Source: a virus
Direction: 5' to 3' (one strand)
DNA: 64,000 nt
Virus record (IMG/VR): IMGVR_UViG_3300049201_000035
Coordinates: 1,143 to 65,142 of that record
The translations under genes and the position numbers were made by a program. A model generated the notes under the pieces. That model saw only the letters and a list, made by a program, of their open reading frames with translations, did not search any database and had not been told where the DNA came from. Of this stretch, positions 1 to 64,000 are shown piece after piece (within the stretch, counting starts at the first letter, position 1; each line of letters begins with the position of its first letter).

Positions 1-74
1 TGTATAGTGTGTGTTAAAATGGCTTAAATCAATCCGATTTAGGGCACTCCATTCTACTGCGTATCAATGTAGGG

Positions 75-82
75 CAAATATA
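75..82 (-). promoter_or_regulatory. Bacteroidota-type -7 element (TATATTTG), leftward
   Basis: caaatata on + strand; matches TAnnTTTG; points to a gene starting just left of the window. Confidence 0.5.
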
Positions 83-102
83 ATAAAGCGTTGTTATAAT
101 AA
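83..102. repeat. 20-bp direct repeat copy 1 (ATAAAGCGTTGTTATAATAA)
   Basis: Identical to 225-244. Confidence 0.9.
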
Positions 103-224
103 GTCTCTTTTAATTAAATAAATTGTTCACAATGAACGGAATTGAGGCGTAAAATGTGGTATTCTTGCCTATAATGTTGCTTTTTAGGTCGAAAATATTT
201 ATCACGTGAAAAAATTATTTGGAT

Positions 225-244
225 ATAAAGCGTTGTTATAATAA
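225..244. repeat. 20-bp direct repeat copy 2
   Basis: Identical to 83-102. Confidence 0.9.
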
Positions 245-262
245 ATCACTTTAATATATTTG
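232..262 (+). promoter_or_regulatory. Bacteroidota-type promoter for head operon
   Basis: GTTG (232-235), 19 nt, TATATTTG (255-262) upstream of ATG 300. Confidence 0.6.
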
Positions 263-299
263 CTCCTATTATAAAACACACTATACATACACTTTCTTC

Positions 300-965
300 A
301 TGAAGGAAAAAATAATTGCACGACTGAGGGCTTTGTTCCCAGGCGTGAATCTCTCCAAATCCAGGATAGACGCAATATGCAACGCGGATAAACTGAGTAT
401 CACCGAAGAAACTGAGGAAACTGAGATTGATCAGAAGCTGAAAGACTTAAACGAGCTTGTGTCTTTTTCTGAAATTGCCAAGAATGACGATTGGATTCGT
501 GCGGCAAAAGCAAAGGAAAAGAAAGACCCGAATCAGGAACCAGCCAACCCGAAAAACCAGGATCCGGAAAAGCCGGAAGAGGCCGGATTATCGCCAGAAG
601 TGAAAGCATTGATGGAGACCGTTAAGACTCTCACTCAAACCGTTTCTACGATGCAGGCGGGCAAGACGACCGAATCTCGCAAGCAAATTCTTGAAACCAA
701 GCTGAAAGACGCTCAACCTAAATTCAAGGAGAAAATCCTCAAAGACTTCTCCCGGATGCAGTTTGAAAAAGACGAGGATTTTGATGCGTATCTGACCGAA
801 ACGGAAACAGACCTCACAGAATTCAACCAGTCTTTAAGCGATCAGGGGCTGGGCCAAAGTAAGGCGCCATTTCAACCAGCGGGCTCGGGCTCGTCTCAAA
901 CAGCTTTAAAATCTGATATTGAGGCATGGGCAAAGCAAAATGCACCGGCGGAAGTGGTTAAGTAA
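300..965 (+). CDS. Capsid scaffolding protein
   Basis: Charged helical 221 aa with P/E/K linker, first gene before decoration and MCP. Confidence 0.7.
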   Translation: MKEKIIARLRALFPGVNLSKSRIDAICNADKLSITEETEETEIDQKLKDLNELVSFSEIAKNDDWIRAAKAKEKKDPNQEPANPKNQDPEKPEEAGLSPEVKALMETVKTLTQTVSTMQAGKTTESRKQILETKLKDAQPKFKEKILKDFSRMQFEKDEDFDAYLTETETDLTEFNQSLSDQGLGQSKAPFQPAGSGSSQTALKSDIEAWAKQNAPAEVVK

Positions 966-995
966 ACAGTTTCACACACACTAAATTTTCTTGAG

Positions 996-1580
996 ATGGG
1001 GATGAATATCACCAAGAAGGTCGTATCCTATGGGGTTCAGATCTGGCAAAAAGTCCTTGAAACTGCTCGTGGTGGATTTGCTCTTGATGTAACTGGACTG
1101 ACCATCGGGGAAACCCTTAAAGGCGGTTCGCTTATTTCTTTTGACGAATCGACCAGGATTGCCAAAGTTATCAAGGCTGCGGTTGTCCAAGCCAACGCAA
1201 CCAACACCGCAACCGACATTCGTGTATTGAAAGGACATCCTTTCAAGGTGGGAGATTATCTGGCAGCTGTTGAAGGAGGTAAAGCATACGCTATTACTGT
1301 TATCAACACTACCGATGCCACTTACGACACTTTAACTGTCGGAACTACACTCGGGGTTGCTTTAACAGCCGGTGACGCTCTTTTCCAATCAACTGCCACT
1401 GGCGCATCTGCCGCCGTCGCATTGACGCCGAACGGACTTTCCTACGAAGATTACGAAATCACGGCAAGTACTGACATCGCGGTTGTAACCCGCGGAACTG
1501 TCTATGCTCGACGCATTCCGGGAATCATTGCTGGGTTAAAATCAAAGCTTCCTTTGATCATTTTCTCTCAGTCGTTTTAA
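996..1580 (+). CDS. Head decoration protein
   Basis: Between scaffold and MCP; GGFALD..G..L..G N-terminus, V.RGTVY C-terminus. Confidence 0.65.
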   Translation: MGMNITKKVVSYGVQIWQKVLETARGGFALDVTGLTIGETLKGGSLISFDESTRIAKVIKAAVVQANATNTATDIRVLKGHPFKVGDYLAAVEGGKAYAITVINTTDATYDTLTVGTTLGVALTAGDALFQSTATGASAAVALTPNGLSYEDYEITASTDIAVVTRGTVYARRIPGIIAGLKSKLPLIIFSQSF

Positions 1581-1607
1581 TAGACAATCTGAAACACACA
1601 CACTATT

Positions 1608-2711
1608 ATGAGCAAGTTCAAATCCATTTATGGAGACTACGCCTCGAATCTTCAGATTGTTATTGATAACAGTCTTTCAAGATTCGCTCCGAACTGGTAT
1701 CCAACCTATTTTGATTGGGCGCCAGCGCAACAGTCGCTGACTTTCCAGTCTGCGATCGGTCGGTCACGAATCGAAGCAATGGCCTCTATTGTTAACCGCG
1801 ATGCAGAGACTCCATTGAGAAGCCGTCAGGCTCTTGAAAAGTTGTCTGGTGAAATTCCGGCAATCAAGGAGATGTTTAAAATGACAGAGTCCGATTATCG
1901 CGACTTCCTGGCATTGCAAAACCTTCCCGTTGACGATGCAACTAAAAAGCGTCAATTGCTTGACTTCCTCTTCGGGGACGTTAAGAAGGTGGGCGATTCT
2001 GCTCATAAGCGACTTGACGCAATGGCGTTGGAAGGCATTTCGACCGGGCAAATCACAGTTACTGTGACAAACAACCCAGACGGCACCGTGCTGACATCCG
2101 CAGTTGACCTTCTGATGCCGTCTGACCAAAAGACCAATGCAGCAATATCCTGGGCGATTGCCAACGCAGCAACTTCAACTCCTTTGACGGATTTAGAGGC
2201 GGCATACACCGTGCTTTCAAACAAAGGAATTCAGGCTGAAAAAGTGCTGATGTCTCTTGATTTGTTTAACAAATTTAAGAGGTCAAAAGAAGTGTTGGAT
2301 TCGCTGCAAGGGTTCTTCTATGGACCAAAAGCAGGCGGTTCTTTCAACCCTGTTTCACTCAGCACGATCGCCAACATCAACGAGTATCTACGCGCAAGCA
2401 ATCTGCCTTACATCGAGATTGTGAACGAAGTGACAGGCGTTGAGAAGGACGGTGTAATTGGAGCACACAGAGCGTTCAATGTAAACAGCGCGGTACTTGT
2501 ACCTGCCGGTAAACTTGGAACAATCAAAAATGCACTTGCTATTGAGCAGTTGCGTCCGGTCGATCAAGTGACTTACGCCACCTTTAACAGGGCGATCATC
2601 TCCAAATGGAGTCAAAACGAGCCTTTCGGCGAGTGGACTAAGGTTGAGCTTAATGCTTTCCCTGCCCTGGAGGCGATCGATAGCATGTATATCATCACGG
2701 CGGTATTCTGA
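1608..2711 (+). CDS. Major capsid protein (phage cap E-like)
   Basis: 367 aa; ASIVNRDAETPLRSR, GEIPAIK, RLDAMALEGISTG typical of lambda gpE-like Bacteroidota MCPs. Confidence 0.85.
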   Translation: MSKFKSIYGDYASNLQIVIDNSLSRFAPNWYPTYFDWAPAQQSLTFQSAIGRSRIEAMASIVNRDAETPLRSRQALEKLSGEIPAIKEMFKMTESDYRDFLALQNLPVDDATKKRQLLDFLFGDVKKVGDSAHKRLDAMALEGISTGQITVTVTNNPDGTVLTSAVDLLMPSDQKTNAAISWAIANAATSTPLTDLEAAYTVLSNKGIQAEKVLMSLDLFNKFKRSKEVLDSLQGFFYGPKAGGSFNPVSLSTIANINEYLRASNLPYIEIVNEVTGVEKDGVIGAHRAFNVNSAVLVPAGKLGTIKNALAIEQLRPVDQVTYATFNRAIISKWSQNEPFGEWTKVELNAFPALEAIDSMYIITAVF

Positions 2712-2715
2712 TAAG

Positions 2716-3051
2716 ATGACCAACCTTGAAGCAATCAAATATTTAATCGGCAGCAATGCAGATCTTTCAGACGAGAGGTTGACCCTTGCTGCCGAATTTG
2801 TAGGCATCAATCCGGACGATGATTTCGATCAGTCCAACCGATGCCAGGTATTTGGACTTGTAATCTCGGAAATCCTTGAAAACAGGGGCGTCAAAAGGTT
2901 CAGCGAAGGGGATTATTCGGTTGAGTACACCGATCAGCTCGCAACAGCAGTCAAGGCCATAGCCAAGAAAAGCGGATGCGCTGATCTTATTGCTGAGTAC
3001 GCGCCCGATCCTGTTAAACCAGTCATTCGAAATGCATCCAACCGATGGTAG
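2716..3051 (+). CDS. Head-tail connector/adaptor
   Basis: Start taken at ATG 2716; FSEGDYSV motif and C-terminal NRW; position after MCP. Confidence 0.65.
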   Translation: MTNLEAIKYLIGSNADLSDERLTLAAEFVGINPDDDFDQSNRCQVFGLVISEILENRGVKRFSEGDYSVEYTDQLATAVKAIAKKSGCADLIAEYAPDPVKPVIRNASNRW

Positions 3052-3368
3052 TCCCGGCCCAATATCCCCATGATTTATACATACTGACCACATCAGGTGG
3101 TAGTGTAAACGCCGACGGGGATATCGTGCCAGCAACCCAGCAATGGATCAACGTATGCAGGTGCCGTGAGGAAAAAAAGTCCGGATCGGCGGTTTATATG
3201 AACAGCGGAACGCAGTTCGAATATTCATCCAAAATATTCACTCCGACCACTTGTCCGAACCTTGAAAAGGGAGCCTCTTTTGAGGTGCGAAACGGATCGG
3301 AAGTCAGGGCGAAAGGAACGGTGAAGCTTTTCGATGCAAGTGTGAATCACTGCCGGATATGGGTGTAA
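3045..3368 (+). CDS. Head closure (stopper) protein
   Basis: 107 aa beta-rich, synteny. Confidence 0.6.
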   Translation: MVVPAQYPHDLYILTTSGGSVNADGDIVPATQQWINVCRCREEKKSGSAVYMNSGTQFEYSSKIFTPTTCPNLEKGASFEVRNGSEVRAKGTVKLFDASVNHCRIWV

Positions 3369-3817
3369 AGGCTAGCTTTAAAATCTCCGACGTGGATGCT
3401 TACATCCAGAGCAGGATGGATAAGATTGATCTGGTGATTATCCGAAGGCTGCAATTCCTGGGAGAGAAGCTGGTCAACTACGCAAGGGAAAACGGGTCGT
3501 ACACCGACCAAACGGGGAACCTTCGGAATTCAGTCGGTTATGTGATCGTCAAAAACGGGAAGATAATCAACTCGAACTTTCAAAAGTCATCCTCATTACC
3601 CGGCGCAGACGGAACGGCGAAGGCTCAGGCACTCGCAAATTCACTTGCAGCCAACTTTAAAAGGGGATATGCGGTGATAGTGGTAGCCGGAATGAACTAT
3701 GCGGCGGCGGTCGAATCTAAGGGTAAGGATGTGCTATCAAGTGCTGAGATGCTTGCAAAATCAGAGATGCCGCGCATGATTTCCGAATTGAAGCTGAATA
3801 TCAAAAATATGAAATGA
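3359..3817 (+). CDS. Neck protein, HK97 gp10-like
   Basis: YTDQTGNLRNSVGY and AGMNYAAAVE motifs. Confidence 0.8.
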   Translation: MGVKASFKISDVDAYIQSRMDKIDLVIIRRLQFLGEKLVNYARENGSYTDQTGNLRNSVGYVIVKNGKIINSNFQKSSSLPGADGTAKAQALANSLAANFKRGYAVIVVAGMNYAAAVESKGKDVLSSAEMLAKSEMPRMISELKLNIKNMK

Positions 3818-4230
3818 GAACGACTGACGACGCTGAAAGGATTTTATACAACCGGATTAACGGGAGTGCCTTAAAGGCGGCGTGTAACGGGGTTCTCTGC
3901 AAGTGGAACAGGCCGGATAACAGTGATAAGGAAGACATTGTAATCAATTCTCTTCCCATCACAACCAACGGAACGCAGCGGATGGTGGCCAATGTCAACA
4001 TTTTTGTCAAAGACCTGCTTTCGCCGGTGACAGACAACCACTGGATGCCAGATACTGGGAAACTGAAAACACTTGCGGGTTTGGCGATGACACTACTCGA
4101 AGAGGAGCACGGAACTGACGAAGGATTTGATTATCACTTTTTTGTAACCAACCAATCGACATTCCCCGAGCCAGCCATCAAGCAGACTTACCTGAATTTC
4201 AGAATAGAATTTGCCTTTTACCCGGTTTAA
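3814..4230 (+). CDS. Tail terminator protein
   Basis: Synteny; EDIVINSL..NVNIFV pattern. Confidence 0.65.
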   Translation: MRTTDDAERILYNRINGSALKAACNGVLCKWNRPDNSDKEDIVINSLPITTNGTQRMVANVNIFVKDLLSPVTDNHWMPDTGKLKTLAGLAMTLLEEEHGTDEGFDYHFFVTNQSTFPEPAIKQTYLNFRIEFAFYPV

Positions 4231-4272
4231 AGCCGGTTTGTACAATACACACTATAATAAACACACACTACA

Positions 4273-4782
4273 ATGGCACTAACCAGAGGCTTATCAAAGC
4301 TCGAATATGGGGACATCGCTGGTGATGGCGGCGTCGCTACCTCTTGGACGGAAATCGGCCTCATTGATGCCGACTCAACCGCTGCGCTTACCCAAGCTGA
4401 TGCGACAGAGACGTTATTTATGGCCGCTCAGTCTGATCAGCCTGTCGACAAAGACGTTACGCCTGGCGCGTTGACGCTCAACATTTCCTTGCTTGAATCT
4501 TCCCCAGACAAATTGCTGACGCTCATGGGCGGTTCGGTGACCGGCTCGACAGAAGCCAACAAGGTATGGAGTGCTCCGTTGCAGGCGCAGGTAATTTACA
4601 AGTCCTGGAAGATCACTCCGAAGAAAGGTAAAATTATCACGATTGTGAAAGGACAGCTTTCTTCTAAGATCAATTTTGACCTCCAGAAGACAGGTAAGTT
4701 CGTAGCTGATGTTTCGATCGCTGTTCTTCTGCCGGATAAGGCGGCAACTGCTCCAATTTCTGTTGGACCCGAAGTTTCATAG
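4273..4782 (+). CDS. Major tail tube protein
   Basis: 169 aa after terminator, followed by intrinsic terminator and chaperone. Confidence 0.75.
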   Translation: MALTRGLSKLEYGDIAGDGGVATSWTEIGLIDADSTAALTQADATETLFMAAQSDQPVDKDVTPGALTLNISLLESSPDKLLTLMGGSVTGSTEANKVWSAPLQAQVIYKSWKITPKKGKIITIVKGQLSSKINFDLQKTGKFVADVSIAVLLPDKAATAPISVGPEVS

Positions 4783-4807
4783 TAACGCTGCAATAGATGA
4801 AGTAATA

Positions 4808-4834
4808 AAGAGCCTCTTAAACGGGGCTTTTTTT
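4808..4834 (+). terminator. Intrinsic terminator
   Basis: agagcctc-ttaaac-ggggcttt hairpin followed by T-run. Confidence 0.7.
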
Positions 4835-4857
4835 GAATACACACTAACAATAAAATC

Positions 4858-5199
4858 ATGGAACTCACTCAAAAAATCCCAAGCGTCCTGACAAGGATTA
4901 TGTTTCTATCGCCTATCAATTTGGTAAAATTCTGGTTCCGACAAAATGGCGGCTTCTTAGCTCCGATTAATGCAGTCCTTGGACTATTCGGTAAAAGATT
5001 GGTTCTGGCGGCAAGTGTCGAGCGAACGATTGAAATGTACCGGGAAATGAAGGCTGATGAATCGGTGGAGCGGTGGAATAAGCTTAAACATAAACGAATG
5101 TATTCGGACTACCCAGACACGGTCGATCGGGAATACAATACCTATTTAGCCTTCAAGCGCAACGATAAGGCTTACCGTGAGGATCGCGCAAAGGCTTGA
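4858..5199 (+). CDS. Hypothetical protein in tail operon
   Basis: 113 aa ORF with ACACACTA leader. Confidence 0.6.
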   Translation: MELTQKIPSVLTRIMFLSPINLVKFWFRQNGGFLAPINAVLGLFGKRLVLAASVERTIEMYREMKADESVERWNKLKHKRMYSDYPDTVDREYNTYLAFKRNDKAYREDRAKA

Positions 5200-5225
5200 T
5201 AGAATCAGTGATCAATAACCACACT

Positions 5226-5750
5226 ATGGAAAATCAAGAATTTGACCCTATTGAGGCGGAAAAAATAGAGTTGGATATCCTCACTAACAAGGGAATGTCT
5301 TTCGAGATAGGTCGCCGGTGGACTAAATGGCTCAGTGATAAGCAGACCCGAACATTCACGATACGTCCCTTACCTGTTGGTGTGATGGACCGGTTGACTT
5401 ACGAGTATATCCGATTGGACTTGGATGAAGAACTACTGAAGGAGGAAAATCTATTGGCGCTTCAAGAGGCAAAGCTACTAGTCCACAAACATGCATATCG
5501 ATGCGCTCGAATCGTGGCTATTGCGGTGCTGAATTCAAACCCTTTTTACTGGCTTTTAGTAGGCATCCTGAGTCAATACTTCTACATGCGCCTAACCTCA
5601 AAAATGCTCTTCCAGGTTACCATGATTATCAACCGGATGAGCAATTACGGGGGTTTTACCGCCTCTATCAGATACCTAAGAAGCGCGAGGACGACTCGGC
5701 CGATGACGGAACCGACCCTGGTAGAGCAGACAACGGACATCGAGGATTAA
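5226..5750 (+). CDS. Tail assembly chaperone (G-like)
   Basis: Between tube and TMP; start taken at ATG 5226 after CACACT. Confidence 0.7.
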   Translation: MENQEFDPIEAEKIELDILTNKGMSFEIGRRWTKWLSDKQTRTFTIRPLPVGVMDRLTYEYIRLDLDEELLKEENLLALQEAKLLVHKHAYRCARIVAIAVLNSNPFYWLLVGILSQYFYMRLTSKMLFQVTMIINRMSNYGGFTASIRYLRSARTTRPMTEPTLVEQTTDIED

Positions 5751-5977
5751 AAAGTCCTTATGGATCGCGCGGTTCAATTTGCGCTCATTTTGGCTGGACA
5801 TACGAATACCTAATGTGGGGGATCCCTTGGATTGTGGTTCAACGTATGCTCATAGACGCCCCTTCATATGAAAGCGATAAATCAGAAAAACCAAAGGGTA
5901 GTACTGGTAACGCTAAACTGGATCACGACACGCTTGCGGCGAGCCTTATGGCCCGCATGAACTCAATACAACGATGA
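5501..5977 (+). CDS. Tail chaperone T-like -1 frame extension
   Basis: -1 frame relative to G; C-terminal GLKSPYG..HFGWTYEYLMWGIPW..MLIDAP; likely no independent start. Confidence 0.6.
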   Translation: MRSNRGYCGAEFKPFLLAFSRHPESILLHAPNLKNALPGYHDYQPDEQLRGFYRLYQIPKKREDDSADDGTDPGRADNGHRGLKSPYGSRGSICAHFGWTYEYLMWGIPWIVVQRMLIDAPSYESDKSEKPKGSTGNAKLDHDTLAASLMARMNSIQR

Positions 5978-8900
5978 ACGACCAATCAGGCGCACTATCT
6001 TTTGAAGCAGCAATCGGGAACTCTCAACTGAGTAAGGATATCGCCCAGATAAAGGGTCAGATATCGGGACTCGTAAGGGATGTTGAGAAGGAGACCAAAG
6101 GCATTGATGCCGCTTTCGAAAATCTTGGAAAGGTGGCGGCCGGCGCTTTTGTTTTCAACGAGCTCAGGCAGCTTCCTGCTCAATTGATCCGGGTTCGCGG
6201 TGAATTCCAACAGCTGGAAATCGCGTTCGAGACAATGCTTGGCAGTAAGTCGAAGGCTGATAAGCTTTTTGCTGACGTCGTAAAACTTGCAGCAACTACT
6301 CCCTTTGATTTGAAAGGTGTAGCCAGCGGCGCAAAGCAATTACTCGCCTACGGTGTCGCATCTGAAGACATCACGAAGACATTAACCAGGTTAGGAGACA
6401 TTGCTGCTGGTCTTTCTATTCCGCTTGGCGATCTTACCTACCTATATGGCACTACCAGGACGCAAGGGCGTCTATTCTCTGCCGACTTGAATCAGTTCGT
6501 TGGACGAGGCATACCATTGATTAAGCTTTTGGCTGATCAGTTTAAAGTAGCCGAATCAGAGGTGAAAGGACTTGTCGAGAGCGGCAAAGTCGGGTTTCCG
6601 GAAGTAGAAAAAGCAATCAACACTTTGACCAATTCGGGAGGAATGTTCGCCGGTCTGATGGAGAAGCAAAGCAAGTCGTTGACTGGCCTTTATTCGAACT
6701 TCCAGGATGCTGTTGAGCAGGCGTATAATGAAGTTGGTAAAGGCCAACAAGGCTTATTAGCAGATTCGTTGAAATTTGGAACGACGGTTGTTCAGAATTA
6801 TCAACCGATACTGGATGTACTGAAAGTGTTGGTTGTCTCGTATGGGGCATACAAGGCGGCAATTATATCTACTGCAGCCGTTCAGGCGATTGCTGCCAAT
6901 CAATCAGCTATTAGGTCATTCATAGGTCTGGCCGGATCCATCCGATCGGCAGCCGACGCCCAGGCTCTTTTCAATCTTGTCACAAACGCGAATCCATATG
7001 TTCTTGCTGCTACCGCACTGGTAGCGCTGATAACAGCAGTAGCGGTGTTCAGGGATACAGCGACTGAGGCGGAAAAGGCGCAGCAGCGTCTTAATGGAGA
7101 AATTGCAAAAGCCGATAAGATCGACACAGAACGCAAGATCAAGGTCGATGAACTACGCAAAGCTATCCAGGATGAGAATTTAACGCAGGAGCAGCGCAAA
7201 AAGAAGCTCCAAGAATTAATTGCGCTTTCTCCATCACATTTGAAGGCTATTAATGCCGAGAATATAGCTACTGCAGAGAGCACACAAGCAATCGAGGATT
7301 ATATCAAGGCTCAAAAGGAACGCATGGTGCAGCAGGCTCTTTTCGACGAAAAAGAGAAGACAAGGGCGCGAATTGCAGAATTGAAAGCCGGTAAACTTGA
7401 CAAGGATTTCGCCCCAAGCGCTTTTTCGTCGGCAGGGCTGATGATGGCTCAGGGCGCAAGTGGAGGAACCTTCAATGCAGAAAAAGAAGCTCAGATAGAG
7501 ATAAGGAAAAATCGTGATCAGGCTATTTTAGAGCTACAGGAATACGAAAAGACATTAGTTGCTAAATCCAGGGATGGAATAGCCGAAAGGAAGAAGCTCA
7601 GAGACGAAGCCCACAAGGGAGATGTCGCCGATTCGGCAAGAACGGTCAAATTCTATGATGAGCAGATTAAGAGCCTGGAAGATCAACAAACGACATCGAC
7701 AAGCGCAGCCGGATTTAAGGCGCTTCAAAAGCAAATTGATCAGCTTGATGCGAAACGCAGGTCCATCACTGGCGAGCTAACCGCCGAACAGAAAAAATAC
7801 GCTAAGGATGCAGAAAAGATTGGCCCGTACGGATCGATATCCTATTGGGACAACATCGCCCAAAAGGCACAGGAGATCATCAGTAAAACACCCGGCAAGA
7901 ATGTTGCACTACTCACAGCACAAACGAAAATAAAAGCCGACGCTGAGCAAAAGGCGGAAGACCTTCGGCAGCGGTATGCTGTAAAATCCTTCGAAGAAGA
8001 AATCGAGCAGAAACGGCAGCAGTACGAAGTGTACCAGAGGTGGGTGGATGCTTACGGCAAGCAGGCGGCGGATGAGCAGTTCAGTACTTTGGTAAAAGGC
8101 AACGAGTCGTACCTGGATTACCTGAACACCCAAATCCGAAAATTGGAAGGGCTCAAAGCCTTCACTCCGTTGAATAAGACGGATCAAGGGAGTTTGGATT
8201 TATTGAACACAGAACGAAACCGCCTTACCGGCAAGGAGACCGGCATGGAGGCTTTTAACAAGCAGCTCGAAGATGCGCAGCGTAACAGCCAAAGCCTGAT
8301 TGAAACCTTGGACCGGTTGACTGCAATTCAGGAAAGTCTCGGCACTCCCAGAACAGATGATGACTTCGCAAAATTGAAGCAAGTTGCAGAGCTGCGCGAG
8401 AACATCAAGCGCGAGCTGAACGATGTTCTCAATGAATTTTTGGCAGACGCCAATGTCAACGGCGCAAAGGTGCTGCAAATCGAGAAGAAATACACTCAGC
8501 TTACTATTGAGGCAAAAAAGAAAGCAACGGGTGTTCAGCTTAAAGAAATCCTGAAATCGATTGACAAGGCCAAGGATGCCGAACTTGATGCTATCAAAGA
8601 CACCGAATTTGAGCAGTCTGATTCCTACAAGAAAATCCACCGGGAATACCTGGATTATGGACGCAAGCAGATTCAGCAGCGCATTCTGGATATAGAGGAG
8701 GCATTAAAAAAGGAGAAGTTATCGATAGAGGTAAGAAAGCAACTGGAAATTCAGCTCGCAAAGACCCGGGAGGAGCTTAGTAAGAATACCGCTGACGGGA
8801 TCAGATCAGCGGCCGGCATACTCGCCTCGATCATGGGCGATACCAGCATCAAGGTATCTAAGTCTTTCGCCATATCTATGCGCGATATCAGCAACGCGGT

Positions 8901-10125
8901 CCAGAATGTCGGCACGCTGATGGATAGCAGCGCATCGACCGCCGACCAGGTGGGTAGCATCATTGGTATTATCACCTTTGCCATTACGTCCGCCCGGGAT
9001 GCGATGTTGAAAGCATCTGACCTGGCCACAGAAATGGACGCTCAGGTCGAAAACTACCAAAACCTTGCAAACGAGTTAGCCGGAGTCAATTACCTGCTTG
9101 AACGTCAAAAAGTTTTGCTAGAAGACCTGCAAGGAGTGGACCGCGCTCAGGGAGTTCTTTCTCTTTATGATAAATACGCCCAACAGCAAGCCGACGCATT
9201 GCAAAGGTTACAGGATTTGACAGTTGACACAATCGCCTCCCAAAAAGAAGTTTTTGTGGATCCAGTTTTCAATACCAAGGTCGAGAACAAAGGATTTAAG
9301 GGCTTTTGGACAAACCTGATGACCGGCGGTAAAGCCAAAACGAAAATCGAATACCAATTCGAAAGTGTTGACACATCAGGCTTTGACGATATCGAGGATT
9401 ATATCAACCTTTTGGCTCAGATCAAAGCAGGAGGCGGAAAGTTGTTCGGAAAAGAAGTGGTCGAAGCTGACGTGAAGGCGCTGGAAGAACTGATCAATAC
9501 TTATAACGAGGCAGTCGAGCAGCAAAAGGCTTTGATGGAAGAGTTGAGACAATATTATACAGCGACCACTCAGGAAGGAATTGTAGATAGTATTGTTCAG
9601 GGATTCATTGACGGAAAACGATCAGCGCAGGACTTCGCTGAGGACTTTGAGCAAATGATGTTGAAGGCGGTTCAGAACTCGCTTAAAGCGAATCTGCTGG
9701 ATGCTGACATGAAAGCCTTCTACGATAAATTCGCTGAATATTCACTGAGTGATTACACCTTGACTGACGCCGAGATTGCCGAATTGAAGGTCCTTTACAA
9801 CAAGATCATCGAAGAAGGTCAGAAGAAATTTGACGACATCGAAGCGATTACCGGCGTTGATTTGAACCAAAATGAAGGCAGTGCTCCAAAAGCCCAGACT
9901 GGAACCATTGCGGCGGCCAGCGAGGAAACAGTTTCACAAATGCTAGGCCAGTTCAATGCATTGCGAATACATGCCGCTGAGAACGTCAATGTAGCCAGGG
10001 GGATGTTGCTCGAAATGTCCGCAATCAACCGAAATACGCAGGAATTATACGCAATGCGTCGATCTTTAGAGGGCATCGAAAGAGCGATGTCTGCCGACCA
10101 GTTAAGGGCGGTTGGAGGAATCTAG
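5974..10125 (+). CDS. Tape measure protein
   Basis: 1383 aa coiled-coil; tape-measure domain FETMLGSK..AATTPFDL..QLLAYG. Confidence 0.93.
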   Translation: MNDQSGALSFEAAIGNSQLSKDIAQIKGQISGLVRDVEKETKGIDAAFENLGKVAAGAFVFNELRQLPAQLIRVRGEFQQLEIAFETMLGSKSKADKLFADVVKLAATTPFDLKGVASGAKQLLAYGVASEDITKTLTRLGDIAAGLSIPLGDLTYLYGTTRTQGRLFSADLNQFVGRGIPLIKLLADQFKVAESEVKGLVESGKVGFPEVEKAINTLTNSGGMFAGLMEKQSKSLTGLYSNFQDAVEQAYNEVGKGQQGLLADSLKFGTTVVQNYQPILDVLKVLVVSYGAYKAAIISTAAVQAIAANQSAIRSFIGLAGSIRSAADAQALFNLVTNANPYVLAATALVALITAVAVFRDTATEAEKAQQRLNGEIAKADKIDTERKIKVDELRKAIQDENLTQEQRKKKLQELIALSPSHLKAINAENIATAESTQAIEDYIKAQKERMVQQALFDEKEKTRARIAELKAGKLDKDFAPSAFSSAGLMMAQGASGGTFNAEKEAQIEIRKNRDQAILELQEYEKTLVAKSRDGIAERKKLRDEAHKGDVADSARTVKFYDEQIKSLEDQQTTSTSAAGFKALQKQIDQLDAKRRSITGELTAEQKKYAKDAEKIGPYGSISYWDNIAQKAQEIISKTPGKNVALLTAQTKIKADAEQKAEDLRQRYAVKSFEEEIEQKRQQYEVYQRWVDAYGKQAADEQFSTLVKGNESYLDYLNTQIRKLEGLKAFTPLNKTDQGSLDLLNTERNRLTGKETGMEAFNKQLEDAQRNSQSLIETLDRLTAIQESLGTPRTDDDFAKLKQVAELRENIKRELNDVLNEFLADANVNGAKVLQIEKKYTQLTIEAKKKATGVQLKEILKSIDKAKDAELDAIKDTEFEQSDSYKKIHREYLDYGRKQIQQRILDIEEALKKEKLSIEVRKQLEIQLAKTREELSKNTADGIRSAAGILASIMGDTSIKVSKSFAISMRDISNAVQNVGTLMDSSASTADQVGSIIGIITFAITSARDAMLKASDLATEMDAQVENYQNLANELAGVNYLLERQKVLLEDLQGVDRAQGVLSLYDKYAQQQADALQRLQDLTVDTIASQKEVFVDPVFNTKVENKGFKGFWTNLMTGGKAKTKIEYQFESVDTSGFDDIEDYINLLAQIKAGGGKLFGKEVVEADVKALEELINTYNEAVEQQKALMEELRQYYTATTQEGIVDSIVQGFIDGKRSAQDFAEDFEQMMLKAVQNSLKANLLDADMKAFYDKFAEYSLSDYTLTDAEIAELKVLYNKIIEEGQKKFDDIEAITGVDLNQNEGSAPKAQTGTIAAASEETVSQMLGQFNALRIHAAENVNVARGMLLEMSAINRNTQELYAMRRSLEGIERAMSADQLRAVGGI

Positions 10126-10147
10126 CAGGCTCACGGTCTATTGCAAC

Positions 10148-10179
10148 AAAAAAGACCAGGATCGATCCCGGTCTTTTTT
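10148..10179. terminator. Bidirectional intrinsic terminator
   Basis: A6-gaccaggat..cccggtc-T6 between convergent genes. Confidence 0.8.
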
Positions 10180-10180
10180 G

Positions 10181-10486
10181 TTAAACAATATCTTCGTAGA
10201 ATCTAATAAAAATCTTTTCCATTTTGCTCAATAACTCCTGGTCTGCTCCCTCTTTGTAACACTTGTTAGATCGTTGTTCCATGTACCCTCTGACGACGCT
10301 GATGATAGTTCGGTCGACGTCGCTTCCATCACCACATCGCTGATCGAACGACGGTGTGGTGTTATTAATTACTTTTGTGTCAGAATTTTCCTTTTCCCTA
10401 GCGAATCCGATCTTCGTCCTTTCCATGTCATGTTTGAGGATTGTTAAGTTGATAAATTGGTGAGTAGTGTAAGCTGCTGTTTTCAT
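10181..10486 (-). CDS. Hypothetical protein
   Basis: 101 aa ORF convergent on TMP. Confidence 0.45.
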   Translation of the reverse strand: MKTAAYTTHQFINLTILKHDMERTKIGFAREKENSDTKVINNTTPSFDQRCGDGSDVDRTIISVVRGYMEQRSNKCYKEGADQELLSKMEKIFIRFYEDIV

Positions 10487-10681
10487 AAGTAAACTTTTAA
10501 AGGGTTAGTCGTCACCTGAAAGTTATATATTAATGATTACTTAATAACTAAAATTTAGGGTGTTTTATTAGTATTATTTCTACAGATTCTGTATTTTAAG
10601 ATTCATAAATATAATTATTCCTATTTCAACTTGTAGATATAATTCAGTTGCCATTGAATTCTAGCTACTTATCATCGGTGC

Positions 10682-11299
10682 ATGTTTGAACAATCCATAG
10701 CGATACCCACATACGTCAAAAACCGGTTAAATGGCAGTAAGTTAGGAGAATTGCTGATTCGGTTACAAAGGCAGTTTCCAAAGTTCAACTTTTATGCTGA
10801 TAAGCCCGATTGGATGACTACAAACGACTTTTTGCTCGCTTACAAGCCTGTGAATTTTCGTTTTTATTTCGAATATGGGCAGATTAACCGCTGGTTTTTG
10901 GGACTAATAAAACAGGCTGAGTCAGACTACCGTTCGGGGGATATTGACAAGGCGGTATGGATTTACGAAACGTTGGCGGAGCAACGGTATCCAGGCTGCC
11001 GGCCGTATGATCTTTTGATCCGGCATTACCGGCGGGTGAGTGACAGGGAGAACGAGCTCCGGGCGCTTCGCCTTTCAATCAGTTTCTTTACCGCGCTCAG
11101 GGATATGCAGAAGGATTATGTACTTTCGCTGGCCAAGGATGTCGGGAAGGAGTCGTTCGCGCTGGAATACATCAATGCCGGCAAGAAAATCCATTATTAT
11201 GGCGGGGCTTTTGTGCTTTACGATCCGGTTAGGGTGATGGGGGAGTGGGAAAAACAAATTGAAAAATACAATGGATACGATACAGCTTATAGTAGGTAG
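10682..11299 (+). CDS. Hypothetical protein, TPR-like helices
   Basis: AESDYRSGDIDKAVWIYE..PYDLLIRHY resembles TPR. Confidence 0.55.
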   Translation: MFEQSIAIPTYVKNRLNGSKLGELLIRLQRQFPKFNFYADKPDWMTTNDFLLAYKPVNFRFYFEYGQINRWFLGLIKQAESDYRSGDIDKAVWIYETLAEQRYPGCRPYDLLIRHYRRVSDRENELRALRLSISFFTALRDMQKDYVLSLAKDVGKESFALEYINAGKKIHYYGGAFVLYDPVRVMGEWEKQIEKYNGYDTAYSR

Positions 11300-11798
11300 T
11301 TCATTTGTTGGTGCCGTTGTTTCGTTCTTGGCAACGTTTCTAAGCGCTCGCTACATGCAAAACATGAGCTATCGGCAGGATTACTACAAAAAGGTGATCG
11401 ATAAAAGGATACAATCCTACGAAGACGCCTATCACGCTGTAAACTACCTTCAAATTATCAATATCGGCAAATCAGGCAAGAAGTCTCATGCTTCATTGAT
11501 CAACAGAAGGAGGTATTCTGACTTTATGGTAACAATGGGAGTCGGAACGTTTAAGGGGCTTTGGCTGTCGAAAGAGGCGTCAATTGCACTAACGGATTTG
11601 AACCAGCTTCTCTTTAATAAGCTCGGCCATTTTGATGAATCCGGAGATACGGATGACATAGATCCGGAAATGGAGAAAATTGCAGAGGAGAATTACGATG
11701 CGATCTTGGCAAAAAAGGACTCTATTCGAAATCAGGTGCTAAAAGACATGCAGAATCTCTATGATATTCAGGGATTTTTGAAATCCAAGCAATCGTAA
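11271..11798 (+). CDS. Membrane-anchored hypothetical (moron-like)
   Basis: N-terminal TM (LIVGSSFVGAVVSFLATFL) then helical domain. Confidence 0.6.
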   Translation: MDTIQLIVGSSFVGAVVSFLATFLSARYMQNMSYRQDYYKKVIDKRIQSYEDAYHAVNYLQIINIGKSGKKSHASLINRRRYSDFMVTMGVGTFKGLWLSKEASIALTDLNQLLFNKLGHFDESGDTDDIDPEMEKIAEENYDAILAKKDSIRNQVLKDMQNLYDIQGFLKSKQS

Positions 11799-11807
11799 TC
11801 AGAATCA

Positions 11808-12203
11808 TCAAACACACGTCAAGCTCCCTTTCTGAATAATCTCATTCCCATTTTCCAGCAAATGTTGGTACGCCTTAAAGTTGAATACTTTCACGACGTT
11901 GTCGCCCTGATCATCCAAGGGAATAAATCCCTTTTTGGATGTCAGGTGAGTGTAGAACCTTTCATTCATAATTTCGAGCACAAGCAGGTTCTTCCCGTCT
12001 CGCTTGCATGAATTCTCAAACCATTCGAACACGTCGTCAAGGTGCCCGTTACCTGGCTCATCGTTGAGAATTGACAAGATGAAATAGCTGTCTTTCAGGC
12101 AGCCCCATTGACCGTTGCAAGTTCCAATTTTGAACAGGCTATATGGGAAATCATCCGCATTTAGAAAGTCTAGTTTGTGCGAGGATTGAAAGGGAGTGAT
12201 CAT
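11808..12203 (-). CDS. GNAT-like hypothetical protein
   Basis: ILNDEPGNGH motif-A-like segment, N...Y...KKGF; start by ATGA overlap at 12203. Confidence 0.45.
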   Translation of the reverse strand: MITPFQSSHKLDFLNADDFPYSLFKIGTCNGQWGCLKDSYFILSILNDEPGNGHLDDVFEWFENSCKRDGKNLLVLEIMNERFYTHLTSKKGFIPLDDQGDNVVKVFNFKAYQHLLENGNEIIQKGSLTCV

Positions 12204-12463
12204 AACATTTCTATCAAAAGGATGATTTGCTCTATTGAGATGCAATTTTTCAACTGAATCCCGATGTGATCAGGGTGATCCCCGTAGTTATACTCGAAAA
12301 GGCGAACAGTGGGGGTATCTCGATAAAAGTCGACCATTACCCCTCTGGATTCAAACTCTCCAAACACATAGTCTATATCAGTGCTGTGGAAAAGCCTTTC
12401 TTTTCTAAAACCTGCATATAGGAGCGATTCCTTTGTTATCGGCGTTTGTGTTGTTGTGCTCAT
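12200..12463 (-). CDS. Hypothetical protein
   Basis: 87 aa, coupled operon. Confidence 0.55.
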   Translation of the reverse strand: MSTTTQTPITKESLLYAGFRKERLFHSTDIDYVFGEFESRGVMVDFYRDTPTVRLFEYNYGDHPDHIGIQLKNCISIEQIILLIEML

Positions 12464-12472
12464 GGTTATGAA

Positions 12473-12823
12473 TTAAAAATCTCCTTCCGCAACTTGCAAA
12501 CATACCAATCCAAGGCTTCTCCACAGGTCAACCACCTGATTACGATCATCTAGCACAAAATCAATATTGAATTTGCCTCGGATATGCTCATCGAACATTT
12601 CATTCTTAACAATGGAATCCCGGCGCATATCCCCCGTTTTTCGCATGTGAAGTCCAAAGTATTTGATATTGTGCTTGGAAAGAAACGTCTCTGTTTGCGT
12701 GCGGTATCTTTCATCGCGGCCGGAAGTGAAAATCACCATCCTGCCAGCCAGTATAGAATTTACCACTTCGTTCAAAACGTCATTTTCGCATGTGGATGCG
12801 TCGTAAGGATTCCGTCCATTCAA
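12473..12823 (-). CDS. PNKP 3'-phosphatase (HAD) C-terminal part, separated by frameshift
   Basis: IFTSGR, DDRNQVVDLWR motifs of T4 PseT phosphatase; lacks its DxDGT motif, which sits in the upstream frame. Confidence 0.8.
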   Translation of the reverse strand: MNGRNPYDASTCENDVLNEVVNSILAGRMVIFTSGRDERYRTQTETFLSKHNIKYFGLHMRKTGDMRRDSIVKNEMFDEHIRGKFNIDFVLDDRNQVVDLWRSLGLVCLQVAEGDF

Positions 12824-13311
12824 TAGGCATAAAGCCCATCCAGATCGCAGATAATAGCATGAGGTAGCCCTTCGATGCGTTCGATGGGAGTCACATCTGG
12901 TTTAAGAAATTGATTGTACATCCGGCGAATAACCGCCTCGCCGACGGAACGAGATCGATTTAAATCGCGTGCAATACAAGTTTCGATCGGGACATCCGTA
13001 AAGTCCTGAATCCTAACTTCCGCCATTCCTTTAACGATCTGCCGAATTCTGTCCTCGTGCTTGGCCGCTAGATTGGTATCGTCAACAATGACGTGCTTTC
13101 CGGCGTGCAAAGAAATCATGATCAGCGCGTCCCTGGTTCCAAGAATGAATTTCTCAGCATCATTAGAATGAACGCCATTGTCGAGCATGTCGCGTAAGTC
13201 ATCCTTCGAAATCCGCTTGTAGGCATTCGGATTTTCAGCCACCTTCTGTTTGGCCCATGTTGATTTACCAGATCCCGGCAATCCCTTCATAATAATTACT
13301 TGTAACATCAT
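12820..13311 (-). CDS. Polynucleotide kinase domain (T4 PseT-like)
   Basis: GLPGSGKST P-loop, DDLRDML, IVDDTN, CIARD; ends DLDG then shifts frame. Confidence 0.88.
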   Translation of the reverse strand: MMLQVIIMKGLPGSGKSTWAKQKVAENPNAYKRISKDDLRDMLDNGVHSNDAEKFILGTRDALIMISLHAGKHVIVDDTNLAAKHEDRIRQIVKGMAEVRIQDFTDVPIETCIARDLNRSRSVGEAVIRRMYNQFLKPDVTPIERIEGLPHAIICDLDGLYAY

Positions 13312-14318
13312 TCGTCTTTTTTAAATGCTTTTGAATATTTTGGTCTTATTAGCTTCCATACGTTCTGATCAAATGGTTTCCCGTCAAGCATGTTGAATAG
13401 AATTGACGGGTATCGCTGCTGCTGGAAGTAGAGCGCCGATTCTTTCCTTGTTTCGAATGTTTTGAAAACAGAATGACACTCACTGCATATTTCCTCAAAC
13501 TGTGTTCTTAATTGCTGTTCGGTCAATTTTAGCCAATCGTAGAATTCATCAGGAACCATTTCCAGCAATTCATCAAGCGGCTGTCCGGCTGAGAGGTATT
13601 CCCATATTGCAATATTTGAGATGCCAGTCAGGATTCTATGCAGGCGAACGTATTCTTCAAACTTCACTTTGATGCGAAATCCACTTTCGAAGCGAATCAC
13701 AAAGCCTTCTGCATTGCCTGAATTCTCTGCTTTCAGTTGCCGTAAGTCTGAGACTCCGTCGAACCTGCGAACGACCGGAAAGCCAATATGCTCAATTGAT
13801 TCGGCGCCGGTCTGATTATCGATAATCGTCAGTAAGAAAATGTCATCAACATCCCCATAGTTGACCACAATCCGGTTTTCCGGATAAATGATCTCGAAAA
13901 GATATGTCTTGCTTCGGTCGACCAGTTCCGTTAGGTGACCGTACTTGGCTCTGAGAACTTCGGTTGCATGCAGCGCTTGATCGCTTACGAAGCTGCCGCG
14001 GGTCGCAATGAATGGCATATCGCCCAGCCAGTATAAAATACCCAGTGATCCGTCCAGCTTTTCGAACACTTCGAAGGGTTCTATTGGGATATTTTCCGGT
14101 GCGTGTTCTTCCAAGTTGAAAAACTTACCGAAAGCTCTCGCAACGACATTCATATCTGCGTCCAATATCAAGCCCCTGGTTTGAAGCGTGACTTCATCCC
14201 AAAGTCTGTCATACTGCACTTTCGGGGTGTAATTGTAGATGAAAAGGTCGGCAGACGGGTGCTTCTGAACAGAAACCAGCTTCTGGGATACTCTTTCGGT
14301 AAGTAGTTCTTTATTCAT
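13308..14318 (-). CDS. RNA ligase, T4 Rnl1-like
   Basis: EKLDGS (motif I), ATRGSF, YLFEII, EGFVI, RIKVK. Confidence 0.88.
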   Translation of the reverse strand: MNKELLTERVSQKLVSVQKHPSADLFIYNYTPKVQYDRLWDEVTLQTRGLILDADMNVVARAFGKFFNLEEHAPENIPIEPFEVFEKLDGSLGILYWLGDMPFIATRGSFVSDQALHATEVLRAKYGHLTELVDRSKTYLFEIIYPENRIVVNYGDVDDIFLLTIIDNQTGAESIEHIGFPVVRRFDGVSDLRQLKAENSGNAEGFVIRFESGFRIKVKFEEYVRLHRILTGISNIAIWEYLSAGQPLDELLEMVPDEFYDWLKLTEQQLRTQFEEICSECHSVFKTFETRKESALYFQQQRYPSILFNMLDGKPFDQNVWKLIRPKYSKAFKKDE

Positions 14319-14616
14319 CCTCAATCCTTTCAAGCGACAACTTCTTTTTCTTCTTCACCACAATCACCTCCACTTCGGACGTAATAATCTCATACTTTAC
14401 CAATGGCGGGAAAAACTCCTCTAATGATTTTCCAAACAGCGAAGCAAATTGCCATAGCCTGTGAGAATCGCATGCTTGCTTGCCCTGTTCGATGTTGACC
14501 ACGCTAGTCCTTGACAATCCGAGCACTTCGGCGATAACCTCCTGAATTACTTTCTTTTCCTTTCTAAACTCGGCAATTCGATGACCGACGTAGATGTTTA
14601 GTTCTGTTTCAGTCAT
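14311..14616 (-). CDS. XRE-family HTH regulator
   Basis: RIAEFRK..QEVIAEVLGLSRTSVVNIEQG. Confidence 0.85.
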   Translation of the reverse strand: MTETELNIYVGHRIAEFRKEKKVIQEVIAEVLGLSRTSVVNIEQGKQACDSHRLWQFASLFGKSLEEFFPPLVKYEIITSEVEVIVVKKKKKLSLERIEDE

Positions 14617-14959
14617 TGCTTTCTACGATTTTACGAATCATCAATCCACCACTCAAAACGTGTTCAAGCATCGGCCCTTTCAGCTTCAATACTTTTTTCA
14701 AATCCGGGCGATACCATTCCTGCGTTGGCTGCATATCCGGAGCAATGTCACGGTATCCGGTACTCGACGCTCTAAGGTTGCATGTTTCACACGTGTAAAA
14801 CATGGGCGTTACTCCGGCGTCGACATCTCTCATTTTGGTCACGTGGCCGGATTGGCAGACATAACAGTTAACCCGGTTGGATAAATCCACCTTGTAATAG
14901 TCATTTGTGCGCACATCGGCTATGAGCTTGTTGTAGCGTCTTTCGATTTCTCGTTTCAT
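14609..14959 (-). CDS. Hypothetical zinc-binding protein
   Basis: CxxxH and CxxC pairs. Confidence 0.55.
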   Translation of the reverse strand: MKREIERRYNKLIADVRTNDYYKVDLSNRVNCYVCQSGHVTKMRDVDAGVTPMFYTCETCNLRASSTGYRDIAPDMQPTQEWYRPDLKKVLKLKGPMLEHVLSGGLMIRKIVESND

Positions 14960-15315
14960 AAATCCTCAATTTTAATTACCGTTTTTTGATCCTCCTTTTT
15001 GGAAACACGCTCTTGCAGGTATTCGCGCTGCTGAATGATAGATTGTTTATCATCGACTATGACCCCGGAGATCACAAAGGCATCAGCTATTATTTTGCCG
15101 GTAGACACAATATTGTCATAATCAGTCATCGGCCGCAATCCGTACCGAGTGAGTGTCCATTTAACCGCCCCTAGGTGCTTGTTGGTCGTTTTCGACTTGA
15201 TCCACCACACATAAGTATCACGAAGCTTATTCCTTTTCCTCCAATGCATGCGAAGCAAACCGAACTTCCCATTCATGCCGGCCACTTTCCCGGGAAATGT
15301 TATTTCGGTTATCAT
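14956..15315 (-). CDS. rusA: RusA-like Holliday junction resolvase
   Basis: DYDN...K...DAF...GVIVDD catalytic pattern. Confidence 0.65.
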   Translation of the reverse strand: MITEITFPGKVAGMNGKFGLLRMHWRKRNKLRDTYVWWIKSKTTNKHLGAVKWTLTRYGLRPMTDYDNIVSTGKIIADAFVISGVIVDDKQSIIQQREYLQERVSKKEDQKTVIKIEDL

Positions 15316-15524
15316 AACACCACGACCCTTTCATTGCCGGACACTTTCCGACTGTAAGTCTGATTGGAAATGACGAACCGGTTCTTTTTAATCCGTTCAA
15401 TCTGCGTGTAAGTGCTTTTCGAATGTGGCGAGTTGCGCCGGAATCCTTTTGAAACAATCATGTGATCCTGCCCCTGCATCAGGGTAAATATTTTGACTAG
15501 GTTCTCTTGGTTTTTGGTAAGCAT
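15312..15524 (-). CDS. Hypothetical protein
   Basis: 70 aa, AACACACT leader, ATGA overlap. Confidence 0.55.
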   Translation of the reverse strand: MLTKNQENLVKIFTLMQGQDHMIVSKGFRRNSPHSKSTYTQIERIKKNRFVISNQTYSRKVSGNERVVVL

Positions 15525-15539
15525 AGTGTGTTATGAATC

Positions 15540-15944
15540 TTAATATTTTCGTTTTCCCAGACCAAAGAATATTCCTCCTTCGGAAGTCATTCTGGAAATA
15601 GCTTTTTCCAGGTCAATGAAGTAGATGCATCTATTATCAGCCAATGTTTTTATTTCAGAAACTGGGAGTGCAAATAATTTGCCCAATTGAGCATAAACAG
15701 GAATGCCCAAACCTGCCATCTGACGAATTTCACAAATATCACATACACCACTTAGTTTGACTTGCCACACGATTTGATACAATTCCTCTGGATTGCACCC
15801 TACGCCGGCGGCGATATCATCAAGGCTTGATTTTAGTTTATCTGATAGGTTCATGGCTTCTAGTGTCATAATCTTAAACATATTGCCATCATGCTGTTCA
15901 AAAACGAATGTGCCGACGACGGGGATAGTAGAGGGTTGAGGCAT
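15540..15944 (-). CDS. Hypothetical protein
   Basis: 134 aa in operon. Confidence 0.55.
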   Translation of the reverse strand: MPQPSTIPVVGTFVFEQHDGNMFKIMTLEAMNLSDKLKSSLDDIAAGVGCNPEELYQIVWQVKLSGVCDICEIRQMAGLGIPVYAQLGKLFALPVSEIKTLADNRCIYFIDLEKAISRMTSEGGIFFGLGKRKY

Positions 15945-15949
15945 AAGGT

Positions 15950-16504
15950 TCAGTTGTTGAATATGTAAATGACTTTGGCGGATTCAATCTCAGTCAATCC
16001 CTTAAATGTGTCCGTCCTGACGAAGTGATCCTTCTGCTCTAAAAGCATGTCCGAATCATCATCAATAATGACATATTGAAATGCATTGTTGATGAATCCT
16101 TTACCTTCGACTTTTCGAACGAATAAGTCTATCCAGGCTTTGATTTCAACACCTCGGGGAATTGGCAAATGCGCTGCTTTTTCAACGAATTCGTATCCGC
16201 GCATCGTTTCGCCCACGATCCGGTCTGGATACTTAAATCCCCTTTCCTCGAAAACCTTTCTAATCCATTGTAAGTCCCTTTTTCTCCATGATGAAGAAAT
16301 TACGATGTAGCAGTCTGTTTTATGGACAATGCTATTCAAGTGCTCAACCGCCTTCGGGTTGAACATATGATCATGGTTTTCATCTCTGTTTCCTGCGGAG
16401 AAGTCGGTGGCCATCACGCCGTCGATGTCAAGAAAGATTAACCGGACCTCCTGTGAGCAGTTGAGTCCTTCGCAGATGCCGTGGTATTTTGTGAGTTTTG
16501 ACAT
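15950..16504 (-). CDS. HAD phosphatase, HAD_SAK_2 (Swiss-army-knife RNA repair-like)
   Basis: FLDIDGV, VISSSWR, RGVEI..W, YVIIDDDSDM, GLT. Confidence 0.8.
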   Translation of the reverse strand: MSKLTKYHGICEGLNCSQEVRLIFLDIDGVMATDFSAGNRDENHDHMFNPKAVEHLNSIVHKTDCYIVISSSWRKRDLQWIRKVFEERGFKYPDRIVGETMRGYEFVEKAAHLPIPRGVEIKAWIDLFVRKVEGKGFINNAFQYVIIDDDSDMLLEQKDHFVRTDTFKGLTEIESAKVIYIFNN

Positions 16505-16717
16505 TTCAATTCAAATTGTGGACAAACACCAGCGGCGTGTTGCAGATATAGAAAACATGAACCTCCGAAGGCGCTTTGATGCAAACGTTTTGGTCTTCAA
16601 CGAAAACCAGGTGTATCGGCGAAACCAGATCCGTCATTTCGTGCTTGATCATAATTCAATTTCAAGGGCGATTGCTTCGAGAATGGAGCAGAGCCAGTCG
16701 GTTATCTGTGTCATGGT

Positions 16718-16954
16718 TTATAGCTTATATTCCCACCCGGTGTGATCATTTCCTTTAATACCGAAGTTTGAATGGCATTTACTGCATCGATATAAGATTG
16801 ACTTCGTGTTCCGGTCTACGCTGACATCATTTCCATGTTCGTCATACCTAGTCGAGAATGCCATAAGCGTAGTTGCTCTGCCGAGCTCTGTTCTATCTGT
16901 CCCAACTTTGCATGTTGGGCATATTGGGATTGTCCCAGTGAATTCTACTTTCAT
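16718..16954 (-). CDS. Zinc-ribbon hypothetical protein
   Basis: CPTC and CSKC. Confidence 0.55.
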   Translation of the reverse strand: MKVEFTGTIPICPTCKVGTDRTELGRATTLMAFSTRYDEHGNDVSVDRNTKSILYRCSKCHSNFGIKGNDHTGWEYKL

Positions 16955-17649
16955 GCTTCCTGGCGTTCAATTCGGTTTGACAAAAGGTCGTTAAGTTCAT
17001 CCACCCATTCCTTCGGTATTTTGTCGCCTCGGTTGATTACGCGGATAATAGCGTCGTTAATGCCGGTGATCCTTTGGAATTCGTGTTGCTCTCGCGGGAA
17101 TAGGTCGCGGGATGGGTCTCGCTGTTCATTTGGTTTGTCGGATATTTCGGTGTTCAGTCCGTCGGCGAGAGGGCCGCTCGCGATTCGGTTTGTGAAGTGG
17201 GCGACTAATTCTTCCATAGTGGCCTTGCGGAATAATTCAACATCAATCCCTCCGTATGATTGACCTGATTCACTTATGATAGAATAAATACCGTCGTCGT
17301 AGTTGGCAGACGCAACCCTTGATAGTCCAGCAACGGATTTCGCGTGGCCATATTCTCCAACAAAAGGGGCTGGGTATTCGGTCATCGCAGCGATCGCCAA
17401 AAACAAATCGGGATTGAAGTGGTCGATGTGATAAAACAAACGCGACTCTAAAACACGATCAGTTTGAATATAGGCAAGAACACAAGGTCTATCATCCTTT
17501 CCATAATCGTCAGTAAATGCTTTCCAAGGGAACCCCCGATCCGAAACCTCTTGACATTGATATCCCAAATCTTTCATTGCCAGCCAGAGCTTACCCCATT
17601 CTTCGAAGCTGGGCACGTCCATTGATACTTTCTGTACAAACTTTCTCAT
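16951..17649 (-). CDS. Hypothetical protein
   Basis: 232 aa in operon. Confidence 0.6.
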   Translation of the reverse strand: MRKFVQKVSMDVPSFEEWGKLWLAMKDLGYQCQEVSDRGFPWKAFTDDYGKDDRPCVLAYIQTDRVLESRLFYHIDHFNPDLFLAIAAMTEYPAPFVGEYGHAKSVAGLSRVASANYDDGIYSIISESGQSYGGIDVELFRKATMEELVAHFTNRIASGPLADGLNTEISDKPNEQRDPSRDLFPREQHEFQRITGINDAIIRVINRGDKIPKEWVDELNDLLSNRIERQEA

Positions 17650-17651
17650 AG

Positions 17652-18221
17652 CTATTTTTCGGATTTAAGGTTTGATTGGAGGGATTTTAGGTGTTCGAGT
17701 TGCTTGCTCGCTTCGGCGGCTCTTTCAGTTGCTTCAAGAAGTTGCTTCGCTCTTTCTTCGACAGATTCAGCGCACCACTTAACACGCGACTCGTATTCGC
17801 TAATGCCTTTCTTCAAAGCCTGTTCTTTTGTCGGAAAGTGCGTATTATTATACATTAAAATACCTTCTTCGGTTAGATTAGGCCATCCGTGGGCATCAGT
17901 CGCCGACTCATTGAGTTGACCATCTTCCACCCAGTAAACAGGCAGTGGATTTTCTATTTCGTCTTTCCCTTCAATGATTTCAGCCAGTTCGCCGGATTTC
18001 ATTAATTCATCCAGCTTGTCATAAATCAACAAAAGCTCACCATCAAGACTTGATCTGCCTTTGTTTCCATAATCCAAAGCAAGCCTCCTGAATCTTATCG
18101 GATTCTTGTCTACGCTGATCAAGTCATGGCATAGCGGGCCACCTACTGCGATATAGTCGGCATGATCACTGAGAATATACTTAGTGTCATTCAGAATCTT
18201 TCGGAGTAATCTTGCTTTCAT
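17652..18221 (-). CDS. Hypothetical protein
   Basis: 189 aa, C-terminal coiled coil. Confidence 0.6.
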   Translation of the reverse strand: MKARLLRKILNDTKYILSDHADYIAVGGPLCHDLISVDKNPIRFRRLALDYGNKGRSSLDGELLLIYDKLDELMKSGELAEIIEGKDEIENPLPVYWVEDGQLNESATDAHGWPNLTEEGILMYNNTHFPTKEQALKKGISEYESRVKWCAESVEERAKQLLEATERAAEASKQLEHLKSLQSNLKSEK

Positions 18222-18224
18222 GGT

Positions 18225-18555
18225 AGGTTTCGGTTTACCCCCGACCGGATTGCCGGGGGTTGGCTGCGAGTCAAATTGCCGTCGCTGGCTGTTATGATGT
18301 ATAGCGTTATGTGAGGGTCTAAAAACTCCCGGCGCCCGTGCGTTAACCGGGAGGATGGAGGTGAAGTAACTTCCTAATCGGGCCTCCTAGATGCAACCGC
18401 GCATCACTCCGCCAGCGGTACTTTCCCTTCACGAGGATCAGTCGTTACTTCGCTGGGTATTGGGATACTTTTTGATCGGACTACCGCCCCAAAAGAGCTT
18501 CCTGTTTGTTTGTTCACATCAAAACACTACTAACTATGGAAGGTTAAACATCGCC
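18225..18555 (-). ncRNA. Candidate structured non-coding RNA
   Basis: ~330 nt gap holding at least five GC-rich hairpins. Confidence 0.35.
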
Positions 18556-18558
18556 CGA

Positions 18559-19008
18559 TCAATATTTTATATCTGCTTTGGCGCTTTTGTCCGCGTGGAA
18601 CAACTTTGAAACCAAAAGCAGTAGTGGGTATGAAGGATGAGCTTTAAAATGTTCAGATTGAGACATTATTACCTCTGGTGTAGCGCAGTCAACTCGACCA
18701 TCTTCCATCTCATACAGTATCACGTAGCCATTTTCATCGACAAACCGGAGGGAGTAGTTTGAAAAGCAAGTGTCCTCGCTTGTTGATGCAACCAGGACGC
18801 GTTCTTGTCTTTTTATAATCCTTTCCGTTACTTCCGCCCGAATTGCCGCCGTGTTTTCACGAATTGCGTCGAGAGAACTATTGCATGAATGAATCAGCCT
18901 GTCTATATTTTGAGCCTTCGCCTTCATCTCTTGATCAAGAAATAAAGCACTATTCCATTTAAATAGCCTTGATAGCCTTTTTAGAATTTCAATAAGGAGG
19001 TGCTTCAT
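18559..19008 (-). CDS. Hypothetical protein
   Basis: Start taken at ATG 19008. Confidence 0.55.
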   Translation of the reverse strand: MKHLLIEILKRLSRLFKWNSALFLDQEMKAKAQNIDRLIHSCNSSLDAIRENTAAIRAEVTERIIKRQERVLVASTSEDTCFSNYSLRFVDENGYVILYEMEDGRVDCATPEVIMSQSEHFKAHPSYPLLLLVSKLFHADKSAKADIKY

Positions 19009-19079
19009 TGCCTTAGTTTTTGTTAAAAAGTTTATTAACGTACCGCTCCCATCCAATGCAGGCGATGAGAAGGAGGTGT

Positions 19080-19292
19080 CTATACACTATCATCTTTTGA
19101 ATAGATTGGAACGATCAGATAGCTTCCTGAATGCCTTTTAAATACTTCTAACAGGAATTCTTCCGCTTCTTTCTCAGTTTCAAATGATAGGATTGTTTTG
19201 TCGTCATTGTGAATTAGCTGTGCATTAAAATCAGACATAAACCAGTTGACTAAGGAATCAACAATTCCGATAATGGTAAATCGCTTTTTCAT
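19080..19292 (-). CDS. Hypothetical protein
   Basis: ATGA-coupled start at 19292. Confidence 0.5.
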   Translation of the reverse strand: MKKRFTIIGIVDSLVNWFMSDFNAQLIHNDDKTILSFETEKEAEEFLLEVFKRHSGSYLIVPIYSKDDSV

Positions 19293-19513
19293 TCCCCTTT
19301 CCGTTTTCCGTTCCAATACTTCAAAACTGCCTTTTCGAAGTTCTCTTTTGACTTGAACTTGGCTCGGTGGAATGTTCTTAAATCGACGAATTGAACATAG
19401 CTCAGTTCTGAATCACACTCTCTGATCAGCGGATCATCGAAGATTGATGCGTCGAGATGCGGCCCTCCTGTTTGCTGGATTTCGATTGACAGTCCGAACT
19501 TTGCTTTTGTCAT
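19289..19513 (-). CDS. Hypothetical protein
   Basis: 74 aa coupled ORF. Confidence 0.5.
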   Translation of the reverse strand: MTKAKFGLSIEIQQTGGPHLDASIFDDPLIRECDSELSYVQFVDLRTFHRAKFKSKENFEKAVLKYWNGKRKGE

Positions 19514-19836
19514 GGCTTCTTCTTGGCAGGCTTGTCGGCTGATTTCTTCGCCGACAAAGCATCCTTCGCTACATTCAGAGTCACATCAGCGACAGGTTCA
19601 TCAGAATAAACCCAGTGATCCTCCAAAGCTTTTTTGGTCTTGGCGCTTTTGTTCAGAAACAGCCGATCCAATGTCCGTGTGTAGACTCCGAGTCCCGCCT
19701 GATCGAGTTCCTGCGCTGCCACATCCAGTTCTTCACGATCCACTTTCGGAAACTTGTGATCAGCCGGTTTGATATTCAGTTCGCCGTGCTCAACGAGGTG
19801 TTGCAGGATTTTGTGTTTTAGATTTTCCATAGTCAT
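19510..19836 (-). CDS. Hypothetical protein (possible winged helix)
   Basis: 108 aa; KILQHLVEHG..LDQAGLGVY. Confidence 0.55.
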   Translation of the reverse strand: MTMENLKHKILQHLVEHGELNIKPADHKFPKVDREELDVAAQELDQAGLGVYTRTLDRLFLNKSAKTKKALEDHWVYSDEPVADVTLNVAKDALSAKKSADKPAKKKP

Positions 19837-20108
19837 TGATAGCTAGTTTCCAAATATTTGTAAGTGTACTCTTGGATTTCCCTTAATTCAGTGATTCTTA
19901 CTTTAAGAACAGTCCTGTTATCATGAATATAATTGTCGTGTTGAACCTCAAATGGTTTCCCTGGATTTTGTTTCCCAAACTCTCGGATTGTATTGCATAT
20001 TATTCTTTCTCGCCAAATGTGAATGAAATCATCATTGCTGATACGTGATGGATAATCTGCAAATCTCACCATCCATCTAAGCGGCATAGGGGTAGAAAGC
20101 CAAGGCAT
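19833..20108 (-). CDS. Hypothetical protein
   Basis: 91 aa coupled ORF. Confidence 0.5.
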   Translation of the reverse strand: MPWLSTPMPLRWMVRFADYPSRISNDDFIHIWRERIICNTIREFGKQNPGKPFEVQHDNYIHDNRTVLKVRITELREIQEYTYKYLETSYQ

Positions 20109-20143
20109 GTTATCAAGTTTAATTTGGTGTCAGAATTAAAACC

Positions 20144-20647
20144 TTACCTCGCCGAAACATAATAACCAGCCAGCGATTGCCGCAATCGCTTCCTGCTCGA
20201 ACTCACGCAGCTTCTAACCGTGCCCAGCGGGATATCAATGATCTTGGCGATTTCCTCATAGGTGTATCCTTGAATGAAGCACATAATGGCAACGTTTCGG
20301 TCTCTCGGAGTGAGCATGTGCAACGCATCCCTGATCTGGTCGCCTATCTCATGCCTATCCACATTGAAAGATGGTTCATGCTCGGATAGAAAGTCAACAT
20401 TCAGATCAATCCTGCCCGATTCCTTTCTCTCCCTGCGAAATCCATTCACAAAGCCATTGTACAAAATGGTTTTCAGCCACGCCTTCATGTTCGATTCGTG
20501 CTTGTAAGTGCTTTCAAATCGGATCGCGCTCACGTAGGTATTTTGAACCAGGTCTTCGGCGTAATCGTCATCCGTGCAAAGTCTTTTCGCGTAATTCAGC
20601 AGCAAAGGCCGGAAGTCTGCGATTTGTTGATGGAAGGTTGTGTTCAT
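20144..20647 (-). CDS. ECF-type RNA polymerase sigma factor
   Basis: Region 2 AEDLVQNTY..AWLKTILYN; region 4 GYTYEEIAKIIDIPLGTVRS. Confidence 0.9.
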   Translation of the reverse strand: MNTTFHQQIADFRPLLLNYAKRLCTDDDYAEDLVQNTYVSAIRFESTYKHESNMKAWLKTILYNGFVNGFRRERKESGRIDLNVDFLSEHEPSFNVDRHEIGDQIRDALHMLTPRDRNVAIMCFIQGYTYEEIAKIIDIPLGTVRSCVSSSRKRLRQSLAGYYVSAR

Positions 20648-20700
20648 GGGAGGGTTGGGGGTTGGAATTCGTTTTAAGCAACCCGGCAGCTACTACATTT

Positions 20701-21279
20701 TCACTGCCGGGTAATTGGGGTTTCACAAATTTGCCTACTATCACTGCCCAGGCTATGGGCGTTCACGGAATGGATCCTGTTTCGAATAATCTGAATTGAT
20801 TTCTTTCTTTTAATGTCTCGAACCAAGGTGTATGGGATCCCAAGCTCTCTTGATATTTCAATCAGCTTTTTAACTCCCCTATTCTCAATGATGATGAGAA
20901 GATCATTCCTTTCTTGAATGGTGAGTCGTGAGTTTCCTGGCAATCCCAAAGACTCGAAGGGCTTCAATGAGGCATACACAAGTCTTCCTTTTTTGGAGCA
21001 GTCTTGCATATTATCCGAATGCGTTCCTAGGAACAAGTGGTCAGGATTAATACAAATCTTATTATCACACTTGTGACACACCAGCATATCATTTGGAATT
21101 TCCCCAACAAACACCTCATAGGATAATCGATGCGTCGATACGCATTTACCATTCACTTTGATTGCTCCGTATCCGCTCCTTTTCGCTTTACCCCATTCCC
21201 AGCAACCACTCGCTGACTGAGAAATGCCGCTCAGTAGTCGTTCTTTTAAAATACTTTCAGAAGGGTGTGTTGGCATCAT
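20701..21279 (-). CDS. HNH homing endonuclease
   Basis: [35 protein letters not shown]. Confidence 0.9.
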
Positions 21280-21818
21280 TATTCCTTTTTGTGCTGTCCA
21301 AGTAGACCGCCTGATACTTTTGTTGTGGATCCGCGGGTAATCGAAACCCGGTCTTGTTCGCTCAATCAAAAACTAATTTCACATGCTTGTGATGAAGGTT
21401 TTGAAGACCTACAACTTTGGGGTGTGACCGAAATCGCACCAACTCCACCACCTCATTTTGACAGAATAAGGAAACTGTACTTTCTAGGCTGCTACTCCCC
21501 AGACGATTACGTCGCGAGATGCAAGGGCAATCACTTTGACCTCCTTGCTGCTATTGCTGTTGCCATTTGTTTTTATGCGCACATTTTTAAGTGGTATAGC
21601 GCAATTCCACTGCATGTTAGTTAGTGACCGTAACGCCAATCTATGCCTGTCGGACCCATTTTGCCGTCTTTCCGGCTGCCAGTCTTTACGTGAATAGATG
21701 AGATATTTTAAGCCTTTCCTCTACTCCACCACCATTACCGCTGTAAGACTTCCGATCTTTAGGAGGGACAATGGTAGCTTATTCACACATTATAGGAGCA
21801 AGACATCGCCCCGCTACA

Positions 21819-22163
21819 CTAAGGCGCCTCCGAATGTTGTATTTTTCTTTCCTTCCAATTAGTAATATCGGCCAGCGTGACCTCGTTCGCATTCCCACTA
21901 TTGACCAATATCTCCTCCCGATGCTTTGACAGCAGGTAATTCCCGAAATCAACCAGTTCGTGCATTTCGAATAGTTGAACACCGCGAACGCTCTTGCATT
22001 TCACGGTCGGGTAGTAATCAACTTTCCCGTTCCAATCGTCCGACGGAAGTGCAAAGTTTTTCGCAATTTCTAAAACCTCCTTCATTGTTGGGTCGGTTTC
22101 GAAGTCGCGATGGAAGGGGATCGGGTCGGCTTTGTCGCGGAGTAGTTCGATGGTGTAGAGCAT
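21819..22163 (-). CDS. Hypothetical protein
   Basis: Start taken at ATG 22163. Confidence 0.5.
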   Translation of the reverse strand: MLYTIELLRDKADPIPFHRDFETDPTMKEVLEIAKNFALPSDDWNGKVDYYPTVKCKSVRGVQLFEMHELVDFGNYLLSKHREEILVNSGNANEVTLADITNWKERKIQHSEAP

Positions 22164-22174
22164 GGTAGAGGTGT

Positions 22175-22798
22175 TTAAAGTAAACCTGCTGATTTTAGCG
22201 TTATCACTACTTGATTTGGGCTCATTTTTTGATATAAACCAGAGAGTTCGATGTCTGATAAGTTGGCGGAAGACCAGCAAAATGGGAGGTATCCCGGATC
22301 CTCTAAGCCTTCATATACAAACCACGCATTTACGATACCAGCAGAGGCCCATACGGTGTGTATGTCAGAAGCTTCTAACGTTACACTGTCTCCCTTATGA
22401 AGGAAATCATCGCTAACAAGCGAAAATGTATCCACCCCATGCTTTTCAAAACCGCCAGCCCCATTTCTTATTTTGCTTGAATAGTGATACCTATCTAAAA
22501 CGCAATCCCCGTCTTCGGTAGGCGATATAACTGTATTACTGATCAATCCCTTTACGACATCCAGAGTTAGGTTGCAATGGTGCGCATGGAAGCCGATGGT
22601 CATGCCGCCATTCTTGATCACATCCCATGTATTATTCCATAGCACGTGATCTTCTGAGGTAACATAGAGACGTATAGTTTTCTCTGGCTGCTCCATCAGC
22701 ATAATACTATGCAATCCAGGGGAATGGCAATTCATGAACGACTTTGATGCGATTTCATCGAGGTTATTATTCACCAAATGTCGTACAAGTGCTTTCAT
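22175..22798 (-). CDS. Hypothetical cupin-like protein
   Basis: FHAHH and IHTV His motifs in a beta-rich sequence; first gene of leftward block. Confidence 0.5.
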   Translation of the reverse strand: MKALVRHLVNNNLDEIASKSFMNCHSPGLHSIMLMEQPEKTIRLYVTSEDHVLWNNTWDVIKNGGMTIGFHAHHCNLTLDVVKGLISNTVISPTEDGDCVLDRYHYSSKIRNGAGGFEKHGVDTFSLVSDDFLHKGDSVTLEASDIHTVWASAGIVNAWFVYEGLEDPGYLPFCWSSANLSDIELSGLYQKMSPNQVVITLKSAGLL

Positions 22799-22806
22799 GT
22801 CATTAC

Positions 22807-22847
22807 AAAAGAAGAAGCCCAAACCGCGTGAGAGTCAGTTTGGGCTC
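22807..22847 (-). terminator. Leader terminator (attenuator candidate)
   Basis: gagcccaaactg/cggtttgggctt stem then cttctttt, 9 nt before start codon. Confidence 0.6.
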
Positions 22848-22915
22848 GGTGGAATTTCCATCCCGGAGAATGGTATGGCTGCCTCTCACAACAACTACAC
22901 CATGCAATAGTGAGA

Positions 22916-22923
22916 CAAATATA
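22916..22923 (-). promoter_or_regulatory. -7 element TATATTTG driving leftward accessory block
   Basis: caaatata on +; TGCAATGCA box at 22938-22946. Confidence 0.6.
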
Positions 22924-23097
22924 AAATAGTTTCATATTGCAATGCAAGAAAAATATTATTTATTTTCAAACATTCTTTAAAGTCAGCCTATATCATTCAA
23001 AAACAGCCATTTTGTATGTTTTTAGTGCATGTTTGTTTGGTATTGATTAATATTGTATCAGAGTAAGCATTGCATTATTAATACACACACTTAATTC

Positions 23098-24303
23098 ATG
23101 GCAGAAGCCCTATTTCTACCCTTCGATGAGGCTGATCTTTCTGAGATTGCCTACGATTACTCCCCGGGTGCGCATCATGCAGCACTGACAGGAGCGAGAT
23201 TCGTAGAAGGGCGCGAGGGTAACTGCGTTTACTTCCCATCCGACGGTTTCGCCGAAATCATTCCACCTGTATTAGACCTATCAGACACCTACACCATGAT
23301 GTTGTGGGCGATGGGGGAGCAGCAGATAGGCGGAACAGGCCTATGCAGTGTAGTCTTCAAGTTCGCCGGTGACGATCAATACCTTGTCCTCGATACCAAT
23401 GCAACTATTAATGTCTGGACGCACATAGGCATCACACATGAGGCAGGAAGTGTAAGGGTCTACATCAATTCCAGACAGGCAGCATTTGCCGACTCCCCGG
23501 GAGGATGGGGTGCGCCAACAGGCATGTGCATACTGGTTGATAATGGACACCCCGGGGCCGGACACTGCTACATCGATAACTTCAAGATACTCACCGACGT
23601 CGTTTATGGCGAAAGTGACTTCATCCCAATAATTTCAAACTCTACACTCACTGTGAAATTCTCCATCAATGGGGTTGACCTGAAATCTCTTGGGATAAGA
23701 GTCGGCCCAAATCCGAAAGGGATAATCGACGAGTTGTCGCCGAAGGAAAGCAATTCTTACGCGTGGAAAGATCACCATGGCCGACAGCAAGACTTGGAAG
23801 ATAGGCGGTACGATACTCGCAATATTGAGATGGATTGCTGGTTTTCGTCTGTTGGTCAAGATGCAATGATCGAAAACATCATGGCTATCCGGGCTCTTTT
23901 CCGTAAGAATGGAACGCAAAGGCTAATGGTTGAAATAGGCACAAAGCCCTTTGTCTACGAGGTATGTCTTATTGGTGGGATCGAATTTACAAATAAATGG
24001 AGGCCAGGTAAGGCGTTTTGCTCCTTTACCCTCAAAATGGAAGAGCTTGAACCCGTCAAGCGCGTCCTGAGATATATCAAGGTGGATGAATCAACGCCGG
24101 ATATGTCAATCACTCTGACTTGCCCATATGTATTAAATATCTACTGGGGCGACGGAGAAATAGCCAAGAACGTCTTCGGCACCAACGTTACCGTGACTCA
24201 TGAATACGCCGAGCCCGGAACCTACTACCCAATCATCACCGGCGTCATTGAAGAGATTACCAATTTCAGCCAAAACGCGGTCGTCGTATGGAACAGCTTG
24301 TAA
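23098..24303 (+). CDS. LamG/ConA-like domain plus distal tail (Dit-like) protein
   Basis: N-terminal WTHIGITH..VRVYIN; C-terminal WKDHHG..YDTRNIEMDC Dit-like region. Confidence 0.7.
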   Translation: MAEALFLPFDEADLSEIAYDYSPGAHHAALTGARFVEGREGNCVYFPSDGFAEIIPPVLDLSDTYTMMLWAMGEQQIGGTGLCSVVFKFAGDDQYLVLDTNATINVWTHIGITHEAGSVRVYINSRQAAFADSPGGWGAPTGMCILVDNGHPGAGHCYIDNFKILTDVVYGESDFIPIISNSTLTVKFSINGVDLKSLGIRVGPNPKGIIDELSPKESNSYAWKDHHGRQQDLEDRRYDTRNIEMDCWFSSVGQDAMIENIMAIRALFRKNGTQRLMVEIGTKPFVYEVCLIGGIEFTNKWRPGKAFCSFTLKMEELEPVKRVLRYIKVDESTPDMSITLTCPYVLNIYWGDGEIAKNVFGTNVTVTHEYAEPGTYYPIITGVIEEITNFSQNAVVVWNSL

Positions 24304-27300
24304 TCCTGAATCCAGATGGATCGCAATACCCACTTAAACGGCTTTATCCGCTCACTGATATCACCCGGGCTGTTCAGTCCTGCGATCTGTTAGGGCAGGA
24401 TGTGGTGGACGTGGATTTCGAATCGACCGAGCATCTTGAAATGCTGATTGGTATGAGAATCTTCGTGTATGGAAAGTACTACACATTAAACGTCCTTCCG
24501 GAAGAGCAAAAATCATCCACCCGGGAATTCTTATATAAGTGCCGTTTCGAAGGCCCTCAATATGCGCTGATGAGCTGCCGGTATTTTAACACGGATGCAA
24601 GCGGGCTCTATACAGGATCGGACTTTTCGCTTACAGGCAACATTGAAACCTTCATCGATGTACTGATTTACAACTGTAACCGCACATTCGGGAGTGGTAA
24701 GTGGGTAAAAGGGGACGTGCAGGCTTCGGACACCAAGACGCTTACATTCTCCAATGTCAACTGCCTGCAAGCGCTGCAACTCACGATTTGTAAGGAATTC
24801 GAAGTTGAATTCGAAATCACCCAATCGGGCGATGTTAGTATAATTACGGTCAAAAAGGTTGGGCAGGTTTTGCTTGAAACATACCAGTATGGAAAAGGCA
24901 AAGGGCTTTACACGCTGACCCGGAGGCCGGTAGGAGAAACAACCATTGTCAACAGGCTTTACCCAGAAGGATCGACCGAAAACCTGAAAGTAGGTTACCG
25001 CAATTATTCAAGCAGACTTCGTATAGGTGATCCGAATTCCGGGCAGGATTATATTGAAGATGCCGGATCGATCGCGGCGTTTGGGCTCATTGAGGGTGTG
25101 AAGATTTTCGAAGATATCAAACCGCACAGGGAAGGTATCGTAACTGGCATAATTGTCGACAATCCTTTAAAGTTCGTGGATTTGACCATGAACTTTAATC
25201 TGAACGAAAAAGAAGGCGAAAATACCAAATACCTAGTTGCTGGCAAATCTGCAAAGATTCATTTCAATACCGGCGATCTGGCGGGATATGAATTCGAGAT
25301 CATCGATGGTGGATATATCCACGAAGAGAATTCATTCACCATTATTCCGATCACAGACGCCAAAGGTCTGAAAATACCAAGCATTGAGCCCTTTACAATC
25401 AAAATGGGTGATAAGTATGTGATCATCGATATCGTAATGCCTCAGGTATACATTGATGAGGCAGAGGCTGATCTAGCGACACAAGCCCAGATTTATCTGG
25501 ATGCCAACAAAGCCCCGATGGTGGCATACGGGTTGTCACTGGAAAGGGAGTATTTGAAAGACAAGGCGCCCGCTGGATCGATACCGAACTTCTTTTCGCT
25601 CGGGGATTATGTGCAGATCAAAGATACTGACCTCGGAATCGATAACGCGTCTAGGATTATTAAGTTCACCCGGAATGTGCTCGACCCGTTCGTTTATTCG
25701 CTGGAAGTGGCTGATACGTATCAGATTGATTTGCGGGTGAGGATTTTATCCGATATCAAGCAGCTGAATAACATCGTCGTTCTGAATAACCTCATGAACC
25801 CGGTAACGCAGCGGCAATCTTGGAGATCAGCGCAGGAACTGACCAATATTTATTTCGATCAGGATGGCTACTTGAAAGATGGCAAGATCAGGGCCGAAAC
25901 GCTTGAAACAGCAATCGCGCTGATTGGTACCGACAGTGGTCAATTACAAGTGATTGGCGCGACTTTTCAGGCTAATTTTCAGGGACAGAAGAATGTAGTC
26001 GCCGTTTCTGCCGGACAAATCGTCCACCTCACCGTTGAGCCAACAATTCGTACGTGGAATTTCAATGCAACCGGAGTCGGTATTGCTGATGATGGGTTTA
26101 GGTATGTCTATGCTCGGTGCAATAGAACAGGGTCGGATGCTTCGATTGTCTTCTCAACCAGTAAGATAAAAACGAAAGAGGACGCAAGTTTTTATCATTT
26201 CCTTCTCGGTATACTCAATTCGGTAGATGCGGATACCCAAACCAGGCGGTTCAGCCTTACCTATGGGTTTACTTTAATTGCTGGGGAATGGATCACCACT
26301 GGCACTATCCAATCTGCTGACGGATCTACCGGATTCAACCTTAATACGGGTGAGATTTACGGCAACATTAAGTTCCGGGCTGCCAATGGTGTGAATAAGG
26401 ACATCTCTGATCTGGAAACGGAACTCAAAGGCCTTATTCAAGACGTCTCAGAGCAGACCGACGGCCAGGTTGAAAGCTGGTTTTTGAATGGCGCGCCTAC
26501 ATTGACAAATGAACCGGCAATCCAGTGGAATACGCTCGAATTGAAAATGGCCCACGTCGGGGATAATTATTTTGACAATGTTTCCAAGAAATCATACCGG
26601 TTCCGGCAGGATAGCGGAGTGTTCTCATGGCAGGAGGTAACCGATGACCGGATCACGCAGGCTTTGTTGCTGGCCAGTCAGGCGAAGGATACCGCGGATG
26701 GGAAACGGCGCATATTTATGGTGCAGCCAACAACGCCATACGATGTAGGCGATGCATGGAATAAAAGTACCGGCTGGATGGTCTGCAAGACGCAGCGACT
26801 GACCGGTTCATTTAATCCGCTCGACTGGGAATTGGCTAGGATCTACGACAACACCGTCACTGCCATTAATGGCGGGATGGCCGTTACCGGCGCTTTGTAC
26901 CTGGCGAATGCAGACGGAACGATCAAGGCATTTATCAGGGGCGGCGGTACGGATGATAATGAAATCCTGCTTGGTCTCGGCGCTTCCGTTGAAAATGCTG
27001 AATTCGCCCCTTTTAGAGCTAGAAGGTCGGGAGTTTTGGAACTTCGAAAATCAATAGAACTTTTCAATTCATCCAATCAAGGTGTCGCCGGAATCTGCGG
27101 GATAAATTCGGCCGGCGACGGATTAATCGTTGCTTGGTTCGGGACAAATTATTCAAATCGAGCGAATGCTCCGACTAGAATTGACATGAACGGTAAGTTC
27201 ACCACCGTAAGTGCAAGGATTGGTGGCTGGGAAATAGATTCAAACGGCCTTACCAACCAAGACGGCAACGGATATATTATTGCCAGTTCCTCAAACGCTT

Positions 27301-27815
27301 CCAAAAGAACCGAAGCGATGATCGGCGCCAATGTCTTCCCTGCTATATTTGGAGGTAAAGGGGCGGCAAGCTTCAAAGCAACGGAAGATACCGGATTCGG
27401 TAGTAATTACGGCGCGGTATTCGAAGCAGACGGGGCGCCACTAGGATTCCATAACTTCGCTCTATACGCTGGGAAAGGAAAGTCTATGCTTTCGGAAGGG
27501 TTGATCAATGGCCGGTCTACCTATGTGGAGACAATCAGCACCACGATCACACGAGGTATTGATCCGAGCATTTACGACGCTGTAAGGATTAATGCAACCG
27601 GCGGTGTTGTAGGTCTCGGGTTTCTGAGTCCAACAATAGCGCTGGGAGATGGAAAGGAAATCACAATACTCAGTGAAAATGATGACCGGTCAATATATCT
27701 GGTAAATATCATCAGAGGCCGTGCAACAGTTGAGGTCGGCGGGGGAGTGGTTTGTACGATTGTTTATTTCAACGGCCACTGGCTAATCAAGGGGATGTAC
27801 AATAATGATTATTAA
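24288..27815 (+). CDS. Tail hub/spike (Tal-like) host-specificity protein
   Basis: 1175 aa; NRLYPEGSTENL, IFEDIKP, ADGKRRIF..PTTPYDVGD. Confidence 0.8.
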   Translation: MEQLVILNPDGSQYPLKRLYPLTDITRAVQSCDLLGQDVVDVDFESTEHLEMLIGMRIFVYGKYYTLNVLPEEQKSSTREFLYKCRFEGPQYALMSCRYFNTDASGLYTGSDFSLTGNIETFIDVLIYNCNRTFGSGKWVKGDVQASDTKTLTFSNVNCLQALQLTICKEFEVEFEITQSGDVSIITVKKVGQVLLETYQYGKGKGLYTLTRRPVGETTIVNRLYPEGSTENLKVGYRNYSSRLRIGDPNSGQDYIEDAGSIAAFGLIEGVKIFEDIKPHREGIVTGIIVDNPLKFVDLTMNFNLNEKEGENTKYLVAGKSAKIHFNTGDLAGYEFEIIDGGYIHEENSFTIIPITDAKGLKIPSIEPFTIKMGDKYVIIDIVMPQVYIDEAEADLATQAQIYLDANKAPMVAYGLSLEREYLKDKAPAGSIPNFFSLGDYVQIKDTDLGIDNASRIIKFTRNVLDPFVYSLEVADTYQIDLRVRILSDIKQLNNIVVLNNLMNPVTQRQSWRSAQELTNIYFDQDGYLKDGKIRAETLETAIALIGTDSGQLQVIGATFQANFQGQKNVVAVSAGQIVHLTVEPTIRTWNFNATGVGIADDGFRYVYARCNRTGSDASIVFSTSKIKTKEDASFYHFLLGILNSVDADTQTRRFSLTYGFTLIAGEWITTGTIQSADGSTGFNLNTGEIYGNIKFRAANGVNKDISDLETELKGLIQDVSEQTDGQVESWFLNGAPTLTNEPAIQWNTLELKMAHVGDNYFDNVSKKSYRFRQDSGVFSWQEVTDDRITQALLLASQAKDTADGKRRIFMVQPTTPYDVGDAWNKSTGWMVCKTQRLTGSFNPLDWELARIYDNTVTAINGGMAVTGALYLANADGTIKAFIRGGGTDDNEILLGLGASVENAEFAPFRARRSGVLELRKSIELFNSSNQGVAGICGINSAGDGLIVAWFGTNYSNRANAPTRIDMNGKFTTVSARIGGWEIDSNGLTNQDGNGYIIASSSNASKRTEAMIGANVFPAIFGGKGAASFKATEDTGFGSNYGAVFEADGAPLGFHNFALYAGKGKSMLSEGLINGRSTYVETISTTITRGIDPSIYDAVRINATGGVVGLGFLSPTIALGDGKEITILSENDDRSIYLVNIIRGRATVEVGGGVVCTIVYFNGHWLIKGMYNNDY

Positions 27816-29086
27816 CCGAAAATATCATCCATAGCCTCGTCAAGAGATTCTTTGTCCAGCTCGTTCATATACCGCTCAGTCGTGACAATGGATTTATGCC
27901 CGAGCGCATTTTTTATATCGAACAGCGTGATCTTCTGAGAGCCTTTCATCGATCGGCGGGCTTTGTCAGCAAATGAGTGTCTGGCTGTGTGGAAGGTGAT
28001 CGACTTATCGAGCTTGATCAATTTCGAAATCGTTTTCAGGTTGTTATTTATCTGCGATGTTTTGCTGCTCGTTGCCAAGGACAAAGCTTCTTTCATATCA
28101 AAGCTCATGGCCTTCTTTTGTGAATAGGTAATATAGGCTGCATAAGGAGCTTCATTATCCAGGACGGGGAAGATGTAATCCGTTTTCTTAGCAAGTGGGT
28201 TTTGATAATATGCAAGTATCGCCACCGCGGCTTTATTGAGCTTGATGCTTTTTTTATGGCCGGTCTTATCCATTTCATATTCCAGGCGCCCGTCAGCTGT
28301 AACGTTATTGTGCCTGAGCTGCATTAAGTCCGCTACCCTGATCCCTGCATTGTAATAGGAAAAAAGGTACATGTTCCGGGTATGGAACAGCCAGTTCTTT
28401 GGATTGTCAGTGTTAATCGTCAGATTTTCCATAGCTTCGATCTGATCGTCAGTTAGGCGCTGTTTCGATTCAGCCACCTCTGTCAATGTATCATGTGAGC
28501 GGAACGGGTCCTTGTCGATCAGGTTCATCCGCATAGCCGGGATGAATGTGTTATGGATCCGCTTCATGATATTGTTGATCGTCACATTTTTAATCTGGGT
28601 CCCGATCAAATGGATTTTAAACCGCTGCACGTGATCGGGCGTAATGTCGGCAAGTCTGGTGTCTTCGCCGACGAACTCCTGAAATCTGGTGAACATCGAT
28701 TTTGCTCCTTTATAATAAATGAAGGACTTTTCGACCTTCATTGCCTCCAATGTATTTTCAAAGTGAGTTTTTACGGTAATCCCGCCGATCTCTCCATTTG
28801 AATCGAACTTTCCTTTCAATACCTCTCCACCTCCTGCCACTTGTATCGCAACCTGCCTCTGAATTTTCTCGATCGATTCCTCGATGATCCGGTTTAGCTT
28901 CGCATGCTCCATATTAGAAGCGCGGACCCACCTTCCATATTTCGCTTTCGGGTTATAGTGCTCTTTCGGGATCATCACATCAGTGGCAATCCTTTTCATC
29001 TTACGATTCTCCGTGATCCGAATGTAAACCACATAAAAACCGTGTTTATTGGCCCGCTGGCTGAGCTCTGTGTTATAAGACGGCAT
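27812..29086 (-). CDS. int: Tyrosine integrase
   Basis: Arm-binding N-terminus, GIRVADL (R), HTARHSFA, LGHKSIVTTERY. Confidence 0.95.
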   Translation of the reverse strand: MPSYNTELSQRANKHGFYVVYIRITENRKMKRIATDVMIPKEHYNPKAKYGRWVRASNMEHAKLNRIIEESIEKIQRQVAIQVAGGGEVLKGKFDSNGEIGGITVKTHFENTLEAMKVEKSFIYYKGAKSMFTRFQEFVGEDTRLADITPDHVQRFKIHLIGTQIKNVTINNIMKRIHNTFIPAMRMNLIDKDPFRSHDTLTEVAESKQRLTDDQIEAMENLTINTDNPKNWLFHTRNMYLFSYYNAGIRVADLMQLRHNNVTADGRLEYEMDKTGHKKSIKLNKAAVAILAYYQNPLAKKTDYIFPVLDNEAPYAAYITYSQKKAMSFDMKEALSLATSSKTSQINNNLKTISKLIKLDKSITFHTARHSFADKARRSMKGSQKITLFDIKNALGHKSIVTTERYMNELDKESLDEAMDDIFG

Positions 29087-29092
29087 TCGTTT

Positions 29093-29321
29093 TGCTGAAA
29101 AAATTGCTGAAACTTTTTTATCCTTTGGTCGCCAGTGTGTTCCACTTTCAATGGTAATCTACTGCTTTAAATCGGTGATTGTTCCATCAATGTACAATTG
29201 TCATTAGAAATCAATGGAAATAACCATAGAACGCTACGTCCTACTTCGTAATCGCCATAACTTGTTGTTTATCAACTTGTAATGACGATTTTTTAATTTT
29301 CTGCTGAAACGATACTGAAAC
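29093..29321. other. Putative attP with paired arm-type repeats
   Basis: TGCTGAAA at 29093, 29105, 29302 and TACTGAAA at 29313 flanking an AT-rich core region. Confidence 0.55.
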
Positions 29322-29323
29322 AT

Positions 29324-29785
29324 TTACATTTCCTTAGAAGACAAGAACATGCCGCCCCGGCCCGTAATGAGCCAGTTTGGAGAAATATTGTAGTCGCTAA
29401 CCAGGTAATGCAGGTAGATTGCTGGCAGCGTATGAGATTCGGGCTCTGCCTCCAAACGAGCAAAATTCCCCTGGTTAATCCCATAAATTTTACAGAAAGC
29501 ATATTTACTGGTGAGATTTTCTGACTTAATCAGCAAGTATATGGCCTTGAAGAATCGAGCATGAATATTTAAAGCTTCCGATGTCTCGCGATGCTTCACC
29601 GTCGCGATTGCTTTCCGCTTTGTCTTCGGCTTGTAAACTGATTTCTCCTTTGGCTTCGGGGTGCCGTCGGGCAGAAGCTCTACCGGCTTCTTGGGTCTGC
29701 CTACTGGCCGTTTTTGTAGTATTGCTTCCATTGGTTGCTGTGTGGTTTTTCCCTTTTTAAGTTTTTGAGGATTTGAATTATCCAT
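29324..29785 (-). CDS. DNA-binding protein (AT-hook-like N-terminus, HTH-like C-terminus)
   Basis: RPVGRPKK; GINQGNFARLE..YNISPNWLITGRG. Confidence 0.6.
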   Translation of the reverse strand: MDNSNPQKLKKGKTTQQPMEAILQKRPVGRPKKPVELLPDGTPKPKEKSVYKPKTKRKAIATVKHRETSEALNIHARFFKAIYLLIKSENLTSKYAFCKIYGINQGNFARLEAEPESHTLPAIYLHYLVSDYNISPNWLITGRGGMFLSSKEM

Positions 29786-30414
29786 CAGAAATCATCTTTT
29801 TTGTTCATGGATGTTTTTAACGATGCGAATAGCGCCACGACGGTATCGTTGATTTGGGCCCGCTGGTCACTCGCTCTGATCTCGTAGTCCTTCTTATCTT
29901 TTTCCTCTTGATCAATTTTTCTTTGTAAAACTTTCGCCTGTCCCTTTTTAGAAGCGGCTTGCTCAGTCTTCAAAGCTGATATCTTCCCATCGTAATCGGC
30001 CATCACCTGATTGTCGCTTTTCATTTGGTCATATGGGTGATAGGATATCGATTCGCCACGGAATCCAAATCCCAGCTCTAAGTCGGTGAGTACGGACCTA
30101 TATTTGGCATCTTTAACATCGATAGTAATCACATACCTGAATTTTGGGTGGTAAAGTGTAATCAGGTCAGAGTTTCCTTTTAATATGAGCCTACCGGCCT
30201 CCTTGTCTTCAAATTGGATCACCGACTTGTAGTCACCAAAAGTCTTTGCTATCCACGTCTGGGCGTTCTTATATAATGCCTCTTTTTTCAACGGGGAGTC
30301 GATGACCGTTTCAAAAGCGACTTTCCCTTCCGCTGATTTGGGAAGATCCGGGCTTTGTGCTGACGCCTCAATCGAGACATAGCAGATAAGTAAGATCGTT
30401 AGGAGTGTTTTCAT
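29785..30414 (-). CDS. Exported DUF4468-like protein
   Basis: Signal peptide MKTLLTILLIC..AQ; LYKNAQTWIAKTF..IQFEDKEAG. Confidence 0.7.
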   Translation of the reverse strand: MKTLLTILLICYVSIEASAQSPDLPKSAEGKVAFETVIDSPLKKEALYKNAQTWIAKTFGDYKSVIQFEDKEAGRLILKGNSDLITLYHPKFRYVITIDVKDAKYRSVLTDLELGFGFRGESISYHPYDQMKSDNQVMADYDGKISALKTEQAASKKGQAKVLQRKIDQEEKDKKDYEIRASDQRAQINDTVVALFASLKTSMNKKDDF

Positions 30415-30439
30415 GGTTGAAATTTTATTTTGATAATTT

Positions 30440-30745
30440 TTATCGGCATTTTGATTTCTCCAATTCGACTTCGTCAAAGTGTAGTTCCAGACGCTTGCCA
30501 TCGATCCATAGCACAGCACTCCTTTTACCCAGTTCTTCGATACTGTCAGCGATAAACCGCATTTCGTCCGGGTCTCCGTCTGGAACCTGACCGGGATTTC
30601 TTTTGCAGTACACAATCCATTGCCCGCAAGCCTCTTCGCTAATATCGCTTTTGGAGTCCATCGCATCGCAGGACCAAAGCGCCGATGCGACTATGAATGA
30701 AATTATAAATAAGCGAATCCCGGAACTTCCTTGTGGCGCCCTCAT
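30440..30745 (-). CDS. Putative lipoprotein
   Basis: Hydrophobic stretch ending LWSC; coupled to repressor. Confidence 0.55.
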   Translation of the reverse strand: MRAPQGSSGIRLFIISFIVASALWSCDAMDSKSDISEEACGQWIVYCKRNPGQVPDGDPDEMRFIADSIEELGKRSAVLWIDGKRLELHFDEVELEKSKCR

Positions 30746-31398
30746 ATTCGTTTGCTAAGGTGCCCATGTATGAGCCAAACGCTATCAATCGCAGCCTTAG
30801 GCAATTCGAATTCATCATAAAACTTATTGGCACTTTCCAGTAAAAACATATCCTTGTTGTTCTCTCGGTGCCGCTTCACATATCTGAGGTATTTCCTGCC
30901 ATCCCGGCAGACGATCAGATAAACCTGTCCAAATTCTAAGTGGCTGGTCCACTCATCTACTTTTGTGGTAAATATGATCGAACCCGGCTTGATCAATCCG
31001 TCCATTGCGTCAGTGTGTGCCCGGAACGCAAGGCAACCTGTAAAGTCTGGGGCATCCAGGTAATAGCTGGGCTCCGCTTTTTTTAGCGTCGACTCAAAGG
31101 TTGATCCCGGCTTGAAAAAATCTACGTCCCAGAAAGGGATCATTTCCTTTGATCGATCAGGCAATCTCCCTCCTCCTCTATGAAGTAACGATCCCATTTC
31201 TTCCTGCTGAGCTACTAGTTCATAAAATTCAACGCCAATAGCGGTTGCCACCTTCTGTATCGTATCAACTTGCGGCTTCTTTTGTTTTAAAAGAGATGTC
31301 ACGTTTTGCGGAGACGTATCAAGTCGCCTGGCTAGCTCAGCCTGTGATATCCCTTTCTCCGAAAGTAAAAACCGTATTTTTTCGCCAAAATCGGGCAT
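30742..31398 (-). CDS. CI/LexA-like repressor (XRE HTH + S24 domain)
   Basis: ISQAELARRLDTSPQNV; FRAHTDAMDG..GSII..YLRYVK. Confidence 0.9.
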   Translation of the reverse strand: MPDFGEKIRFLLSEKGISQAELARRLDTSPQNVTSLLKQKKPQVDTIQKVATAIGVEFYELVAQQEEMGSLLHRGGGRLPDRSKEMIPFWDVDFFKPGSTFESTLKKAEPSYYLDAPDFTGCLAFRAHTDAMDGLIKPGSIIFTTKVDEWTSHLEFGQVYLIVCRDGRKYLRYVKRHRENNKDMFLLESANKFYDEFELPKAAIDSVWLIHGHLSKRI

Positions 31399-31413
31399 TT
31401 ATAAAATAATTTG

Positions 31414-31459
31414 TAAAGTTTTATCTTTATTATTTGCTTTATATAAAGTTGATGCTTTA
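31414..31459. promoter_or_regulatory. Two palindromic operators TAAAG-N6-CTTTA
   Basis: 31414-31429 and 31444-31459, 30 bp apart, between divergent promoters. Confidence 0.6.
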
Positions 31460-31465
31460 TATTTG
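31433..31465 (+). promoter_or_regulatory. Rightward early promoter
   Basis: TTTG (31433), 21 nt, TATATTTG (31458): full Bacteroidota consensus. Confidence 0.75.
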
Positions 31466-31595
31466 TATACATAATTGGAGAATGTAGCGCATACAAATAT
31501 AAAGAGCTTTACAAAGTTTCCTAAAAGTGACGCAATGTTGTTCAGTTAATATTACCAAAGTCCAATTTTTAATGATGACAGGCTCTCTTTTAGTG

Positions 31596-31829
31596 ATGAA
31601 AAACATGGAAGCACCAGTAAAAACACAAAAGCGCAAAGAGAAAGAGGCGGTAGATGCCAACATTTACCGTGATTACATCGCAATGAGCCAGTTATCGGGG
31701 TCCATGCAGACTGAAATCAAAAATCAGCTCGCCTTGAAGTACGGATACCGCCATTGGAGGTACATATATCCGGTGATTCGTCGGGTTGAAAAGAGAATGA
31801 TTCAAAAAGCAAAACTTCAAATCGCTTAG
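31596..31829 (+). CDS. Cro-like/hypothetical regulator
   Basis: First early gene divergent from repressor; start uncertain (31596 or 31605). Confidence 0.5.
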   Translation: MKNMEAPVKTQKRKEKEAVDANIYRDYIAMSQLSGSMQTEIKNQLALKYGYRHWRYIYPVIRRVEKRMIQKAKLQIA

Positions 31830-31853
31830 AGCCAGTTAAATCCTTGAAATCAA

Positions 31854-32621
31854 ATGGAAATAGAGCAATTTAAATTCAATGGCCAAGAGATGAGAACCCT
31901 AGTGGAGGAGTCAAATTCAGTCCTTTTCCTTGCTTCGGATGTTTGCCGGATACTCGGGTATCAAAACGGAAGAAAGGCGGTATCGGACCATTGCAAGTTG
32001 GATGGCGTAACGAAACGTTACATCATAGATTCCATGGGACGCAACCAAGAGGCGACCTTCCTGAGTGAGCCCAATATGTATCGGCTTGTAATGAAATCGA
32101 ACAAGCCCGAGGCTGAGCCATTTGAAAGATGGGTTATGGAAGAGGTTCTTCCGAGTATCAGAAGAAAGGGGTCTTATCAGAAAACTTCTGGTGAATTGTC
32201 AAGGAAGGATCTCGCGCTGATGGTAGTCCAGGCAGAGGAAGAAAAAGAACAAGCGTTACTTCGGTTAACCGAGGCCAATCAACAAATTGAGTCGGATAAG
32301 CCGAAAGTAATTTTTGCCGATGCGGTATCGGTTTCAGATAACAGCCTACTGATTGGAGAGGTAGCCAAGATATTGAAGCAAAAAGGTGTCAATATTGGCC
32401 AAAACAGATTATTCGAATGGATGAGGTCAAATGGGTATTTGATTAAGAGGTCCGCTACCGACTTTAATATGCCGACTCAGCGGGCTATGGATATGAAGTT
32501 ATTCGAAATTAAAGAAACCGCCATTACTCACTCCAATGGTAAAGTTAATATAGCTAAAACTCCGCGAGTGACTGGGATTGGTCAAATTCATTTCATAAAC
32601 AAATTTATTTCATCCCGATAA
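31854..32621 (+). CDS. Antirepressor (BRO-N + KilAC/ANT)
   Basis: FLASDVCRILG..EPNMYRLVMKS; KPKVIFAD..GQNRLFEWMR..VTGIGQIHF. Confidence 0.92.
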   Translation: MEIEQFKFNGQEMRTLVEESNSVLFLASDVCRILGYQNGRKAVSDHCKLDGVTKRYIIDSMGRNQEATFLSEPNMYRLVMKSNKPEAEPFERWVMEEVLPSIRRKGSYQKTSGELSRKDLALMVVQAEEEKEQALLRLTEANQQIESDKPKVIFADAVSVSDNSLLIGEVAKILKQKGVNIGQNRLFEWMRSNGYLIKRSATDFNMPTQRAMDMKLFEIKETAITHSNGKVNIAKTPRVTGIGQIHFINKFISSR

Positions 32622-32622
32622 C

Positions 32623-32844
32623 ATGCCAGCAACCCCACCAAAATCGATGTCCAAAGTTCGGGCAGCAATGGAAAGCCTAATGGAGCAATCAGGCTGCGCC
32701 CAAGACATCAAAGATCACTTGTCCGAAATGTTCCGCGCTAGCCTGGAATTCAACCCGCATTACAGTGAACACGGTGAGCGATTCCTGATCTATGAGGACC
32801 TGTGCAAGCTAGTCGACGAAATCGAAAATTATCTTTCAAAATAA
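32623..32844 (+). CDS. Hypothetical protein
   Basis: 73 aa. Confidence 0.5.
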   Translation: MPATPPKSMSKVRAAMESLMEQSGCAQDIKDHLSEMFRASLEFNPHYSEHGERFLIYEDLCKLVDEIENYLSK

Positions 32845-32851
32845 ACCTGAC

Positions 32852-33145
32852 TTGCTCATGGGAACGATGATCGTGATTGAAGAATCTGCATGGAAGGAGT
32901 TAACCGGACTTGTGAGAGACTTGAAGTCTGAATTCAGCAAGTTCCGGAAAGGAAAAACGGAGGCTCAGAATATGACACATCAGCAGGCGGCCAAATACCT
33001 TGGGTATTCAACCAAAAGGCTTTACACGTTCAAAGATGAGGGGAAGATAACTTTCTCGCAACACGGTGGCAAAATCATATATCGCCGGGAGGACCTGGAC
33101 GAATTTCTAGAAAAATACCGCGTAAAACGTAAAACATACACATAA
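32852..33145 (+). CDS. Excisionase-like HTH_17 protein
   Basis: MTHQQAAKYLGYS..LY..GKI..IYRREDLDEFL. Confidence 0.8.
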   Translation: MLMGTMIVIEESAWKELTGLVRDLKSEFSKFRKGKTEAQNMTHQQAAKYLGYSTKRLYTFKDEGKITFSQHGGKIIYRREDLDEFLEKYRVKRKTYT

Positions 33146-33156
33146 CAATAATTGTC

Positions 33157-33321
33157 ATGAACACTTCTATTTGCTCATTCATTAAGATTCTTAAACGGAT
33201 CATCGTCTACCTACTATCAGCCATATTCACAATCGTGCTGATTCCTTACGCTGCCAGTTTGATTTTTAAAAGACTCACAAGAACTAATTGGAAAAGATGG
33301 GAAAGATATCACTATTCGTAA
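33157..33321 (+). CDS. Small membrane peptide (54 aa)
   Basis: Hand-translated; hydrophobic core IIVYLLSAIFTIVLIP. Confidence 0.4.
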   Translation: MNTSICSFIKILKRIIVYLLSAIFTIVLIPYAASLIFKRLTRTNWKRWERYHYS

Positions 33322-33488
33322 TCCTCACGCTTGCCGTGATGTTCCAAGAGTGCGCAGGGAAAGTAATTTCCTGGGTTGCATCCAACCCGACCATGTGGAC
33401 AGATAGTGTAGGATACCTTATCCCAATGCTGCTTGTCGTCTTTGCCCTGCTGGCTCCCAAATACATCAACCGGTATCTGAACCGGTAA
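33288..33488 (+). CDS. Small two-TM membrane protein
   Basis: 66 aa, two hydrophobic segments. Confidence 0.5.
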   Translation: MEKMGKISLFVILTLAVMFQECAGKVISWVASNPTMWTDSVGYLIPMLLVVFALLAPKYINRYLNR

Positions 33489-33509
33489 CCCGAAACCACA
33501 AAAAATATC

Positions 33510-33665
33510 ATGTCAACCTCTGTTTGCCTGACCGAAGCACTCGGAAGGTCCACCGTGTACTACTACAAGCATTTCACTTACATCAACTTCACCGCTACCA
33601 TGGTGGTATGCATTGGATGTGCTGTGATTGCTGGATTTCTGCTTGAAAAGTTGAAAAAAGACTAG
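33510..33665 (+). CDS. Small membrane peptide (51 aa)
   Basis: Hand-translated; C-terminal TM then KLKKD. Confidence 0.4.
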   Translation: MSTSVCLTEALGRSTVYYYKHFTYINFTATMVVCIGCAVIAGFLLEKLKKD

Positions 33666-33714
33666 TGCGTATATACTAAATCGTAATAATTAAAAACAGT
33701 TAAATTCAATCAAA

Positions 33715-34638
33715 ATGGACGTAATCACAATTAATCAAACAGAGGTTTTGAGCGCTTTGAATCGATCTGAAGTCGATATCCAAATTGCCACGGCGAAGCA
33801 GTATCCAAGGAATATCACCAATGTCCTGAAAACCATTGAGCAGTATGCCACAATGGACGAAGAAACCGCAGAGGATTGCTTTTACGCTCTTCGCCGCGGG
33901 AAGGGGGATGATTCTTCGGTAATCGAGGGACTATCCGTTCGTATGGCGGAAATATTCGCCGGAGCCTGGGGCAACATTCGCGTTCAGACTCGTATAATTG
34001 GAAACGATGGAAAGACCATAACGGCTCAGGGCACTTGCCATGATCTTGAAACTAACTTCGCTACGTCAGTTGAGGTAAAGCGCAGAATAACAAACAAGCA
34101 AGGTCAGACATTCAGTGATGACATGCAGGTAGTTACAGGGAACGCGGCTGCGGCAATAGCTTTCCGAAACGCAGTTTTCAAGGTGATACCTAAGGCGGTT
34201 ACCAAAAAAGTGATCAACAACATCAAGCAGGTTGCATTAGGCCAATCGATTGACTTGGAGGAAACAAGACAAAAGATCGTTGCTCACTTTGCCAAGATCG
34301 GAGTTAACGAGCAGCAGATTGTTGAACACTTGGAGATTGATAAAATTTCCAGCATTAATAAAGAGAATGTTTTTTATCTGAGAAGCCTTGCCAACGCCAT
34401 AAAAGAGGGCACAACATCAGTAGCTGAGACTTTCAAAAAGAATGTAGCCGACTCCGACAAAATAGCGGACGAGGCCAAAAAGAAAGCTGATGAGATAAAG
34501 AACAAGACGCAAGATGCCATGAGTAAAGCCAATTCTGTATCTGGCCAAGGATCTGTTACGACTGCTGACAAACTCGATGACATGAAGTCTGATGTAGTTG
34601 ACACCGACACAGGAGAAGTGACTTCAAATTCTAAATAA
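33715..34638 (+). CDS. Putative ssDNA-annealing/recombination partner
   Basis: 307 aa directly upstream of YqaJ nuclease, acidic tail DTGEV; family not recognised. Confidence 0.5.
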   Translation: MDVITINQTEVLSALNRSEVDIQIATAKQYPRNITNVLKTIEQYATMDEETAEDCFYALRRGKGDDSSVIEGLSVRMAEIFAGAWGNIRVQTRIIGNDGKTITAQGTCHDLETNFATSVEVKRRITNKQGQTFSDDMQVVTGNAAAAIAFRNAVFKVIPKAVTKKVINNIKQVALGQSIDLEETRQKIVAHFAKIGVNEQQIVEHLEIDKISSINKENVFYLRSLANAIKEGTTSVAETFKKNVADSDKIADEAKKKADEIKNKTQDAMSKANSVSGQGSVTTADKLDDMKSDVVDTDTGEVTSNSK

Positions 34639-34643
34639 GAGAT

Positions 34644-34736
34644 TGAATTAGGGAATATGATTGCAACAGTGAAAAGCCCGTAGCCGGGAGATGCCGAGTG
34701 TTGCGACGCGGACGCTAGGCGGTCCGACCTAATTCA
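34644..34736 (+). ncRNA. Candidate multi-stem RNA
   Basis: 9-bp closing stem enclosing three nested helices. Confidence 0.4.
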
Positions 34737-34757
34737 TGATTTAAATCTAAAACAACC

Positions 34758-35720
34758 ATGTCAACAACATTCGCAGCAACCGCCAAGCCGGTTAAATTGA
34801 CCCCAAAAAGCCGGGAGGAATGGCTTTCACTTCGCCATGGTATTGGCAGCTCTGAAATTGCTACACTACTCGGTTTGAACAAATGGGAAACGCCGTACCA
34901 GCTTTGGCTACGCAAAACCGGGCAGGCTCCTCCCAAAACAGAATCGTTCGCGATGCGAGCCGGTCACTATCTCGAAGATGCAGTCACTTTGTTCTGGCAG
35001 GACGAAACGGGCCGTCAGGTTATCAAGTCTTCCGCATCGGATTTGATATACGTGCATCCCGAAAAGGATTTCCTCAGGGTTTCACCAGACCGCACCTTCT
35101 GGATTCCAGGAATGTCGAGAAATGACGACAATAAAGGCGTCCTTGAATGTAAAACAACACAAATGGTTGTGGATCCGGAAGACCTGCCGCAAACGTGGTT
35201 TTGCCAAATTCAATATCAATTGGGCGTCATGCAGAAGGAACAGGGCTCAATTGCCTGGCTTCAAGCAGGCAGAGAATTTGGGTACAAAGACATCCGTTTC
35301 GTTCCTGATTTCTTCGAATGGATCATTGACGAAGCAGAAAAGTTTTGGTTCGTCAATGTGCAGGGAATGGTTGAGCCCTCATTAACTACGTCCGAGGATG
35401 TTTTGATCAAATACGCAAGTCACTTTAACGGAAAATCCGTCGAGGCGCCAGAAGGGTTGGTTTACTCGCTTACGCAGCTCCGTGACGTCAAAGACCAGAT
35501 CAAGGATCTTGAAGCGCAAAAGGATTCCATCGAAGAACAGACGAAAATGTACATGATGGACGCAGAAGCTCTGGTTTATTCCGGTCAAACGCTGGCGACG
35601 TGGAAATCGGCAAAAGGAAGTGAGAAATTTGACGCGAAGTCATTTGAAAAGGAGCACCCTGACTTGTACTCGAAATTCCTGGTTTCAACTCCCGGATCGA
35701 GAAGGTTCCTGCTGAAATAA
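34758..35720 (+). CDS. YqaJ-like viral recombinase exonuclease
   Basis: GIGSSE..GHYLE..SPD..LECKT..QIQYQL. Confidence 0.92.
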   Translation: MSTTFAATAKPVKLTPKSREEWLSLRHGIGSSEIATLLGLNKWETPYQLWLRKTGQAPPKTESFAMRAGHYLEDAVTLFWQDETGRQVIKSSASDLIYVHPEKDFLRVSPDRTFWIPGMSRNDDNKGVLECKTTQMVVDPEDLPQTWFCQIQYQLGVMQKEQGSIAWLQAGREFGYKDIRFVPDFFEWIIDEAEKFWFVNVQGMVEPSLTTSEDVLIKYASHFNGKSVEAPEGLVYSLTQLRDVKDQIKDLEAQKDSIEEQTKMYMMDAEALVYSGQTLATWKSAKGSEKFDAKSFEKEHPDLYSKFLVSTPGSRRFLLK

Positions 35721-35722
35721 CA

Positions 35723-35935
35723 ATGCAAGCCCTAATCAAACACGACGCCGACTCAACTCCAATATGGGGATTCGTAATATTCGAGCCGAAAGGTTGGAAA
35801 ATCATCGAAAACAAAGCAAGGCCGTTCGTGTTCACCGACGCGATTACCATTGAAGATATCGACTCGCTATCTGGCGGAATGGCTACCAAAATGGGGTTTC
35901 AACTTAAAAAAATAAGCATTGAAGTAGATGGTTAA
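35723..35935 (+). CDS. Hypothetical protein
   Basis: 70 aa. Confidence 0.45.
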   Translation: MQALIKHDADSTPIWGFVIFEPKGWKIIENKARPFVFTDAITIEDIDSLSGGMATKMGFQLKKISIEVDG

Positions 35936-35980
35936 GGGTTTATAGTCATGCCCGGACATACTTCCGGCCCCGGATGAGGG
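35936..35980 (+). ncRNA. Repeated RNA motif copy A
   Basis: ATAGTCATGCC-stem CCGGA/TCCGG-CCCCGGA; homologous to 40202-40260. Confidence 0.5.
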
Positions 35981-36007
35981 AATGAAAAATCTTCAAAAAA
36001 ATCAACC

Positions 36008-36790
36008 ATGAAATACGAAAAGATTTTGTACCCAGACGGGTCGTTTTACGCAAAAATTATCGATTACGGCGAGCCAATGGTAATCACCGAGCGGATCAAC
36101 AGCTATAACGACCTATGGTTCATCAAGCAACTGAAAGACGCCATGGATCATCAAGGGCTTCAATGTCATCTATCCATTCCGTGCTTGCTCGACGCTCAGG
36201 CAGATAGGAGGTTCAATTCGAATGAGTCGTCCAATTTAAAGCTGGTTTGCGACTTCATCAACGAACTTGAATTTGTTTCGGTGACCGTATTCCATCCTCA
36301 CAATCCAGAGGTGGTCGAGAATCTTATCGATAATTGTGTGATTCGGGATAATCGGAGATTTATTCAAAAAGTGCTGGCTGACATTGGCAAGGACCAGGAC
36401 GAGCTGATTCTTTTCTCAACCGACGCGGGAGGATTTAAGCCATTGATGAAGCTGGCTGATAAAATGAAGTGGGAGGGGGAGGTTTATTCGGCGAACAAGT
36501 CAAGGAAATGGGCCAATGGCAAATCCTCGCTCGTTCAACAAATCGATCGGTCGGACTTTCAAGGAAAATCTATTCTGATTATCGACGACTTGTGTGTGTA
36601 TGGCGGGACGTTCATTGGCCTACGATCATTATTGGCTGACAGAAATGTTGGAGAGCTTTACCTGGCTGTTTCTCACATGACAGTACCAAATCCCAACCCT
36701 CATTTGTCAGAGTTTACCCATGTGTTCACTACCGACAGCAAGTATGACTCCTACGATCTGTTCAATTTAACCGTATTCCCCCACGAATAA
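36008..36790 (+). CDS. PRPP-synthetase-like protein (Adps candidate)
   Basis: YPDGS, DAQADRRF, STDAGG, IIDDLCVYGGTF, LAVSH. Confidence 0.85.
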   Translation: MKYEKILYPDGSFYAKIIDYGEPMVITERINSYNDLWFIKQLKDAMDHQGLQCHLSIPCLLDAQADRRFNSNESSNLKLVCDFINELEFVSVTVFHPHNPEVVENLIDNCVIRDNRRFIQKVLADIGKDQDELILFSTDAGGFKPLMKLADKMKWEGEVYSANKSRKWANGKSSLVQQIDRSDFQGKSILIIDDLCVYGGTFIGLRSLLADRNVGELYLAVSHMTVPNPNPHLSEFTHVFTTDSKYDSYDLFNLTVFPHE

Positions 36791-37206
36791 TGGATCAGTA
36801 TCTAGCCCCAAATTCTAATTTCGTCAGGCTTAGGAATGAGTTCGACCAATATGGATCGCTTGTAATTGCCTTCGATTTCGACAACACCGTTTTTGATTTT
36901 CACGGTCAGGGCCACTCCTACACGATGGTAATCGAATTACTGAGAGATTTAAAATCCATCGGCTGTCAATGCATTTGCTTCACGGCCAGCGAGGATGTTG
37001 AATTGATCAAATCGTATTGCGAGGACCGAAACATCCCGCTGGATGGAATTAATGTTAATCCGGCATTCTTCACTTCGTCAAGCGGTAAAATTTACTTCAA
37101 CGCTTTGTTGGACGATCGCGCCGGGTTGATTGAGGTGTACAACACCCTGATTGCGCTGGTTAACTATGTAAAATACACTCGAAATGCAGACCAAAAAATC
37201 GATTAA
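36790..37206 (+). CDS. Small HAD-like hydrolase
   Basis: AFDFDNT, FTA, LLDDRAG. Confidence 0.75.
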   Translation: MDQYLAPNSNFVRLRNEFDQYGSLVIAFDFDNTVFDFHGQGHSYTMVIELLRDLKSIGCQCICFTASEDVELIKSYCEDRNIPLDGINVNPAFFTSSSGKIYFNALLDDRAGLIEVYNTLIALVNYVKYTRNADQKID

Positions 37207-37537
37207 CGGGATTTTGATGAATATTCAGTACAAAGACTGGATGTTCATTGTCGACGAAAGAGAAGACTGCTTCACATTGCAAATACAGTTCGATGACGAA
37301 TGCACCGTGACCGGCAAAGTTGAAAGGCAGTATTGCAGGAAATGGTTCCTATCTAAACACATGACCGCCAATGAAATCGTTCGAACCGCCTTCATGGCTG
37401 TTGAAAAGGCTGAATTTCACGAATTGTGTGAAAAATTTAGGTATATGGGCAAGCTGATCAATAATCCGCACATCGATTTAGTAAAGGTAGCCTCAGGAGT
37501 AGTTGATTTTCACAATTTAGACCACAGACAAAAATGA
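37184..37537 (+). CDS. Hypothetical protein
   Basis: 117 aa; RKWFLS..EIVRTAF..E.HE. Confidence 0.6.
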   Translation: MQTKKSINGILMNIQYKDWMFIVDEREDCFTLQIQFDDECTVTGKVERQYCRKWFLSKHMTANEIVRTAFMAVEKAEFHELCEKFRYMGKLINNPHIDLVKVASGVVDFHNLDHRQK

Positions 37538-39015
37538 AAGTATTGCCAATTTTACTCTCCGACAGTTACAAACAATTTCACCAGAAAATGTACCCGAAGG
37601 GAATGGTTAAGCTGTATTCAAACGGGACTCCGCGCAGCTTCAAGCACATGAATACCGACAGTGCTGTATTTTTCGGGTTGCAGTATTATATCAAGGAATA
37701 TCTTATTAATCAGTGGAACGAACTGTTCTTCGACAAGGATATTGAGCCGATCCTATCTGAATACCGAAGGTTTCACAAGCATTTCAGCTTTGTCGATATC
37801 GAGACAACCCACATTGAGAAGTTGCACGCGCTCGGCTATTTGCCAATTTCAATAAAGGCCTTGCCCGAGGGGTCTAAAGTCAAAGAGAAAGTTCCTTTTT
37901 ACACTATTGTAAATACGCATCCGGATCATGCATGGCTGGTGAACTTCCTGGAAACGCAGATGTCAACCGTTATTTGGGACCTGTGCGTTAATGCCACCAT
38001 CGGGTATCAATACCGGTCCTTGCTTGATCAGTGGGCCATTAAAACCACAGGTTCAAAAGAATTTGTACAGTGGCAGGGGCATGACTTTTCAATGCGTGGC
38101 AGGAGTAGTGTTGAGTCTTCATTTAATCAGGCTGGTTGGCTTCTTTCGTTCACCGGAACCGACACCATCCCGGCAGTCCTGATGCTGGAAGAGTATTACA
38201 ATGCAAATATCGAAAAGGAGTTGGTTGGCAGCAGCGTGCCGGCGTCAGAACATTCTGTAATGACATCCTATGGTAAGGAGGAGGAAATTGATGCTTTCAG
38301 AAGGTTGCTCTCGCTTTTTCCCTCCGGCATATTATCCGTTGTTAGCGACAGCTTCGACCTATGGAAAGTTTGCACCGAATTTATGGTTGAGTTGAAAGAG
38401 GAAATATTAGCCCGAGATGGTAAGCTTGTAATCAGACCAGACTCAGGGGATCCGGTTGATATAATTTGCGGAACGATGTTCGCAACTGACTCGGATAGCA
38501 CACCAAGGCAAGAGGGAGTTATTGATCTTCTATGGGATGTCTTCGGCGGAACTGTAAATGATCAAGGATATAAAGTTCTCGATCCTCACATAGGAGCAAT
38601 TTACGGGGATAGCATTGATCTGAAACGGGCCGACACGATATGTGAACGACTTTCTCAAAAGGGATTCGCATCAACCAACATTGTTTTCGGGGTAGGAAGC
38701 TACACCTTCAACTACAACACCAGGGATTCTATTGGATTTGCGGTGAAGTCCACCTACTGTGAGGTTCTGGAAGATGGATCATCTGAGCCGGTCGCCCGGG
38801 AAATATTCAAGGACCCAATCACGGACAGTGGGATTAAAAAATCAGCAAAGGGTATGCTTGCTGTATTCAAAGATGATAAGGGCGATTTTTTCCTGAACGA
38901 TCAATGTACGTACGAAATGGAGTCATCAGGGGAATTGGTTCCTGTTTTTTCTGACGGATTCCTCTTGGTTGATCAGTCGCTGTCTGAAATACGGGCAAGG
39001 TTAGCATCCAACTAA
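37534..39015 (+). CDS. Nicotinamide phosphoribosyltransferase-like (Nampt/Namat)
   Basis: SDSYK, HDFSMRG, PASEHS, VVSDSFD, RPDSGDP, YGDSI. Confidence 0.93.
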   Translation: MKVLPILLSDSYKQFHQKMYPKGMVKLYSNGTPRSFKHMNTDSAVFFGLQYYIKEYLINQWNELFFDKDIEPILSEYRRFHKHFSFVDIETTHIEKLHALGYLPISIKALPEGSKVKEKVPFYTIVNTHPDHAWLVNFLETQMSTVIWDLCVNATIGYQYRSLLDQWAIKTTGSKEFVQWQGHDFSMRGRSSVESSFNQAGWLLSFTGTDTIPAVLMLEEYYNANIEKELVGSSVPASEHSVMTSYGKEEEIDAFRRLLSLFPSGILSVVSDSFDLWKVCTEFMVELKEEILARDGKLVIRPDSGDPVDIICGTMFATDSDSTPRQEGVIDLLWDVFGGTVNDQGYKVLDPHIGAIYGDSIDLKRADTICERLSQKGFASTNIVFGVGSYTFNYNTRDSIGFAVKSTYCEVLEDGSSEPVAREIFKDPITDSGIKKSAKGMLAVFKDDKGDFFLNDQCTYEMESSGELVPVFSDGFLLVDQSLSEIRARLASN

Positions 39016-39042
39016 TTAATAAGCTTCAATAAACCAAATCCA

Positions 39043-39405
39043 ATGACAATCTCAGGAACAATAATAAGCATCCTGCCAATGCAGGAAGGGGAAAAACGAA
39101 ACGGCGAAAAGTGGTTCAAGCAGGAGTACATCCTGGAAGTTCCCGGCCAGTACCCGAAAAAGGTGTGCTTCTCGCTTTGGGGTGATAAGATCGGTGAATG
39201 CAGCCTGCGTGAGAACGATAAGGTGACCGCGCATATCGATGTGGAGTCGCGGGAATATAACAGTCGCTGGTATACCGAAATAAAAGCGTGGAAAGTGGAG
39301 AAGGAGGGGAATGCGTCTCCGTCTCAGGGTAACCAGCAGCGGGCGAGTGATCCGGTACCGGCGGGGATGGAGAGTAATGATGATGGGTCAGATTTACCTT
39401 TTTAA
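39043..39405 (+). CDS. ssDNA-binding protein (DUF3127-like)
   Basis: FSLWGDK..SREYNSRWYT..AWK, C-terminal DLPF. Confidence 0.88.
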   Translation: MTISGTIISILPMQEGEKRNGEKWFKQEYILEVPGQYPKKVCFSLWGDKIGECSLRENDKVTAHIDVESREYNSRWYTEIKAWKVEKEGNASPSQGNQQRASDPVPAGMESNDDGSDLPF

Positions 39406-39419
39406 AACCAACAAAAAAC

Positions 39420-40196
39420 ATGGGAAGGACTTTAAAACGAGTGCCATTGGACTTCAAGTGGCCGATCGGCCAGGTTTGGAAGGGGTATATATGCCCATAT
39501 CGCAGTCAGGAATGTAAATCATGCGGCGGGTCTGGGTTGAATCCCGAGACTAAGAGATTGAGCGACGAATGGTATTCATTGGACAGGGTTAAATGGGTAT
39601 TTGTTTCTCCAAACAAGCGCTACAATGATCTTGCGTGGGTGAATCACATTACAGATATCGAAGTTGATGCATTGATGAAGTCTGGGAGAATTGGATGCGT
39701 TTCCGGATTCAATGGGTATTATGACGAAGAGCGTTCTGTGTGGGTAAAATGGGTTGATGGGCAAAGGATAGATTGCGAAAAGCCTTCTTATCCAACCTCG
39801 GAAATGGTTAACAATTGGCAGAGGAATGGCGGAATGGGTCACGATGGAATTAACCAGTGGATATGCGTGAAGACCCGAGCGAATCATCTAGGGGTGTATG
39901 GCAAATGCGAGTATTGTGAAGATGGAGAAATATGGCACAGTGAAGATATCAAGGCTATGTCCGAGTCGTGGCAACCATTTGAGCCGCCATTAGGCGATGG
40001 TTTTCAGATGTGGGAAACAACCAGCGAAGGCAGCCCTAAATCTCCCGTATTCGCTACCATAGAGGAACTATGCGAATGGCTGGATGTTAATAAAGCTTCT
40101 GTTTTTGGATCAAACACTGCTTCAAAAGAGGATTGGATCAGACTGCTTTCCGATGACTTAGTAGCCTATCAATCCGGTAATTCTATTTTTATTTAA
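39420..40196 (+). CDS. Phage hypothetical protein
   Basis: RVPLDFKWP, CKSCGGSG, FQMWETTSEGSP.SPVF. Confidence 0.65.
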   Translation: MGRTLKRVPLDFKWPIGQVWKGYICPYRSQECKSCGGSGLNPETKRLSDEWYSLDRVKWVFVSPNKRYNDLAWVNHITDIEVDALMKSGRIGCVSGFNGYYDEERSVWVKWVDGQRIDCEKPSYPTSEMVNNWQRNGGMGHDGINQWICVKTRANHLGVYGKCEYCEDGEIWHSEDIKAMSESWQPFEPPLGDGFQMWETTSEGSPKSPVFATIEELCEWLDVNKASVFGSNTASKEDWIRLLSDDLVAYQSGNSIFI

Positions 40197-40201
40197 CGAT
40201 T

Positions 40202-40260
40202 GGGTTAGGAATAGTCATGCCGCCAGACATAAGCACTCGCATCTGGCCCCGGAATCCGGG
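40202..40260 (+). ncRNA. Repeated RNA motif copy B
   Basis: ATAGTCATGCC-stem CCAGA/TCTGG-CCCCGGA. Confidence 0.5.
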
Positions 40261-40358
40261 TTTATACACGTAATTATTTCGATTTAGTTTTCAGCGCCGC
40301 CAGAACGCTATTGTGGCTCCGCGGTTGCGGAAGTGCTTCACCTTTAATAATCAGATCG

Positions 40359-41918
40359 ATGTTTGATCCAGAATTTTACCCTTGCTCGAAAGCGGCTTGG
40401 GATGCTATGAATGTGGATTGCTATGGGAAGAGGGTGCTTGACCCATCGGCCGGCAAAGGCGACATTCTAAAATATGCATTGCAGTCTGGCGCCCATTCAG
40501 CAGAAGGGATTGAAAAGGATGTCGAATTGCGACGACTTCTTTCTACGAAATATCCCGTTATTGGTCAAGATTGGTTTGATGCAAAATCGGAAGATATAAG
40601 CCACGTGCAACTCATACTCATAAATCCTCCCTACTCGAATGCAGACCAACATATTTTACATGCGTGGAATATTGCGCCGGAAGGATGCGAGATAGTATCC
40701 CAATGCAATGCAGAAACAATCAATAACCCATACAGCCAAAAGCGAAAAGAACTTAAGTCTCTGATTGCTAATTATGGAAGCGTCGATAATTTCGATGGAG
40801 CATATAAGGTCGCTGAGCGGTCAACCGATGTAAGTATTTCAGTCATTAGACTTTTCAAGCCAGTTTCGGCAACGAGTGATGCATTTGAAGGATTTTATTA
40901 TGATATGCCCGAATTGAATGATGTATCTGGAGTTGTCCGGTATAATGAGATCCAGGCGCTTGTTAATAGCTACACCGGAGCAGTTCGCTGTTTTGATCGA
41001 TTTGCTGACGTCGGACATGAGCTGAATAACATCTGCAAGTCTGTCGGATTTGGAACCCATGGTGGATTCAACTACAAGGTTTCCTCCGTGGATGTAGATG
41101 ATCGAGGACATGATAAAGGTGAGATAGTGGACAAGGCCACATTTGCTAGGGCATTGCAGAAGAAATGCTGGAAGATCGTTTTTGCAAAATTTGACCTTGA
41201 AAAGTACCTCACCAGGGGCGTTATGTCAAAGGTTAATGAATTTGTGGAAAGCAGATTGAACTATCCATTCACCATGAAAAACATCTTTCGAATGGTGGAG
41301 ACTATCGTCGGAACCTCAGGCGAAAATATGGAGAGAGCTATTGTCGAAGCGGTGGACAATTTTACAATGTATACTGATGACAATAAGTATAATCTGGAAG
41401 GCTGGAAGACCAACGCTGGCAATCTTTTGAATACAAAATTCATAACGCCTTATATCTGTGAGTACCAATACGCATGGGAGGGTAATAATGGGGTAAAAAT
41501 CAATACCCACCAAGGTAAGTTTGCGCAAATTACTGACCTGGTGAAAGCGCTTTGCTTTCTTACCGGCAAGGATTATAATAGAATGCCTCCAATCGGAGAC
41601 TCATCCTTGTCAAAGGATCTTCAAGCAGAACTGCTTGCCATTAGAGAGAAGGAGGAGGAAAAAACTGGGAAATACAACCGGCTTACGATCGGGTACCCAT
41701 CACCCTCTGGTTACGGTTATTTCAAGCCAAATACATGGTATGAGTGGGGATTCTTCCGATTCAAGGTGTATAAAAAAGGAACTGGTCATTTTGAATTCCT
41801 GGATGAGAATGTATGGGCCAAGCTAAATCAGGCGTATGGGAAAGCAAAAGGCAGCCCACTCCCGGAGACGATCAAGAAGCGCAAAGATAATCGCACGAGC
41901 GATAAACAAGCTGCATAA
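40359..41918 (+). CDS. Amino-type DNA methyltransferase with DUF4942-like C-terminus
   Basis: VLDPSAGKG, INPPY; C-terminal EWGFFRFKVYKKGTGH. Confidence 0.8.
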   Translation: MFDPEFYPCSKAAWDAMNVDCYGKRVLDPSAGKGDILKYALQSGAHSAEGIEKDVELRRLLSTKYPVIGQDWFDAKSEDISHVQLILINPPYSNADQHILHAWNIAPEGCEIVSQCNAETINNPYSQKRKELKSLIANYGSVDNFDGAYKVAERSTDVSISVIRLFKPVSATSDAFEGFYYDMPELNDVSGVVRYNEIQALVNSYTGAVRCFDRFADVGHELNNICKSVGFGTHGGFNYKVSSVDVDDRGHDKGEIVDKATFARALQKKCWKIVFAKFDLEKYLTRGVMSKVNEFVESRLNYPFTMKNIFRMVETIVGTSGENMERAIVEAVDNFTMYTDDNKYNLEGWKTNAGNLLNTKFITPYICEYQYAWEGNNGVKINTHQGKFAQITDLVKALCFLTGKDYNRMPPIGDSSLSKDLQAELLAIREKEEEKTGKYNRLTIGYPSPSGYGYFKPNTWYEWGFFRFKVYKKGTGHFEFLDENVWAKLNQAYGKAKGSPLPETIKKRKDNRTSDKQAA

Positions 41919-41927
41919 GCCACAATG

Positions 41928-42023
41928 CTTATTTGACGGTTATTTGATAATTCCATCAATTTTATCTTAAAAACCCATCAGTCAATCACTCATCACGTAT
42001 TTCTTATTTGATGGTCATTTGAT
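41928..42023. repeat. 21-bp imperfect direct repeat x2
   Basis: CTTATTTGAYGGTYATTTGAT at 41928 and 42003. Confidence 0.75.
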
Positions 42024-42051
42024 GTAGTATCCAAACAAATCAACTTACCCC

Positions 42052-42438
42052 ATGAAAAAGCTATTCCTTTCCATCGCCTTCGCCGGCGCATCGATGGTAG
42101 TCCACTCGCAACAATACCGTCATCTCACAGAGGCCGAAAAAGAAAAGGAACTGCGTGTGTTTTATCAGCATAGGAAGCTGACGATCAAATATTACGAAAT
42201 GTTAATGGCGCTGCCCTATGAACACAGAATTCATATCCTGACAGGCCTGCTTGAAGATAACCATGCCTACGTTCTGAAAACGCGGCAGAACACCTGGTCT
42301 TTCAAAGAGCAGATTGACTGGCAAACCAGCTATTTGCCGGAGTACTTCAAGGGTATACCGAACATCATTATCGACCCGCACCATACTTTTAGTGATGGCA
42401 AGCTGGTTGAAAGGCGCACGATGATCAGCGTTAAGTAA
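42052..42438 (+). CDS. Exported hypothetical protein
   Basis: Signal peptide MKKLFLSIAFAGASMVVHSQ. Confidence 0.6.
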   Translation: MKKLFLSIAFAGASMVVHSQQYRHLTEAEKEKELRVFYQHRKLTIKYYEMLMALPYEHRIHILTGLLEDNHAYVLKTRQNTWSFKEQIDWQTSYLPEYFKGIPNIIIDPHHTFSDGKLVERRTMISVK

Positions 42439-42468
42439 TTCAATTTCACTTTTTAAACAATCAAAACC

Positions 42469-42936
42469 ATGGCCACTTGGCACCAAGCGAAGATCCGCTA
42501 TCAGAAGGAAGATGAAGCGGGAACTTTAAAGACAGTCAATGAGGTGTACCTTTTTGATTCGGTCAGTTTCACAGAGGCTGAGGCCCAGGCGTATAAACGA
42601 ATCGTAACCGGCGCCAGCGACTTCTCAGTCACCAGTATTACAAGAATGCGCCTGGCGGACCTGTTCATGTATGACGAAGGGGAGCAGTTCTTCAAAGCGA
42701 AGGTTGTTTACTTCTCAGTTGATGAGAAATCCGGTCACGAAAAGAGAATCGTCAATCAAATGCTCGTTAACGCCGACAGTACCGGCCAAGCGCTCGACAG
42801 GATCAACGAAAGCATGAGAAACTTCCTGATGCCTTACACGATCGAATCGGTCGCCTTAACGCCTATTTTGGATGTATATCCATATATAAACGAAGGGGAT
42901 GTTGAAATACCGGCAAATTTGAAAAAAATCGAATAA
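42469..42936 (+). CDS. DUF4494-like protein
   Basis: W..KIRY.K..YLFDSVSFTEAE, FFKAKV..DEKSG.EK. Confidence 0.8.
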   Translation: MATWHQAKIRYQKEDEAGTLKTVNEVYLFDSVSFTEAEAQAYKRIVTGASDFSVTSITRMRLADLFMYDEGEQFFKAKVVYFSVDEKSGHEKRIVNQMLVNADSTGQALDRINESMRNFLMPYTIESVALTPILDVYPYINEGDVEIPANLKKIE

Positions 42937-42986
42937 AAATTGTAAAAAAATAATTAAAAGCATTGTTTATTTAAAGTACTTTTAAT

Positions 42987-42994
42987 TACATTTG
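42987..42994 (+). promoter_or_regulatory. Internal -7 element TACATTTG
   Basis: Matches TAnnTTTG; ATTG 21 nt upstream. Confidence 0.55.
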
Positions 42995-43045
42995 TTTAAG
43001 TTTGACGGGTGGCTCCCTGATAACATTTCCGAACGGAGATATTCA

Positions 43046-43126
43046 ATCCCTGAAAGGGGCAGTTAGTGTGTTCGTTCGGCACACGACGGGTTTAGCCACC
43101 CCTGCCGCTTTTGGGGATATTTTTTT
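43046..43126 (+). terminator. Long leader terminator (attenuator candidate)
   Basis: 43046-43062 pairs with 43102-43118 (16/17 incl. GU), then T7. Confidence 0.55.
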
Positions 43127-43151
43127 ATGCTTACCATTTAACCCATTTTCT

Positions 43152-43409
43152 ATGTGTTCGATCAAAATCCCTCCCGGAAAAATTGTCCAGGTAATCACAA
43201 AAGGAAGTAAGACACGAAAAGACGTCGCGCCATCGCTTGAATTCAGAGGAAGGCTGCACAACGTTACCGACCAGTTCATCGAACTGACCTATGCCGGAGA
43301 AAAAGCGATCATGAGCAACCGAGGAAGGGTCACCGGATACGAGCGAGGCGAGAAGGTTCAGCGGATTTACTCGACTACTATTGAGTCGGTGGTGGCTGTT
43401 GGGAGGTAA
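43152..43409 (+). CDS. Hypothetical protein (Sm/LSm-like possible)
   Basis: Start at ATG 43152; FRGRLHNVTDQFIEL. Confidence 0.5.
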   Translation: MCSIKIPPGKIVQVITKGSKTRKDVAPSLEFRGRLHNVTDQFIELTYAGEKAIMSNRGRVTGYERGEKVQRIYSTTIESVVAVGR

Positions 43410-43450
43410 TTTTTAGGTTGCGTATATGCATAATGGTTAGTTAGTATTCT

Positions 43451-44050
43451 ATGCGTACATTATCTGCAAAAGGGATATACTTCCCACACTATTCGGACAT
43501 GCGTAGCAACCGAAAAGTTAAAGTCCTTCGATTTAAGTTTGGAAGTGGTGTTGGTTACTCGTTCTGCTGCCTGTTGATGGAGTTGATTGCAAAATCAAAA
43601 CATCGGGAATGGGAATATTCTCACATCGATGAGTTGATATTAGAAACTGGGTTGGATGCTTGTATGATAGGTAGCCTCATTAAAAATGCCAAGTACATGC
43701 AGATGTTCCAGAACAGAAATGATGGTATTTACTACATTGACGAATCAGAGAAGGGAATAAGCAGAAATATTAGGCTTTGTAGGTTTACCTCGTTCAGGAA
43801 GCGGCTTTCGGAAACTTCTCCAACATCGTGGAAGGAGATCAAAAATAAGGCATTTAAACGGGATAACTTCACTTGTGTTTATTGCGGAAAGGTCGGTGGA
43901 TTACTAGAAGGAGATCACGCTATTCCTGTATCCCGAGGTGGGGATGACAATTTAAATAACATCGTCACTGCTTGCCGAACCTGCAACAGGCAGAAGCGAA
44001 ACAAGCAAGTTGAAGAATTTTTAGCATGGAAAGGGCGGTCGAATGGCTAG
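43451..44050 (+). CDS. DUF4373-like N-domain fused to HNH endonuclease
   Basis: YFPHYSDMRSNRK; RDNFTCVYCG..DHAIPVSRGG..NIVTACRTCN. Confidence 0.8.
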   Translation: MRTLSAKGIYFPHYSDMRSNRKVKVLRFKFGSGVGYSFCCLLMELIAKSKHREWEYSHIDELILETGLDACMIGSLIKNAKYMQMFQNRNDGIYYIDESEKGISRNIRLCRFTSFRKRLSETSPTSWKEIKNKAFKRDNFTCVYCGKVGGLLEGDHAIPVSRGGDDNLNNIVTACRTCNRQKRNKQVEEFLAWKGRSNG

Positions 44051-44975
44051 GCCCGCAAAAGCTGGATTAGAATACTTTCCTTTTGACGTGGATTTTTTCG
44101 AAGATCCGAAACTAGATGCAATTGGTGGCGAATTCGGCCTAAAAGGAGAAATAGCAACAGTAAAGCTGCTATGCGCGGTATACAAGAATGGATACTTCGT
44201 TGTGTGGAACGATCTGTTGAAGATGCAACTCTTAAAAAGGCTACCAGGCGTGAGTGGCGAATTACTTGAACAAATTGTAAACCGCTTGGTTTTATGGGGA
44301 TTCTTTGAAAAGTCCCTCTTCAACTCGGATAAGGTTCTAACAAGTAACGGTATTCAGAAACGGTATTTCGAAGCCACTAAAAGGCGAATGTCGGCGAAAG
44401 AAAATGTTTATGTTATCAATAATGAAGTTAATGCTGACATAAACCCACTGGCAAGTGGTATTAATGCTGACAAAAACCCCCTAAAGGAAAGTAAAGTAAA
44501 GGAAGAAAAAACATCTACTAACGTAGATGCAAAAAAGGCGACTACGGCGGCTGATTTAGATGATGTTCCTGATTTTATAAAAGAAAACAGGCAAAAAGTG
44601 CTCGATGAGCAAAAAACAGAATCAAATCAAACCAAGGCTTCGCTACCGAATCGAATGCCTCCCCCGACGCTTGATGAATTAGGAGAAGTGTTGATCGTAG
44701 ATCGGGAAATGCGAGAGTGTTTGGATAGAAAATATCAGATCACTGGGCCAGATTACGAAAGGTGCGTTTTTGACTTCATTTTGGAAAAAAAAGCAGATCA
44801 CCATTCCCCGGCTAGCGAGTCAGATGGAAGGAGTCATTTTCGGAAATGGGCGAAATATTGGCCCGAAAACCAAAAACAGTCTCAGCCAGCCCAAGGCAAA
44901 ATAGAAAAATCTTACAACGTGACATCCAAAGCCGGAGCAGCGCTCAGAGAGTTAAAACAGGCAAATTACCACTGA
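44043..44975 (+). CDS. Replication initiator (DUF4373-like)
   Basis: GLEYFPFDVDFF..KLLCAVYKNG..LTSNGIQKRY. Confidence 0.8.
   Translation: MARPAKAGLEYFPFDVDFFEDPKLDAIGGEFGLKGEIATVKLLCAVYKNGYFVVWNDLLKMQLLKRLPGVSGELLEQIVNRLVLWGFFEKSLFNSDKVLTSNGIQKRYFEATKRRMSAKENVYVINNEVNADINPLASGINADKNPLKESKVKEEKTSTNVDAKKATTAADLDDVPDFIKENRQKVLDEQKTESNQTKASLPNRMPPPTLDELGEVLIVDREMRECLDRKYQITGPDYERCVFDFILEKKADHHSPASESDGRSHFRKWAKYWPENQKQSQPAQGKIEKSYNVTSKAGAALRELKQANYH
44428..44479. repeat. Iteron-like repeats, putative origin
   Basis: TTAATGCTGACAWAAACCC x2 (33-bp period) with CCACT-ggca-AGTGG between, inside initiator gene. Confidence 0.55.
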
Positions 44976-44976
44976 A

Positions 44977-45744
44977 ATGCAGATTATATCAACAAGAAAC
45001 AGCCAATCAGCACTGGCGCCAGTTATCGAAGAGAGGTTTACATCCGAAGAGCTGAGCGCATTGCATCTATCCACTCCGACAGATATTAATCCCAAAGTTC
45101 GAGAAACCGACACAATCGGGCTGGCAGAGATGATAAGCATGACGGTGAATTCGAGAATGGGTTGGCAGCCACGAAGCGAGAAGGATGAAATGGCGTTCTT
45201 GGCGATGATCGAAAGGGACATTCAGAAATTCCCAAACCTCACCCAAAACGAAGTCCTGCACATCCTGAACCTGGGATTGGACGGGGAATTCACAGAAGGC
45301 CGCGTTTTCTTTAACTCATCGGAGTTTGTCAGGTGGATGAAAAAGTACATCGAGACGAAGAGAGTTCCAGCTTTGAAGAAAAAGGGGCAATTGGACCATC
45401 AGATCAAAGACGAGCCTATTTCGGCGACTCACCAAGAAAGACTGAAAAGCGCATCTGACATTGCCAACGGATATGCTGACTCAAAACGCGAAGATCCAGA
45501 ATTCGAAGCATTCGCTTGCTCAGGTCTTTACCAGAACCTTGAATTCCTGGGGATTTACTCGATGACTGAAGAGCAGAAAATGAGGGTGTATCACCAGGTA
45601 TTAAATGAGAATCCTAAAAAATCGGATGACGAGATACGGATTAAATGCCAGGTAAAAGCCTACAACGAATTCATTTCCATGCTTGTGGAGTCTGATTCGA
45701 AACTGACCGATACCGGTAAACTTGAAAGACTTACGAAGCCATGA
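44977..45744 (+). CDS. Hypothetical replication-module protein
   Basis: 255 aa between initiator and DnaB. Confidence 0.6.
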   Translation: MQIISTRNSQSALAPVIEERFTSEELSALHLSTPTDINPKVRETDTIGLAEMISMTVNSRMGWQPRSEKDEMAFLAMIERDIQKFPNLTQNEVLHILNLGLDGEFTEGRVFFNSSEFVRWMKKYIETKRVPALKKKGQLDHQIKDEPISATHQERLKSASDIANGYADSKREDPEFEAFACSGLYQNLEFLGIYSMTEEQKMRVYHQVLNENPKKSDDEIRIKCQVKAYNEFISMLVESDSKLTDTGKLERLTKP

Positions 45745-47234
45745 GCAACTCTGCAAAATTTAAATCCAGTAACACGGCTCGGGCTTACGGTCAGGATTAT
45801 GGAAAACTTCCACCACAGTCTATCGAGACAGAAGAGGCGGTACTAGGAGCCATCATTATTGAAAAGGACGCTCTAACAGACGTAATTGACATCCTGCGTC
45901 CGGAAAGTTTTTACAAAGAAGCTCACGTGAGGATTTATACAGCGATATTGTCACTTTTCGCTGAATCGGAGCCTATTGATATAATTACGGTGACCTCGAA
46001 GCTTAGGAGCACAGGAGAATTAGAGGTCATAGGAGGGATCCAATATATTATGGAGCTCACCAGTAAAGTGAATTCCGGAGCCCACATCGAATACCACGCC
46101 AGGATAGTCGTTCAATCATCGATCAAGCGAGAATTAATCCGAATAGGATCAGAAGTGCAGCGCGAAGCTTACGAAGACACCGTGGATGTGTTCAGTCTAC
46201 TTGACAAAACAGAGTCCGCCTTCTTCGCGCTGACCGAAAAGAGCATTCGCAAGAGCTACGCCGACATGAATTCCATCATGAAGCAAACGCTGAGCGAGCT
46301 CGATATGAAGAAAAACCATAAGGATGGGCTGACCGGCGTTGCGTCTGGATTTACTGATCTGGACCGGCTTACATCGGGTTGGCAGAAGTCAGAATTGACG
46401 ATACTTGCGGCTCGGCCGGCGATGGGAAAAACGGCCTTTGTGGTCTCCTCGCTGCGAAATGCAGCCGTTGAGTTCGATACGCCGGTCGCAATTTTCTCCC
46501 TTGAAATGTCTTCGGTTCAATTGGTCAACAGGTTGATATCTGCCGAAGCGGAGATCGATAGCGAAAAGATCAGAAAGGGAACATTATCGCAGGACGAGTG
46601 GGATCATCTTCACCAGCGTATTCAAAGGCTCACCCGGGCACCGATTTATATCGATGACACCCCGGCGCTTTCAATTCTTGAATTACGGGCTAAGTGCAGG
46701 CGGTTGAAGGCTCAGCATAACATTCAAATGATCGTCATTGATTATTTGCAGCTGATGACCGGCGATACCGGTGGAAAAGGGGCTGGCAACCGGGAGCAGG
46801 AGATTGCAATGATATCTCGATCACTTAAAAACTTAGCCAAGGAGCTCGATGTACCAGTGATCGCTTTGTCACAGCTGAGCCGGGCGGTCGAGACTAGGGG
46901 AGGGGAGAAAAGGCCAATGCTTTCAGACCTTCGAGAGTCGGGATCAATCGAGCAGGACGCGGATATGGTTATTTTCCTTTACCGGCCCGAGTACTACGGA
47001 ATACTCGAAGACGAGTCTGGAAACTCAGTAGCTGGAACAGGAGAGGTGATTGTTGCGAAGAACAGATCTGGTTCGCTTGATACGATCAGATTGAAGTTTG
47101 TCGGTAAATACACCAAGTTCTGCGATCTGAATGGAGGTCCGGTTAGGTATCCGGATCCAACTCCACGCGACCAGGTCATGCATGATTTTAACAGAAACAC
47201 GGCGCTCGACCGCGCAGGAAATCCCCCCTTCTAA
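45741..47234 (+). CDS. dnaB: Replicative DNA helicase DnaB
   Basis: ARPAMGKT, FSLEM, IDYLQL, LSQLSR, LRESGSIEQDAD. Confidence 0.97.
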   Translation: MSNSAKFKSSNTARAYGQDYGKLPPQSIETEEAVLGAIIIEKDALTDVIDILRPESFYKEAHVRIYTAILSLFAESEPIDIITVTSKLRSTGELEVIGGIQYIMELTSKVNSGAHIEYHARIVVQSSIKRELIRIGSEVQREAYEDTVDVFSLLDKTESAFFALTEKSIRKSYADMNSIMKQTLSELDMKKNHKDGLTGVASGFTDLDRLTSGWQKSELTILAARPAMGKTAFVVSSLRNAAVEFDTPVAIFSLEMSSVQLVNRLISAEAEIDSEKIRKGTLSQDEWDHLHQRIQRLTRAPIYIDDTPALSILELRAKCRRLKAQHNIQMIVIDYLQLMTGDTGGKGAGNREQEIAMISRSLKNLAKELDVPVIALSQLSRAVETRGGEKRPMLSDLRESGSIEQDADMVIFLYRPEYYGILEDESGNSVAGTGEVIVAKNRSGSLDTIRLKFVGKYTKFCDLNGGPVRYPDPTPRDQVMHDFNRNTALDRAGNPPF

Positions 47235-47323
47235 ACGAACCAAACAATCCTTTTCAGCGGGTAATATCCCTTCTCAAAAACAGGCATTACCCGGAATATT
47301 ACCCACCTTGAACGATCAGAACC

Positions 47324-47773
47324 ATGAGAGGCAGAACTAGCAGGCATCAGTTTTACAAAAAAGCTTATTCGCTATATGAATCCGGACTGTCTCTTTCAGA
47401 GGTTGCCCAATCGGTCGGCGTTACCAGGCAATGCGTTTTCAAAGCATTCTCTGCACGGGGTTTTCAATTGAGAAAAAAGAGCGAACGTCCTTTTAAAATG
47501 TATAAGGGAGTAAAGTTCACTTTGCGAAACACCGGATATTATTCTGCAACTACTGGTAAGCGGGAGCTTATGCACCGATACATGTGGGAAGATCAAATCG
47601 GTAATATTCCAGAAGGGTGGGATATTCATCACATCAACGAAGTTAAGTCGGATAACCGAATTGAGAATTTCGAATGCCTCCCGAAGTCGGAGCATACCAG
47701 AAAGTATTCACCTCATAACAATCAATTCACAAGGGGGAGAAAAATAATAAGAGCTCACAATGATACATTTTAG
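47324..47773 (+). CDS. HNH endonuclease with N-terminal HTH
   Basis: MHRYMWE..IPEGWDIHHINEVKSDNRIEN. Confidence 0.88.
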   Translation: MRGRTSRHQFYKKAYSLYESGLSLSEVAQSVGVTRQCVFKAFSARGFQLRKKSERPFKMYKGVKFTLRNTGYYSATTGKRELMHRYMWEDQIGNIPEGWDIHHINEVKSDNRIENFECLPKSEHTRKYSPHNNQFTRGRKIIRAHNDTF

Positions 47774-48929
47774 CCTATTCAGTGGTATCGGAGGCTTCGA
47801 TCTTTCATCTCAGTGGATGGGGTGGAAAAACTACGTTAGCTGTGAGATTAACGAGTTTGGCAATAAGGTGCTCGAATATTACTGGCCAGGGGCCTACCAC
47901 CATAGAGACATTCATACTCTCGATTATGCAACAATTAACACTGAACTTTCAAAACGATTCGGAACCCACTGGAGAAACGATGATATCATCCTCTCAGGTG
48001 GGTTCCCATAAGGACCGTGCCAGCCTTATAGCTCAGCAGGTAAACGCCTTGGAAAGGAAGATGACCGGCACCTCTGGCCGCAGATGCTTAGAACAATTCG
48101 GGAGATTGAGCCGACTTGGGTTGTGGGCGAAAACGTTCGCGGGCTTACTAATTGGAATGGAGGGCTGGTATTCAACGAGGTGTGGTCTGACCTGGAAGCT
48201 CTCGGCTATGAAGTCATCCCGTTTCTACTTCCAGCTTGTGCCGTCGACGCACCGCACCGACGCGACCGAATATGGTTTATTGCCTACTCCGGTAGTAAGC
48301 GATATGGAGGGCGGAGACACGGACACGGTGAGTTTGAAGAACGGTCGGTTTGTCAGGATCAGCAAGGACGGGACGGAGTTCGGCGCGAAGATTCAACACG
48401 CGGCGAAGTTGTTGCCGACTCCGCAGGCGATCGACGGATCAGGGAAAGGTCGGGCTCTTCGGATGAAAACAGGAAATCGGAACCCGGACAGCGTGGGATC
48501 ATGGCGAGGGGATTTGAAGGATTACGCGCACATGGACTTACTCCCTACTCCCAGAGCAAACGATTCAGAGAAGCGCGGCCAGATTTCGGCCGATCCAAGG
48601 AACGGGCTACCGGGGCTAGCGGTAAATGGATTTTTACCGACACAAACGGCCAGCAGCGACGCGAAGGGAGGTTGTACACGGCCGAACGAGAAGCGGCAGA
48701 ACGACACGTTGGCGCATTCGATTCATGGAATGGTCGGAGAACCTGGCAAGACTTCCCAACTCAATCCCCGGTTCGTTCTGGAAATGATGGGTTTCCCACC
48801 GGACTGGACGGAATTACCCTTTCAAAGTGGCGAAATGAATCCATAAAAGCGGCCGGCAATGCGATCGTTCCGCAAGTAGCCTTCCAGATTTTTCAAGCAA
48901 TACAACAGTTTCACGATACAAAACTTTAA
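47760..48929 (+). pseudogene. C5-cytosine DNA methyltransferase alpha chain interrupted by in-frame TAA (48009-48011); pseudogene or recoded
   Basis: FSGIGGFD (I), CEIN (II), GGFP*GPCQ (IV), GENV (VI), HRRDRIWF (VIII), GNAIVP (X), all in one frame. Confidence 0.8.
48061..48846 (+). CDS. Nested alternative-frame methyltransferase beta subunit
   Basis: +1 frame inside the MTase; four LLPTP-like modules; QLNPRFVLEMMGFPPDWT motif IX-like. Confidence 0.72.
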   Translation: MTGTSGRRCLEQFGRLSRLGLWAKTFAGLLIGMEGWYSTRCGLTWKLSAMKSSRFYFQLVPSTHRTDATEYGLLPTPVVSDMEGGDTDTVSLKNGRFVRISKDGTEFGAKIQHAAKLLPTPQAIDGSGKGRALRMKTGNRNPDSVGSWRGDLKDYAHMDLLPTPRANDSEKRGQISADPRNGLPGLAVNGFLPTQTASSDAKGGCTRPNEKRQNDTLAHSIHGMVGEPGKTSQLNPRFVLEMMGFPPDWTELPFQSGEMNP

Positions 48930-48959
48930 CAGAGTCGAACCCCTACCATTTACGTAAGA

Positions 48960-49172
48960 ATGAAAGCCTCTCACTACGACGACACACTTTGGCTCGTAGA
49001 AATTATGACGCTACCAAACCTGATAGACTGGGATATGCAACTTTCCGAGTTTTTAAAGGACACGAGTAAACTGAGTTTAAGCCATTTAGTAATCGTTTCA
49101 ACAGTACATAAAATTGTTCAAAATGAAATTTCACAACGTCACTCACGCAATATCATCCGGCAAGATCAATGA
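48960..49172 (+). CDS. Hypothetical protein
   Basis: 70 aa. Confidence 0.4.
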   Translation: MKASHYDDTLWLVEIMTLPNLIDWDMQLSEFLKDTSKLSLSHLVIVSTVHKIVQNEISQRHSRNIIRQDQ

Positions 49173-49356
49173 ATGGTCTAGCGAAGATTTGGAAGCCGCC
49201 AAACCCCTCATTGAGGAACAACGGGCGGAAGTAAAAGAAGAGATTAAATTCTACGGGAAGTCTGGACAACGGAGACAGTGGCTGGAAGAGCTTGACGAAA
49301 TGGAGTCCAGGATTTATCAGATTTTGGCTGTCAGGCCGCATGCAGATACACTTTAA
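49114..49356 (+). CDS. Hypothetical protein
   Basis: 80 aa. Confidence 0.45.
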   Translation: MFKMKFHNVTHAISSGKINEWSSEDLEAAKPLIEEQRAEVKEEIKFYGKSGQRRQWLEELDEMESRIYQILAVRPHADTL

Positions 49357-49496
49357 CAGCGCCGAACCCCTATGACCAAAAAACCAACCCCCGCCTGGCA
49401 GGAATGCGTAACAACCGCGATGCTGGTATTCCTCGCAATTATCGCAGTCGCCTCCTGCATGTTTCTGATTTTTTCATCGATTAATGAGTGGAAGCT

Positions 49497-49805
49497 ATGA
49501 AAATCTACATCGCCGGAAAAATAGGCAACCTGCCGGAAGAAGAGTTCACGGAAAAATTTGAAAAAGCCAAGTATCAACTTGTCGACCTTGGATATGAGGC
49601 GGTAACACCGCTGGACTTTGAGCATAACCACGGGCGAACATGGGCAGAGTATATGCTTGAAGACTTGGCTGAGCTCAACAAGTGCGATGCGATTTGTTTA
49701 CTGCCGTGCTGGACGGACTCTCCGGGCGCAAGTATCGAGCGATTGTTTGCGTATGGGGCGCGAAAAGACGTGTTCCATTTTGAAGATATAATCAAAACCG
49801 TTTAA
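49497..49805 (+). CDS. DUF4406-like (nucleoside deoxyribosyltransferase-like) protein
   Basis: KIYIAG..L..CDAI..LPCW..SPGASIE. Confidence 0.8.
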   Translation: MKIYIAGKIGNLPEEEFTEKFEKAKYQLVDLGYEAVTPLDFEHNHGRTWAEYMLEDLAELNKCDAICLLPCWTDSPGASIERLFAYGARKDVFHFEDIIKTV

Positions 49806-49815
49806 ATGTTAACCA

Positions 49816-50001
49816 ATGGCAAAAAAGCAAGTAACCTTCGAGATTGAAGTAGATGATGACATGGATGATATCACTCTCGAAGAGGGGTTGAAATTCCAAT
49901 TAGGAATCGTGTCGAGCATTTCAATGGACAATCCGTATTCCGACCTGGATACCACAGATTTCATTAACGAATTGGCGGCATCAAACCTGAAAGTGTCATG
50001 A
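49816..50001 (+). CDS. Small acidic hypothetical protein
   Basis: 61 aa, ATGA coupling. Confidence 0.5.
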   Translation: MAKKQVTFEIEVDDDMDDITLEEGLKFQLGIVSSISMDNPYSDLDTTDFINELAASNLKVS

Positions 50002-50450
50002 ACGTCCCTAAAATTCAAATAAACCTCGAAAAGCGCGAACTAACCGAGCAAGAAAAGCGCATCATGCTCATTAATCAAATGTGCGTGCATCTTTTGATCC
50101 GGACGATCGATCAGCTCAAAGCAACGAGTGTATACCGAACAAAGCTGAAACAAGTTGCTGGCCAGTTATCGACTGAGCTTGAAAAGCACGCCAAACACGT
50201 TGCGTGGGATGTTGATCTGGAAGACTCGGACGTGGACTCATCCTTCGATCAAATGGAGCAAGGAGCGCGAAATGTCGAGTACCTGATGCAAATGATGATC
50301 ATGCTTGGTAGAATGCACGAATCGCAATGGCCGCTGTTCTTCGCGGATATGAACCCGGTTTTCAAGCGCCATGGTATGAACCTGATGGTTGATCATAATG
50401 GGCACATGCATGCTTTTGATGTACCAAATGTCGAAATGATACTGTCATGA
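49998..50450 (+). CDS. Hypothetical protein
   Basis: 150 aa. Confidence 0.55.
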   Translation: MNVPKIQINLEKRELTEQEKRIMLINQMCVHLLIRTIDQLKATSVYRTKLKQVAGQLSTELEKHAKHVAWDVDLEDSDVDSSFDQMEQGARNVEYLMQMMIMLGRMHESQWPLFFADMNPVFKRHGMNLMVDHNGHMHAFDVPNVEMILS

Positions 50451-50613
50451 AAGCGATTCTTTCCCAAATAGTTGATACAGCGAAGTTGTTCTTCGGAGTG
50501 ATCCTGCTGGTTATTATCTGGGCTATGCCGGGCAAAAACGACCCGGATGAGTTTGATCCTTATTATTGAAAGTCAACAATCTCAGCAGACCGCTGACTTA
50601 AAACCAAACCAAA

Positions 50614-51060
50614 ATGAGACCAATAATATTCAGAGCAAAAGCAACCCACGGAAACGAATGGGTTTACGGAAACTTCATCCATTCGTCCAGGTTCGCCGGA
50701 TGTGGCAATGAGTTTCGGATCCATAACATCGAAACCGGATTGGAGTCGGATGTTGACCCGGAGACTGTTGGGCAGTTTACTGGGTTGAAGGATAAGAATG
50801 GGATTGACATTTATGAAGCTGATGTGTTTTTCGAAGAAGTGGAATGCGATGAAGGAGATGAAAGACTTTACACCGTTGTCGTATGGCTTCCTACCAAATC
50901 TTGTTTTGCATTGCTGAATAAAGGCGAATTCATCGAATGGGAAAATAACGGCGACGTCTGTCTGGATAAGTCGTGGTTCTACGAAATCGATCAAGATGAT
51001 ATCCTGAAAATGCATCGGGCTGGAAACGTTTATGACAATCCAATCCTCTTAATACAGTAA
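50614..51060 (+). CDS. YopX-family protein
   Basis: RPIIFRA..WVYG..VGQFTGLKDKNG.DIYEAD..GNVYDNP. Confidence 0.88.
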   Translation: MRPIIFRAKATHGNEWVYGNFIHSSRFAGCGNEFRIHNIETGLESDVDPETVGQFTGLKDKNGIDIYEADVFFEEVECDEGDERLYTVVVWLPTKSCFALLNKGEFIEWENNGDVCLDKSWFYEIDQDDILKMHRAGNVYDNPILLIQ

Positions 51061-51086
51061 CCATCAATTAACCAACAGTTACAACC

Positions 51087-51314
51087 ATGAACCACATAGT
51101 TATAAGCGAGACCCAGCGGATCATAGTAAGCCGTTCCGGAGATAATAATGCCTGTCAATGGCAGGAAAAGGAAACAGCAGGATGGGAAACGTTGTTTCGT
51201 AAGCAACTGCAAGTCAATCAAAAGCACGATGTGAAGGGCGTTATGCAGGAGGAATACCGGCAATACAAGCAGCGTCAGGAGTATGATCAGAGCAAGCTTC
51301 AACCGTATCATTGA
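51087..51314 (+). CDS. Hypothetical protein
   Basis: 75 aa. Confidence 0.45.
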   Translation: MNHIVISETQRIIVSRSGDNNACQWQEKETAGWETLFRKQLQVNQKHDVKGVMQEEYRQYKQRQEYDQSKLQPYH

Positions 51315-51320
51315 GATGAG

Positions 51321-51725
51321 ATGGAAATTCAGTTTGAAGGAATATGGTTGACGCTTACACCGGATCAGGAGAAGATAGTGAAACGCAATCGAATGGAAAC
51401 ATTTCGAGCCAAAGATTCCTTCATTGATGTGCTATGCAGACATGATTTCATTCGAATGGATGTTCCTGACACATATCATCACAGTCAGTACGGATGGATA
51501 GCGATTTTGGATGGAAGCGAAGTGGTTTGTTCTGTTTGGATGGCTGGTGTAGGACTTCGAGATGATACTTATCCTGGCGGTCACAACTACCGATCATGGA
51601 AAGTTTTGGAAAAGGCGTTAGTTGAAGGGACCCGTTACTGCGAGGAAAATGAAAAAGTGAGTGAAGTCAACAGATCAAAATCCCCATTTATTTTTTGTAT
51701 CAATAAACCAGGCAATCACCCATGA
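51321..51725 (+). CDS. Hypothetical protein
   Basis: 134 aa. Confidence 0.55.
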   Translation: MEIQFEGIWLTLTPDQEKIVKRNRMETFRAKDSFIDVLCRHDFIRMDVPDTYHHSQYGWIAILDGSEVVCSVWMAGVGLRDDTYPGGHNYRSWKVLEKALVEGTRYCEENEKVSEVNRSKSPFIFCINKPGNHP

Positions 51726-52201
51726 ACATCCACAAACTAACTCCCGGCCAATGGATCACTCGGACCGAACCGGTAATGGTCAGCCATAAATCACATTTTG
51801 ACGACAACCTAGGTATTCACCGCGAACGAGATCCAACTCTTCAATTTGACTTCATAGGGCAAAAGTGCTGGTTCGCCGGTGTAGCTAATGGTGTGATCAA
51901 CATCAACATTGGAGGTATGACTTATATCCTGCCCATACACCCGGAATATCCCGCCTTGTGGGAGGAAGGTTGGTCGGAGTATGTGGAGGTGCTGGATGTG
52001 GAGAAGGTGCCTGAGAAGCCCAAAAGGGACAGTAGCTTGCTGGTTATCTCGCTGTGTGGCTTAATCTCGGTTATTTTCTCCATTGTTGGCCATACAATGG
52101 ACGACGATAAAGCTTCGGCGGGCGGAATGGCATTGTCGACACTACTGATTATTCAGTTGATCATCAAATACTTCACCCCGGCCGATAAGCCTACTTATTA
52201 G
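51722..52201 (+). CDS. Hypothetical membrane protein
   Basis: Two C-terminal TM segments. Confidence 0.55.
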   Translation: MNIHKLTPGQWITRTEPVMVSHKSHFDDNLGIHRERDPTLQFDFIGQKCWFAGVANGVININIGGMTYILPIHPEYPALWEEGWSEYVEVLDVEKVPEKPKRDSSLLVISLCGLISVIFSIVGHTMDDDKASAGGMALSTLLIIQLIIKYFTPADKPTY

Positions 52202-52204
52202 CCT

Positions 52205-52387
52205 TCAATACAGTCCTGACAATGTACTGGCTTGCAGCCTCGCCGTTCTTCTTCGCCCTCTTCTGAATGATTTCCCACTCGGCGTCCGTGCAGTATATCT
52301 GATGGGCCCACTTGCGGTCTGAGTGATCGAATCTTGGTCTTCCTGGCTTTTGTGTGTCGTTTTGCATAGTACTGATTTACTCATCAA
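52205..52387 (-). CDS. Small basic ORF (uncertain)
   Basis: 60 aa Arg-rich; its start overlaps a TACATTTG element. Confidence 0.25.
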   Translation of the reverse strand: MMSKSVLCKTTHKSQEDQDSITQTASGPIRYTARTPSGKSFRRGRRRTARLQASTLSGLY

Positions 52388-52476
52388 ATGTAGTCAAAAC
52401 TTACCGTTCCATCAATGTTTAAAAAACATTTGTAAAATAAGTGAAATAATTTACGATGCAATGCATAATGAAGTGT

Positions 52477-52484
52477 TATATTTG
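52477..52484 (+). promoter_or_regulatory. -7 element TATATTTG with upstream TGCAATGCA box
   Basis: Consensus match; box at 52457-52465. Confidence 0.6.
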
Positions 52485-52593
52485 TGTCTGAAATTCGATG
52501 TGAATGATGATTCACCGAAAGTACAAGCTCATGTAAACTTAAACCAGAAGTTACGATCGGGAGTGATCAGGGCTTCGATAGGTTGATGAAATG

Positions 52594-52630
52594 AAAAACC
52601 GGCCAGACGCATAATTCCTGGTCGGTTTTT
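52594..52630. terminator. Intrinsic terminator
   Basis: A5-ccggccag/ctggtcgg-T5. Confidence 0.7.
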
Positions 52631-52670
52631 AGAATCTAAAAAGAGATACTACTTCAAATAATATACCTCC

Positions 52671-53057
52671 ATGAGAATCCTCGTACTCATATTTATCCTT
52701 TCCTCATGCGTAGTTCGGCAGGAGTGTTGTGAGTGCCCAGATACGAGGATAGATCGTTCATCTTATCTGGATTCGGCCCGTCGTTCCAGGGATAGGATAA
52801 TGGCTGAGCGAGACTCAATACGCAGAGTAGCAAGGCTATTGACGGAGAGGAGAATATTTATGATTGATTCATTTTTTCACGAAGAAAAGGCTCGAATACT
52901 CAATATCAAGCGTGCAATTCGGCATATGAATGAGTCGTACGCCAAATTGCTGGCTTTGAGAGCACGTATAGCGGAGCGTAGGCGCATAAAACACCTGTAT
53001 CGCCGAAGGGATTATAAATTGACCACGATGCAAATAATCAACACTCGACTTCAATAA
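52671..53057 (+). CDS. Putative lipoprotein
   Basis: MRILVLIFILSSC lipobox; basic helical body. Confidence 0.55.
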   Translation: MRILVLIFILSSCVVRQECCECPDTRIDRSSYLDSARRSRDRIMAERDSIRRVARLLTERRIFMIDSFFHEEKARILNIKRAIRHMNESYAKLLALRARIAERRRIKHLYRRRDYKLTTMQIINTRLQ

Positions 53058-53063
53058 ACAACC

Positions 53064-53291
53064 ATGGGAAATCCTATTAAAAGTCAGAAAGAGGCCGAAA
53101 ATACCCGGAGATACCTTATCAACACCACTTCCAGTACACTTAAAATATCCAACGAAGAGGCCGAAAAGCGAGTGGATGCCCTCTTCAAGAGTGGAATACT
53201 TGACCAGAATTTGCCTATGCCTATTTTTCAGATGCAAGTTGACGCATTCCTATCCATTGACAGTTCGAAATACAATCACATTGCAGATTAA
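53064..53291 (+). CDS. Hypothetical protein
   Basis: 75 aa. Confidence 0.5.
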   Translation: MGNPIKSQKEAENTRRYLINTTSSTLKISNEEAEKRVDALFKSGILDQNLPMPIFQMQVDAFLSIDSSKYNHIAD

Positions 53292-53412
53292 AGAAACACC
53301 ATTTAAGTCTAGACAGCTGTAAGTGGCCGGAGCCGGTCGAGGATGTTTCGTTCTCCTGACTCCGGAATTTGAAAGTACACATCGCCTATCATAATTAAAC
53401 CATTCGTAGATA

Positions 53413-53817
53413 ATGTCACAAAATAGAATTACCCTTGAAATGAACAGCTTTGAAGCGGTTGTTGCTTTGGCTGAGGGAAATCCAGGCGCAGCAATCGCCC
53501 TTATGGAATTAATGAATTCAGCCGAGCAGATCGACCCAGATTCTGCACTTGGCGAAATGAGTCCGGCATTTTCTTTTGACACCTATGGAATCTATGGATC
53601 GCACATTCACATTCTTTTTTCGGACATCTGCAAAAAAGATCCGGTGAAAACGCTTGCTGTGCTGCGATCGGTTCAGATGGGTATTTTTTCTCAGTCAATT
53701 TTGAAGGAGGCTTGCAGTAGACAAAATCACACCGGATCGACGCTTGTTCCTGTCGATGAATTACTGACAAAGGTGAGAGAGCAACTGCCAAACTTCGCAT
53801 CGTCGATCCCGGCTTAA
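53413..53817 (+). CDS. Phage hypothetical protein
   Basis: LAEGNPGA..GIYGSHI..LF.D.C. Confidence 0.65.
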   Translation: MSQNRITLEMNSFEAVVALAEGNPGAAIALMELMNSAEQIDPDSALGEMSPAFSFDTYGIYGSHIHILFSDICKKDPVKTLAVLRSVQMGIFSQSILKEACSRQNHTGSTLVPVDELLTKVREQLPNFASSIPA

Positions 53818-53829
53818 TAAAAAAAGCAT

Positions 53830-53991
53830 ATGCCCCACTTCTTCGAGATATTGAATCGCGTTTTACTGGAAAAAGATTGGGTAAAGATTTTGTGCATGAC
53901 GATTATTATTGCAGTGTCGATCTGCTATCCAGATGCATTTCTAATTGCCATAAGAACTCTGTTGATCATCAGGCTAATCAGAACTATTTAA
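53830..53991 (+). CDS. Small membrane peptide (53 aa)
   Basis: Hand-translated, hydrophobic. Confidence 0.4.
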   Translation: MPHFFEILNRVLLEKDWVKILCMTIIIAVSICYPDAFLIAIRTLLIIRLIRTI

Positions 53992-53992
53992 A

Positions 53993-54199
53993 ATGAAAAA
54001 AGGACAAAAAGCGCCAGTTGGTCGCATGTGCAAAGGATCTGATCATCCAAGGTCTAAACTGGAAGAATGTCAGATACCAGATATCAGGGCATTTCTTGGC
54101 GCTGGTAGGTCTCAGCAGTGGATTGCGAATAGGTACTTCGTTGCGAGGTGCGCGATTCAGAAGATAGCGAACGGGACGGGCTGGAAGCATGTACAATAA
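53993..54199 (+). CDS. Stand-alone HTH resembling HNH-endonuclease C-terminal domain
   Basis: GSDHPRSKL..IPDIR..QQWIANRY.V...I..I..GTGWKH. Confidence 0.6.
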   Translation: MKKGQKAPVGRMCKGSDHPRSKLEECQIPDIRAFLGAGRSQQWIANRYFVARCAIQKIANGTGWKHVQ

Positions 54200-54207
54200 A
54201 TAGATAT

Positions 54208-54465
54208 ATGGAAACAATCAAAGTAACATTCCCCAAAAGCATTGACCCGGTTGACGTTCAGTTCAACATTATGGGCAGCCTGAAAAAGTTCAATGGATCG
54301 CTTTGCAACGTCGTGCACGTCGGAGAAGATGAAGGGCAGAATTCGTACACCATCAGTGCTGATTCTGCCGAAAGTTTTTATCTGATTGGGATGACGGCAA
54401 GCTCACTGATTAATCGGTCACAATTTAAAACAGCAACTCGAAAAGATGAAAACAAACGGGAATGA
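54208..54465 (+). CDS. Hypothetical protein
   Basis: Start at ATG 54208. Confidence 0.5.
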   Translation: METIKVTFPKSIDPVDVQFNIMGSLKKFNGSLCNVVHVGEDEGQNSYTISADSAESFYLIGMTASSLINRSQFKTATRKDENKRE

Positions 54466-54769
54466 TCCGGAGAGTGCTGGCTGCGAGCTTGAACAAAATG
54501 TGATCGATTATTTCGGCCTTGATCCGGACACGGTCACGGAAAATACTAAGATCAACACAGATTTTGGGCATATCGTTAACATCCTGGCTATGTTTCGAGA
54601 CAGAATCGCTCAAATAGAAACTGTCATAACTGGGGATATTGAAATTTCGCCTGTATTTCCTGATGATGAAAAAGAAGAGTGCGAAATCAAGTGCACACAT
54701 TGCGGTGTATGCCTTGATGATTTTAGTGAATACTATCAGACAGAAGGGTTTTGCGACGACTGTCTTTAA
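54446..54769 (+). CDS. Hypothetical protein with C-terminal zinc ribbon
   Basis: CTHC..CDDC. Confidence 0.5.
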   Translation: MKTNGNDPESAGCELEQNVIDYFGLDPDTVTENTKINTDFGHIVNILAMFRDRIAQIETVITGDIEISPVFPDDEKEECEIKCTHCGVCLDDFSEYYQTEGFCDDCL

Positions 54770-54828
54770 CCGAACCGACTCGCAAGCATAACCCCACATC
54801 AAAACCGATCACCTTAAAAGAGAAGGAA

Positions 54829-55164
54829 ATGGAGTTAAGAAGAACCGTTCAATGTAAGAAGTGCCCATGGAAAGTATCGACAAATCCTTTTGATATTCCA
54901 GACGGATATGATGTTGAAAAGCACCGTGCGCTTTCTTGTGCTATTGCACAACCAGGAGATTTTAGGGTATCTAGGAATAAAGCCATGGCTTGCCACCACT
55001 CGAAAGAGGGCAAGGAGGAGCATTGCGTAGGATGGATCCATAATCAGCTAGGTGTAGGAAACAATATTGGACTCAGAATTCAAATGATGTCGTGTACGAA
55101 TATTAAAGATTTACGAGTAATCGGAGAGCAGCACGAACGATTTGAGGATACTTTACCATACTAA
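54829..55164 (+). CDS. Cys/His-rich hypothetical protein
   Basis: CKKCPW, ACHH, CVGW. Confidence 0.6.
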   Translation: MELRRTVQCKKCPWKVSTNPFDIPDGYDVEKHRALSCAIAQPGDFRVSRNKAMACHHSKEGKEEHCVGWIHNQLGVGNNIGLRIQMMSCTNIKDLRVIGEQHERFEDTLPY

Positions 55165-55167
55165 GCC

Positions 55168-55461
55168 ATGAAAAAGATCGAAACCTTCGAAGATGCCAAG
55201 CAAGCCGTGGCGGAGAAGCATGGAATCAAGACTTTCCCAAAGTTAATTACAGAATGCAAGTTAGGCCATGCTTATGGCGGTAAAGCTAATTTGCCACATT
55301 GGCAGGATGCATACACAGAAGCCGCCGAGCTCTACATGCGCCATGCGGTCAACGAGGCTGTGAGGAATGATCGGGATAGGCTTTTTAACGACAATGAAGA
55401 GTTCGAATATTGTAAATTTTTAATTTACGATTATCCACTACCATTCCCAGAAGAAGCATGA
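55168..55461 (+). CDS. Hypothetical protein
   Basis: 97 aa. Confidence 0.5.
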   Translation: MKKIETFEDAKQAVAEKHGIKTFPKLITECKLGHAYGGKANLPHWQDAYTEAAELYMRHAVNEAVRNDRDRLFNDNEEFEYCKFLIYDYPLPFPEEA

Positions 55462-55609
55462 AAAAATCAACTATATCAATTCCATTTAGCGAATTGCTGG
55501 AAGACTTCGAAAGTCAAATCCGTTCAGATATCAAGCAGGAAAATGTGACGCCAAATGATAAATATGAAGTTATTCGAATATCGACAGAGCCATTTCCAGA
55601 AGAAGCATT

Positions 55610-55831
55610 ATGAAATCAGCATTACAAGTCGAATCCGAGTTTAAAGAAGATATTAAGACGCTGCTCGCAAAGTATGGCGCAGAAGTAGAGCTGATCGATA
55701 AAGGGCGTGACTGGTCTTATGATTACGTTATACAAGTGACTATTCCAGCCAGATACGACGATCACCAAAATGTGATTAGTGATTTTTCCCAATTCAGTTT
55801 AGGTAGCTGGATAAACGAGAACAACGCATGA
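55610..55831 (+). CDS. Hypothetical protein
   Basis: 73 aa. Confidence 0.5.
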   Translation: MKSALQVESEFKEDIKTLLAKYGAEVELIDKGRDWSYDYVIQVTIPARYDDHQNVISDFSQFSLGSWINENNA

Positions 55832-55885
55832 AATCAACCATCGCCCTCTCCGATGCGCTAAAGCAACCAAAACAATTGAGATAGC

Positions 55886-56302
55886 ATGAAAACAGAATTA
55901 AACGATTCGCTAAGGATGAGATTCTTCGCTCAATACCTTATGTGCTGCGATTGTGGCGACGATGGCGAAGAAATGCGAGAGCCGTGGGACACAAATGCCA
56001 TGCATAGCCTGATAGAAGCAGAGCAGGAGCAAGCTTTTTTGTTTCTGAGGCCTATTGCTCAGATCACCGACGAAGAAGCTATTGAAGTGGCGAAGATGGG
56101 TGGATATCGGATTTCGTTTACTATGCCTCCAAATGATATCAGGAAATTATTGATGGAGAACGTCCCTAATGACACCAGATGGACAACACTTGGCTCACAC
56201 ACAGTTGACTACCTCCGATCAATCGGAATCGCCTTGCCGTTTATGGGCCACTCAGTTCAGGAATTATGCGACGCTGGCTGGATTAAACTTATCACCCCAT
56301 GA
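55886..56302 (+). CDS. Hypothetical protein
   Basis: LFLRPIAQITDEEAIEV..DYLRSIGIALPF. Confidence 0.6.
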   Translation: MKTELNDSLRMRFFAQYLMCCDCGDDGEEMREPWDTNAMHSLIEAEQEQAFLFLRPIAQITDEEAIEVAKMGGYRISFTMPPNDIRKLLMENVPNDTRWTTLGSHTVDYLRSIGIALPFMGHSVQELCDAGWIKLITP

Positions 56303-56940
56303 ACCCAAAACCATTCTATCCCCTAAAACAGGAGATACAGCCGCTGTTGGAGGGACGGCAGACGGCGATAGTGAGGCCGGTTAAAATCCAACCAGAAGAC
56401 CGTGGGCTTCGTTATGAAATGAGGTTCAACGGAACGCCTGGATGGGAAGACTGGCACGGACGCCCGTATGATTGTCCTTTTGGTAATCCAAGAACGGTAT
56501 TGATGTGTAAGGAGCCATTCTATGCCTATGATTGGTATGAGGCGGACACTGAAAGAATTGAAGAGTCTGGCGTCTTATACCGAGTTGACGAACCAACTAA
56601 TCGACCTTTCGGAATAAGTTATGAAGCGTGCGCTCATGAGTATGGCTACCAGAACAAGGATATGTGGCCGAGATGGAAGTCAGGAGTGATCATGCCAAAA
56701 TCCGCCTGCCGCCTCTGGCTGGAAGTTGTGGATGTGAAGGTTTGTAGAGTATTTGAGGTGACAAATGAAATGGCTGTGGCTCTCGGGTGGGAATATTACG
56801 AGGATAACGATAAATATAAGCATAGTGTAATGGAATTTAAAGCCGGATTCTGGCACCAATACGGGGTGAAGTTTTATAATACTAACCCGTGGATTTGGTA
56901 TGCTGCCATAAAGCGAATAGATAAACCTGAAAACCCATGA
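56299..56940 (+). CDS. ASCH-like phage protein
   Basis: LLEGRQT..RP..CPFG..KEPF..MPKSACRLWLEV..NPWIW. Confidence 0.6.
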   Translation: MNPKPFYPLKQEIQPLLEGRQTAIVRPVKIQPEDRGLRYEMRFNGTPGWEDWHGRPYDCPFGNPRTVLMCKEPFYAYDWYEADTERIEESGVLYRVDEPTNRPFGISYEACAHEYGYQNKDMWPRWKSGVIMPKSACRLWLEVVDVKVCRVFEVTNEMAVALGWEYYEDNDKYKHSVMEFKAGFWHQYGVKFYNTNPWIWYAAIKRIDKPENP

Positions 56941-57374
56941 GCGACTTGAAGAAATCGATCGCAAAGATCAAAAACACCAGAGGGTATGAGAACTTGACAG
57001 AGGTTCTCGGCAAAGATTTGGGCAACTCCCTGTATTCGCTTGTTAAGGAGTCCGAATTGGCAGACAAAGAGCTAGATTTAACTCATAAGTGCATTACTGA
57101 ATTATATGAGGTTGATAAAGCCGTTCCGGTTATTCAAAAGTATTTGAAGAAAATTGAAAGCCTAAGCATGGAACAGATAAAGCTCGAAGTGGGAAAATCA
57201 TATGTTGAGCGAGATCCATGGGCTTATAAGCCAATACGGATTGTGAAAAAGCGTCGATTCAACGGGATTTATCGATACAAAGCTGACAACGGTAATTATT
57301 ATGAAGAAGATGGTCTTTTCTGCCCCAATTTAAACGTCAGACAATTCGACCTCGTCCGGGAAGTAACACCTTAA
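56937..57374 (+). CDS. Hypothetical protein
   Basis: 145 aa. Confidence 0.55.
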   Translation: MSDLKKSIAKIKNTRGYENLTEVLGKDLGNSLYSLVKESELADKELDLTHKCITELYEVDKAVPVIQKYLKKIESLSMEQIKLEVGKSYVERDPWAYKPIRIVKKRRFNGIYRYKADNGNYYEEDGLFCPNLNVRQFDLVREVTP

Positions 57375-57389
57375 ACAAACAACAGAAAG

Positions 57390-57644
57390 ATGGACTTTAA
57401 AATCATTGAATTAGACGACACTGTGTGCCTGCATCGCGATCGTGATGAAGATGGCAATGAAACTGTAAGAATAACTGCGTTTTTGGAAGATAATGGCGGC
57501 TCCGACTTTCAAGCAGAAGAGACGATCATTCTTCCATCCGAAAGCATGGTATGGAGTTTCATTCGCGATTTTTCTGATGAATCGGCGCGGGACTGGCTGG
57601 ATGATCAGTATGATAAGGCTGGAATTAAAACCGATGAAACCTGA
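57390..57644 (+). CDS. Acidic hypothetical protein
   Basis: 84 aa. Confidence 0.5.
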   Translation: MDFKIIELDDTVCLHRDRDEDGNETVRITAFLEDNGGSDFQAEETIILPSESMVWSFIRDFSDESARDWLDDQYDKAGIKTDET

Positions 57645-57695
57645 ACTAACCCCGCCCTTATTTAAGAAACTGAGGTTAAAACTGAACTAAGAGAG

Positions 57696-57929
57696 ATGGA
57701 ACACATAGCTGTGATTGCTTACTGGAACTGGGAGTTCAACCTCGTTGTCGATGAAGAGAGGGAAAATGAACCTGATGAGTCGTATGAATTTTACCACATT
57801 AAGAGCGTGTCGTCGATTCCTAAAAATATCCGATTCGACCGCGTATTGACTGGTGCGGCTTGCGAAGATATTTTCACATATTCAGAGATGGAAGGCATTC
57901 GGGGATCCATTCCTTTAAACCGAAGTTGA
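57696..57929 (+). CDS. Hypothetical protein
   Basis: 77 aa. Confidence 0.45.
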   Translation: MEHIAVIAYWNWEFNLVVDEERENEPDESYEFYHIKSVSSIPKNIRFDRVLTGAACEDIFTYSEMEGIRGSIPLNRS

Positions 57930-57932
57930 ATC

Positions 57933-58382
57933 ATGAACACATCAGAAGCAAAATTAGCCGCGATTAAATCGGCGTACGGGGATGCTTGGGAGAAAGTAAA
58001 GGATCACCTAGACGAGCACGGGTGGTGCCTCCGTAACGTCAATGGCAAAAGAACCAACGGAATGGAGCCGGAAGTTAATGGGTTTGAGTTAAGCCAAATT
58101 CACATTTTACAGCCATCGCGAGACGGATTTTATAGGTCGATCATATATCCAAGTCATCTGCTTTTCAAGTGGCGGCCAAAAAGTATTCATGGATTGGAAG
58201 ATAATAATGGGTGGAGGAGGATCGACGAGCAAGGGCCGAATGTTGCCGGAGATTACTATGTGTGTGCTAATGGAAAATTTGACGGTACAATAATGAATTC
58301 TCACGAAATAAATCTGATTGGAAATCCATTTGAAGTTAGCCATTGGAGGCCCATTGATCCAGTAGATCAGCCAATTTATTAA
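57933..58382 (+). CDS. Hypothetical protein (DUF551-like C-terminus)
   Basis: W.RIDEQGP..VSHWRPI. Confidence 0.55.
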   Translation: MNTSEAKLAAIKSAYGDAWEKVKDHLDEHGWCLRNVNGKRTNGMEPEVNGFELSQIHILQPSRDGFYRSIIYPSHLLFKWRPKSIHGLEDNNGWRRIDEQGPNVAGDYYVCANGKFDGTIMNSHEINLIGNPFEVSHWRPIDPVDQPIY

Positions 58383-58399
58383 CCCAAAACACAAAAGCC

Positions 58400-58777
58400 A
58401 TGAAAGTATTAAAGCTAATAGAAAGTCCACCCGAAAATCCTGTTTTTGGATACGTAATTTGGACAGACCCTGAGCGGGATGGAGCAATTCACATCGAGGA
58501 TGTGATTCCAGCTAATGAGGAATATTTACCCACGCTATTCGAAGATCGTTTCGTCGGAAATCCTCGGATCGTAAATGATCAATTTGAAAAGCAATCACTG
58601 AGGTGGGAATTTGTGAATGTGGATATCTCAATCACGGGCAATACAGTGCGCATAATCGAGCCAACGGAACACGAAACAAGGGCGGCAGCTTACGAAAACA
58701 AGCGCGTGCCAACTGCGTATGAGGTGGAAATATGGAAGGATGCCATCGCTTGGTATAAGAGAAAAGTAGGTCGTTGA
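58400..58777 (+). CDS. Hypothetical protein
   Basis: 125 aa. Confidence 0.5.
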   Translation: MKVLKLIESPPENPVFGYVIWTDPERDGAIHIEDVIPANEEYLPTLFEDRFVGNPRIVNDQFEKQSLRWEFVNVDISITGNTVRIIEPTEHETRAAAYENKRVPTAYEVEIWKDAIAWYKRKVGR

Positions 58778-58802
58778 TCCGATAGTAACACCCTCATTCG
58801 CC

Positions 58803-59369
58803 TCAAAAGAACGAACTGACCGCCTTAATATCATTATGAACCAAAGGGCTCAGTTTCTCGCCTGCACCTTGCCAGAAGTAAATCTTAACGGGATTCTCGC
58901 TGTGAAACTCCTGGCACCAGACGTGATGAGTACCGCGCTCGTAAGTTGTTTCGACAACCAAGTAATGAGCTGATGGAAGGAATATCTTTTGTTCTGGCCG
59001 GTTCTTAACCTGATGAGCGATAAACCTATCCATGATCGATTCATCCAAGGCTATTTCAAGGTCAGTGAAAGCTTTGATGATCTGATCTCGGATGATCTTC
59101 TTTTCCTGGGTAACGTCGGTTCTATTGGCCGACTCAATGCCGATTTTAACCCAGATATCGCCCGTTTTAGGACTGAACGCGCTGATTGAGTGGTTTGCTA
59201 TGACAACGGGAGCGTTTGGACAAGCGACAACCGTCCCTTTTTGGAGAAAGATCACATCTCCTGTTCGTAGGTATCCAGCTTTCATGTTGTTGATGATATC
59301 AAAATTTGGGTTGCAATGATATCGAGAAGTGGGGAGGTTGTCAAGTGGTATTCGCATTATTAGGATCAA
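58803..59369 (-). CDS. Hypothetical protein
   Basis: 188 aa isolated minus-strand ORF. Confidence 0.5.
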   Translation of the reverse strand: MILIMRIPLDNLPTSRYHCNPNFDIINNMKAGYLRTGDVIFLQKGTVVACPNAPVVIANHSISAFSPKTGDIWVKIGIESANRTDVTQEKKIIRDQIIKAFTDLEIALDESIMDRFIAHQVKNRPEQKIFLPSAHYLVVETTYERGTHHVWCQEFHSENPVKIYFWQGAGEKLSPLVHNDIKAVSSFF

Positions 59370-59413
59370 AAATTTGTATATTTAGGGATTGAAAATCTTG
59401 ATATCATTTTAGT

Positions 59414-59680
59414 ATGACACACACCGCTGCGGGTCCTTCCACCTTCGAAATACACGAAACAATCGATCTCATCCAAAAGAAAATCGATTCCGGCGCCATC
59501 TCCGAAGAGGTCAAGGCGGGATATGAAGAAGCGCTGAACATCCTGGTCCATCGCAAGCGATCTTACAAGGACATTGATCCGGCTTTGAAAGGAGAGAGGG
59601 GCGCGGCTATCGCGGTGCTTGCGGTTGATTATTTGGCCGGGGAAGTGGAGCAGAAGGCTTTAGTTGGGATTGTGAAGTGA
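59414..59680 (+). CDS. Hypothetical protein
   Basis: 88 aa. Confidence 0.55.
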   Translation: MTHTAAGPSTFEIHETIDLIQKKIDSGAISEEVKAGYEEALNILVHRKRSYKDIDPALKGERGAAIAVLAVDYLAGEVEQKALVGIVK

Positions 59681-59692
59681 ACTATCTATTAT

Positions 59693-59851
59693 ATGAAACG
59701 AATCGAAGTGGAGTCGCACGATTTACAATTTTTCAAGATGCTGATTCAAGAGAAGTTGGAAGCTGGATGGATGATTGAGTCAGAAGTGGAAGTTGTCCGC
59801 GATGAGTCTGGGCGGGCTATTCAATATAAACAAATTCTATTTAGACTTTAA
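59693..59851 (+). CDS. Small hypothetical protein (52 aa)
   Basis: Hand-translated MKRIEVESHDLQFF... Confidence 0.4.
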   Translation: MKRIEVESHDLQFFKMLIQEKLEAGWMIESEVEVVRDESGRAIQYKQILFRL

Positions 59852-59863
59852 AGACAAATAGCA

Positions 59864-60058
59864 ATGGAAAACAATCTACCCAACGAAGAAGAAAAGCCGA
59901 AACCAGTTTCACATGGAAACCCGTTTGATAAACTTATGGCGAGCGCTGAGAAAATCATTGAAAGGGCGAAGCCGTCAATTGAGCGGCATGCAAAAAATGC
60001 AGAGAAGATTGTCGAAGCTCATTTCGGCAAATCGAAACCAACGAAAGAAAAAAAATGA
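59864..60058 (+). CDS. Hypothetical protein
   Basis: 64 aa. Confidence 0.45.
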   Translation: MENNLPNEEEKPKPVSHGNPFDKLMASAEKIIERAKPSIERHAKNAEKIVEAHFGKSKPTKEKK

Positions 60059-60318
60059 ACCACACACAAACCGAATTCCCACTGGCATCGCTCGAAGAAT
60101 CGTTCAACTACGCCAAGCAAAACCCGAAAGCGACCGTATCGCAGATTCTAAAAGCGATTCCTGAGCCGTCGATCGATCCGACAGGGGAGAAGCAGTACTT
60201 CTATGATATGGAAGACCTGACGGCCTGTATTGAGTCGGCCAAGGCTAGTCCCGATAGCGAGTTTGTGGATTACTTCAAGGCGATGAAGCATGAGGATTTT
60301 GATTTAAAGGTAAGGTAG
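60055..60318 (+). CDS. Hypothetical protein
   Basis: 87 aa, ATGA coupling. Confidence 0.5.
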   Translation: MNHTQTEFPLASLEESFNYAKQNPKATVSQILKAIPEPSIDPTGEKQYFYDMEDLTACIESAKASPDSEFVDYFKAMKHEDFDLKVR

Positions 60319-60339
60319 ACACTTAAATAAATAGAAACT

Positions 60340-60540
60340 ATGAATGGACGGGAGATTTTTGATAAATACGAGAAGTCCGATCCGGAATACTCTCAAACAC
60401 TTTATACCGCCAGGATGGTTTTGGCGGATGACGATGCATTCTTCAAGAAACTCGAAGAAGCGGAAAAAGCAGGGAAGCGATTGGCTGTTGTTGAAAGTGA
60501 TTTGGAATTCTCAGAGCCCAGCGACGTTATCATTCCTTAG
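60340..60540 (+). CDS. Small acidic hypothetical protein
   Basis: 66 aa, 3' overlap with MuF gene. Confidence 0.5.
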   Translation: MNGREIFDKYEKSDPEYSQTLYTARMVLADDDAFFKKLEEAEKAGKRLAVVESDLEFSEPSDVIIP

Positions 60541-62257
60541 CAAGAAATTCTTCAATCATTTTGATCATATCGTCATATAAATCAGGGGCTGTTTCTTTGA
60601 AAAAGGAGTTGCCCATGAACTTGTTTTCGAAGGCATGAGCAATGAACTCCGCTTGTTTCATGTACGGGGTCTTGAAATATTTCTTCGTGTGCCCAGCCCC
60701 GTAGTTCTGGTTTAAACTCATTAGTGTGTCAGCAAAGCTGCCAGCCTCTTCAATGCCTTTGAAGTCATTCTCCTTAACTGCTTTTCTGAATGCAGTCGTC
60801 CATTTCTGGTTTAAGTCAGAATAAGATTGGTTCTTTCTGAACTGCGTTTGGTATTTCTCCATCACAGCATAGACCTCGTTTGATTTTCGCAAATCATTGT
60901 CCCAATCGACCGCGTGCCCGTACTCGTGATAGAGAATCTTTTGCTGAAAGTCTTTGCTGCGTTCCAGGCGCCTGTCGCTGGCGATGGTGACAGTTTTTCT
61001 TGAAGGGGAGTAGTGGGATGATCCTTTCTTCGAGAAAGTGAGCGGCACATCTTGTTTTAGTTTCGAGAAAAGTTGCCTATCAATCTCAATTCCGTATTTC
61101 TTTTCGTACTGAGCAAGGCCTTCCGGGACGAATCCTTTGGCAGGCTCGACGGGAGCGTCTTTGGTCGCCGTCATCTTCTTTGGAACAGCGAATTTTAATC
61201 CGTTGCCTATCTTCCCATCTTTGAAGTTATCAGTGATAAAGTAGGGCATGCTCTTACTGCGAAGTAGCCGTTCATTATTCCGGTTCATCCAATCATTCCA
61301 GCCTGCCGGCATATCCTTCACCTGGTTGGTGCTGACAAAGTCAGAGGTGTCATCGCCATTGAGCATTTTCACTTCAAGCTCGTTGATCTCTTTGTCTGTG
61401 GCAAGAATGGAAACTACGTGGCATCTACATTGCGCGTGCCACGCACGGAAGAGAAATGATTTTGGATAGCGGCCCTTCAAACTCTCGCAGACGTCGCACT
61501 TAAAGACATTATTGCTCCGGCGTACCTCATAGCCTACGATAAAATCAAGAGTCTGCCAGCGGGCATTATCGGCGGTTCGATACGCCATGTTTGTCTCGGA
61601 TCTAGCAACGCGCATGGCGTTCTTGTAAGAGGATCGGTACACGCCCTGGCCCGGCTTATACTCCTTTGCGTGCTGACTTAATCGCAACACACCTCGCTCA
61701 TCCCTCACCCTCCGAAAAAGCTTATCTGGATTTTCAAGGTACTGGCGAATGTCTCTACTGATCTGATCCGCTGATTTGCCTTCCGCAATGCCCAATTCAA
61801 GCCCCATCTCCAACTCGGACCGGAATTGCTTGGTATTGTTCCATACGCGGTCAGAAAGTCCTAGCCCTCCCGATTTTCGCTCTGCAAACTTTTCTTTCGC
61901 TTCCCGGTTTCGGCCCAACAATCTCGCCAACGCACGTGCATTGAAATTATCTGTTTTCAGTACAGACTTAACCAGGTCGTCGTTTTTATCATTGGCAAAT
62001 TCCCATTCATCAGAAACCGCATCCTCGATTACCGCTTGAATGCTGTTCGCTACTTCTTCAAACAACTTCTCCATCCTTTTCTTCACACCCGGGAAGTTCT
62101 TAAAGAAAAAAGGATCTTCCGGCTTGTGATTCAGAGACACACCAAGCCTGGCCGCGTCACGAATGGCAGCATTGTAAATATTCCGAACCTTCTTTACGTA
62201 TGCTTCTGTACGTTTGAAGTGTTCGTCATCATAACCGGTGACTGAGAATTGGGGCAT
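60530..62257 (-). CDS. MuF/SPP1 gp7-like head morphogenesis protein with C-terminal zinc metallopeptidase domain
   Basis: RVARSETNMAY..CDVC..WHAQCRC; C-terminal HEYGH..AEFIAHAF. Confidence 0.85.
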   Translation of the reverse strand: MPQFSVTGYDDEHFKRTEAYVKKVRNIYNAAIRDAARLGVSLNHKPEDPFFFKNFPGVKKRMEKLFEEVANSIQAVIEDAVSDEWEFANDKNDDLVKSVLKTDNFNARALARLLGRNREAKEKFAERKSGGLGLSDRVWNNTKQFRSELEMGLELGIAEGKSADQISRDIRQYLENPDKLFRRVRDERGVLRLSQHAKEYKPGQGVYRSSYKNAMRVARSETNMAYRTADNARWQTLDFIVGYEVRRSNNVFKCDVCESLKGRYPKSFLFRAWHAQCRCHVVSILATDKEINELEVKMLNGDDTSDFVSTNQVKDMPAGWNDWMNRNNERLLRSKSMPYFITDNFKDGKIGNGLKFAVPKKMTATKDAPVEPAKGFVPEGLAQYEKKYGIEIDRQLFSKLKQDVPLTFSKKGSSHYSPSRKTVTIASDRRLERSKDFQQKILYHEYGHAVDWDNDLRKSNEVYAVMEKYQTQFRKNQSYSDLNQKWTTAFRKAVKENDFKGIEEAGSFADTLMSLNQNYGAGHTKKYFKTPYMKQAEFIAHAFENKFMGNSFFKETAPDLYDDMIKMIEEFLAKE

Positions 62258-62296
62258 AGTGTGTGATTCAAAGGTGTCGAATTCGACAGGGTTGCA

Positions 62297-62815
62297 TTAC
62301 CATTTCTTCCCTACATCCTGCATCCCTTTTGAATAGGAAATGAAGTTGTAGAATTGTCCGTAATCGTGACAAACAAATTTATTGCCGATCCACCCGAAAT
62401 TATCCTCTTTCACATCCCACATGAACTTTGGAATCTTTTTGGGCTTTTCTTTCTTGTAATCGACTTTGGTTCTCTGCATGACCAGCACCCGGCCGTTTGG
62501 TGAAATCCACTTCACAGGAGCGAACCAGTCCTTAACCCATGCAAGATTACCGGTAAGCCCTCTGATCTCATTCCAAAGCATATATTCGGTGACATTGCAA
62601 TTAGTATTCAAGGGCTCGATCTTGATCACGTATTTCTTGTCAAGATTGTACTCGTAAACTGTCCGATAGCATCCTGAGCCTATCTTTTCTCCCACCAAGC
62701 AAGTTATTAAGTCTGACGAAACGGAGGCGAGGTGAGTCAATGTGCATATTTCCTCGGTGCTATTCAGGTTATTTTCAAGCTTCATTAATTCCGGTGCGTG
62801 TACGATTTTGGTCAT
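62297..62815 (-). CDS. Minimal protein-kinase-like protein
   Basis: IGSGCYRTVY, VIK, NVTE, DVKEDN, HDYG. Confidence 0.7.
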   Translation of the reverse strand: MTKIVHAPELMKLENNLNSTEEICTLTHLASVSSDLITCLVGEKIGSGCYRTVYEYNLDKKYVIKIEPLNTNCNVTEYMLWNEIRGLTGNLAWVKDWFAPVKWISPNGRVLVMQRTKVDYKKEKPKKIPKFMWDVKEDNFGWIGNKFVCHDYGQFYNFISYSKGMQDVGKKW

Positions 62816-63021
62816 GTCAAATCCCAGAAGTTTTGATTTACGAGATCAACAATGTCGGTATCTAAGCTGACACTGTTTTTTTGTAGTTTATTAGCGATAT
62901 CAACAAGCGTGTCCTCAATCCGAATTTCCGGCTGCTCTAACCGCTTTCCTTGCTGGCACGTGCAGATAAAGCACAACACTCCGCAGGGCCTTCCAAACTT
63001 CTCTTTGTTAATCAATGTCAT
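62812..63021 (-). CDS. Hypothetical protein
   Basis: 69 aa coupled ORF. Confidence 0.45.
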   Translation of the reverse strand: MTLINKEKFGRPCGVLCFICTCQQGKRLEQPEIRIEDTLVDIANKLQKNSVSLDTDIVDLVNQNFWDLT

Positions 63022-63206
63022 CTCAACACGATATACTTATCATTAATGGTGTCCCCGATCTTAATCTTCCCATCCGTTTCTAAGCTGGCCAGCGCCTTGC
63101 TCACCTCGTTATTCAAATCAAGAAAGGTCGCGTGAATTGGCGAGATCCCGGCGGCCCTTCTGTTTTCAATTATCTGCTCGACCATTTGAAGTACTAGCGC
63201 GTCCAT
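63018..63206 (-). CDS. Hypothetical protein (winged-helix-like)
   Basis: ALASLETDGKIKIGDTIN. Confidence 0.5.
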   Translation of the reverse strand: MDALVLQMVEQIIENRRAAGISPIHATFLDLNNEVSKALASLETDGKIKIGDTINDKYIVLR

Positions 63207-63208
63207 AT

Positions 63209-64000
63209 TTAAAATGAGGGTTCGAGTATATCTCTTGCGGCTTCTTCGGCGTACTCTGCTTTAATTTTGACAAAGTCGCCAGCTGGGTCTTCCGAGAATC
63301 CGGCCAGTTCAACGCTACGCTCTTGGGAAATTATCGGCTTGCCTCCGTTTGCTGCAACCAATACTTCGACCTTGGCTTTTTCGTCAGAAATAATGAAAGG
63401 AACGATTTCGGTTTCGATTTCGAGATCTTCAATGGTTTTATCCCATCCTGATTTTTTATTCATCTGCCCGAGGTAGGCCTTAATGACGCTATACTCGCGA
63501 TCCATAATATCTTCGTAGATATCTGACTCATCGCCAACTTTCAAGTGAGCGTCAGCTAGCAGCCATTTTCTAGCTTCGCCACTGGCGGCTCCGAGGCCTT
63601 TGATATTCTCAAAAGAAAGGTCAGGTAATTGTAGTTCGGTAAAGAACATACGAAGCAGGGTTTCGAATTGAAACCTAACAGATTCTGGCGACTGAGTCCA
63701 GGAGACGTATTCGGCCCCTCCATTCTCCGAGGTGACAAAGACTTTGTTTGCTTCACTCTTCTCAGGAGCTCCCTGTAATTCTCCTTTCAGAAGCAATACC
63801 GGGGCAGCGTGATATTCGATGATGTCGCCATTGGAAGAAACCAGCTTTTCAAGATTGGACACCTTTCGGTTGTCGGCATCTTCCCAAATAGGTTGTGGCC
63901 GGCATCCGTAGATGATAGGTATTTTTCCGATTTGAACAACGGATGGCTCGCCATCTTCAATCCAGTCGGTAGAGGAGTCTTTCCGGTACCGATAATGATT
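63209..64000 (-). CDS. Portal protein, SPP1-type (5' truncated by window edge)
   Basis: Frame open from 64000; GKIPIIY, YHAAP, LPDLSFEN.KG.G..SGEA, IVPF. Confidence 0.88.
   Translation of the reverse strand, partial: NHYRYRKDSSTDWIEDGEPSVVQIGKIPIIYGCRPQPIWEDADNRKVSNLEKLVSSNGDIIEYHAAPVLLLKGELQGAPEKSEANKVFVTSENGGAEYVSWTQSPESVRFQFETLLRMFFTELQLPDLSFENIKGLGAASGEARKWLLADAHLKVGDESDIYEDIMDREYSVIKAYLGQMNKKSGWDKTIEDLEIETEIVPFIISDEKAKVEVLVAANGGKPIISQERSVELAGFSEDPAGDFVKIKAEYAEEAARDILEPSF

Follow-up and report, generated by a model that had tools for sequence, protein, structure and literature searches.

In some phages, repeated junction elements keep accessory and anti-defence genes modular, and to our knowledge only the promoter/terminator elements of T4-type phages have been characterised so far among such elements. 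These promoter-early stem-loop (PeSL) cassettes (Arbiol et al, 2010, PMC2839356; Comeau et al, 2014, PMC4122927) contain stem-loops that overlap promoters (PMC2839356), combining a strong host sigma-70-type promoter with a terminator stem-loop in about 50 copies per genome. Here we describe an element in a virus from IMG/VR (record IMGVR_UViG_3300049201_000035, of which we analysed the 64,000 nucleotides from position 1,143 to 65,142, hereafter the window). Like PeSLs, it is a short repeated intergenic module that runs from an upstream stop to a downstream leader and contains a stem-loop, and it is concentrated in the variable accessory region of the early genome, where it forms exchange points between unrelated genes. 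In contrast to PeSLs, it has two small hairpins, mostly no U-tract, and invariant sequence that is not promoter sequence, and it occurs in temperate siphoviruses at 1-3 clustered copies per phage; because it lacks a host (Bacteroidota) promoter box, it is not a strict PeSL. The element thus shows PeSL-like evolutionary behaviour in temperate Bacteroidota phages with a promoter-less and clearly structured design, which points to a post-transcriptional punctuation signal.

The RNase III sites in the early region of phages T7 and T3 (R0.3-R1.3) are likewise conserved structured RNA on the mRNA strand at gene junctions of a long early transcript. Those sites are single long irregular hairpins of ~20 bp or more with an internal loop, whereas our element has two hairpins of 4-6 bp and a conserved single strand, and its copies as they stand cannot serve as substrates of RNase III.

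The phage has a lambda-like layout, with an integrase, a CI-type repressor and divergent promoters. Two copies of the element were located in its early rightward operon: measured from the promoter box, A is 4.5 kb and B 8.7 kb downstream (Table 1). The + strand carries no canonical -7 box (TAnnTTTG) from this box to the next one at 41516, so both copies would be part of one long early transcript. Copy A starts 0 nt past the TAA of a 70-aa ORF, with 25 nt separating its end from the Prs-like gene; copy B starts 5 nt past the TAA of a 258-aa ORF, 97 nt upstream of the likely ATG of a DUF4942 methyltransferase. The cargo between them is a NARP1-like NAD+ reconstitution block plus extras. This block does not lie between element copies in relatives, and neither the loci L005 and L006, obtained with the Prs-like gene, nor the annotated GenBank phage records of the INPHARED collection yielded a close relative or the motif.

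Table 1. Positions of the element copies, their parts and neighbouring features in the window
Feature	Position	Strand	Details
Tyrosine integrase	27812-29086		only one seen in the window
-7 promoter box	31458..31465	+	TATATTTG; Bacteroidota-type, early rightward operon
RecE/YqaJ-like exonuclease	34758-35720	+	upstream of A
70-aa ORF	35723-35935	+	directly upstream of A
Copy A	35936..35982	+	R3 covariance model, 44.3 bits, E 2.8e-11; aligned with 16 other copies
Copy A, sequence	35936-35980	+	GGGTTTATAGTCATGC CCGGA CATACT TCCGG C CCC GGATGA GGG
Copy A, 5' single strand		+	GGGTTTATAGTCATGC; ATG at 35948-35950
Copy A, hairpin 1	arms 35952-35956 / 35963-35967	+	loop CATACT
Copy A, linker	35968	+	C
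Copy A, hairpin 2	arms 35969-35971 / 35978-35980	+	
Cargo block between A and B	36008..40196	+	Pfam and PHROG scans
Prs-like/Adps gene	36008-36790	+	first cargo gene after A
NAMPT-like gene	37534-39015	+	cargo between A and B
Further A-B cargo		+	138-aa ORF, DUF4028, DUF3127 SSB-like, 258-aa ORF
Copy B	40202..40261	+	R3 covariance model, 45.0 bits, E 1.8e-11
Copy B, sequence	40202-40260	+	GGGTTAGGAATAGTCATGCC GCCAGA CATAAGCACTCGCA TCTGGC CCCGG AAT CCGGG
Copy B, 5' part		+	GGGTTAGGAATAGTCATGCC; ATG at 40217-40219
Copy B, hairpin 1	arms 40222-40227 / 40242-40247	+	14-nt loop CATAAGCACTCGCA
Copy B, hairpin 2	arms 40248-40252 / 40256-40260	+	loop AAT
B'	40281..40332	+	probable decayed or variant third copy, tandem with B; 8.7 bits, E 0.94
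B', sequence		+	GATTTAG..GCG CC GCCAGA ACGCTAT TGTGGC T CCGC GGTT GCGG
DUF4942 DNA methyltransferase	40359..41918	+	downstream of B/B'; start probably ATG 40359, by sequence comparison with L007
Phage DUF4494 paralogue	42469..42936	+	

An earlier note on this DNA had claimed two look-alike copies of an RNA motif, each following a stop codon, with a compensatory change in the stem from CCGGA/TCCGG in A to CCAGA/TCTGG in B. We recovered both copies with highly significant covariance-model scores and read the stem change in each, and the scores together with negative controls rule out a chance similarity. The 11-mer ATAGTCATGCC, common to A and B, occurs exactly twice in the 79.6-kb genome, as does GGCCCCGGA in the window. 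To this count of two we add a weak third copy, B', directly 3' of B. B' has GCG in place of ATG and CGC within the loop and is not significant alone, and it is similar to L008:8192-8241 and to a GCG/CGC variant at L255:2692-2742. After A and B, the next-best match in the window to the covariance model built on 17 copies reached only E 0.79, and no copies were found elsewhere in the window, including the leftward operon. Single-sequence folds of A and B were no better than those of shuffled sequences (z +0.76 and -0.30), so the two copies alone prove nothing, and the proof comes from relatives.

The family comprises at least 22 distinct good copies, found in three IMG/VR phage genomes (G000, G001 and G002), several metagenome contigs and prophages of Dyadobacter, a soil bacterium (Bacteroidota, Spirosomataceae). 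Prophages of 13 of 62 Dyadobacter genomes carry the element, and no good copy was found in the other 49. The covariance-model scan of Bacteroidota phages that the earlier note had proposed thus turned up a Dyadobacter phage family, and nothing below E 0.4 in more distant Bacteroidota phages (138 loci, 2.08 Mb). Copies are dispersed and only ~60% alike; some, including copies in G001, are tandem, 30 nt apart with no gene between. One copy in G001 (G001_2) looks like the counterpart of B, since its hairpin-1 loop is also long and its sequence is very similar. Where the element is present, a 5-9-Mb Dyadobacter genome holds only 1-3 copies, and those examined adjoin phage genes, with every copy of the 7.5-Mb genomes inside a prophage region, which rules out a host REP/RAYT-like repeat present in tens to hundreds per chromosome. 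The comparison with Rfam, also proposed earlier, returned no family that matches the element: a scan of the window at gathering thresholds found a tmRNA only, and an Rfam 15 scan of five motif loci at E<=5 gave only two unrelated chance matches. We therefore rule out a known RNA family, Bacteroidota motifs included, and a small ribozyme. The element is a previously undescribed double-hairpin family of ~50 bases, carried by temperate siphophages of Dyadobacter.

From 5' to 3', the element consists of a single strand, hairpin 1, a 1-nt linker and hairpin 2. The 5' single strand is conserved (GGGUUUAGGAA..(C)AUGC(C)), with a distance from GGGT to GACAT that varies from 16 to 24 nt. Hairpin 1 has 5-6 bp with an invariant G-C/A-U top, and its loop of 6-15 nt is conserved only in its first three bases (CAU); hairpin 2 has 4-5 bp and is fixed in size and free in sequence. 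Because MAFFT alone misaligned the variable loops, we built alignments by iterating covariance models; a loose Python hairpin descriptor was unspecific, with equal matches in shuffled sequences, and served for candidate spotting only. In the 17-copy analysis, which followed an 11-copy version, 90.9% of cells pair, compared with 67.1 +/- 2.6 in shuffles (0 of 500 reach the observed value), both partners vary in 8 of 10 pairs, and covariation scores 0.562, compared with 0.04-0.12 for slid partners; the alignments behind these pair counts were fitted to the model structure and are hence biased toward it. Stem variants of hairpin 1 include CCGGA, CCAGA, GCCGA, UCCGA, GGAGA, GCGGA, UUCGA and CUGGA. 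Every copy is co-oriented with its flanking genes, and the stems hold 12 G.U against 5 C.A pairs. Pairing of the 5' GGG with CCC of hairpin 2, in an HDV-like or other fold, is possible in 7 copies; it was rejected for want of covariation, since hairpin 2 varies (AAGCU, CCGC, CUGC, AGCC) and GGGU is constant.

Most copies start 0-18 nt past a stop and end 20-39 nt before the next start, from which they are separated by an A/U-rich leader of about 25-39 nt. In G002 and the Dyadobacter prophage, the element lies directly 3' of the exonuclease, and the cargo on its 3' side differs among relatives that share this upstream gene. In one clean locus pair, L217:1-68 matches G002:70038-70105 (94% identity) and homology picks up again at G002:71212; the left end of this 1.1-kb methylase cassette indel is the last base of hairpin 2. 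By sequence comparison, the element lies between unrelated genes in a variable region and marks a recombination breakpoint, a cassette-junction nature that the earlier note had missed.

A breakpoint exactly at the element raises the question of whether the junction works as DNA only, as a recombination hot spot or ssDNA site of attC-like or PeSL-like kind without RNA function. Some tandem copies lack an intervening gene, and similarity among copies is higher within a genome than between genomes, with exact 11- and 9-mers common to A and B and GGAGGGTnnTTATGCCG present in each of the two copies from the Dyadobacter LHD-138 prophage; this pattern suggests gene conversion. Homology alone, however, leaves unexplained the compensatory changes in two short stems, the invariant unpaired bases and the excess of G.U over C.A. 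The attC sites of integrons and integrase-less attC clusters are also structured, strand-specific and placed at single-gene cassette boundaries, but an attC is one long imperfect palindrome with R''/L''-L'/R' cores (RYYYAAC / GTTRRRY) and extrahelical bases that is recombined by IntI. Our element instead has two independent short hairpins that covary separately and has no such cores; GTTAAGG and GTTTAGG in its 5' part do not match GTTRRRY. No IntI-type integrase was identified in the window, where the sole tyrosine integrase seen is that of the phage. We consider a DNA-only role unlikely.

Our leading reading, which we hold tentatively as plausible rather than probable, is that the element acts in cis as a junction RNA within the polycistronic early mRNA and also serves as a recombination anchor. 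It would occupy the spaces between cistrons in the variable portion of the early rightward operon, where a trans factor, a phage or host protein, would read the invariant bases on the hairpin scaffold and mark off the downstream cistron. The most likely means would be endonucleolytic processing, with the double hairpin left behind as a cap that protects the end; alternatively, the element may control ribosome access to the downstream leader. As DNA, it would serve as a homologous anchor for the insertion, loss and exchange of cassettes such as the NARP1 block, methylases and small ORFs, given that the same ~50 bases reappear at junctions of unrelated genes. We infer action at the RNA level from strand bias and covariation only, and the trans factor and the effect on processing, stability or translation are likewise inferred; the stem pairing could equally serve single-stranded DNA. 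The functional cis RNA proposed in the earlier note thus holds as a structured, strand-specific element, given covariation in 17-22 copies, co-orientation and fixed placement. Its three suggested roles, as a nut/put site, processing site or translational regulator, are all candidates, with nut/put the worst fit.

Control of ribosomes could take another form, in which the element is the start of a mini-ORF or a ribosome-binding decoy. An invariant AUG/GUG, with a purine-rich GGAGG/AGGA 3-13 nt upstream, would open 9-30 codons through both hairpins, and would pass ribosomes on from the stop to the following start, or hold a ribosome that stabilises the mRNA in the manner of a STAB-SD. All 22 good copies have this triplet (ATG in 19, GTG in 3), GGAGG lies 6 nt upstream of ATG in both LHD-138 copies and AGGA 3-7 nt upstream in several others, and the peptide encoded is M-x-x-D-I/M-L in most copies, frequently MPPDI; PPD is a ribosome-stalling motif. 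Yet the distance from ATG to GACAT is 4, 5, 6 or 7 nt, so neither frame nor peptide is kept, which rules out a conserved leader peptide, and the length of the mini-ORF is unconstrained. Genuine genes of these phages are preceded by A/U-rich leaders that lack a Shine-Dalgarno sequence, as expected in Bacteroidota, whereas the AUG of the element abuts a GC-rich hairpin. The variant L255:2692-2742 has lost the ATG and retained both hairpins. We therefore regard a mini-ORF or decoy as improbable.

The leader that follows hairpin 2 has the typical length of a 5' UTR, as it would if the element were a true PeSL analogue, a composite in which the hairpins attenuate and a phage or alternative-sigma promoter of non-canonical kind restarts transcription ~30 nt before each gene. 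Together with the base that follows, hairpin-2 loops frequently spell TTTG, ATTG or CTTG, which resembles the TTTG in the -7 box, but the TA of TAnnTTTG is missing in every copy, no -33 TTTG occurs at a fixed spacing, and the variable GGGT-GACAT spacing speaks against a promoter. These features rule out a sigma-A or ECF-type promoter. Fewer than half of the copies carry a U-tract 3' of hairpin 2, and none was called by the terminator scan; an intrinsic terminator is improbable on these grounds. The composite is in our view very unlikely.

The phage is temperate and lambda-like, and the place of the element in its early rightward operon, ahead of the replication module, recalls a processive antitermination site that would allow early read-through into replication genes. 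As a nut-like site, the conserved single strand would be boxA and the protein-binding hairpin boxB, and the element indeed has a conserved single strand followed by a small, 5-bp hairpin with invariant loop-proximal bases. As a put-like site, two hairpins one base apart would act directly on RNA polymerase; put of HK022 has two stem-loops with a single unpaired base between them, and this one-base linker is present in the element. Against the nut-like form, nut sites are promoter-proximal, one per early operon (nutL, nutR), whereas the element is clustered, sometimes tandem, with its first copy about 10 genes downstream of the promoter box and no copy in the leftward operon. The boxB loop is a fixed GNRA-like pentaloop bound by N, in contrast to the variable hairpin-1 loops here. 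Against the put-like form, HK022 put spans ~65-70 nt, and the element is much smaller and differently positioned. The scanned ORFs included no recognisable N-, Q- or NusG-like gene, although small arginine-rich proteins are easily missed, and no terminator-like sites stand out downstream of the element. We doubt that it is an antitermination site.

The two window copies precede the Prs-like and DUF4942 genes, as the earlier note had observed in linking the motif to counter-defence. This placement is real, but the link is not specific: in relatives, the genes after the element are small ORFs, DNA methylases, DUF4494 and unknown genes. A related idea is that an anti-defence island expresses the element as a decoy RNA, such as one that mimics a type III antitoxin RNA, a CRISPR repeat or a nuclease substrate. 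The surrounding cargo is of anti-defence type, with NARP1-like genes and methylases, and the element is small, structured, possibly pseudoknotted and occasionally tandem. However, its dispersed, divergent copies do not form tight identical tandem repeats, many precede ordinary early genes, and it has no Rfam match. Host genomes contain no matching arrays or extra copies, which excludes a CRISPR-repeat mimic. A decoy is extremely improbable.

Read as a junction RNA with an anchoring role in its DNA, the element would bear on Bacteroidota translation initiation and RNA processing, both of which are poorly understood. It is a small defined RNA with 22 natural variants, compensatory mutants among them, and is testable in culturable Dyadobacter lysogens. 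It can also serve as a marker for cargo slots in related phages, such as that of the NARP1 block here.

DUF4494 is the only ORF common to all six motif-bearing genomes that we compared, on the same strand and always within about 4.5 kb downstream of the motif; two further motif-bearing genomes (G176 and G167) have no DUF4494 copy near it. DUF4494 also belongs to the core genes of Dyadobacter (62 of 62 genomes), so its link to the element is one of synteny, and this core status, together with the many DUF4494 loci that lack the motif (the majority), weakens the case for an obligatory partner. A fold search with DUF4494 gave only middling matches (eL20/LX, Z 6-7).

A more specific and rather unlikely proposal is a compact H-type pseudoknot fold, which would make the element a new class of phage RNA through which a dedicated factor, possibly an eL20/LX-like DUF4494, controls every swappable cassette of the early operon. 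The invariant 5' AUG would pair with the likewise invariant CAU at the start of the hairpin-1 loop, and the AUG:CAU helix would stack on hairpin 1, with hairpin 2 as a clamp. The GUG/CAU combination is seen twice, and the sole natural variant that has lost the AUG (GCG) has the loop CGC, a double compensatory change.

Copies A and B are both present as an earlier note had described them, and the compensatory change between their stems (CCGGA/TCCGG in A, CCAGA/TCTGG in B) is real. They share the exact 11-mer ATAGTCATGCC, found twice in the entire genome, and the exact 9-mer GGCCCCGGA, found twice in the window. Folded singly, A and B reached energies no better than shuffled sequences, so two copies alone are insufficient as proof. 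We built covariance models iteratively, R1 from two copies, R2 from five and R3 from 17. The R2 model matched only 3 of 151 Spirosomataceae genomes and a few DUF4494-bearing metagenome and viral contigs; across 138 loci (2.08 Mb) of more distant exonuclease-bearing Bacteroidota phages, it found nothing below E 0.4. With R3, 13 of 62 Dyadobacter genomes proved to carry the element, each with one to three clustered copies. The R3 scores in the window were 45.0 bits for B and 44.3 bits for A (E about 2e-11); all other matches had E values of at least 0.79, including B′ (40281-40332), a decayed tandem copy. After deduplication the family comprises 22 good distinct copies and four weak ones. It matches no Rfam family, either at the gathering threshold or at E ≤ 5. 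The element is real, undescribed, lineage-restricted and structured.

On the coding strand, the element begins with GGGU(U)UAGGAA, a variable stretch of 0-8 nt and (C)AUGC(C), followed after a 0-3 nt spacer by hairpin 1, a one-base linker, hairpin 2 and an A/U-rich leader. Hairpin 1 has 5-6 bp, of which the loop-proximal G-C and A-U pairs are invariant in 17/17 copies and the lower pairs are free; its loop, mostly 6 nt and up to 15 nt, always starts with CAU. Hairpin 2 has 4-5 bp and a 3-4 nt loop, often UUU or AUU, and lacks sequence conservation. In the 17-copy alignment, which was fitted to the model so that its pair counts favour the structure, 90.9% of cells are paired (67.1 ± 2.6% in shuffles; 0 of 500 shuffles reached 90.9%) and eight of ten pairs show changes on both sides. 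The covariation score was 0.562, compared with 0.04-0.12 when the 3′ partners were slid by 1-3 columns. We consider the predicted two-hairpin structure safe despite the fitted alignment, because the stems differ so completely among copies. The stems contain 12 G.U against 5 C.A, indicating that the given strand is favoured. In alignment A14 of all copies, most hairpin 2 loops are U-rich triloops with a G after them, reading TTTG, ATTG or CTTG in about two thirds of the copies; this is reminiscent of the TTTG in the −7 box of Bacteroidota, whose TA no copy has.

The phage carrying A and B is a temperate siphovirus, and its source record in IMG/VR spans 79,631 bp with direct terminal repeats; the window covers bases 1143-65142 of it. 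The nearest relatives of the phage are G001 (81 kb) and G002 (79 kb), both from IMG/VR, along with a Dyadobacter sp. LHD-138 prophage that encodes an exonuclease with 78% identity, making Dyadobacter (Spirosomataceae, Bacteroidota) the most likely host. A long rightward early operon lies downstream of a divergent pair of −7 boxes. Because no canonical plus-strand −7 box occurs between 31458 and 41516, A and B should be internal to the early transcript.

Layout of the window around copies A and B
Feature	Position	Strand	Remarks
tmRNA gene, full-length	21323-21657	-	Rfam RF00023, 52.6 bits, E 7.8e-18; in a 13-kb minus-strand accessory block of the complete phage genome
Integrase	27812-29086	-	
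CI-type repressor	30742-31398	-	
−7 box TATATTTG	31458	+	Bacteroidota-type; rightward member of divergent pair
−7 box TATATTTG	31494	-	Bacteroidota-type; leftward member of divergent pair
RecE/YqaJ-like exonuclease	34758-35720	+	Early operon; followed by a 70-aa ORF, then copy A
Copy A	35936-35982	+	
Prs-like gene	36008-36790	+	NARP1-like NAD+ block, after copy A
NAMPT-like gene	37534-39015	+	NARP1-like NAD+ block
138-aa ORF, DUF4028, DUF3127, 258-aa ORF			Between copies A and B, with NARP1-like block
Copy B	40202-40261	+	
DUF4942 methyltransferase			3′ of copy B, upstream of DUF4494
DUF4494	42469-42936	+	After DUF4942 methyltransferase, before replication genes

Every copy points in the same direction as its flanking genes. 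Most start 0-18 nt past the upstream stop codon and end 20-39 nt short of the next ATG, the exceptions either belonging to tandem pairs or, in a few cases, preceding very small ORFs. The earlier note had placed the motif upstream of counter-defence genes, a specificity that did not hold: the genes downstream include not only the Prs-like gene but also DUF4494 itself, DNA methylases of three kinds, an ASCH-like gene cluster and numerous small unknown ORFs. This cargo differs among relatives with a common exonuclease. The cleanest junction is seen between metagenome contig L217 and G002 (L217:1-585 versus G002:C1:70038-71715; loci L152/L256). Here, L217:1-68 and G002:70038-70105 are 94% identical and correspond to the element, and homology restarts at G002:71212, 25 nt upstream of DUF4494. 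The gap marks a 1.1-kb methylase cassette, present in G002 and absent from L217, whose left breakpoint is the final base of hairpin 2; it encodes a 355-aa DNA methylase 34% identical to the window methylase at 47782-48846. G002 has three copies within 1.3 kb directly after the exonuclease, with different first stems (GCCGA/UCGGC, UCCGA/UCGGA and CCAGA/UCUGG) and wholly different second hairpins; the LHD-138 prophage has two copies, and G001 two in tandem, 30 nt apart. Copies resemble each other more closely within a genome than between genomes, as seen for A and B and for the LHD-138 pair, which suggests gene conversion.

Most probably, the element acts as RNA punctuation where cassettes join and doubles as a recombination anchor. 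The closest analogue in behaviour is PeSL of T4-type phages, which is intergenic, stem-loop-bearing, repeated and located at cassette breakpoints (PMC2839356, PMC4122927); however, the host promoter that defines PeSL is absent from the element, and the element's terminator character is doubtful. The earlier suggestion of a functional cis RNA is partly supported, in that covariation and the G.U excess point to a structured, strand-favoured element. Its nut/put-like version fits poorly: such sites share some of the shape, but not the copy number or position. T7 RNase III sites follow a comparable intercistronic RNA logic with a different structure. We rejected attC, REP and type III antitoxin repeats, whose defining features fail.

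The start codon-like triplet of the 5′ part is ATG in 19 of the 22 good copies and GTG in three, with GGAGG or AGGA-like purines 5′ of it, and opens an ORF of 9-30 codons that runs through the hairpins (35948-35977 and 40217-40271 in the window). The spacing from ATG to GACAU varies from 4 to 7 nt, so frame and peptide are not kept; real genes here have A/U-rich leaders without a Shine-Dalgarno sequence. The mini-ORF reads MPPDI in B, LHD-138 copy 2 and genomes G089, G163, G167 and G176. The PPD motif causes strong, EF-P-dependent stalling; the recurrence is probably no more than a consequence of the conserved bases AUGCCGCC.GACAU. Alternatively, the AUG could pair with the CAU of the hairpin 1 loop in an H-type pseudoknot (L1 of 1-3 nt, no L2, and L3 the remainder of the loop), which we regard as a lead rather than a result. 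The sole good variant without AUG (locus L255:2692-2742) combines GCG with a CGC loop, which amounts to a double compensatory change, and B′ likewise has GCG..CGC; the pairing does not hold in weak copies that carry GCG/CAU and AGG/CGU.

Among the six motif-bearing genomes compared, DUF4494 is the only ORF that all have in common; it lies about 4.5 kb or less 3′ of the element on the same strand, and in L217 it directly follows the element. This link may be plain synteny, as all 62 of 62 Dyadobacter genomes have DUF4494 (PF14902) as a single-copy core gene, with extra phage paralogues in some, and most DUF4494 loci lack the element. A further locus is G005:C16:47545, and the phages described here carry extra paralogues. 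The family also occurs in Bacteroides thetaiotaomicron, again as a single-copy core gene, and our literature search found no paper mentioning it. Structure prediction (pLDDT 82.7) gives a duplicated beta-beta-alpha-beta module, for which the best matches, only middling (Z 6-7), are ribosomal proteins eL20/LX. A loose descriptor found a motif-like TTTAAGGGTCAGG..GTG GCAGA CATTGAT TCTGC at L259:1525-1541 (IMGVR_UViG_2634166314_000002), in a phage with a DUF4494 of only 38% identity; this sequence is possibly a distant relative of the motif, and may be a chance match. In genome G144 (G144:C24:781793-782134; loci L169/L185), a phage-type DUF4494 with one internal TGA and one TAG lies beside the motif among fragmented ORFs, in what looks like a decaying prophage remnant; the motif there is still well-formed and has a U.G change in its second hairpin.

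Follow-up and report, generated by a model that had tools for sequence, protein, structure and literature searches.

A short stop-containing insert in a phage cytosine methylase gene, probably the end of an HNH homing cassette that ribosomes hop over

The window considered here, a stretch of 64,000 nucleotides of viral DNA (IMG/VR record IMGVR_UViG_3300049201_000035, positions 1,143 to 65,142 of that record), carries a gene for a DnaB-type replicative helicase, a free-standing HNH endonuclease gene and a C5 cytosine methylase gene, in that order and on the same strand (Table 1). The product of the HNH gene matches Pfam HNH_3 (E=9.8e-16) and has an HTH domain in addition, and its PHROGs match is to HNH endonuclease (E=1.3e-17). 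The methylase gene, read in the frame of the ATG at 47760, contains motifs I, IV (PCQ), VI (ENV), VIII (RxR) and X in the order of C5 methylases, and PF00145 matches on either side of an in-frame stop codon (E=5.6e-5 and 1.9e-24). The stop is part of a 9-nt insert within motif IV, GGFPCQ. The sequence at 48003-48023 reads TTC CCA TAA GGA CCG TGC CAG (codons at 48003-5, 48006-8, 48009-11, 48012-14, 48015-17, 48018-20 and 48021-23), and the motif is whole only when 9 nt are skipped. A tblastn comparison with two annotated Bacteroides-phage methylases as queries likewise gave exactly 9 extra nt in the window (GGFP---CQPFS against GGFP*GPCQPYS), and the insert pointed out in an earlier, sequence-only reading of this DNA is therefore exact.

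That reading had also described the ~900 nt downstream as undecayed, and indeed the alpha frame has no further stop between 48012 and 48929 and contains ENV, HRRDRIWF and, as motif X, GNAIVPQV. Its statement that all other motifs lie in the same frame holds for motif I, ENV, HRRDR and motif X, but not for motif IX, which is found in a nested +1-frame ORF.

Table 1. Features of the interrupted methylase locus (positions in the window)
Feature	Position	Strand	Remarks
DnaB-type replicative helicase gene	45741..47234	+	ORF; tblastn synteny
Free-standing HNH endonuclease gene (HTH + HNH_3)	47324..47773	+	14-nt overlap with methylase start; proposed homing endonuclease
Methylase alpha N-fragment ORF	47760..48011	+	83 codons, motif I FSGIGG ... 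GGFP, ends at in-frame TAA; PF00145
Take-off codon CCA	48006..48008	+	Pro of catalytic Pro-Cys dipeptide
Proposed untranslated gap TAA GGA	48009..48014	+	stop codon plus one codon
Proposed landing codon CCG	48015..48017	+	directly 5' of TGC
Resumed alpha frame	48018..48929	+	Cys-Gln of motif IV, ENV (VI), HRRDR (VIII), low-complexity middle, motif X GNAIVPQV, stop TAA
Nested +1-frame beta ORF	48061..48846	+	261 aa, LLPTP repeats, ends in motif IX-like LNPRFVLEMMGFPPDWT

The nested ORF (beta) has 2162 homologs and matches phrog_1008 (E=1.8e-27), and both frames are open in relatives. Besides the start given in Table 1, it has an alternative ATG at 47980, upstream of the insert. As read from the sequence, motif IX belongs to a second chain whose ORF sits within alpha in a different frame, the architecture known from M.EcoHK31I, in which motifs I-VIII and X are carried by alpha, and a beta chain with motif IX is nested in another frame (PMC2836561). 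Given this precedent of nested alpha and beta genes, a +1/-1 double frameshift joining both frames was dropped as a candidate. In the relative from phage Lily, the nested gene is annotated as 'g62 internal gene'.

The stop codon is real and old. Two soil-metagenome runs from different studies each yielded a contig of ~79.5 kb that is identical to the window over 47700-48400, with no indel, and the word depth at these contigs is 60 and 40; one of the two may be where the window itself comes from. They agree with the earlier judgement that the insert is unlike a typical sequencing error. Two loci assembled from other runs, L005 and L006, share the identical 26-nt sequence GGGTTCCCATAAGGACCGTGCCAGCC in otherwise diverged genes, with nested beta products that are 69% and 56% identical to that of the window. 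The window, L005 and L006 thus have one unique insert in common at strong divergence, and alpha is open for 284-349 codons in all of them. A search of homologs, also proposed earlier, found equivalent inserts in about 90 loci, so that the insert is not unique to this genome. The idea that the stop is a sequencing or assembly artefact, or a private and recent inactivating mutation of this one genome, can draw on the general expectation for in-frame stops in metagenome-assembled genomes and on nothing further. Against the identical contigs from two runs at such depth, and about 90 loci, sampled in many studies and habitats, that have this insert or an equivalent one, its probability is practically nil.

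The interrupted form of the gene can be written as GGFP-stop-(0 or 1 codon, or 1 nt)-landing-CQ. It is present at 77 non-redundant loci, in which TAA, TAG and TGA are all used, and at a further ~12 loci in bacterial genomes and metagenome-assembled genomes, about 90 in all among phages and prophages; counted as related phage genes, over a hundred have the conserved stop. One of the bacterial loci, L339, belongs to a prophage of the cultured isolate Muriventricola aceti H5_61 and reads GGFP-TGA-CCC-CQ, with an HNH in frame. An unbiased protein search of other metagenomes gave homologous clusters that terminate in GGFP in 71 of 71 cases; these N-fragments are 83 aa or 78 aa long, with 51-86% identity. 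On the tree, interrupted alleles do not group apart from intact ones but are mixed with them. In IMG/VR, searched with the window's own record probably left out, the exact degenerate 9-nt pattern had 0 matches, no near-identical phages were present in the GenBank phage set, and an N-fragment protein search of that set returned uninterrupted relatives only, for example those of a Porphyromonas phage and phage Lily. The 'split' methylase of mycobacteriophage Llama was considered as an instance of the same site and rejected, its frameshift lying after ENV and not at PCQ.

The gap in these relatives consists of the stop alone (3 nt), of the stop and 1 nt, or of the stop and one codon, which is often a second stop (two consecutive stops in 6/11 nine-nt inserts). 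The take-off codon is CCN in every allele examined. Most DNA loci came from search patterns that prescribed CCN for take-off and TGYCARCC behind the landing codon, and for these two features only the smaller protein-seeded sets are free of bias; the unbiased protein clusters, all ending in GGFP, confirm the Pro at take-off. CCC is avoided at take-off (1/71 interrupted against 12/65 intact alleles). At the landing position the codon is CCN, CTN, TCR or TTA, all of the form YYN, and a single locus among about 90 departs from this (GCG in allele L325); the codon before the catalytic Cys accordingly encodes Pro, Leu or Ser, and landing codons of the wobble type have a purine at the third base in 37 of 38 cases. 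Two alleles, L305 and L306, have 7-nt inserts (CCA TGAC TCA TGT and CCA TGAA TCA TGC) after which the full-length alpha goes on in the +1 frame, and these could be repaired only by a hop or a frameshift. When any middle codon was allowed in the scan, all 34 of the real methylase sites had a stop there and none a sense codon in its place. A metagenome scan for P-x-x-P-C-Q returned mostly chance matches, the real ones being L065, L080 and L113 only. No stop lacking a landing codon was found by a scan for the 3-nt insert pattern, and a scan for 8-nt inserts gave no real site.

Judged by their codon patterns, both halves of the interrupted alpha gene are translated and under purifying selection. 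Among interrupted alleles the N-fragment has diverged to dS ~1.2 with dN/dS = 0.15. Motif X is in frame in 65/68 interrupted and 58/60 intact loci, which indicates no excess decay, and extra frame breaks occur in 3/68 and 2/60 alleles, respectively. Motif X is conserved even though it lies beyond the beta stop. Selection at the protein level in frame 0 is shown by the codons right behind the landing codon, where Ser occurs as AGY as well as TCN, and Arg as CGN as well as AGA. The relaxed selection and the accumulating frameshifts and stops of a pseudogene are thus not seen, and the low dN/dS and the retention of motif X speak against simple inactivation, one of the alternatives raised in the sequence-only reading.

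The interruption is associated with an HNH gene, which lies beside or inside the methylase gene at 52/77 interrupted and 0/70 intact loci. In 37 of these 52 a homologous HNH gene is directly upstream, at the same position, and in 15 it is fused in frame into the N-terminal part. Synteny by tblastn shows the same difference: the end of the DnaB gene is ~0-40 nt from the methylase start in intact loci and ~450-530 nt from it where an HNH gene intervenes. The HNH gene thus goes together with the insert and is missing where the methylase gene is uninterrupted, as in a MobA-like cassette. A mobile-element footprint had previously been offered as an alternative to a ribosomal hop; the HNH linkage favors the footprint but removes it as a rival, because it complements the hop instead of competing with it. 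The purpose suggested at that time, the throttling of a toxic methylase, has found no support, and the data point to an HNH homing cassette instead.

We propose that a mobile HNH homing-endonuclease cassette has its right-hand end in the 9-nt insert, a cassette which in the window would be made up of the HNH gene, the alpha N-fragment and the insert, and which would have invaded a two-subunit (M.EcoHK31I-type) phage C5 cytosine methylase gene. The GGFPCQ codons, the most conserved stretch of the gene, are presumably the target of the nuclease, and they are broken by the insert. Since this presumed target is split, a genome carrying the cassette would be immune, and we infer, on the model of T4 mobA and gene 60, that the insert gives immunity to the cassette's own HNH nuclease.

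The product of the invaded gene would be preserved at the level of translation: the locus is probably an HNH homing cassette with a mini-gap that ribosomes hop over. The proposed event begins with the decoding of CCA as Pro, which would leave TAA in the A site. Release is slow after a C-terminal Pro. The peptidyl-tRNA-Pro would then unpair, the mRNA would slide by 6 nt and the anticodon would re-pair with CCG, so that decoding restarts at TGC and gives an unbroken ...SGGFPCQPYS... alpha chain of 386 aa with the junction peptide ...ILSGGFPCQPYSSAGK. This chain would then act together with the nested beta chain, and ribosomes that terminate at the stop would release an N-fragment of 83 aa. The window has the features of a stop-hop, with a stop directly 3' of the take-off codon, take-off and landing codons readable by the same tRNA, and the resume codon next in line.

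Across the family, the codon pattern fits a hop and not readthrough, based on the invariant Pro take-off, the YYN landing, the double stops, the 7-nt inserts and the absence of stop-only inserts. The YYN codons are those able to pair with the GG of the tRNA-Pro anticodon (NGG), either by Watson-Crick or by G-U pairs. The central suggestion of the sequence-only reading, a Pro-to-Pro hop that restores GGFPCQ, thereby gains comparative support, with a stop that is clade-wide. The 79.6-kb phage genome lacks tRNA genes, and its ordinary genes end in TAA more often than in any other stop (44/83 long ORFs), arguing that the code is not reassigned; a genetic-code change or suppressor tRNA was rejected on these grounds and on the use of all three stops and double stops in relatives. 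Several observations weigh on the other side. After TAA, the landing codon seen most often is the imperfect CTA and not CCA, which is odd if the efficiency of the hop were maximized. That most inserts have a length divisible by three could equally stem from the overlapping beta ORF, whose frame has to stay open if its start is upstream. By a hand count of insert types, the clearly independent landing changes number only ~9-10, with p roughly 0.01-0.1, and the restriction to C-to-T changes at the landing codon could partly reflect transition bias. Synthetic stop-hops in the work of 1987 reportedly had an efficiency of ~1%. Conserved RNA structure was not detected (family mean z of -0.6 against +0.1 in intact alleles), and the local fold at the window site has no significant structure (z = -0.15); that site has only a 5-bp mini-hairpin, GGUUC/CCAUAA/GGACC. 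On balance, and with more reserve than for the locus itself, we favor the view that these alleles form a natural and widespread stop-hop family, in which 3-7 nt with one or two stops would be bypassed, with take-off at a Pro codon and landing on whichever codon lets tRNA-Pro pair again, as a general way for HNH cassettes to make a host gene immune to cleavage with its product kept.

Homing elements sometimes inactivate genes, and the HNH cassette may simply have killed alpha, the gene looking whole because each interrupted allele arose recently, or because gene conversion with intact alleles repeatedly restores it, or because the overlap with beta keeps it open. The HNH linkage and the patchy phylogenetic distribution, signs of frequent horizontal movement, are in line with such damage, and beta does overlap much of alpha. 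It is nonetheless unlikely, given the purifying selection on interrupted N-fragments at dS ~1.2, the insert shared by the strongly diverged open genes of the window, L005 and L006, the frame breaks that are no commoner in interrupted than in intact alleles, and the conservation of motif X beyond the beta stop. Moreover, beta has no known role without alpha (PMC2836561). Damage also leaves both the YYN landing rule and the absence of stop-only inserts unexplained. Purifying selection on both halves would be accommodated by an active enzyme of three pieces, with the 83-aa N-fragment and a separately initiated C-fragment assembling non-covalently with beta, as happens with other phage genes that homing endonucleases have split, gene 39/60 of T4, divided by mobA, among them. 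C5 methylases tolerate being split, both naturally, as in M.EcoHK31I alpha and beta (PMC2836561), and artificially, according to excerpts of PMC3404938. The sequence between the stop and the catalytic Cys, however, contains no in-frame ATG, GTG or TTG, and the first in-frame Met is the M of LWPQM at 48084, after PCQ, so that a restarted C-fragment would lack the catalytic Cys. The landing codons are mostly CCN, CTA or TCA, not start codons, and the split would sit between the Pro and Cys of the catalytic loop, all of which makes the three-piece enzyme decidedly improbable. Restart at an ATG, GTG or TTG that arises where the landing codon's final base meets the TG of the Cys codon was rejected separately, since it leads into the -1 frame with short ORFs only.

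The stop may instead be read through (or avoided by a +1 frameshift in the 7-nt alleles), adding 2-3 residues to the catalytic loop, here GGFP-X-G-P-CQ. The stop is often followed by C, a leaky context in E. coli, and the inserts are mostly multiples of three. The product would also differ from the hop product by just two residues (PMC5009743). Readthrough is, however, hard to reconcile with the double stops in more than half of the nine-nt inserts, with the 7-nt inserts of two alleles and with the use of all three stop codons across the family, the phage of the window having no suppressor tRNA. In addition, it would place Leu or Ser beside the catalytic Cys in about half of the alleles, the invariant Pro being the dispensable upstream one. 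We regard it as very unlikely.

The proposed hop across an HNH cassette end, if true, has consequences beyond this locus. To our knowledge, translational bypass has for decades had essentially one natural case in bacteria and phages, T4 gene 60, which would become the extreme member of a common class and not a singularity. Selfish nucleases could, cost-free for the host, colonize a gene's most conserved codons, and the roughly 100 natural alleles, which vary in stop, gap length and landing codon, would amount to a mutational series for the rules of P-site tRNA re-pairing. Current annotation breaks interrupted methylase genes into two or three fragments or calls them pseudogenes, so that phage methylase repertoires are undercounted; a catalytic motif, a stop, a matching codon and an adjacent HNH gene could serve as an annotation signature.

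The arrangement resembles that of T4 gene 60 and mobA (Huang 1988; Bonocora 2011), where an HNH gene likewise adjoins a short non-coding insert and the insert falls in the essential-motif region of a gene that is conserved. As in gene 60, the stop comes directly after the take-off codon, and one tRNA is able to read both the take-off and the landing codon; in both systems the distribution of invaded and uninvaded alleles is patchy. The T4 bypass insert protects the genome from MobA (bioRxiv 10.1101/2022.08.31.505936). In other respects the two differ. T4 gene 60 has a 50-nt gap, a take-off stem-loop and a nascent-peptide signal, whereas the gaps of the methylase alleles are 3-6 nt (6 nt in the window) and neither a take-off stem-loop nor conserved structure was detected there. 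The T4 tRNA is that for Gly (GGA to GGA) and here would be that for Pro (CCN to YYN), the host gene is a C5 methylase instead of a topoisomerase gene, and the HNH families are not those of mobA (HNH_3 upstream, or HTH-HNH fused in frame). Both bypass and immunity have been demonstrated experimentally in T4 and are proposed for the methylase alleles from sequence comparison.

With M.EcoHK31I the likeness is one of architecture, alpha in frame 0 and a nested +1-frame beta ORF with a motif IX-like end, and neither a stop in motif IV of alpha nor an adjacent HNH cassette is mentioned for that enzyme (PMC2836561). In the ShiLan domain of actinophage methylases, as described in excerpts of PMC11855218, the protein has an in-frame insertion believed to form an outward loop, within which an HNH gene is encoded out of frame; unlike the window, these insertions involve, in those excerpts, neither a gap with a stop codon nor a hop. 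In E. coli, synthetic stop-hops in which a stop stands between matched codons do work, and 9 nt are decoded as one amino acid (Weiss, Dunn, Atkins and Gesteland 1987, via PMC5009743), and a 2016 review of recoding knew of no natural in-frame stop-hop (PMC5009743). The CCN-stop-CCN relatives belong to exactly this synthetic class, and the gap in the window is one codon longer. The synthetic stop-hops were engineered and of low efficiency, whereas the arrangement in the methylase genes occurs in nature, is conserved and has a mobile element linked to it.

At 48003-48023 the window reads TTC CCA TAA GGA CCG TGC CAG, in the frame of the ATG at 47760. The FSGIGG of a C5 cytosine methylase (motif I) lies upstream in this frame, which continues downstream through CQPYSSAGKRLGKEDDRHLWP, ENV, HRRDRIWF and GNAIVPQV and stays open until 48929; Pfam PF00145 matches both flanks of the stop. 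When two annotated Bacteroides-phage methylases were used as tblastn queries, GGFP and CQPFS, separated by a three-residue gap, aligned opposite GGFP-stop-GPCQPYS, and the insert is thus exactly 9 nt. The window is part of a 79.6-kb IMG/VR virus record that is complete and bears terminal repeats. In each of two soil-metagenome runs, which belong to different studies and one of which possibly gave rise to this record, a contig of about 79.5 kb is identical over the site, at depths of 60 and 40 and with no indel. The sequence-only reading had described a 9-nt in-frame insert to be checked in reads, and both the direct reading and these contigs bear it out; of its claim that all other motifs are intact in the same frame, motif I, ENV, HRRDR and GNAIVPQV hold, but the motif IX equivalent is in the +1 frame. 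A 5-bp hairpin could form between GGUUC (48001-48005) and GGACC (48012-48016), with CCAUAA (take-off codon plus stop) in the loop; it is confined to the TAA GGA CCG clade, which offers no covariation to test it. The region 47975-48065 shows no significant local fold (z = -0.15), and no RNA structure common to the interrupted family was seen.

The same interruption recurs widely among relatives. Two assemblies from other runs (L005 and L006) share the window's order of HNH gene, 83-codon ORF and nested ORF and have identical GGGTTCCCATAAGGACCGTGCCAGCC, with nested beta proteins only 69% and 56% identical to that of the window. The 83-residue N-fragment, as the sole protein query, recovered 80 clusters from JGI, ENA, Logan and NCBI data, 71 of which terminate exactly at ...GGFP, with 83 or 78 residues (one 92) and 51-86% identity to the query. 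Scanning IMG/VR at the DNA level and adding loci retrieved through similarity to the N-fragment yielded a non-redundant set of 77 interrupted loci, alongside 70 relatives that are uninterrupted. About 12 more interrupted sites were found in genomes and MAGs of bacteria from several phyla, among them Muriventricola aceti H5_61, a cultured isolate; the homologs suggested as a check on the insert exist in number. Most DNA loci came from searches whose patterns already specified CCN as the take-off codon and TGYCARCC following the landing codon; only the protein-seeded sets are free of bias in these two features, and they agree with the other loci.

The layout of the site is constant: G-G-F-P ending in CCN, a stop, and a landing codon abutting TGY CAR, with 0, 1 nt or one codon between stop and landing codon. 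All three stops are used in the 77 loci (TAA 33, TGA 24, TAG 20). Inserts are of 6 nt (about 65 loci), 9 nt (11) or 7 nt (2), and scans for the motif IV site found none of 8 nt and none of 3 nt, that is, a stop without a landing codon. Of the 11 loci in the 9-nt class, 6 have another stop as their middle codon; GGA takes this place in the clade of the window and TGG in one case. When any codon was allowed between two Pro codons, a stop was found at 34/34 real methylase sites. Landing codons in the 77 loci are CCN (38), CTN (26), TCR (12) or TTA (1), with no purine at position 1 or 2 (one exception, GCG, occurs among the genome hits), and chance matches to the site pattern in bacterial genomes show no such YYN (pyrimidine-pyrimidine-any) restriction. 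Where landing would need a G-U pair, the third base of the codon is A or G in 37 of 38 cases, and CCC is rare at take-off (1/71 interrupted versus 12/65 uninterrupted alleles). The YYN rule could in part reflect transition bias; a conservative hand count by insert type gives about 9-10 independent changes at positions 1 and 2, all C to T, versus one transversion. After TAA the commonest landing codon is the imperfect CTA, a preference that might, speculatively, be a trade-off with nuclease immunity. Synonymous codons before the stop are also biased (codons -9 and -6 compared): for the second Gly, 69/71 interrupted alleles use GGG or GGC and 46/65 intact ones use GGA, and the Phe before the take-off Pro is TTC in 70/71 versus 49/65. 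This bias could mark a cassette co-conversion tract or be part of a nuclease-immunity or hop signal.

Coordinates of features at and around the interrupted methylase, in the window and in two relatives
Feature	Position	Strand	Description
HNH endonuclease gene (window)	47324-47773		Overlaps methylase start; Pfam HNH_3 E=9.8e-16, PHROGs HNH E=1.3e-17
Nested beta ORF (window)	48061-48846		+1 frame inside 47760-48929; four (L/F)LPT(P/Q) modules, motif IX-like end
L305 (IMG/VR methylase allele)	~9409-9435	(-)	7-nt insert, CCA TGAC TCA TGT
L306 (IMG/VR methylase allele)	7934-7960	(+)	7-nt insert, CCA TGAA TCA TGC

Both sides of the stop are under coding constraint. The N-fragment of interrupted alleles has a median dN/dS of 0.15 with dS of about 1.2 (216 pairs). 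Just 3' of the landing codon, frame-0 C-Q-P-(F/Y)-S-x-A-G-K-R is retained while its codons vary, Ser being encoded by AGY and TCN and Arg by CGN and AGA. The downstream frame, called undecayed for the window, reaches motif X in 65/68 evaluable interrupted loci, compared with 58/60 uninterrupted ones, and motif X is situated past the end of the overlapping beta ORF. In the window, none of ATG, GTG and TTG occurs in frame from the stop to the C-Q-P stretch, and the first in-frame Met lies 3' of the catalytic Cys. In the two 7-nt alleles alpha resumes in the +1 frame for 186 (L305) and 305 (L306) codons, reaching LGNAVVPQ and YGNAIVP (motif X). Taken together, these sequence patterns argue that the post-stop codons must be reached by ribosomes arriving from upstream in the correct frame. 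The CCATGA of the 7-nt alleles also makes an ATG in the beta frame.

Termination after a C-terminal Pro is slow, as established through SsrA-tagging and TnaC work, and the Pro-Cys dipeptide of C5 methylase motif IV is invariant. A stop in the A site behind such a Pro would favor a hop by peptidyl-tRNA-Pro. The take-off codon would be decoded and hence necessarily Pro, and the landing codon, undecoded, would need only to pair with an NGG anticodon, in which both G's can take C or U; the product of every allele would be GGFPCQ. Such a hop would explain every feature of the site together, and the Pro-to-Pro hop first proposed for the window fits the codon pattern, double stops and 7-nt alleles across the family. 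Ordinary readthrough could also be imagined to produce full-length alpha, but it is highly improbable given the double stops, the 7-nt inserts and the use of all three stop codons across the family, and given that the window's phage has no tRNA genes and has TAA as its commonest ordinary stop. In half of the alleles readthrough would moreover place Leu or Ser beside the catalytic Cys and keep as the invariant residue a Pro 2-3 positions upstream, the opposite of what the Pro-Cys dipeptide of C5 methylases requires. Separate initiation of a C-fragment after the stop is unlikely as well, since no start codon is available. On this evidence, all of it comparative, we consider a ribosomal hop combined with an HNH homing cassette the probable reading.

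The +1 frame of the methylase DNA is open for 354 codons and encodes LLPTP repeats and LNPRFVLEMMGFPPDWT, the motif IX equivalent; the alpha and beta frames are both open for about 790 nt, and the same pair is present in distant relatives. Beta has more than 2000 homologs, called as genes elsewhere, in a mostly unannotated family; a rare annotated case is Paenibacillus phage Lily (gp62/gp63, L361), where GenBank lists a "g62 internal gene". The architecture is of a known kind: in M.EcoHK31I, alpha carries motifs I-VIII plus X; beta, with motif IX, lies wholly in another frame inside alpha, both being required (PMC2836561). The window methylase likewise nests a beta with a motif IX equivalent in another frame of alpha. 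If beta starts upstream, for which the ATG at 47980 is a candidate, an insertion in motif IV must also respect its frame, and insert lengths in multiples of three may be imposed in this way. In L252 and L254, motif X is out of frame with the catalytic core 3' of the site, and a beta-type NPEFLEWLMGY... continues in frame into EPDIPRVADRVPNRVDRIKCLGNAVVPQQ; these features reflect either decay or a fusion of alpha and beta, the latter resembling the single-frame arrangement of Mycobacterium phage Girafales gp77 (L009). In the cultured actinophage Llama (Mycobacterium phage, genes 74/75, L362), the C5 methylase is annotated as two genes because the frame changes just after ENV, placing motifs VIII and X in the +1 frame; this break differs from the one at the motif IV site, and may represent either a pseudogene or a site of frameshifting.

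The insert is linked to HNH genes. A homolog of the window's HNH gene occupies the same position in 37 interrupted loci, and in 15 others an HTH-HNH domain (phrog_2340 endonuclease E=2.5e-19, phrog_8446 HNH E=9e-12) is fused in frame into the N-part, running into ...IDVLSGGFP-stop; either arrangement is found in 0/70 uninterrupted loci, which supports the mobile-element footprint that had been raised as an alternative. At least two loci missed by the HNH seeds (L278, L228) have HNH genes too. The fused domain, an HTH plus CxxC...HHxDY...CxxCHxxxH, lies between motif I and GGFP-stop (L222, L237, L252, L254, L270, L282, L303, L306, L339 and others), and termination there would yield a methylase-N::HNH fusion, a hop a methylase with an internal HNH domain. 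Where DnaB precedes the methylase, the two adjoin at uninterrupted loci, whereas interrupted loci have the HNH gene between them. At L229 and L266 the insert is retained but no HNH gene is present. In a catalytic-core tree (90 columns, poorly resolved) the interrupted alleles are interspersed with the uninterrupted ones, with 33 parsimony changes, at least 5 of them forced by well-supported branches. This linkage and patchy distribution is the pattern of a homing cassette.

Our literature search found no paper on a stop in C5 methylase motif IV or on a natural stop-hop. Stop-hops of the same arrangement were engineered by Weiss et al. 1987, their natural occurrence being unknown as of a 2016 review (PMC5009743), whereas the methylase alleles are natural. 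To this subject the family contributes a wobble-compatible series of landing codons, alleles with 7-nt inserts, and scans in which neither stop-only nor sense-codon inserts were found. From its sequence features the site would be a translational bypass that is carried with an HNH homing cassette. In T4 the HNH gene mobA and the bypass insert of gene 60 make up a single mobile element, in which the insert shields its carrier from MobA (bioRxiv 10.1101/2022.08.31.505936); the methylase insert is likewise linked to an HNH gene, and we infer that it blocks the linked enzyme.
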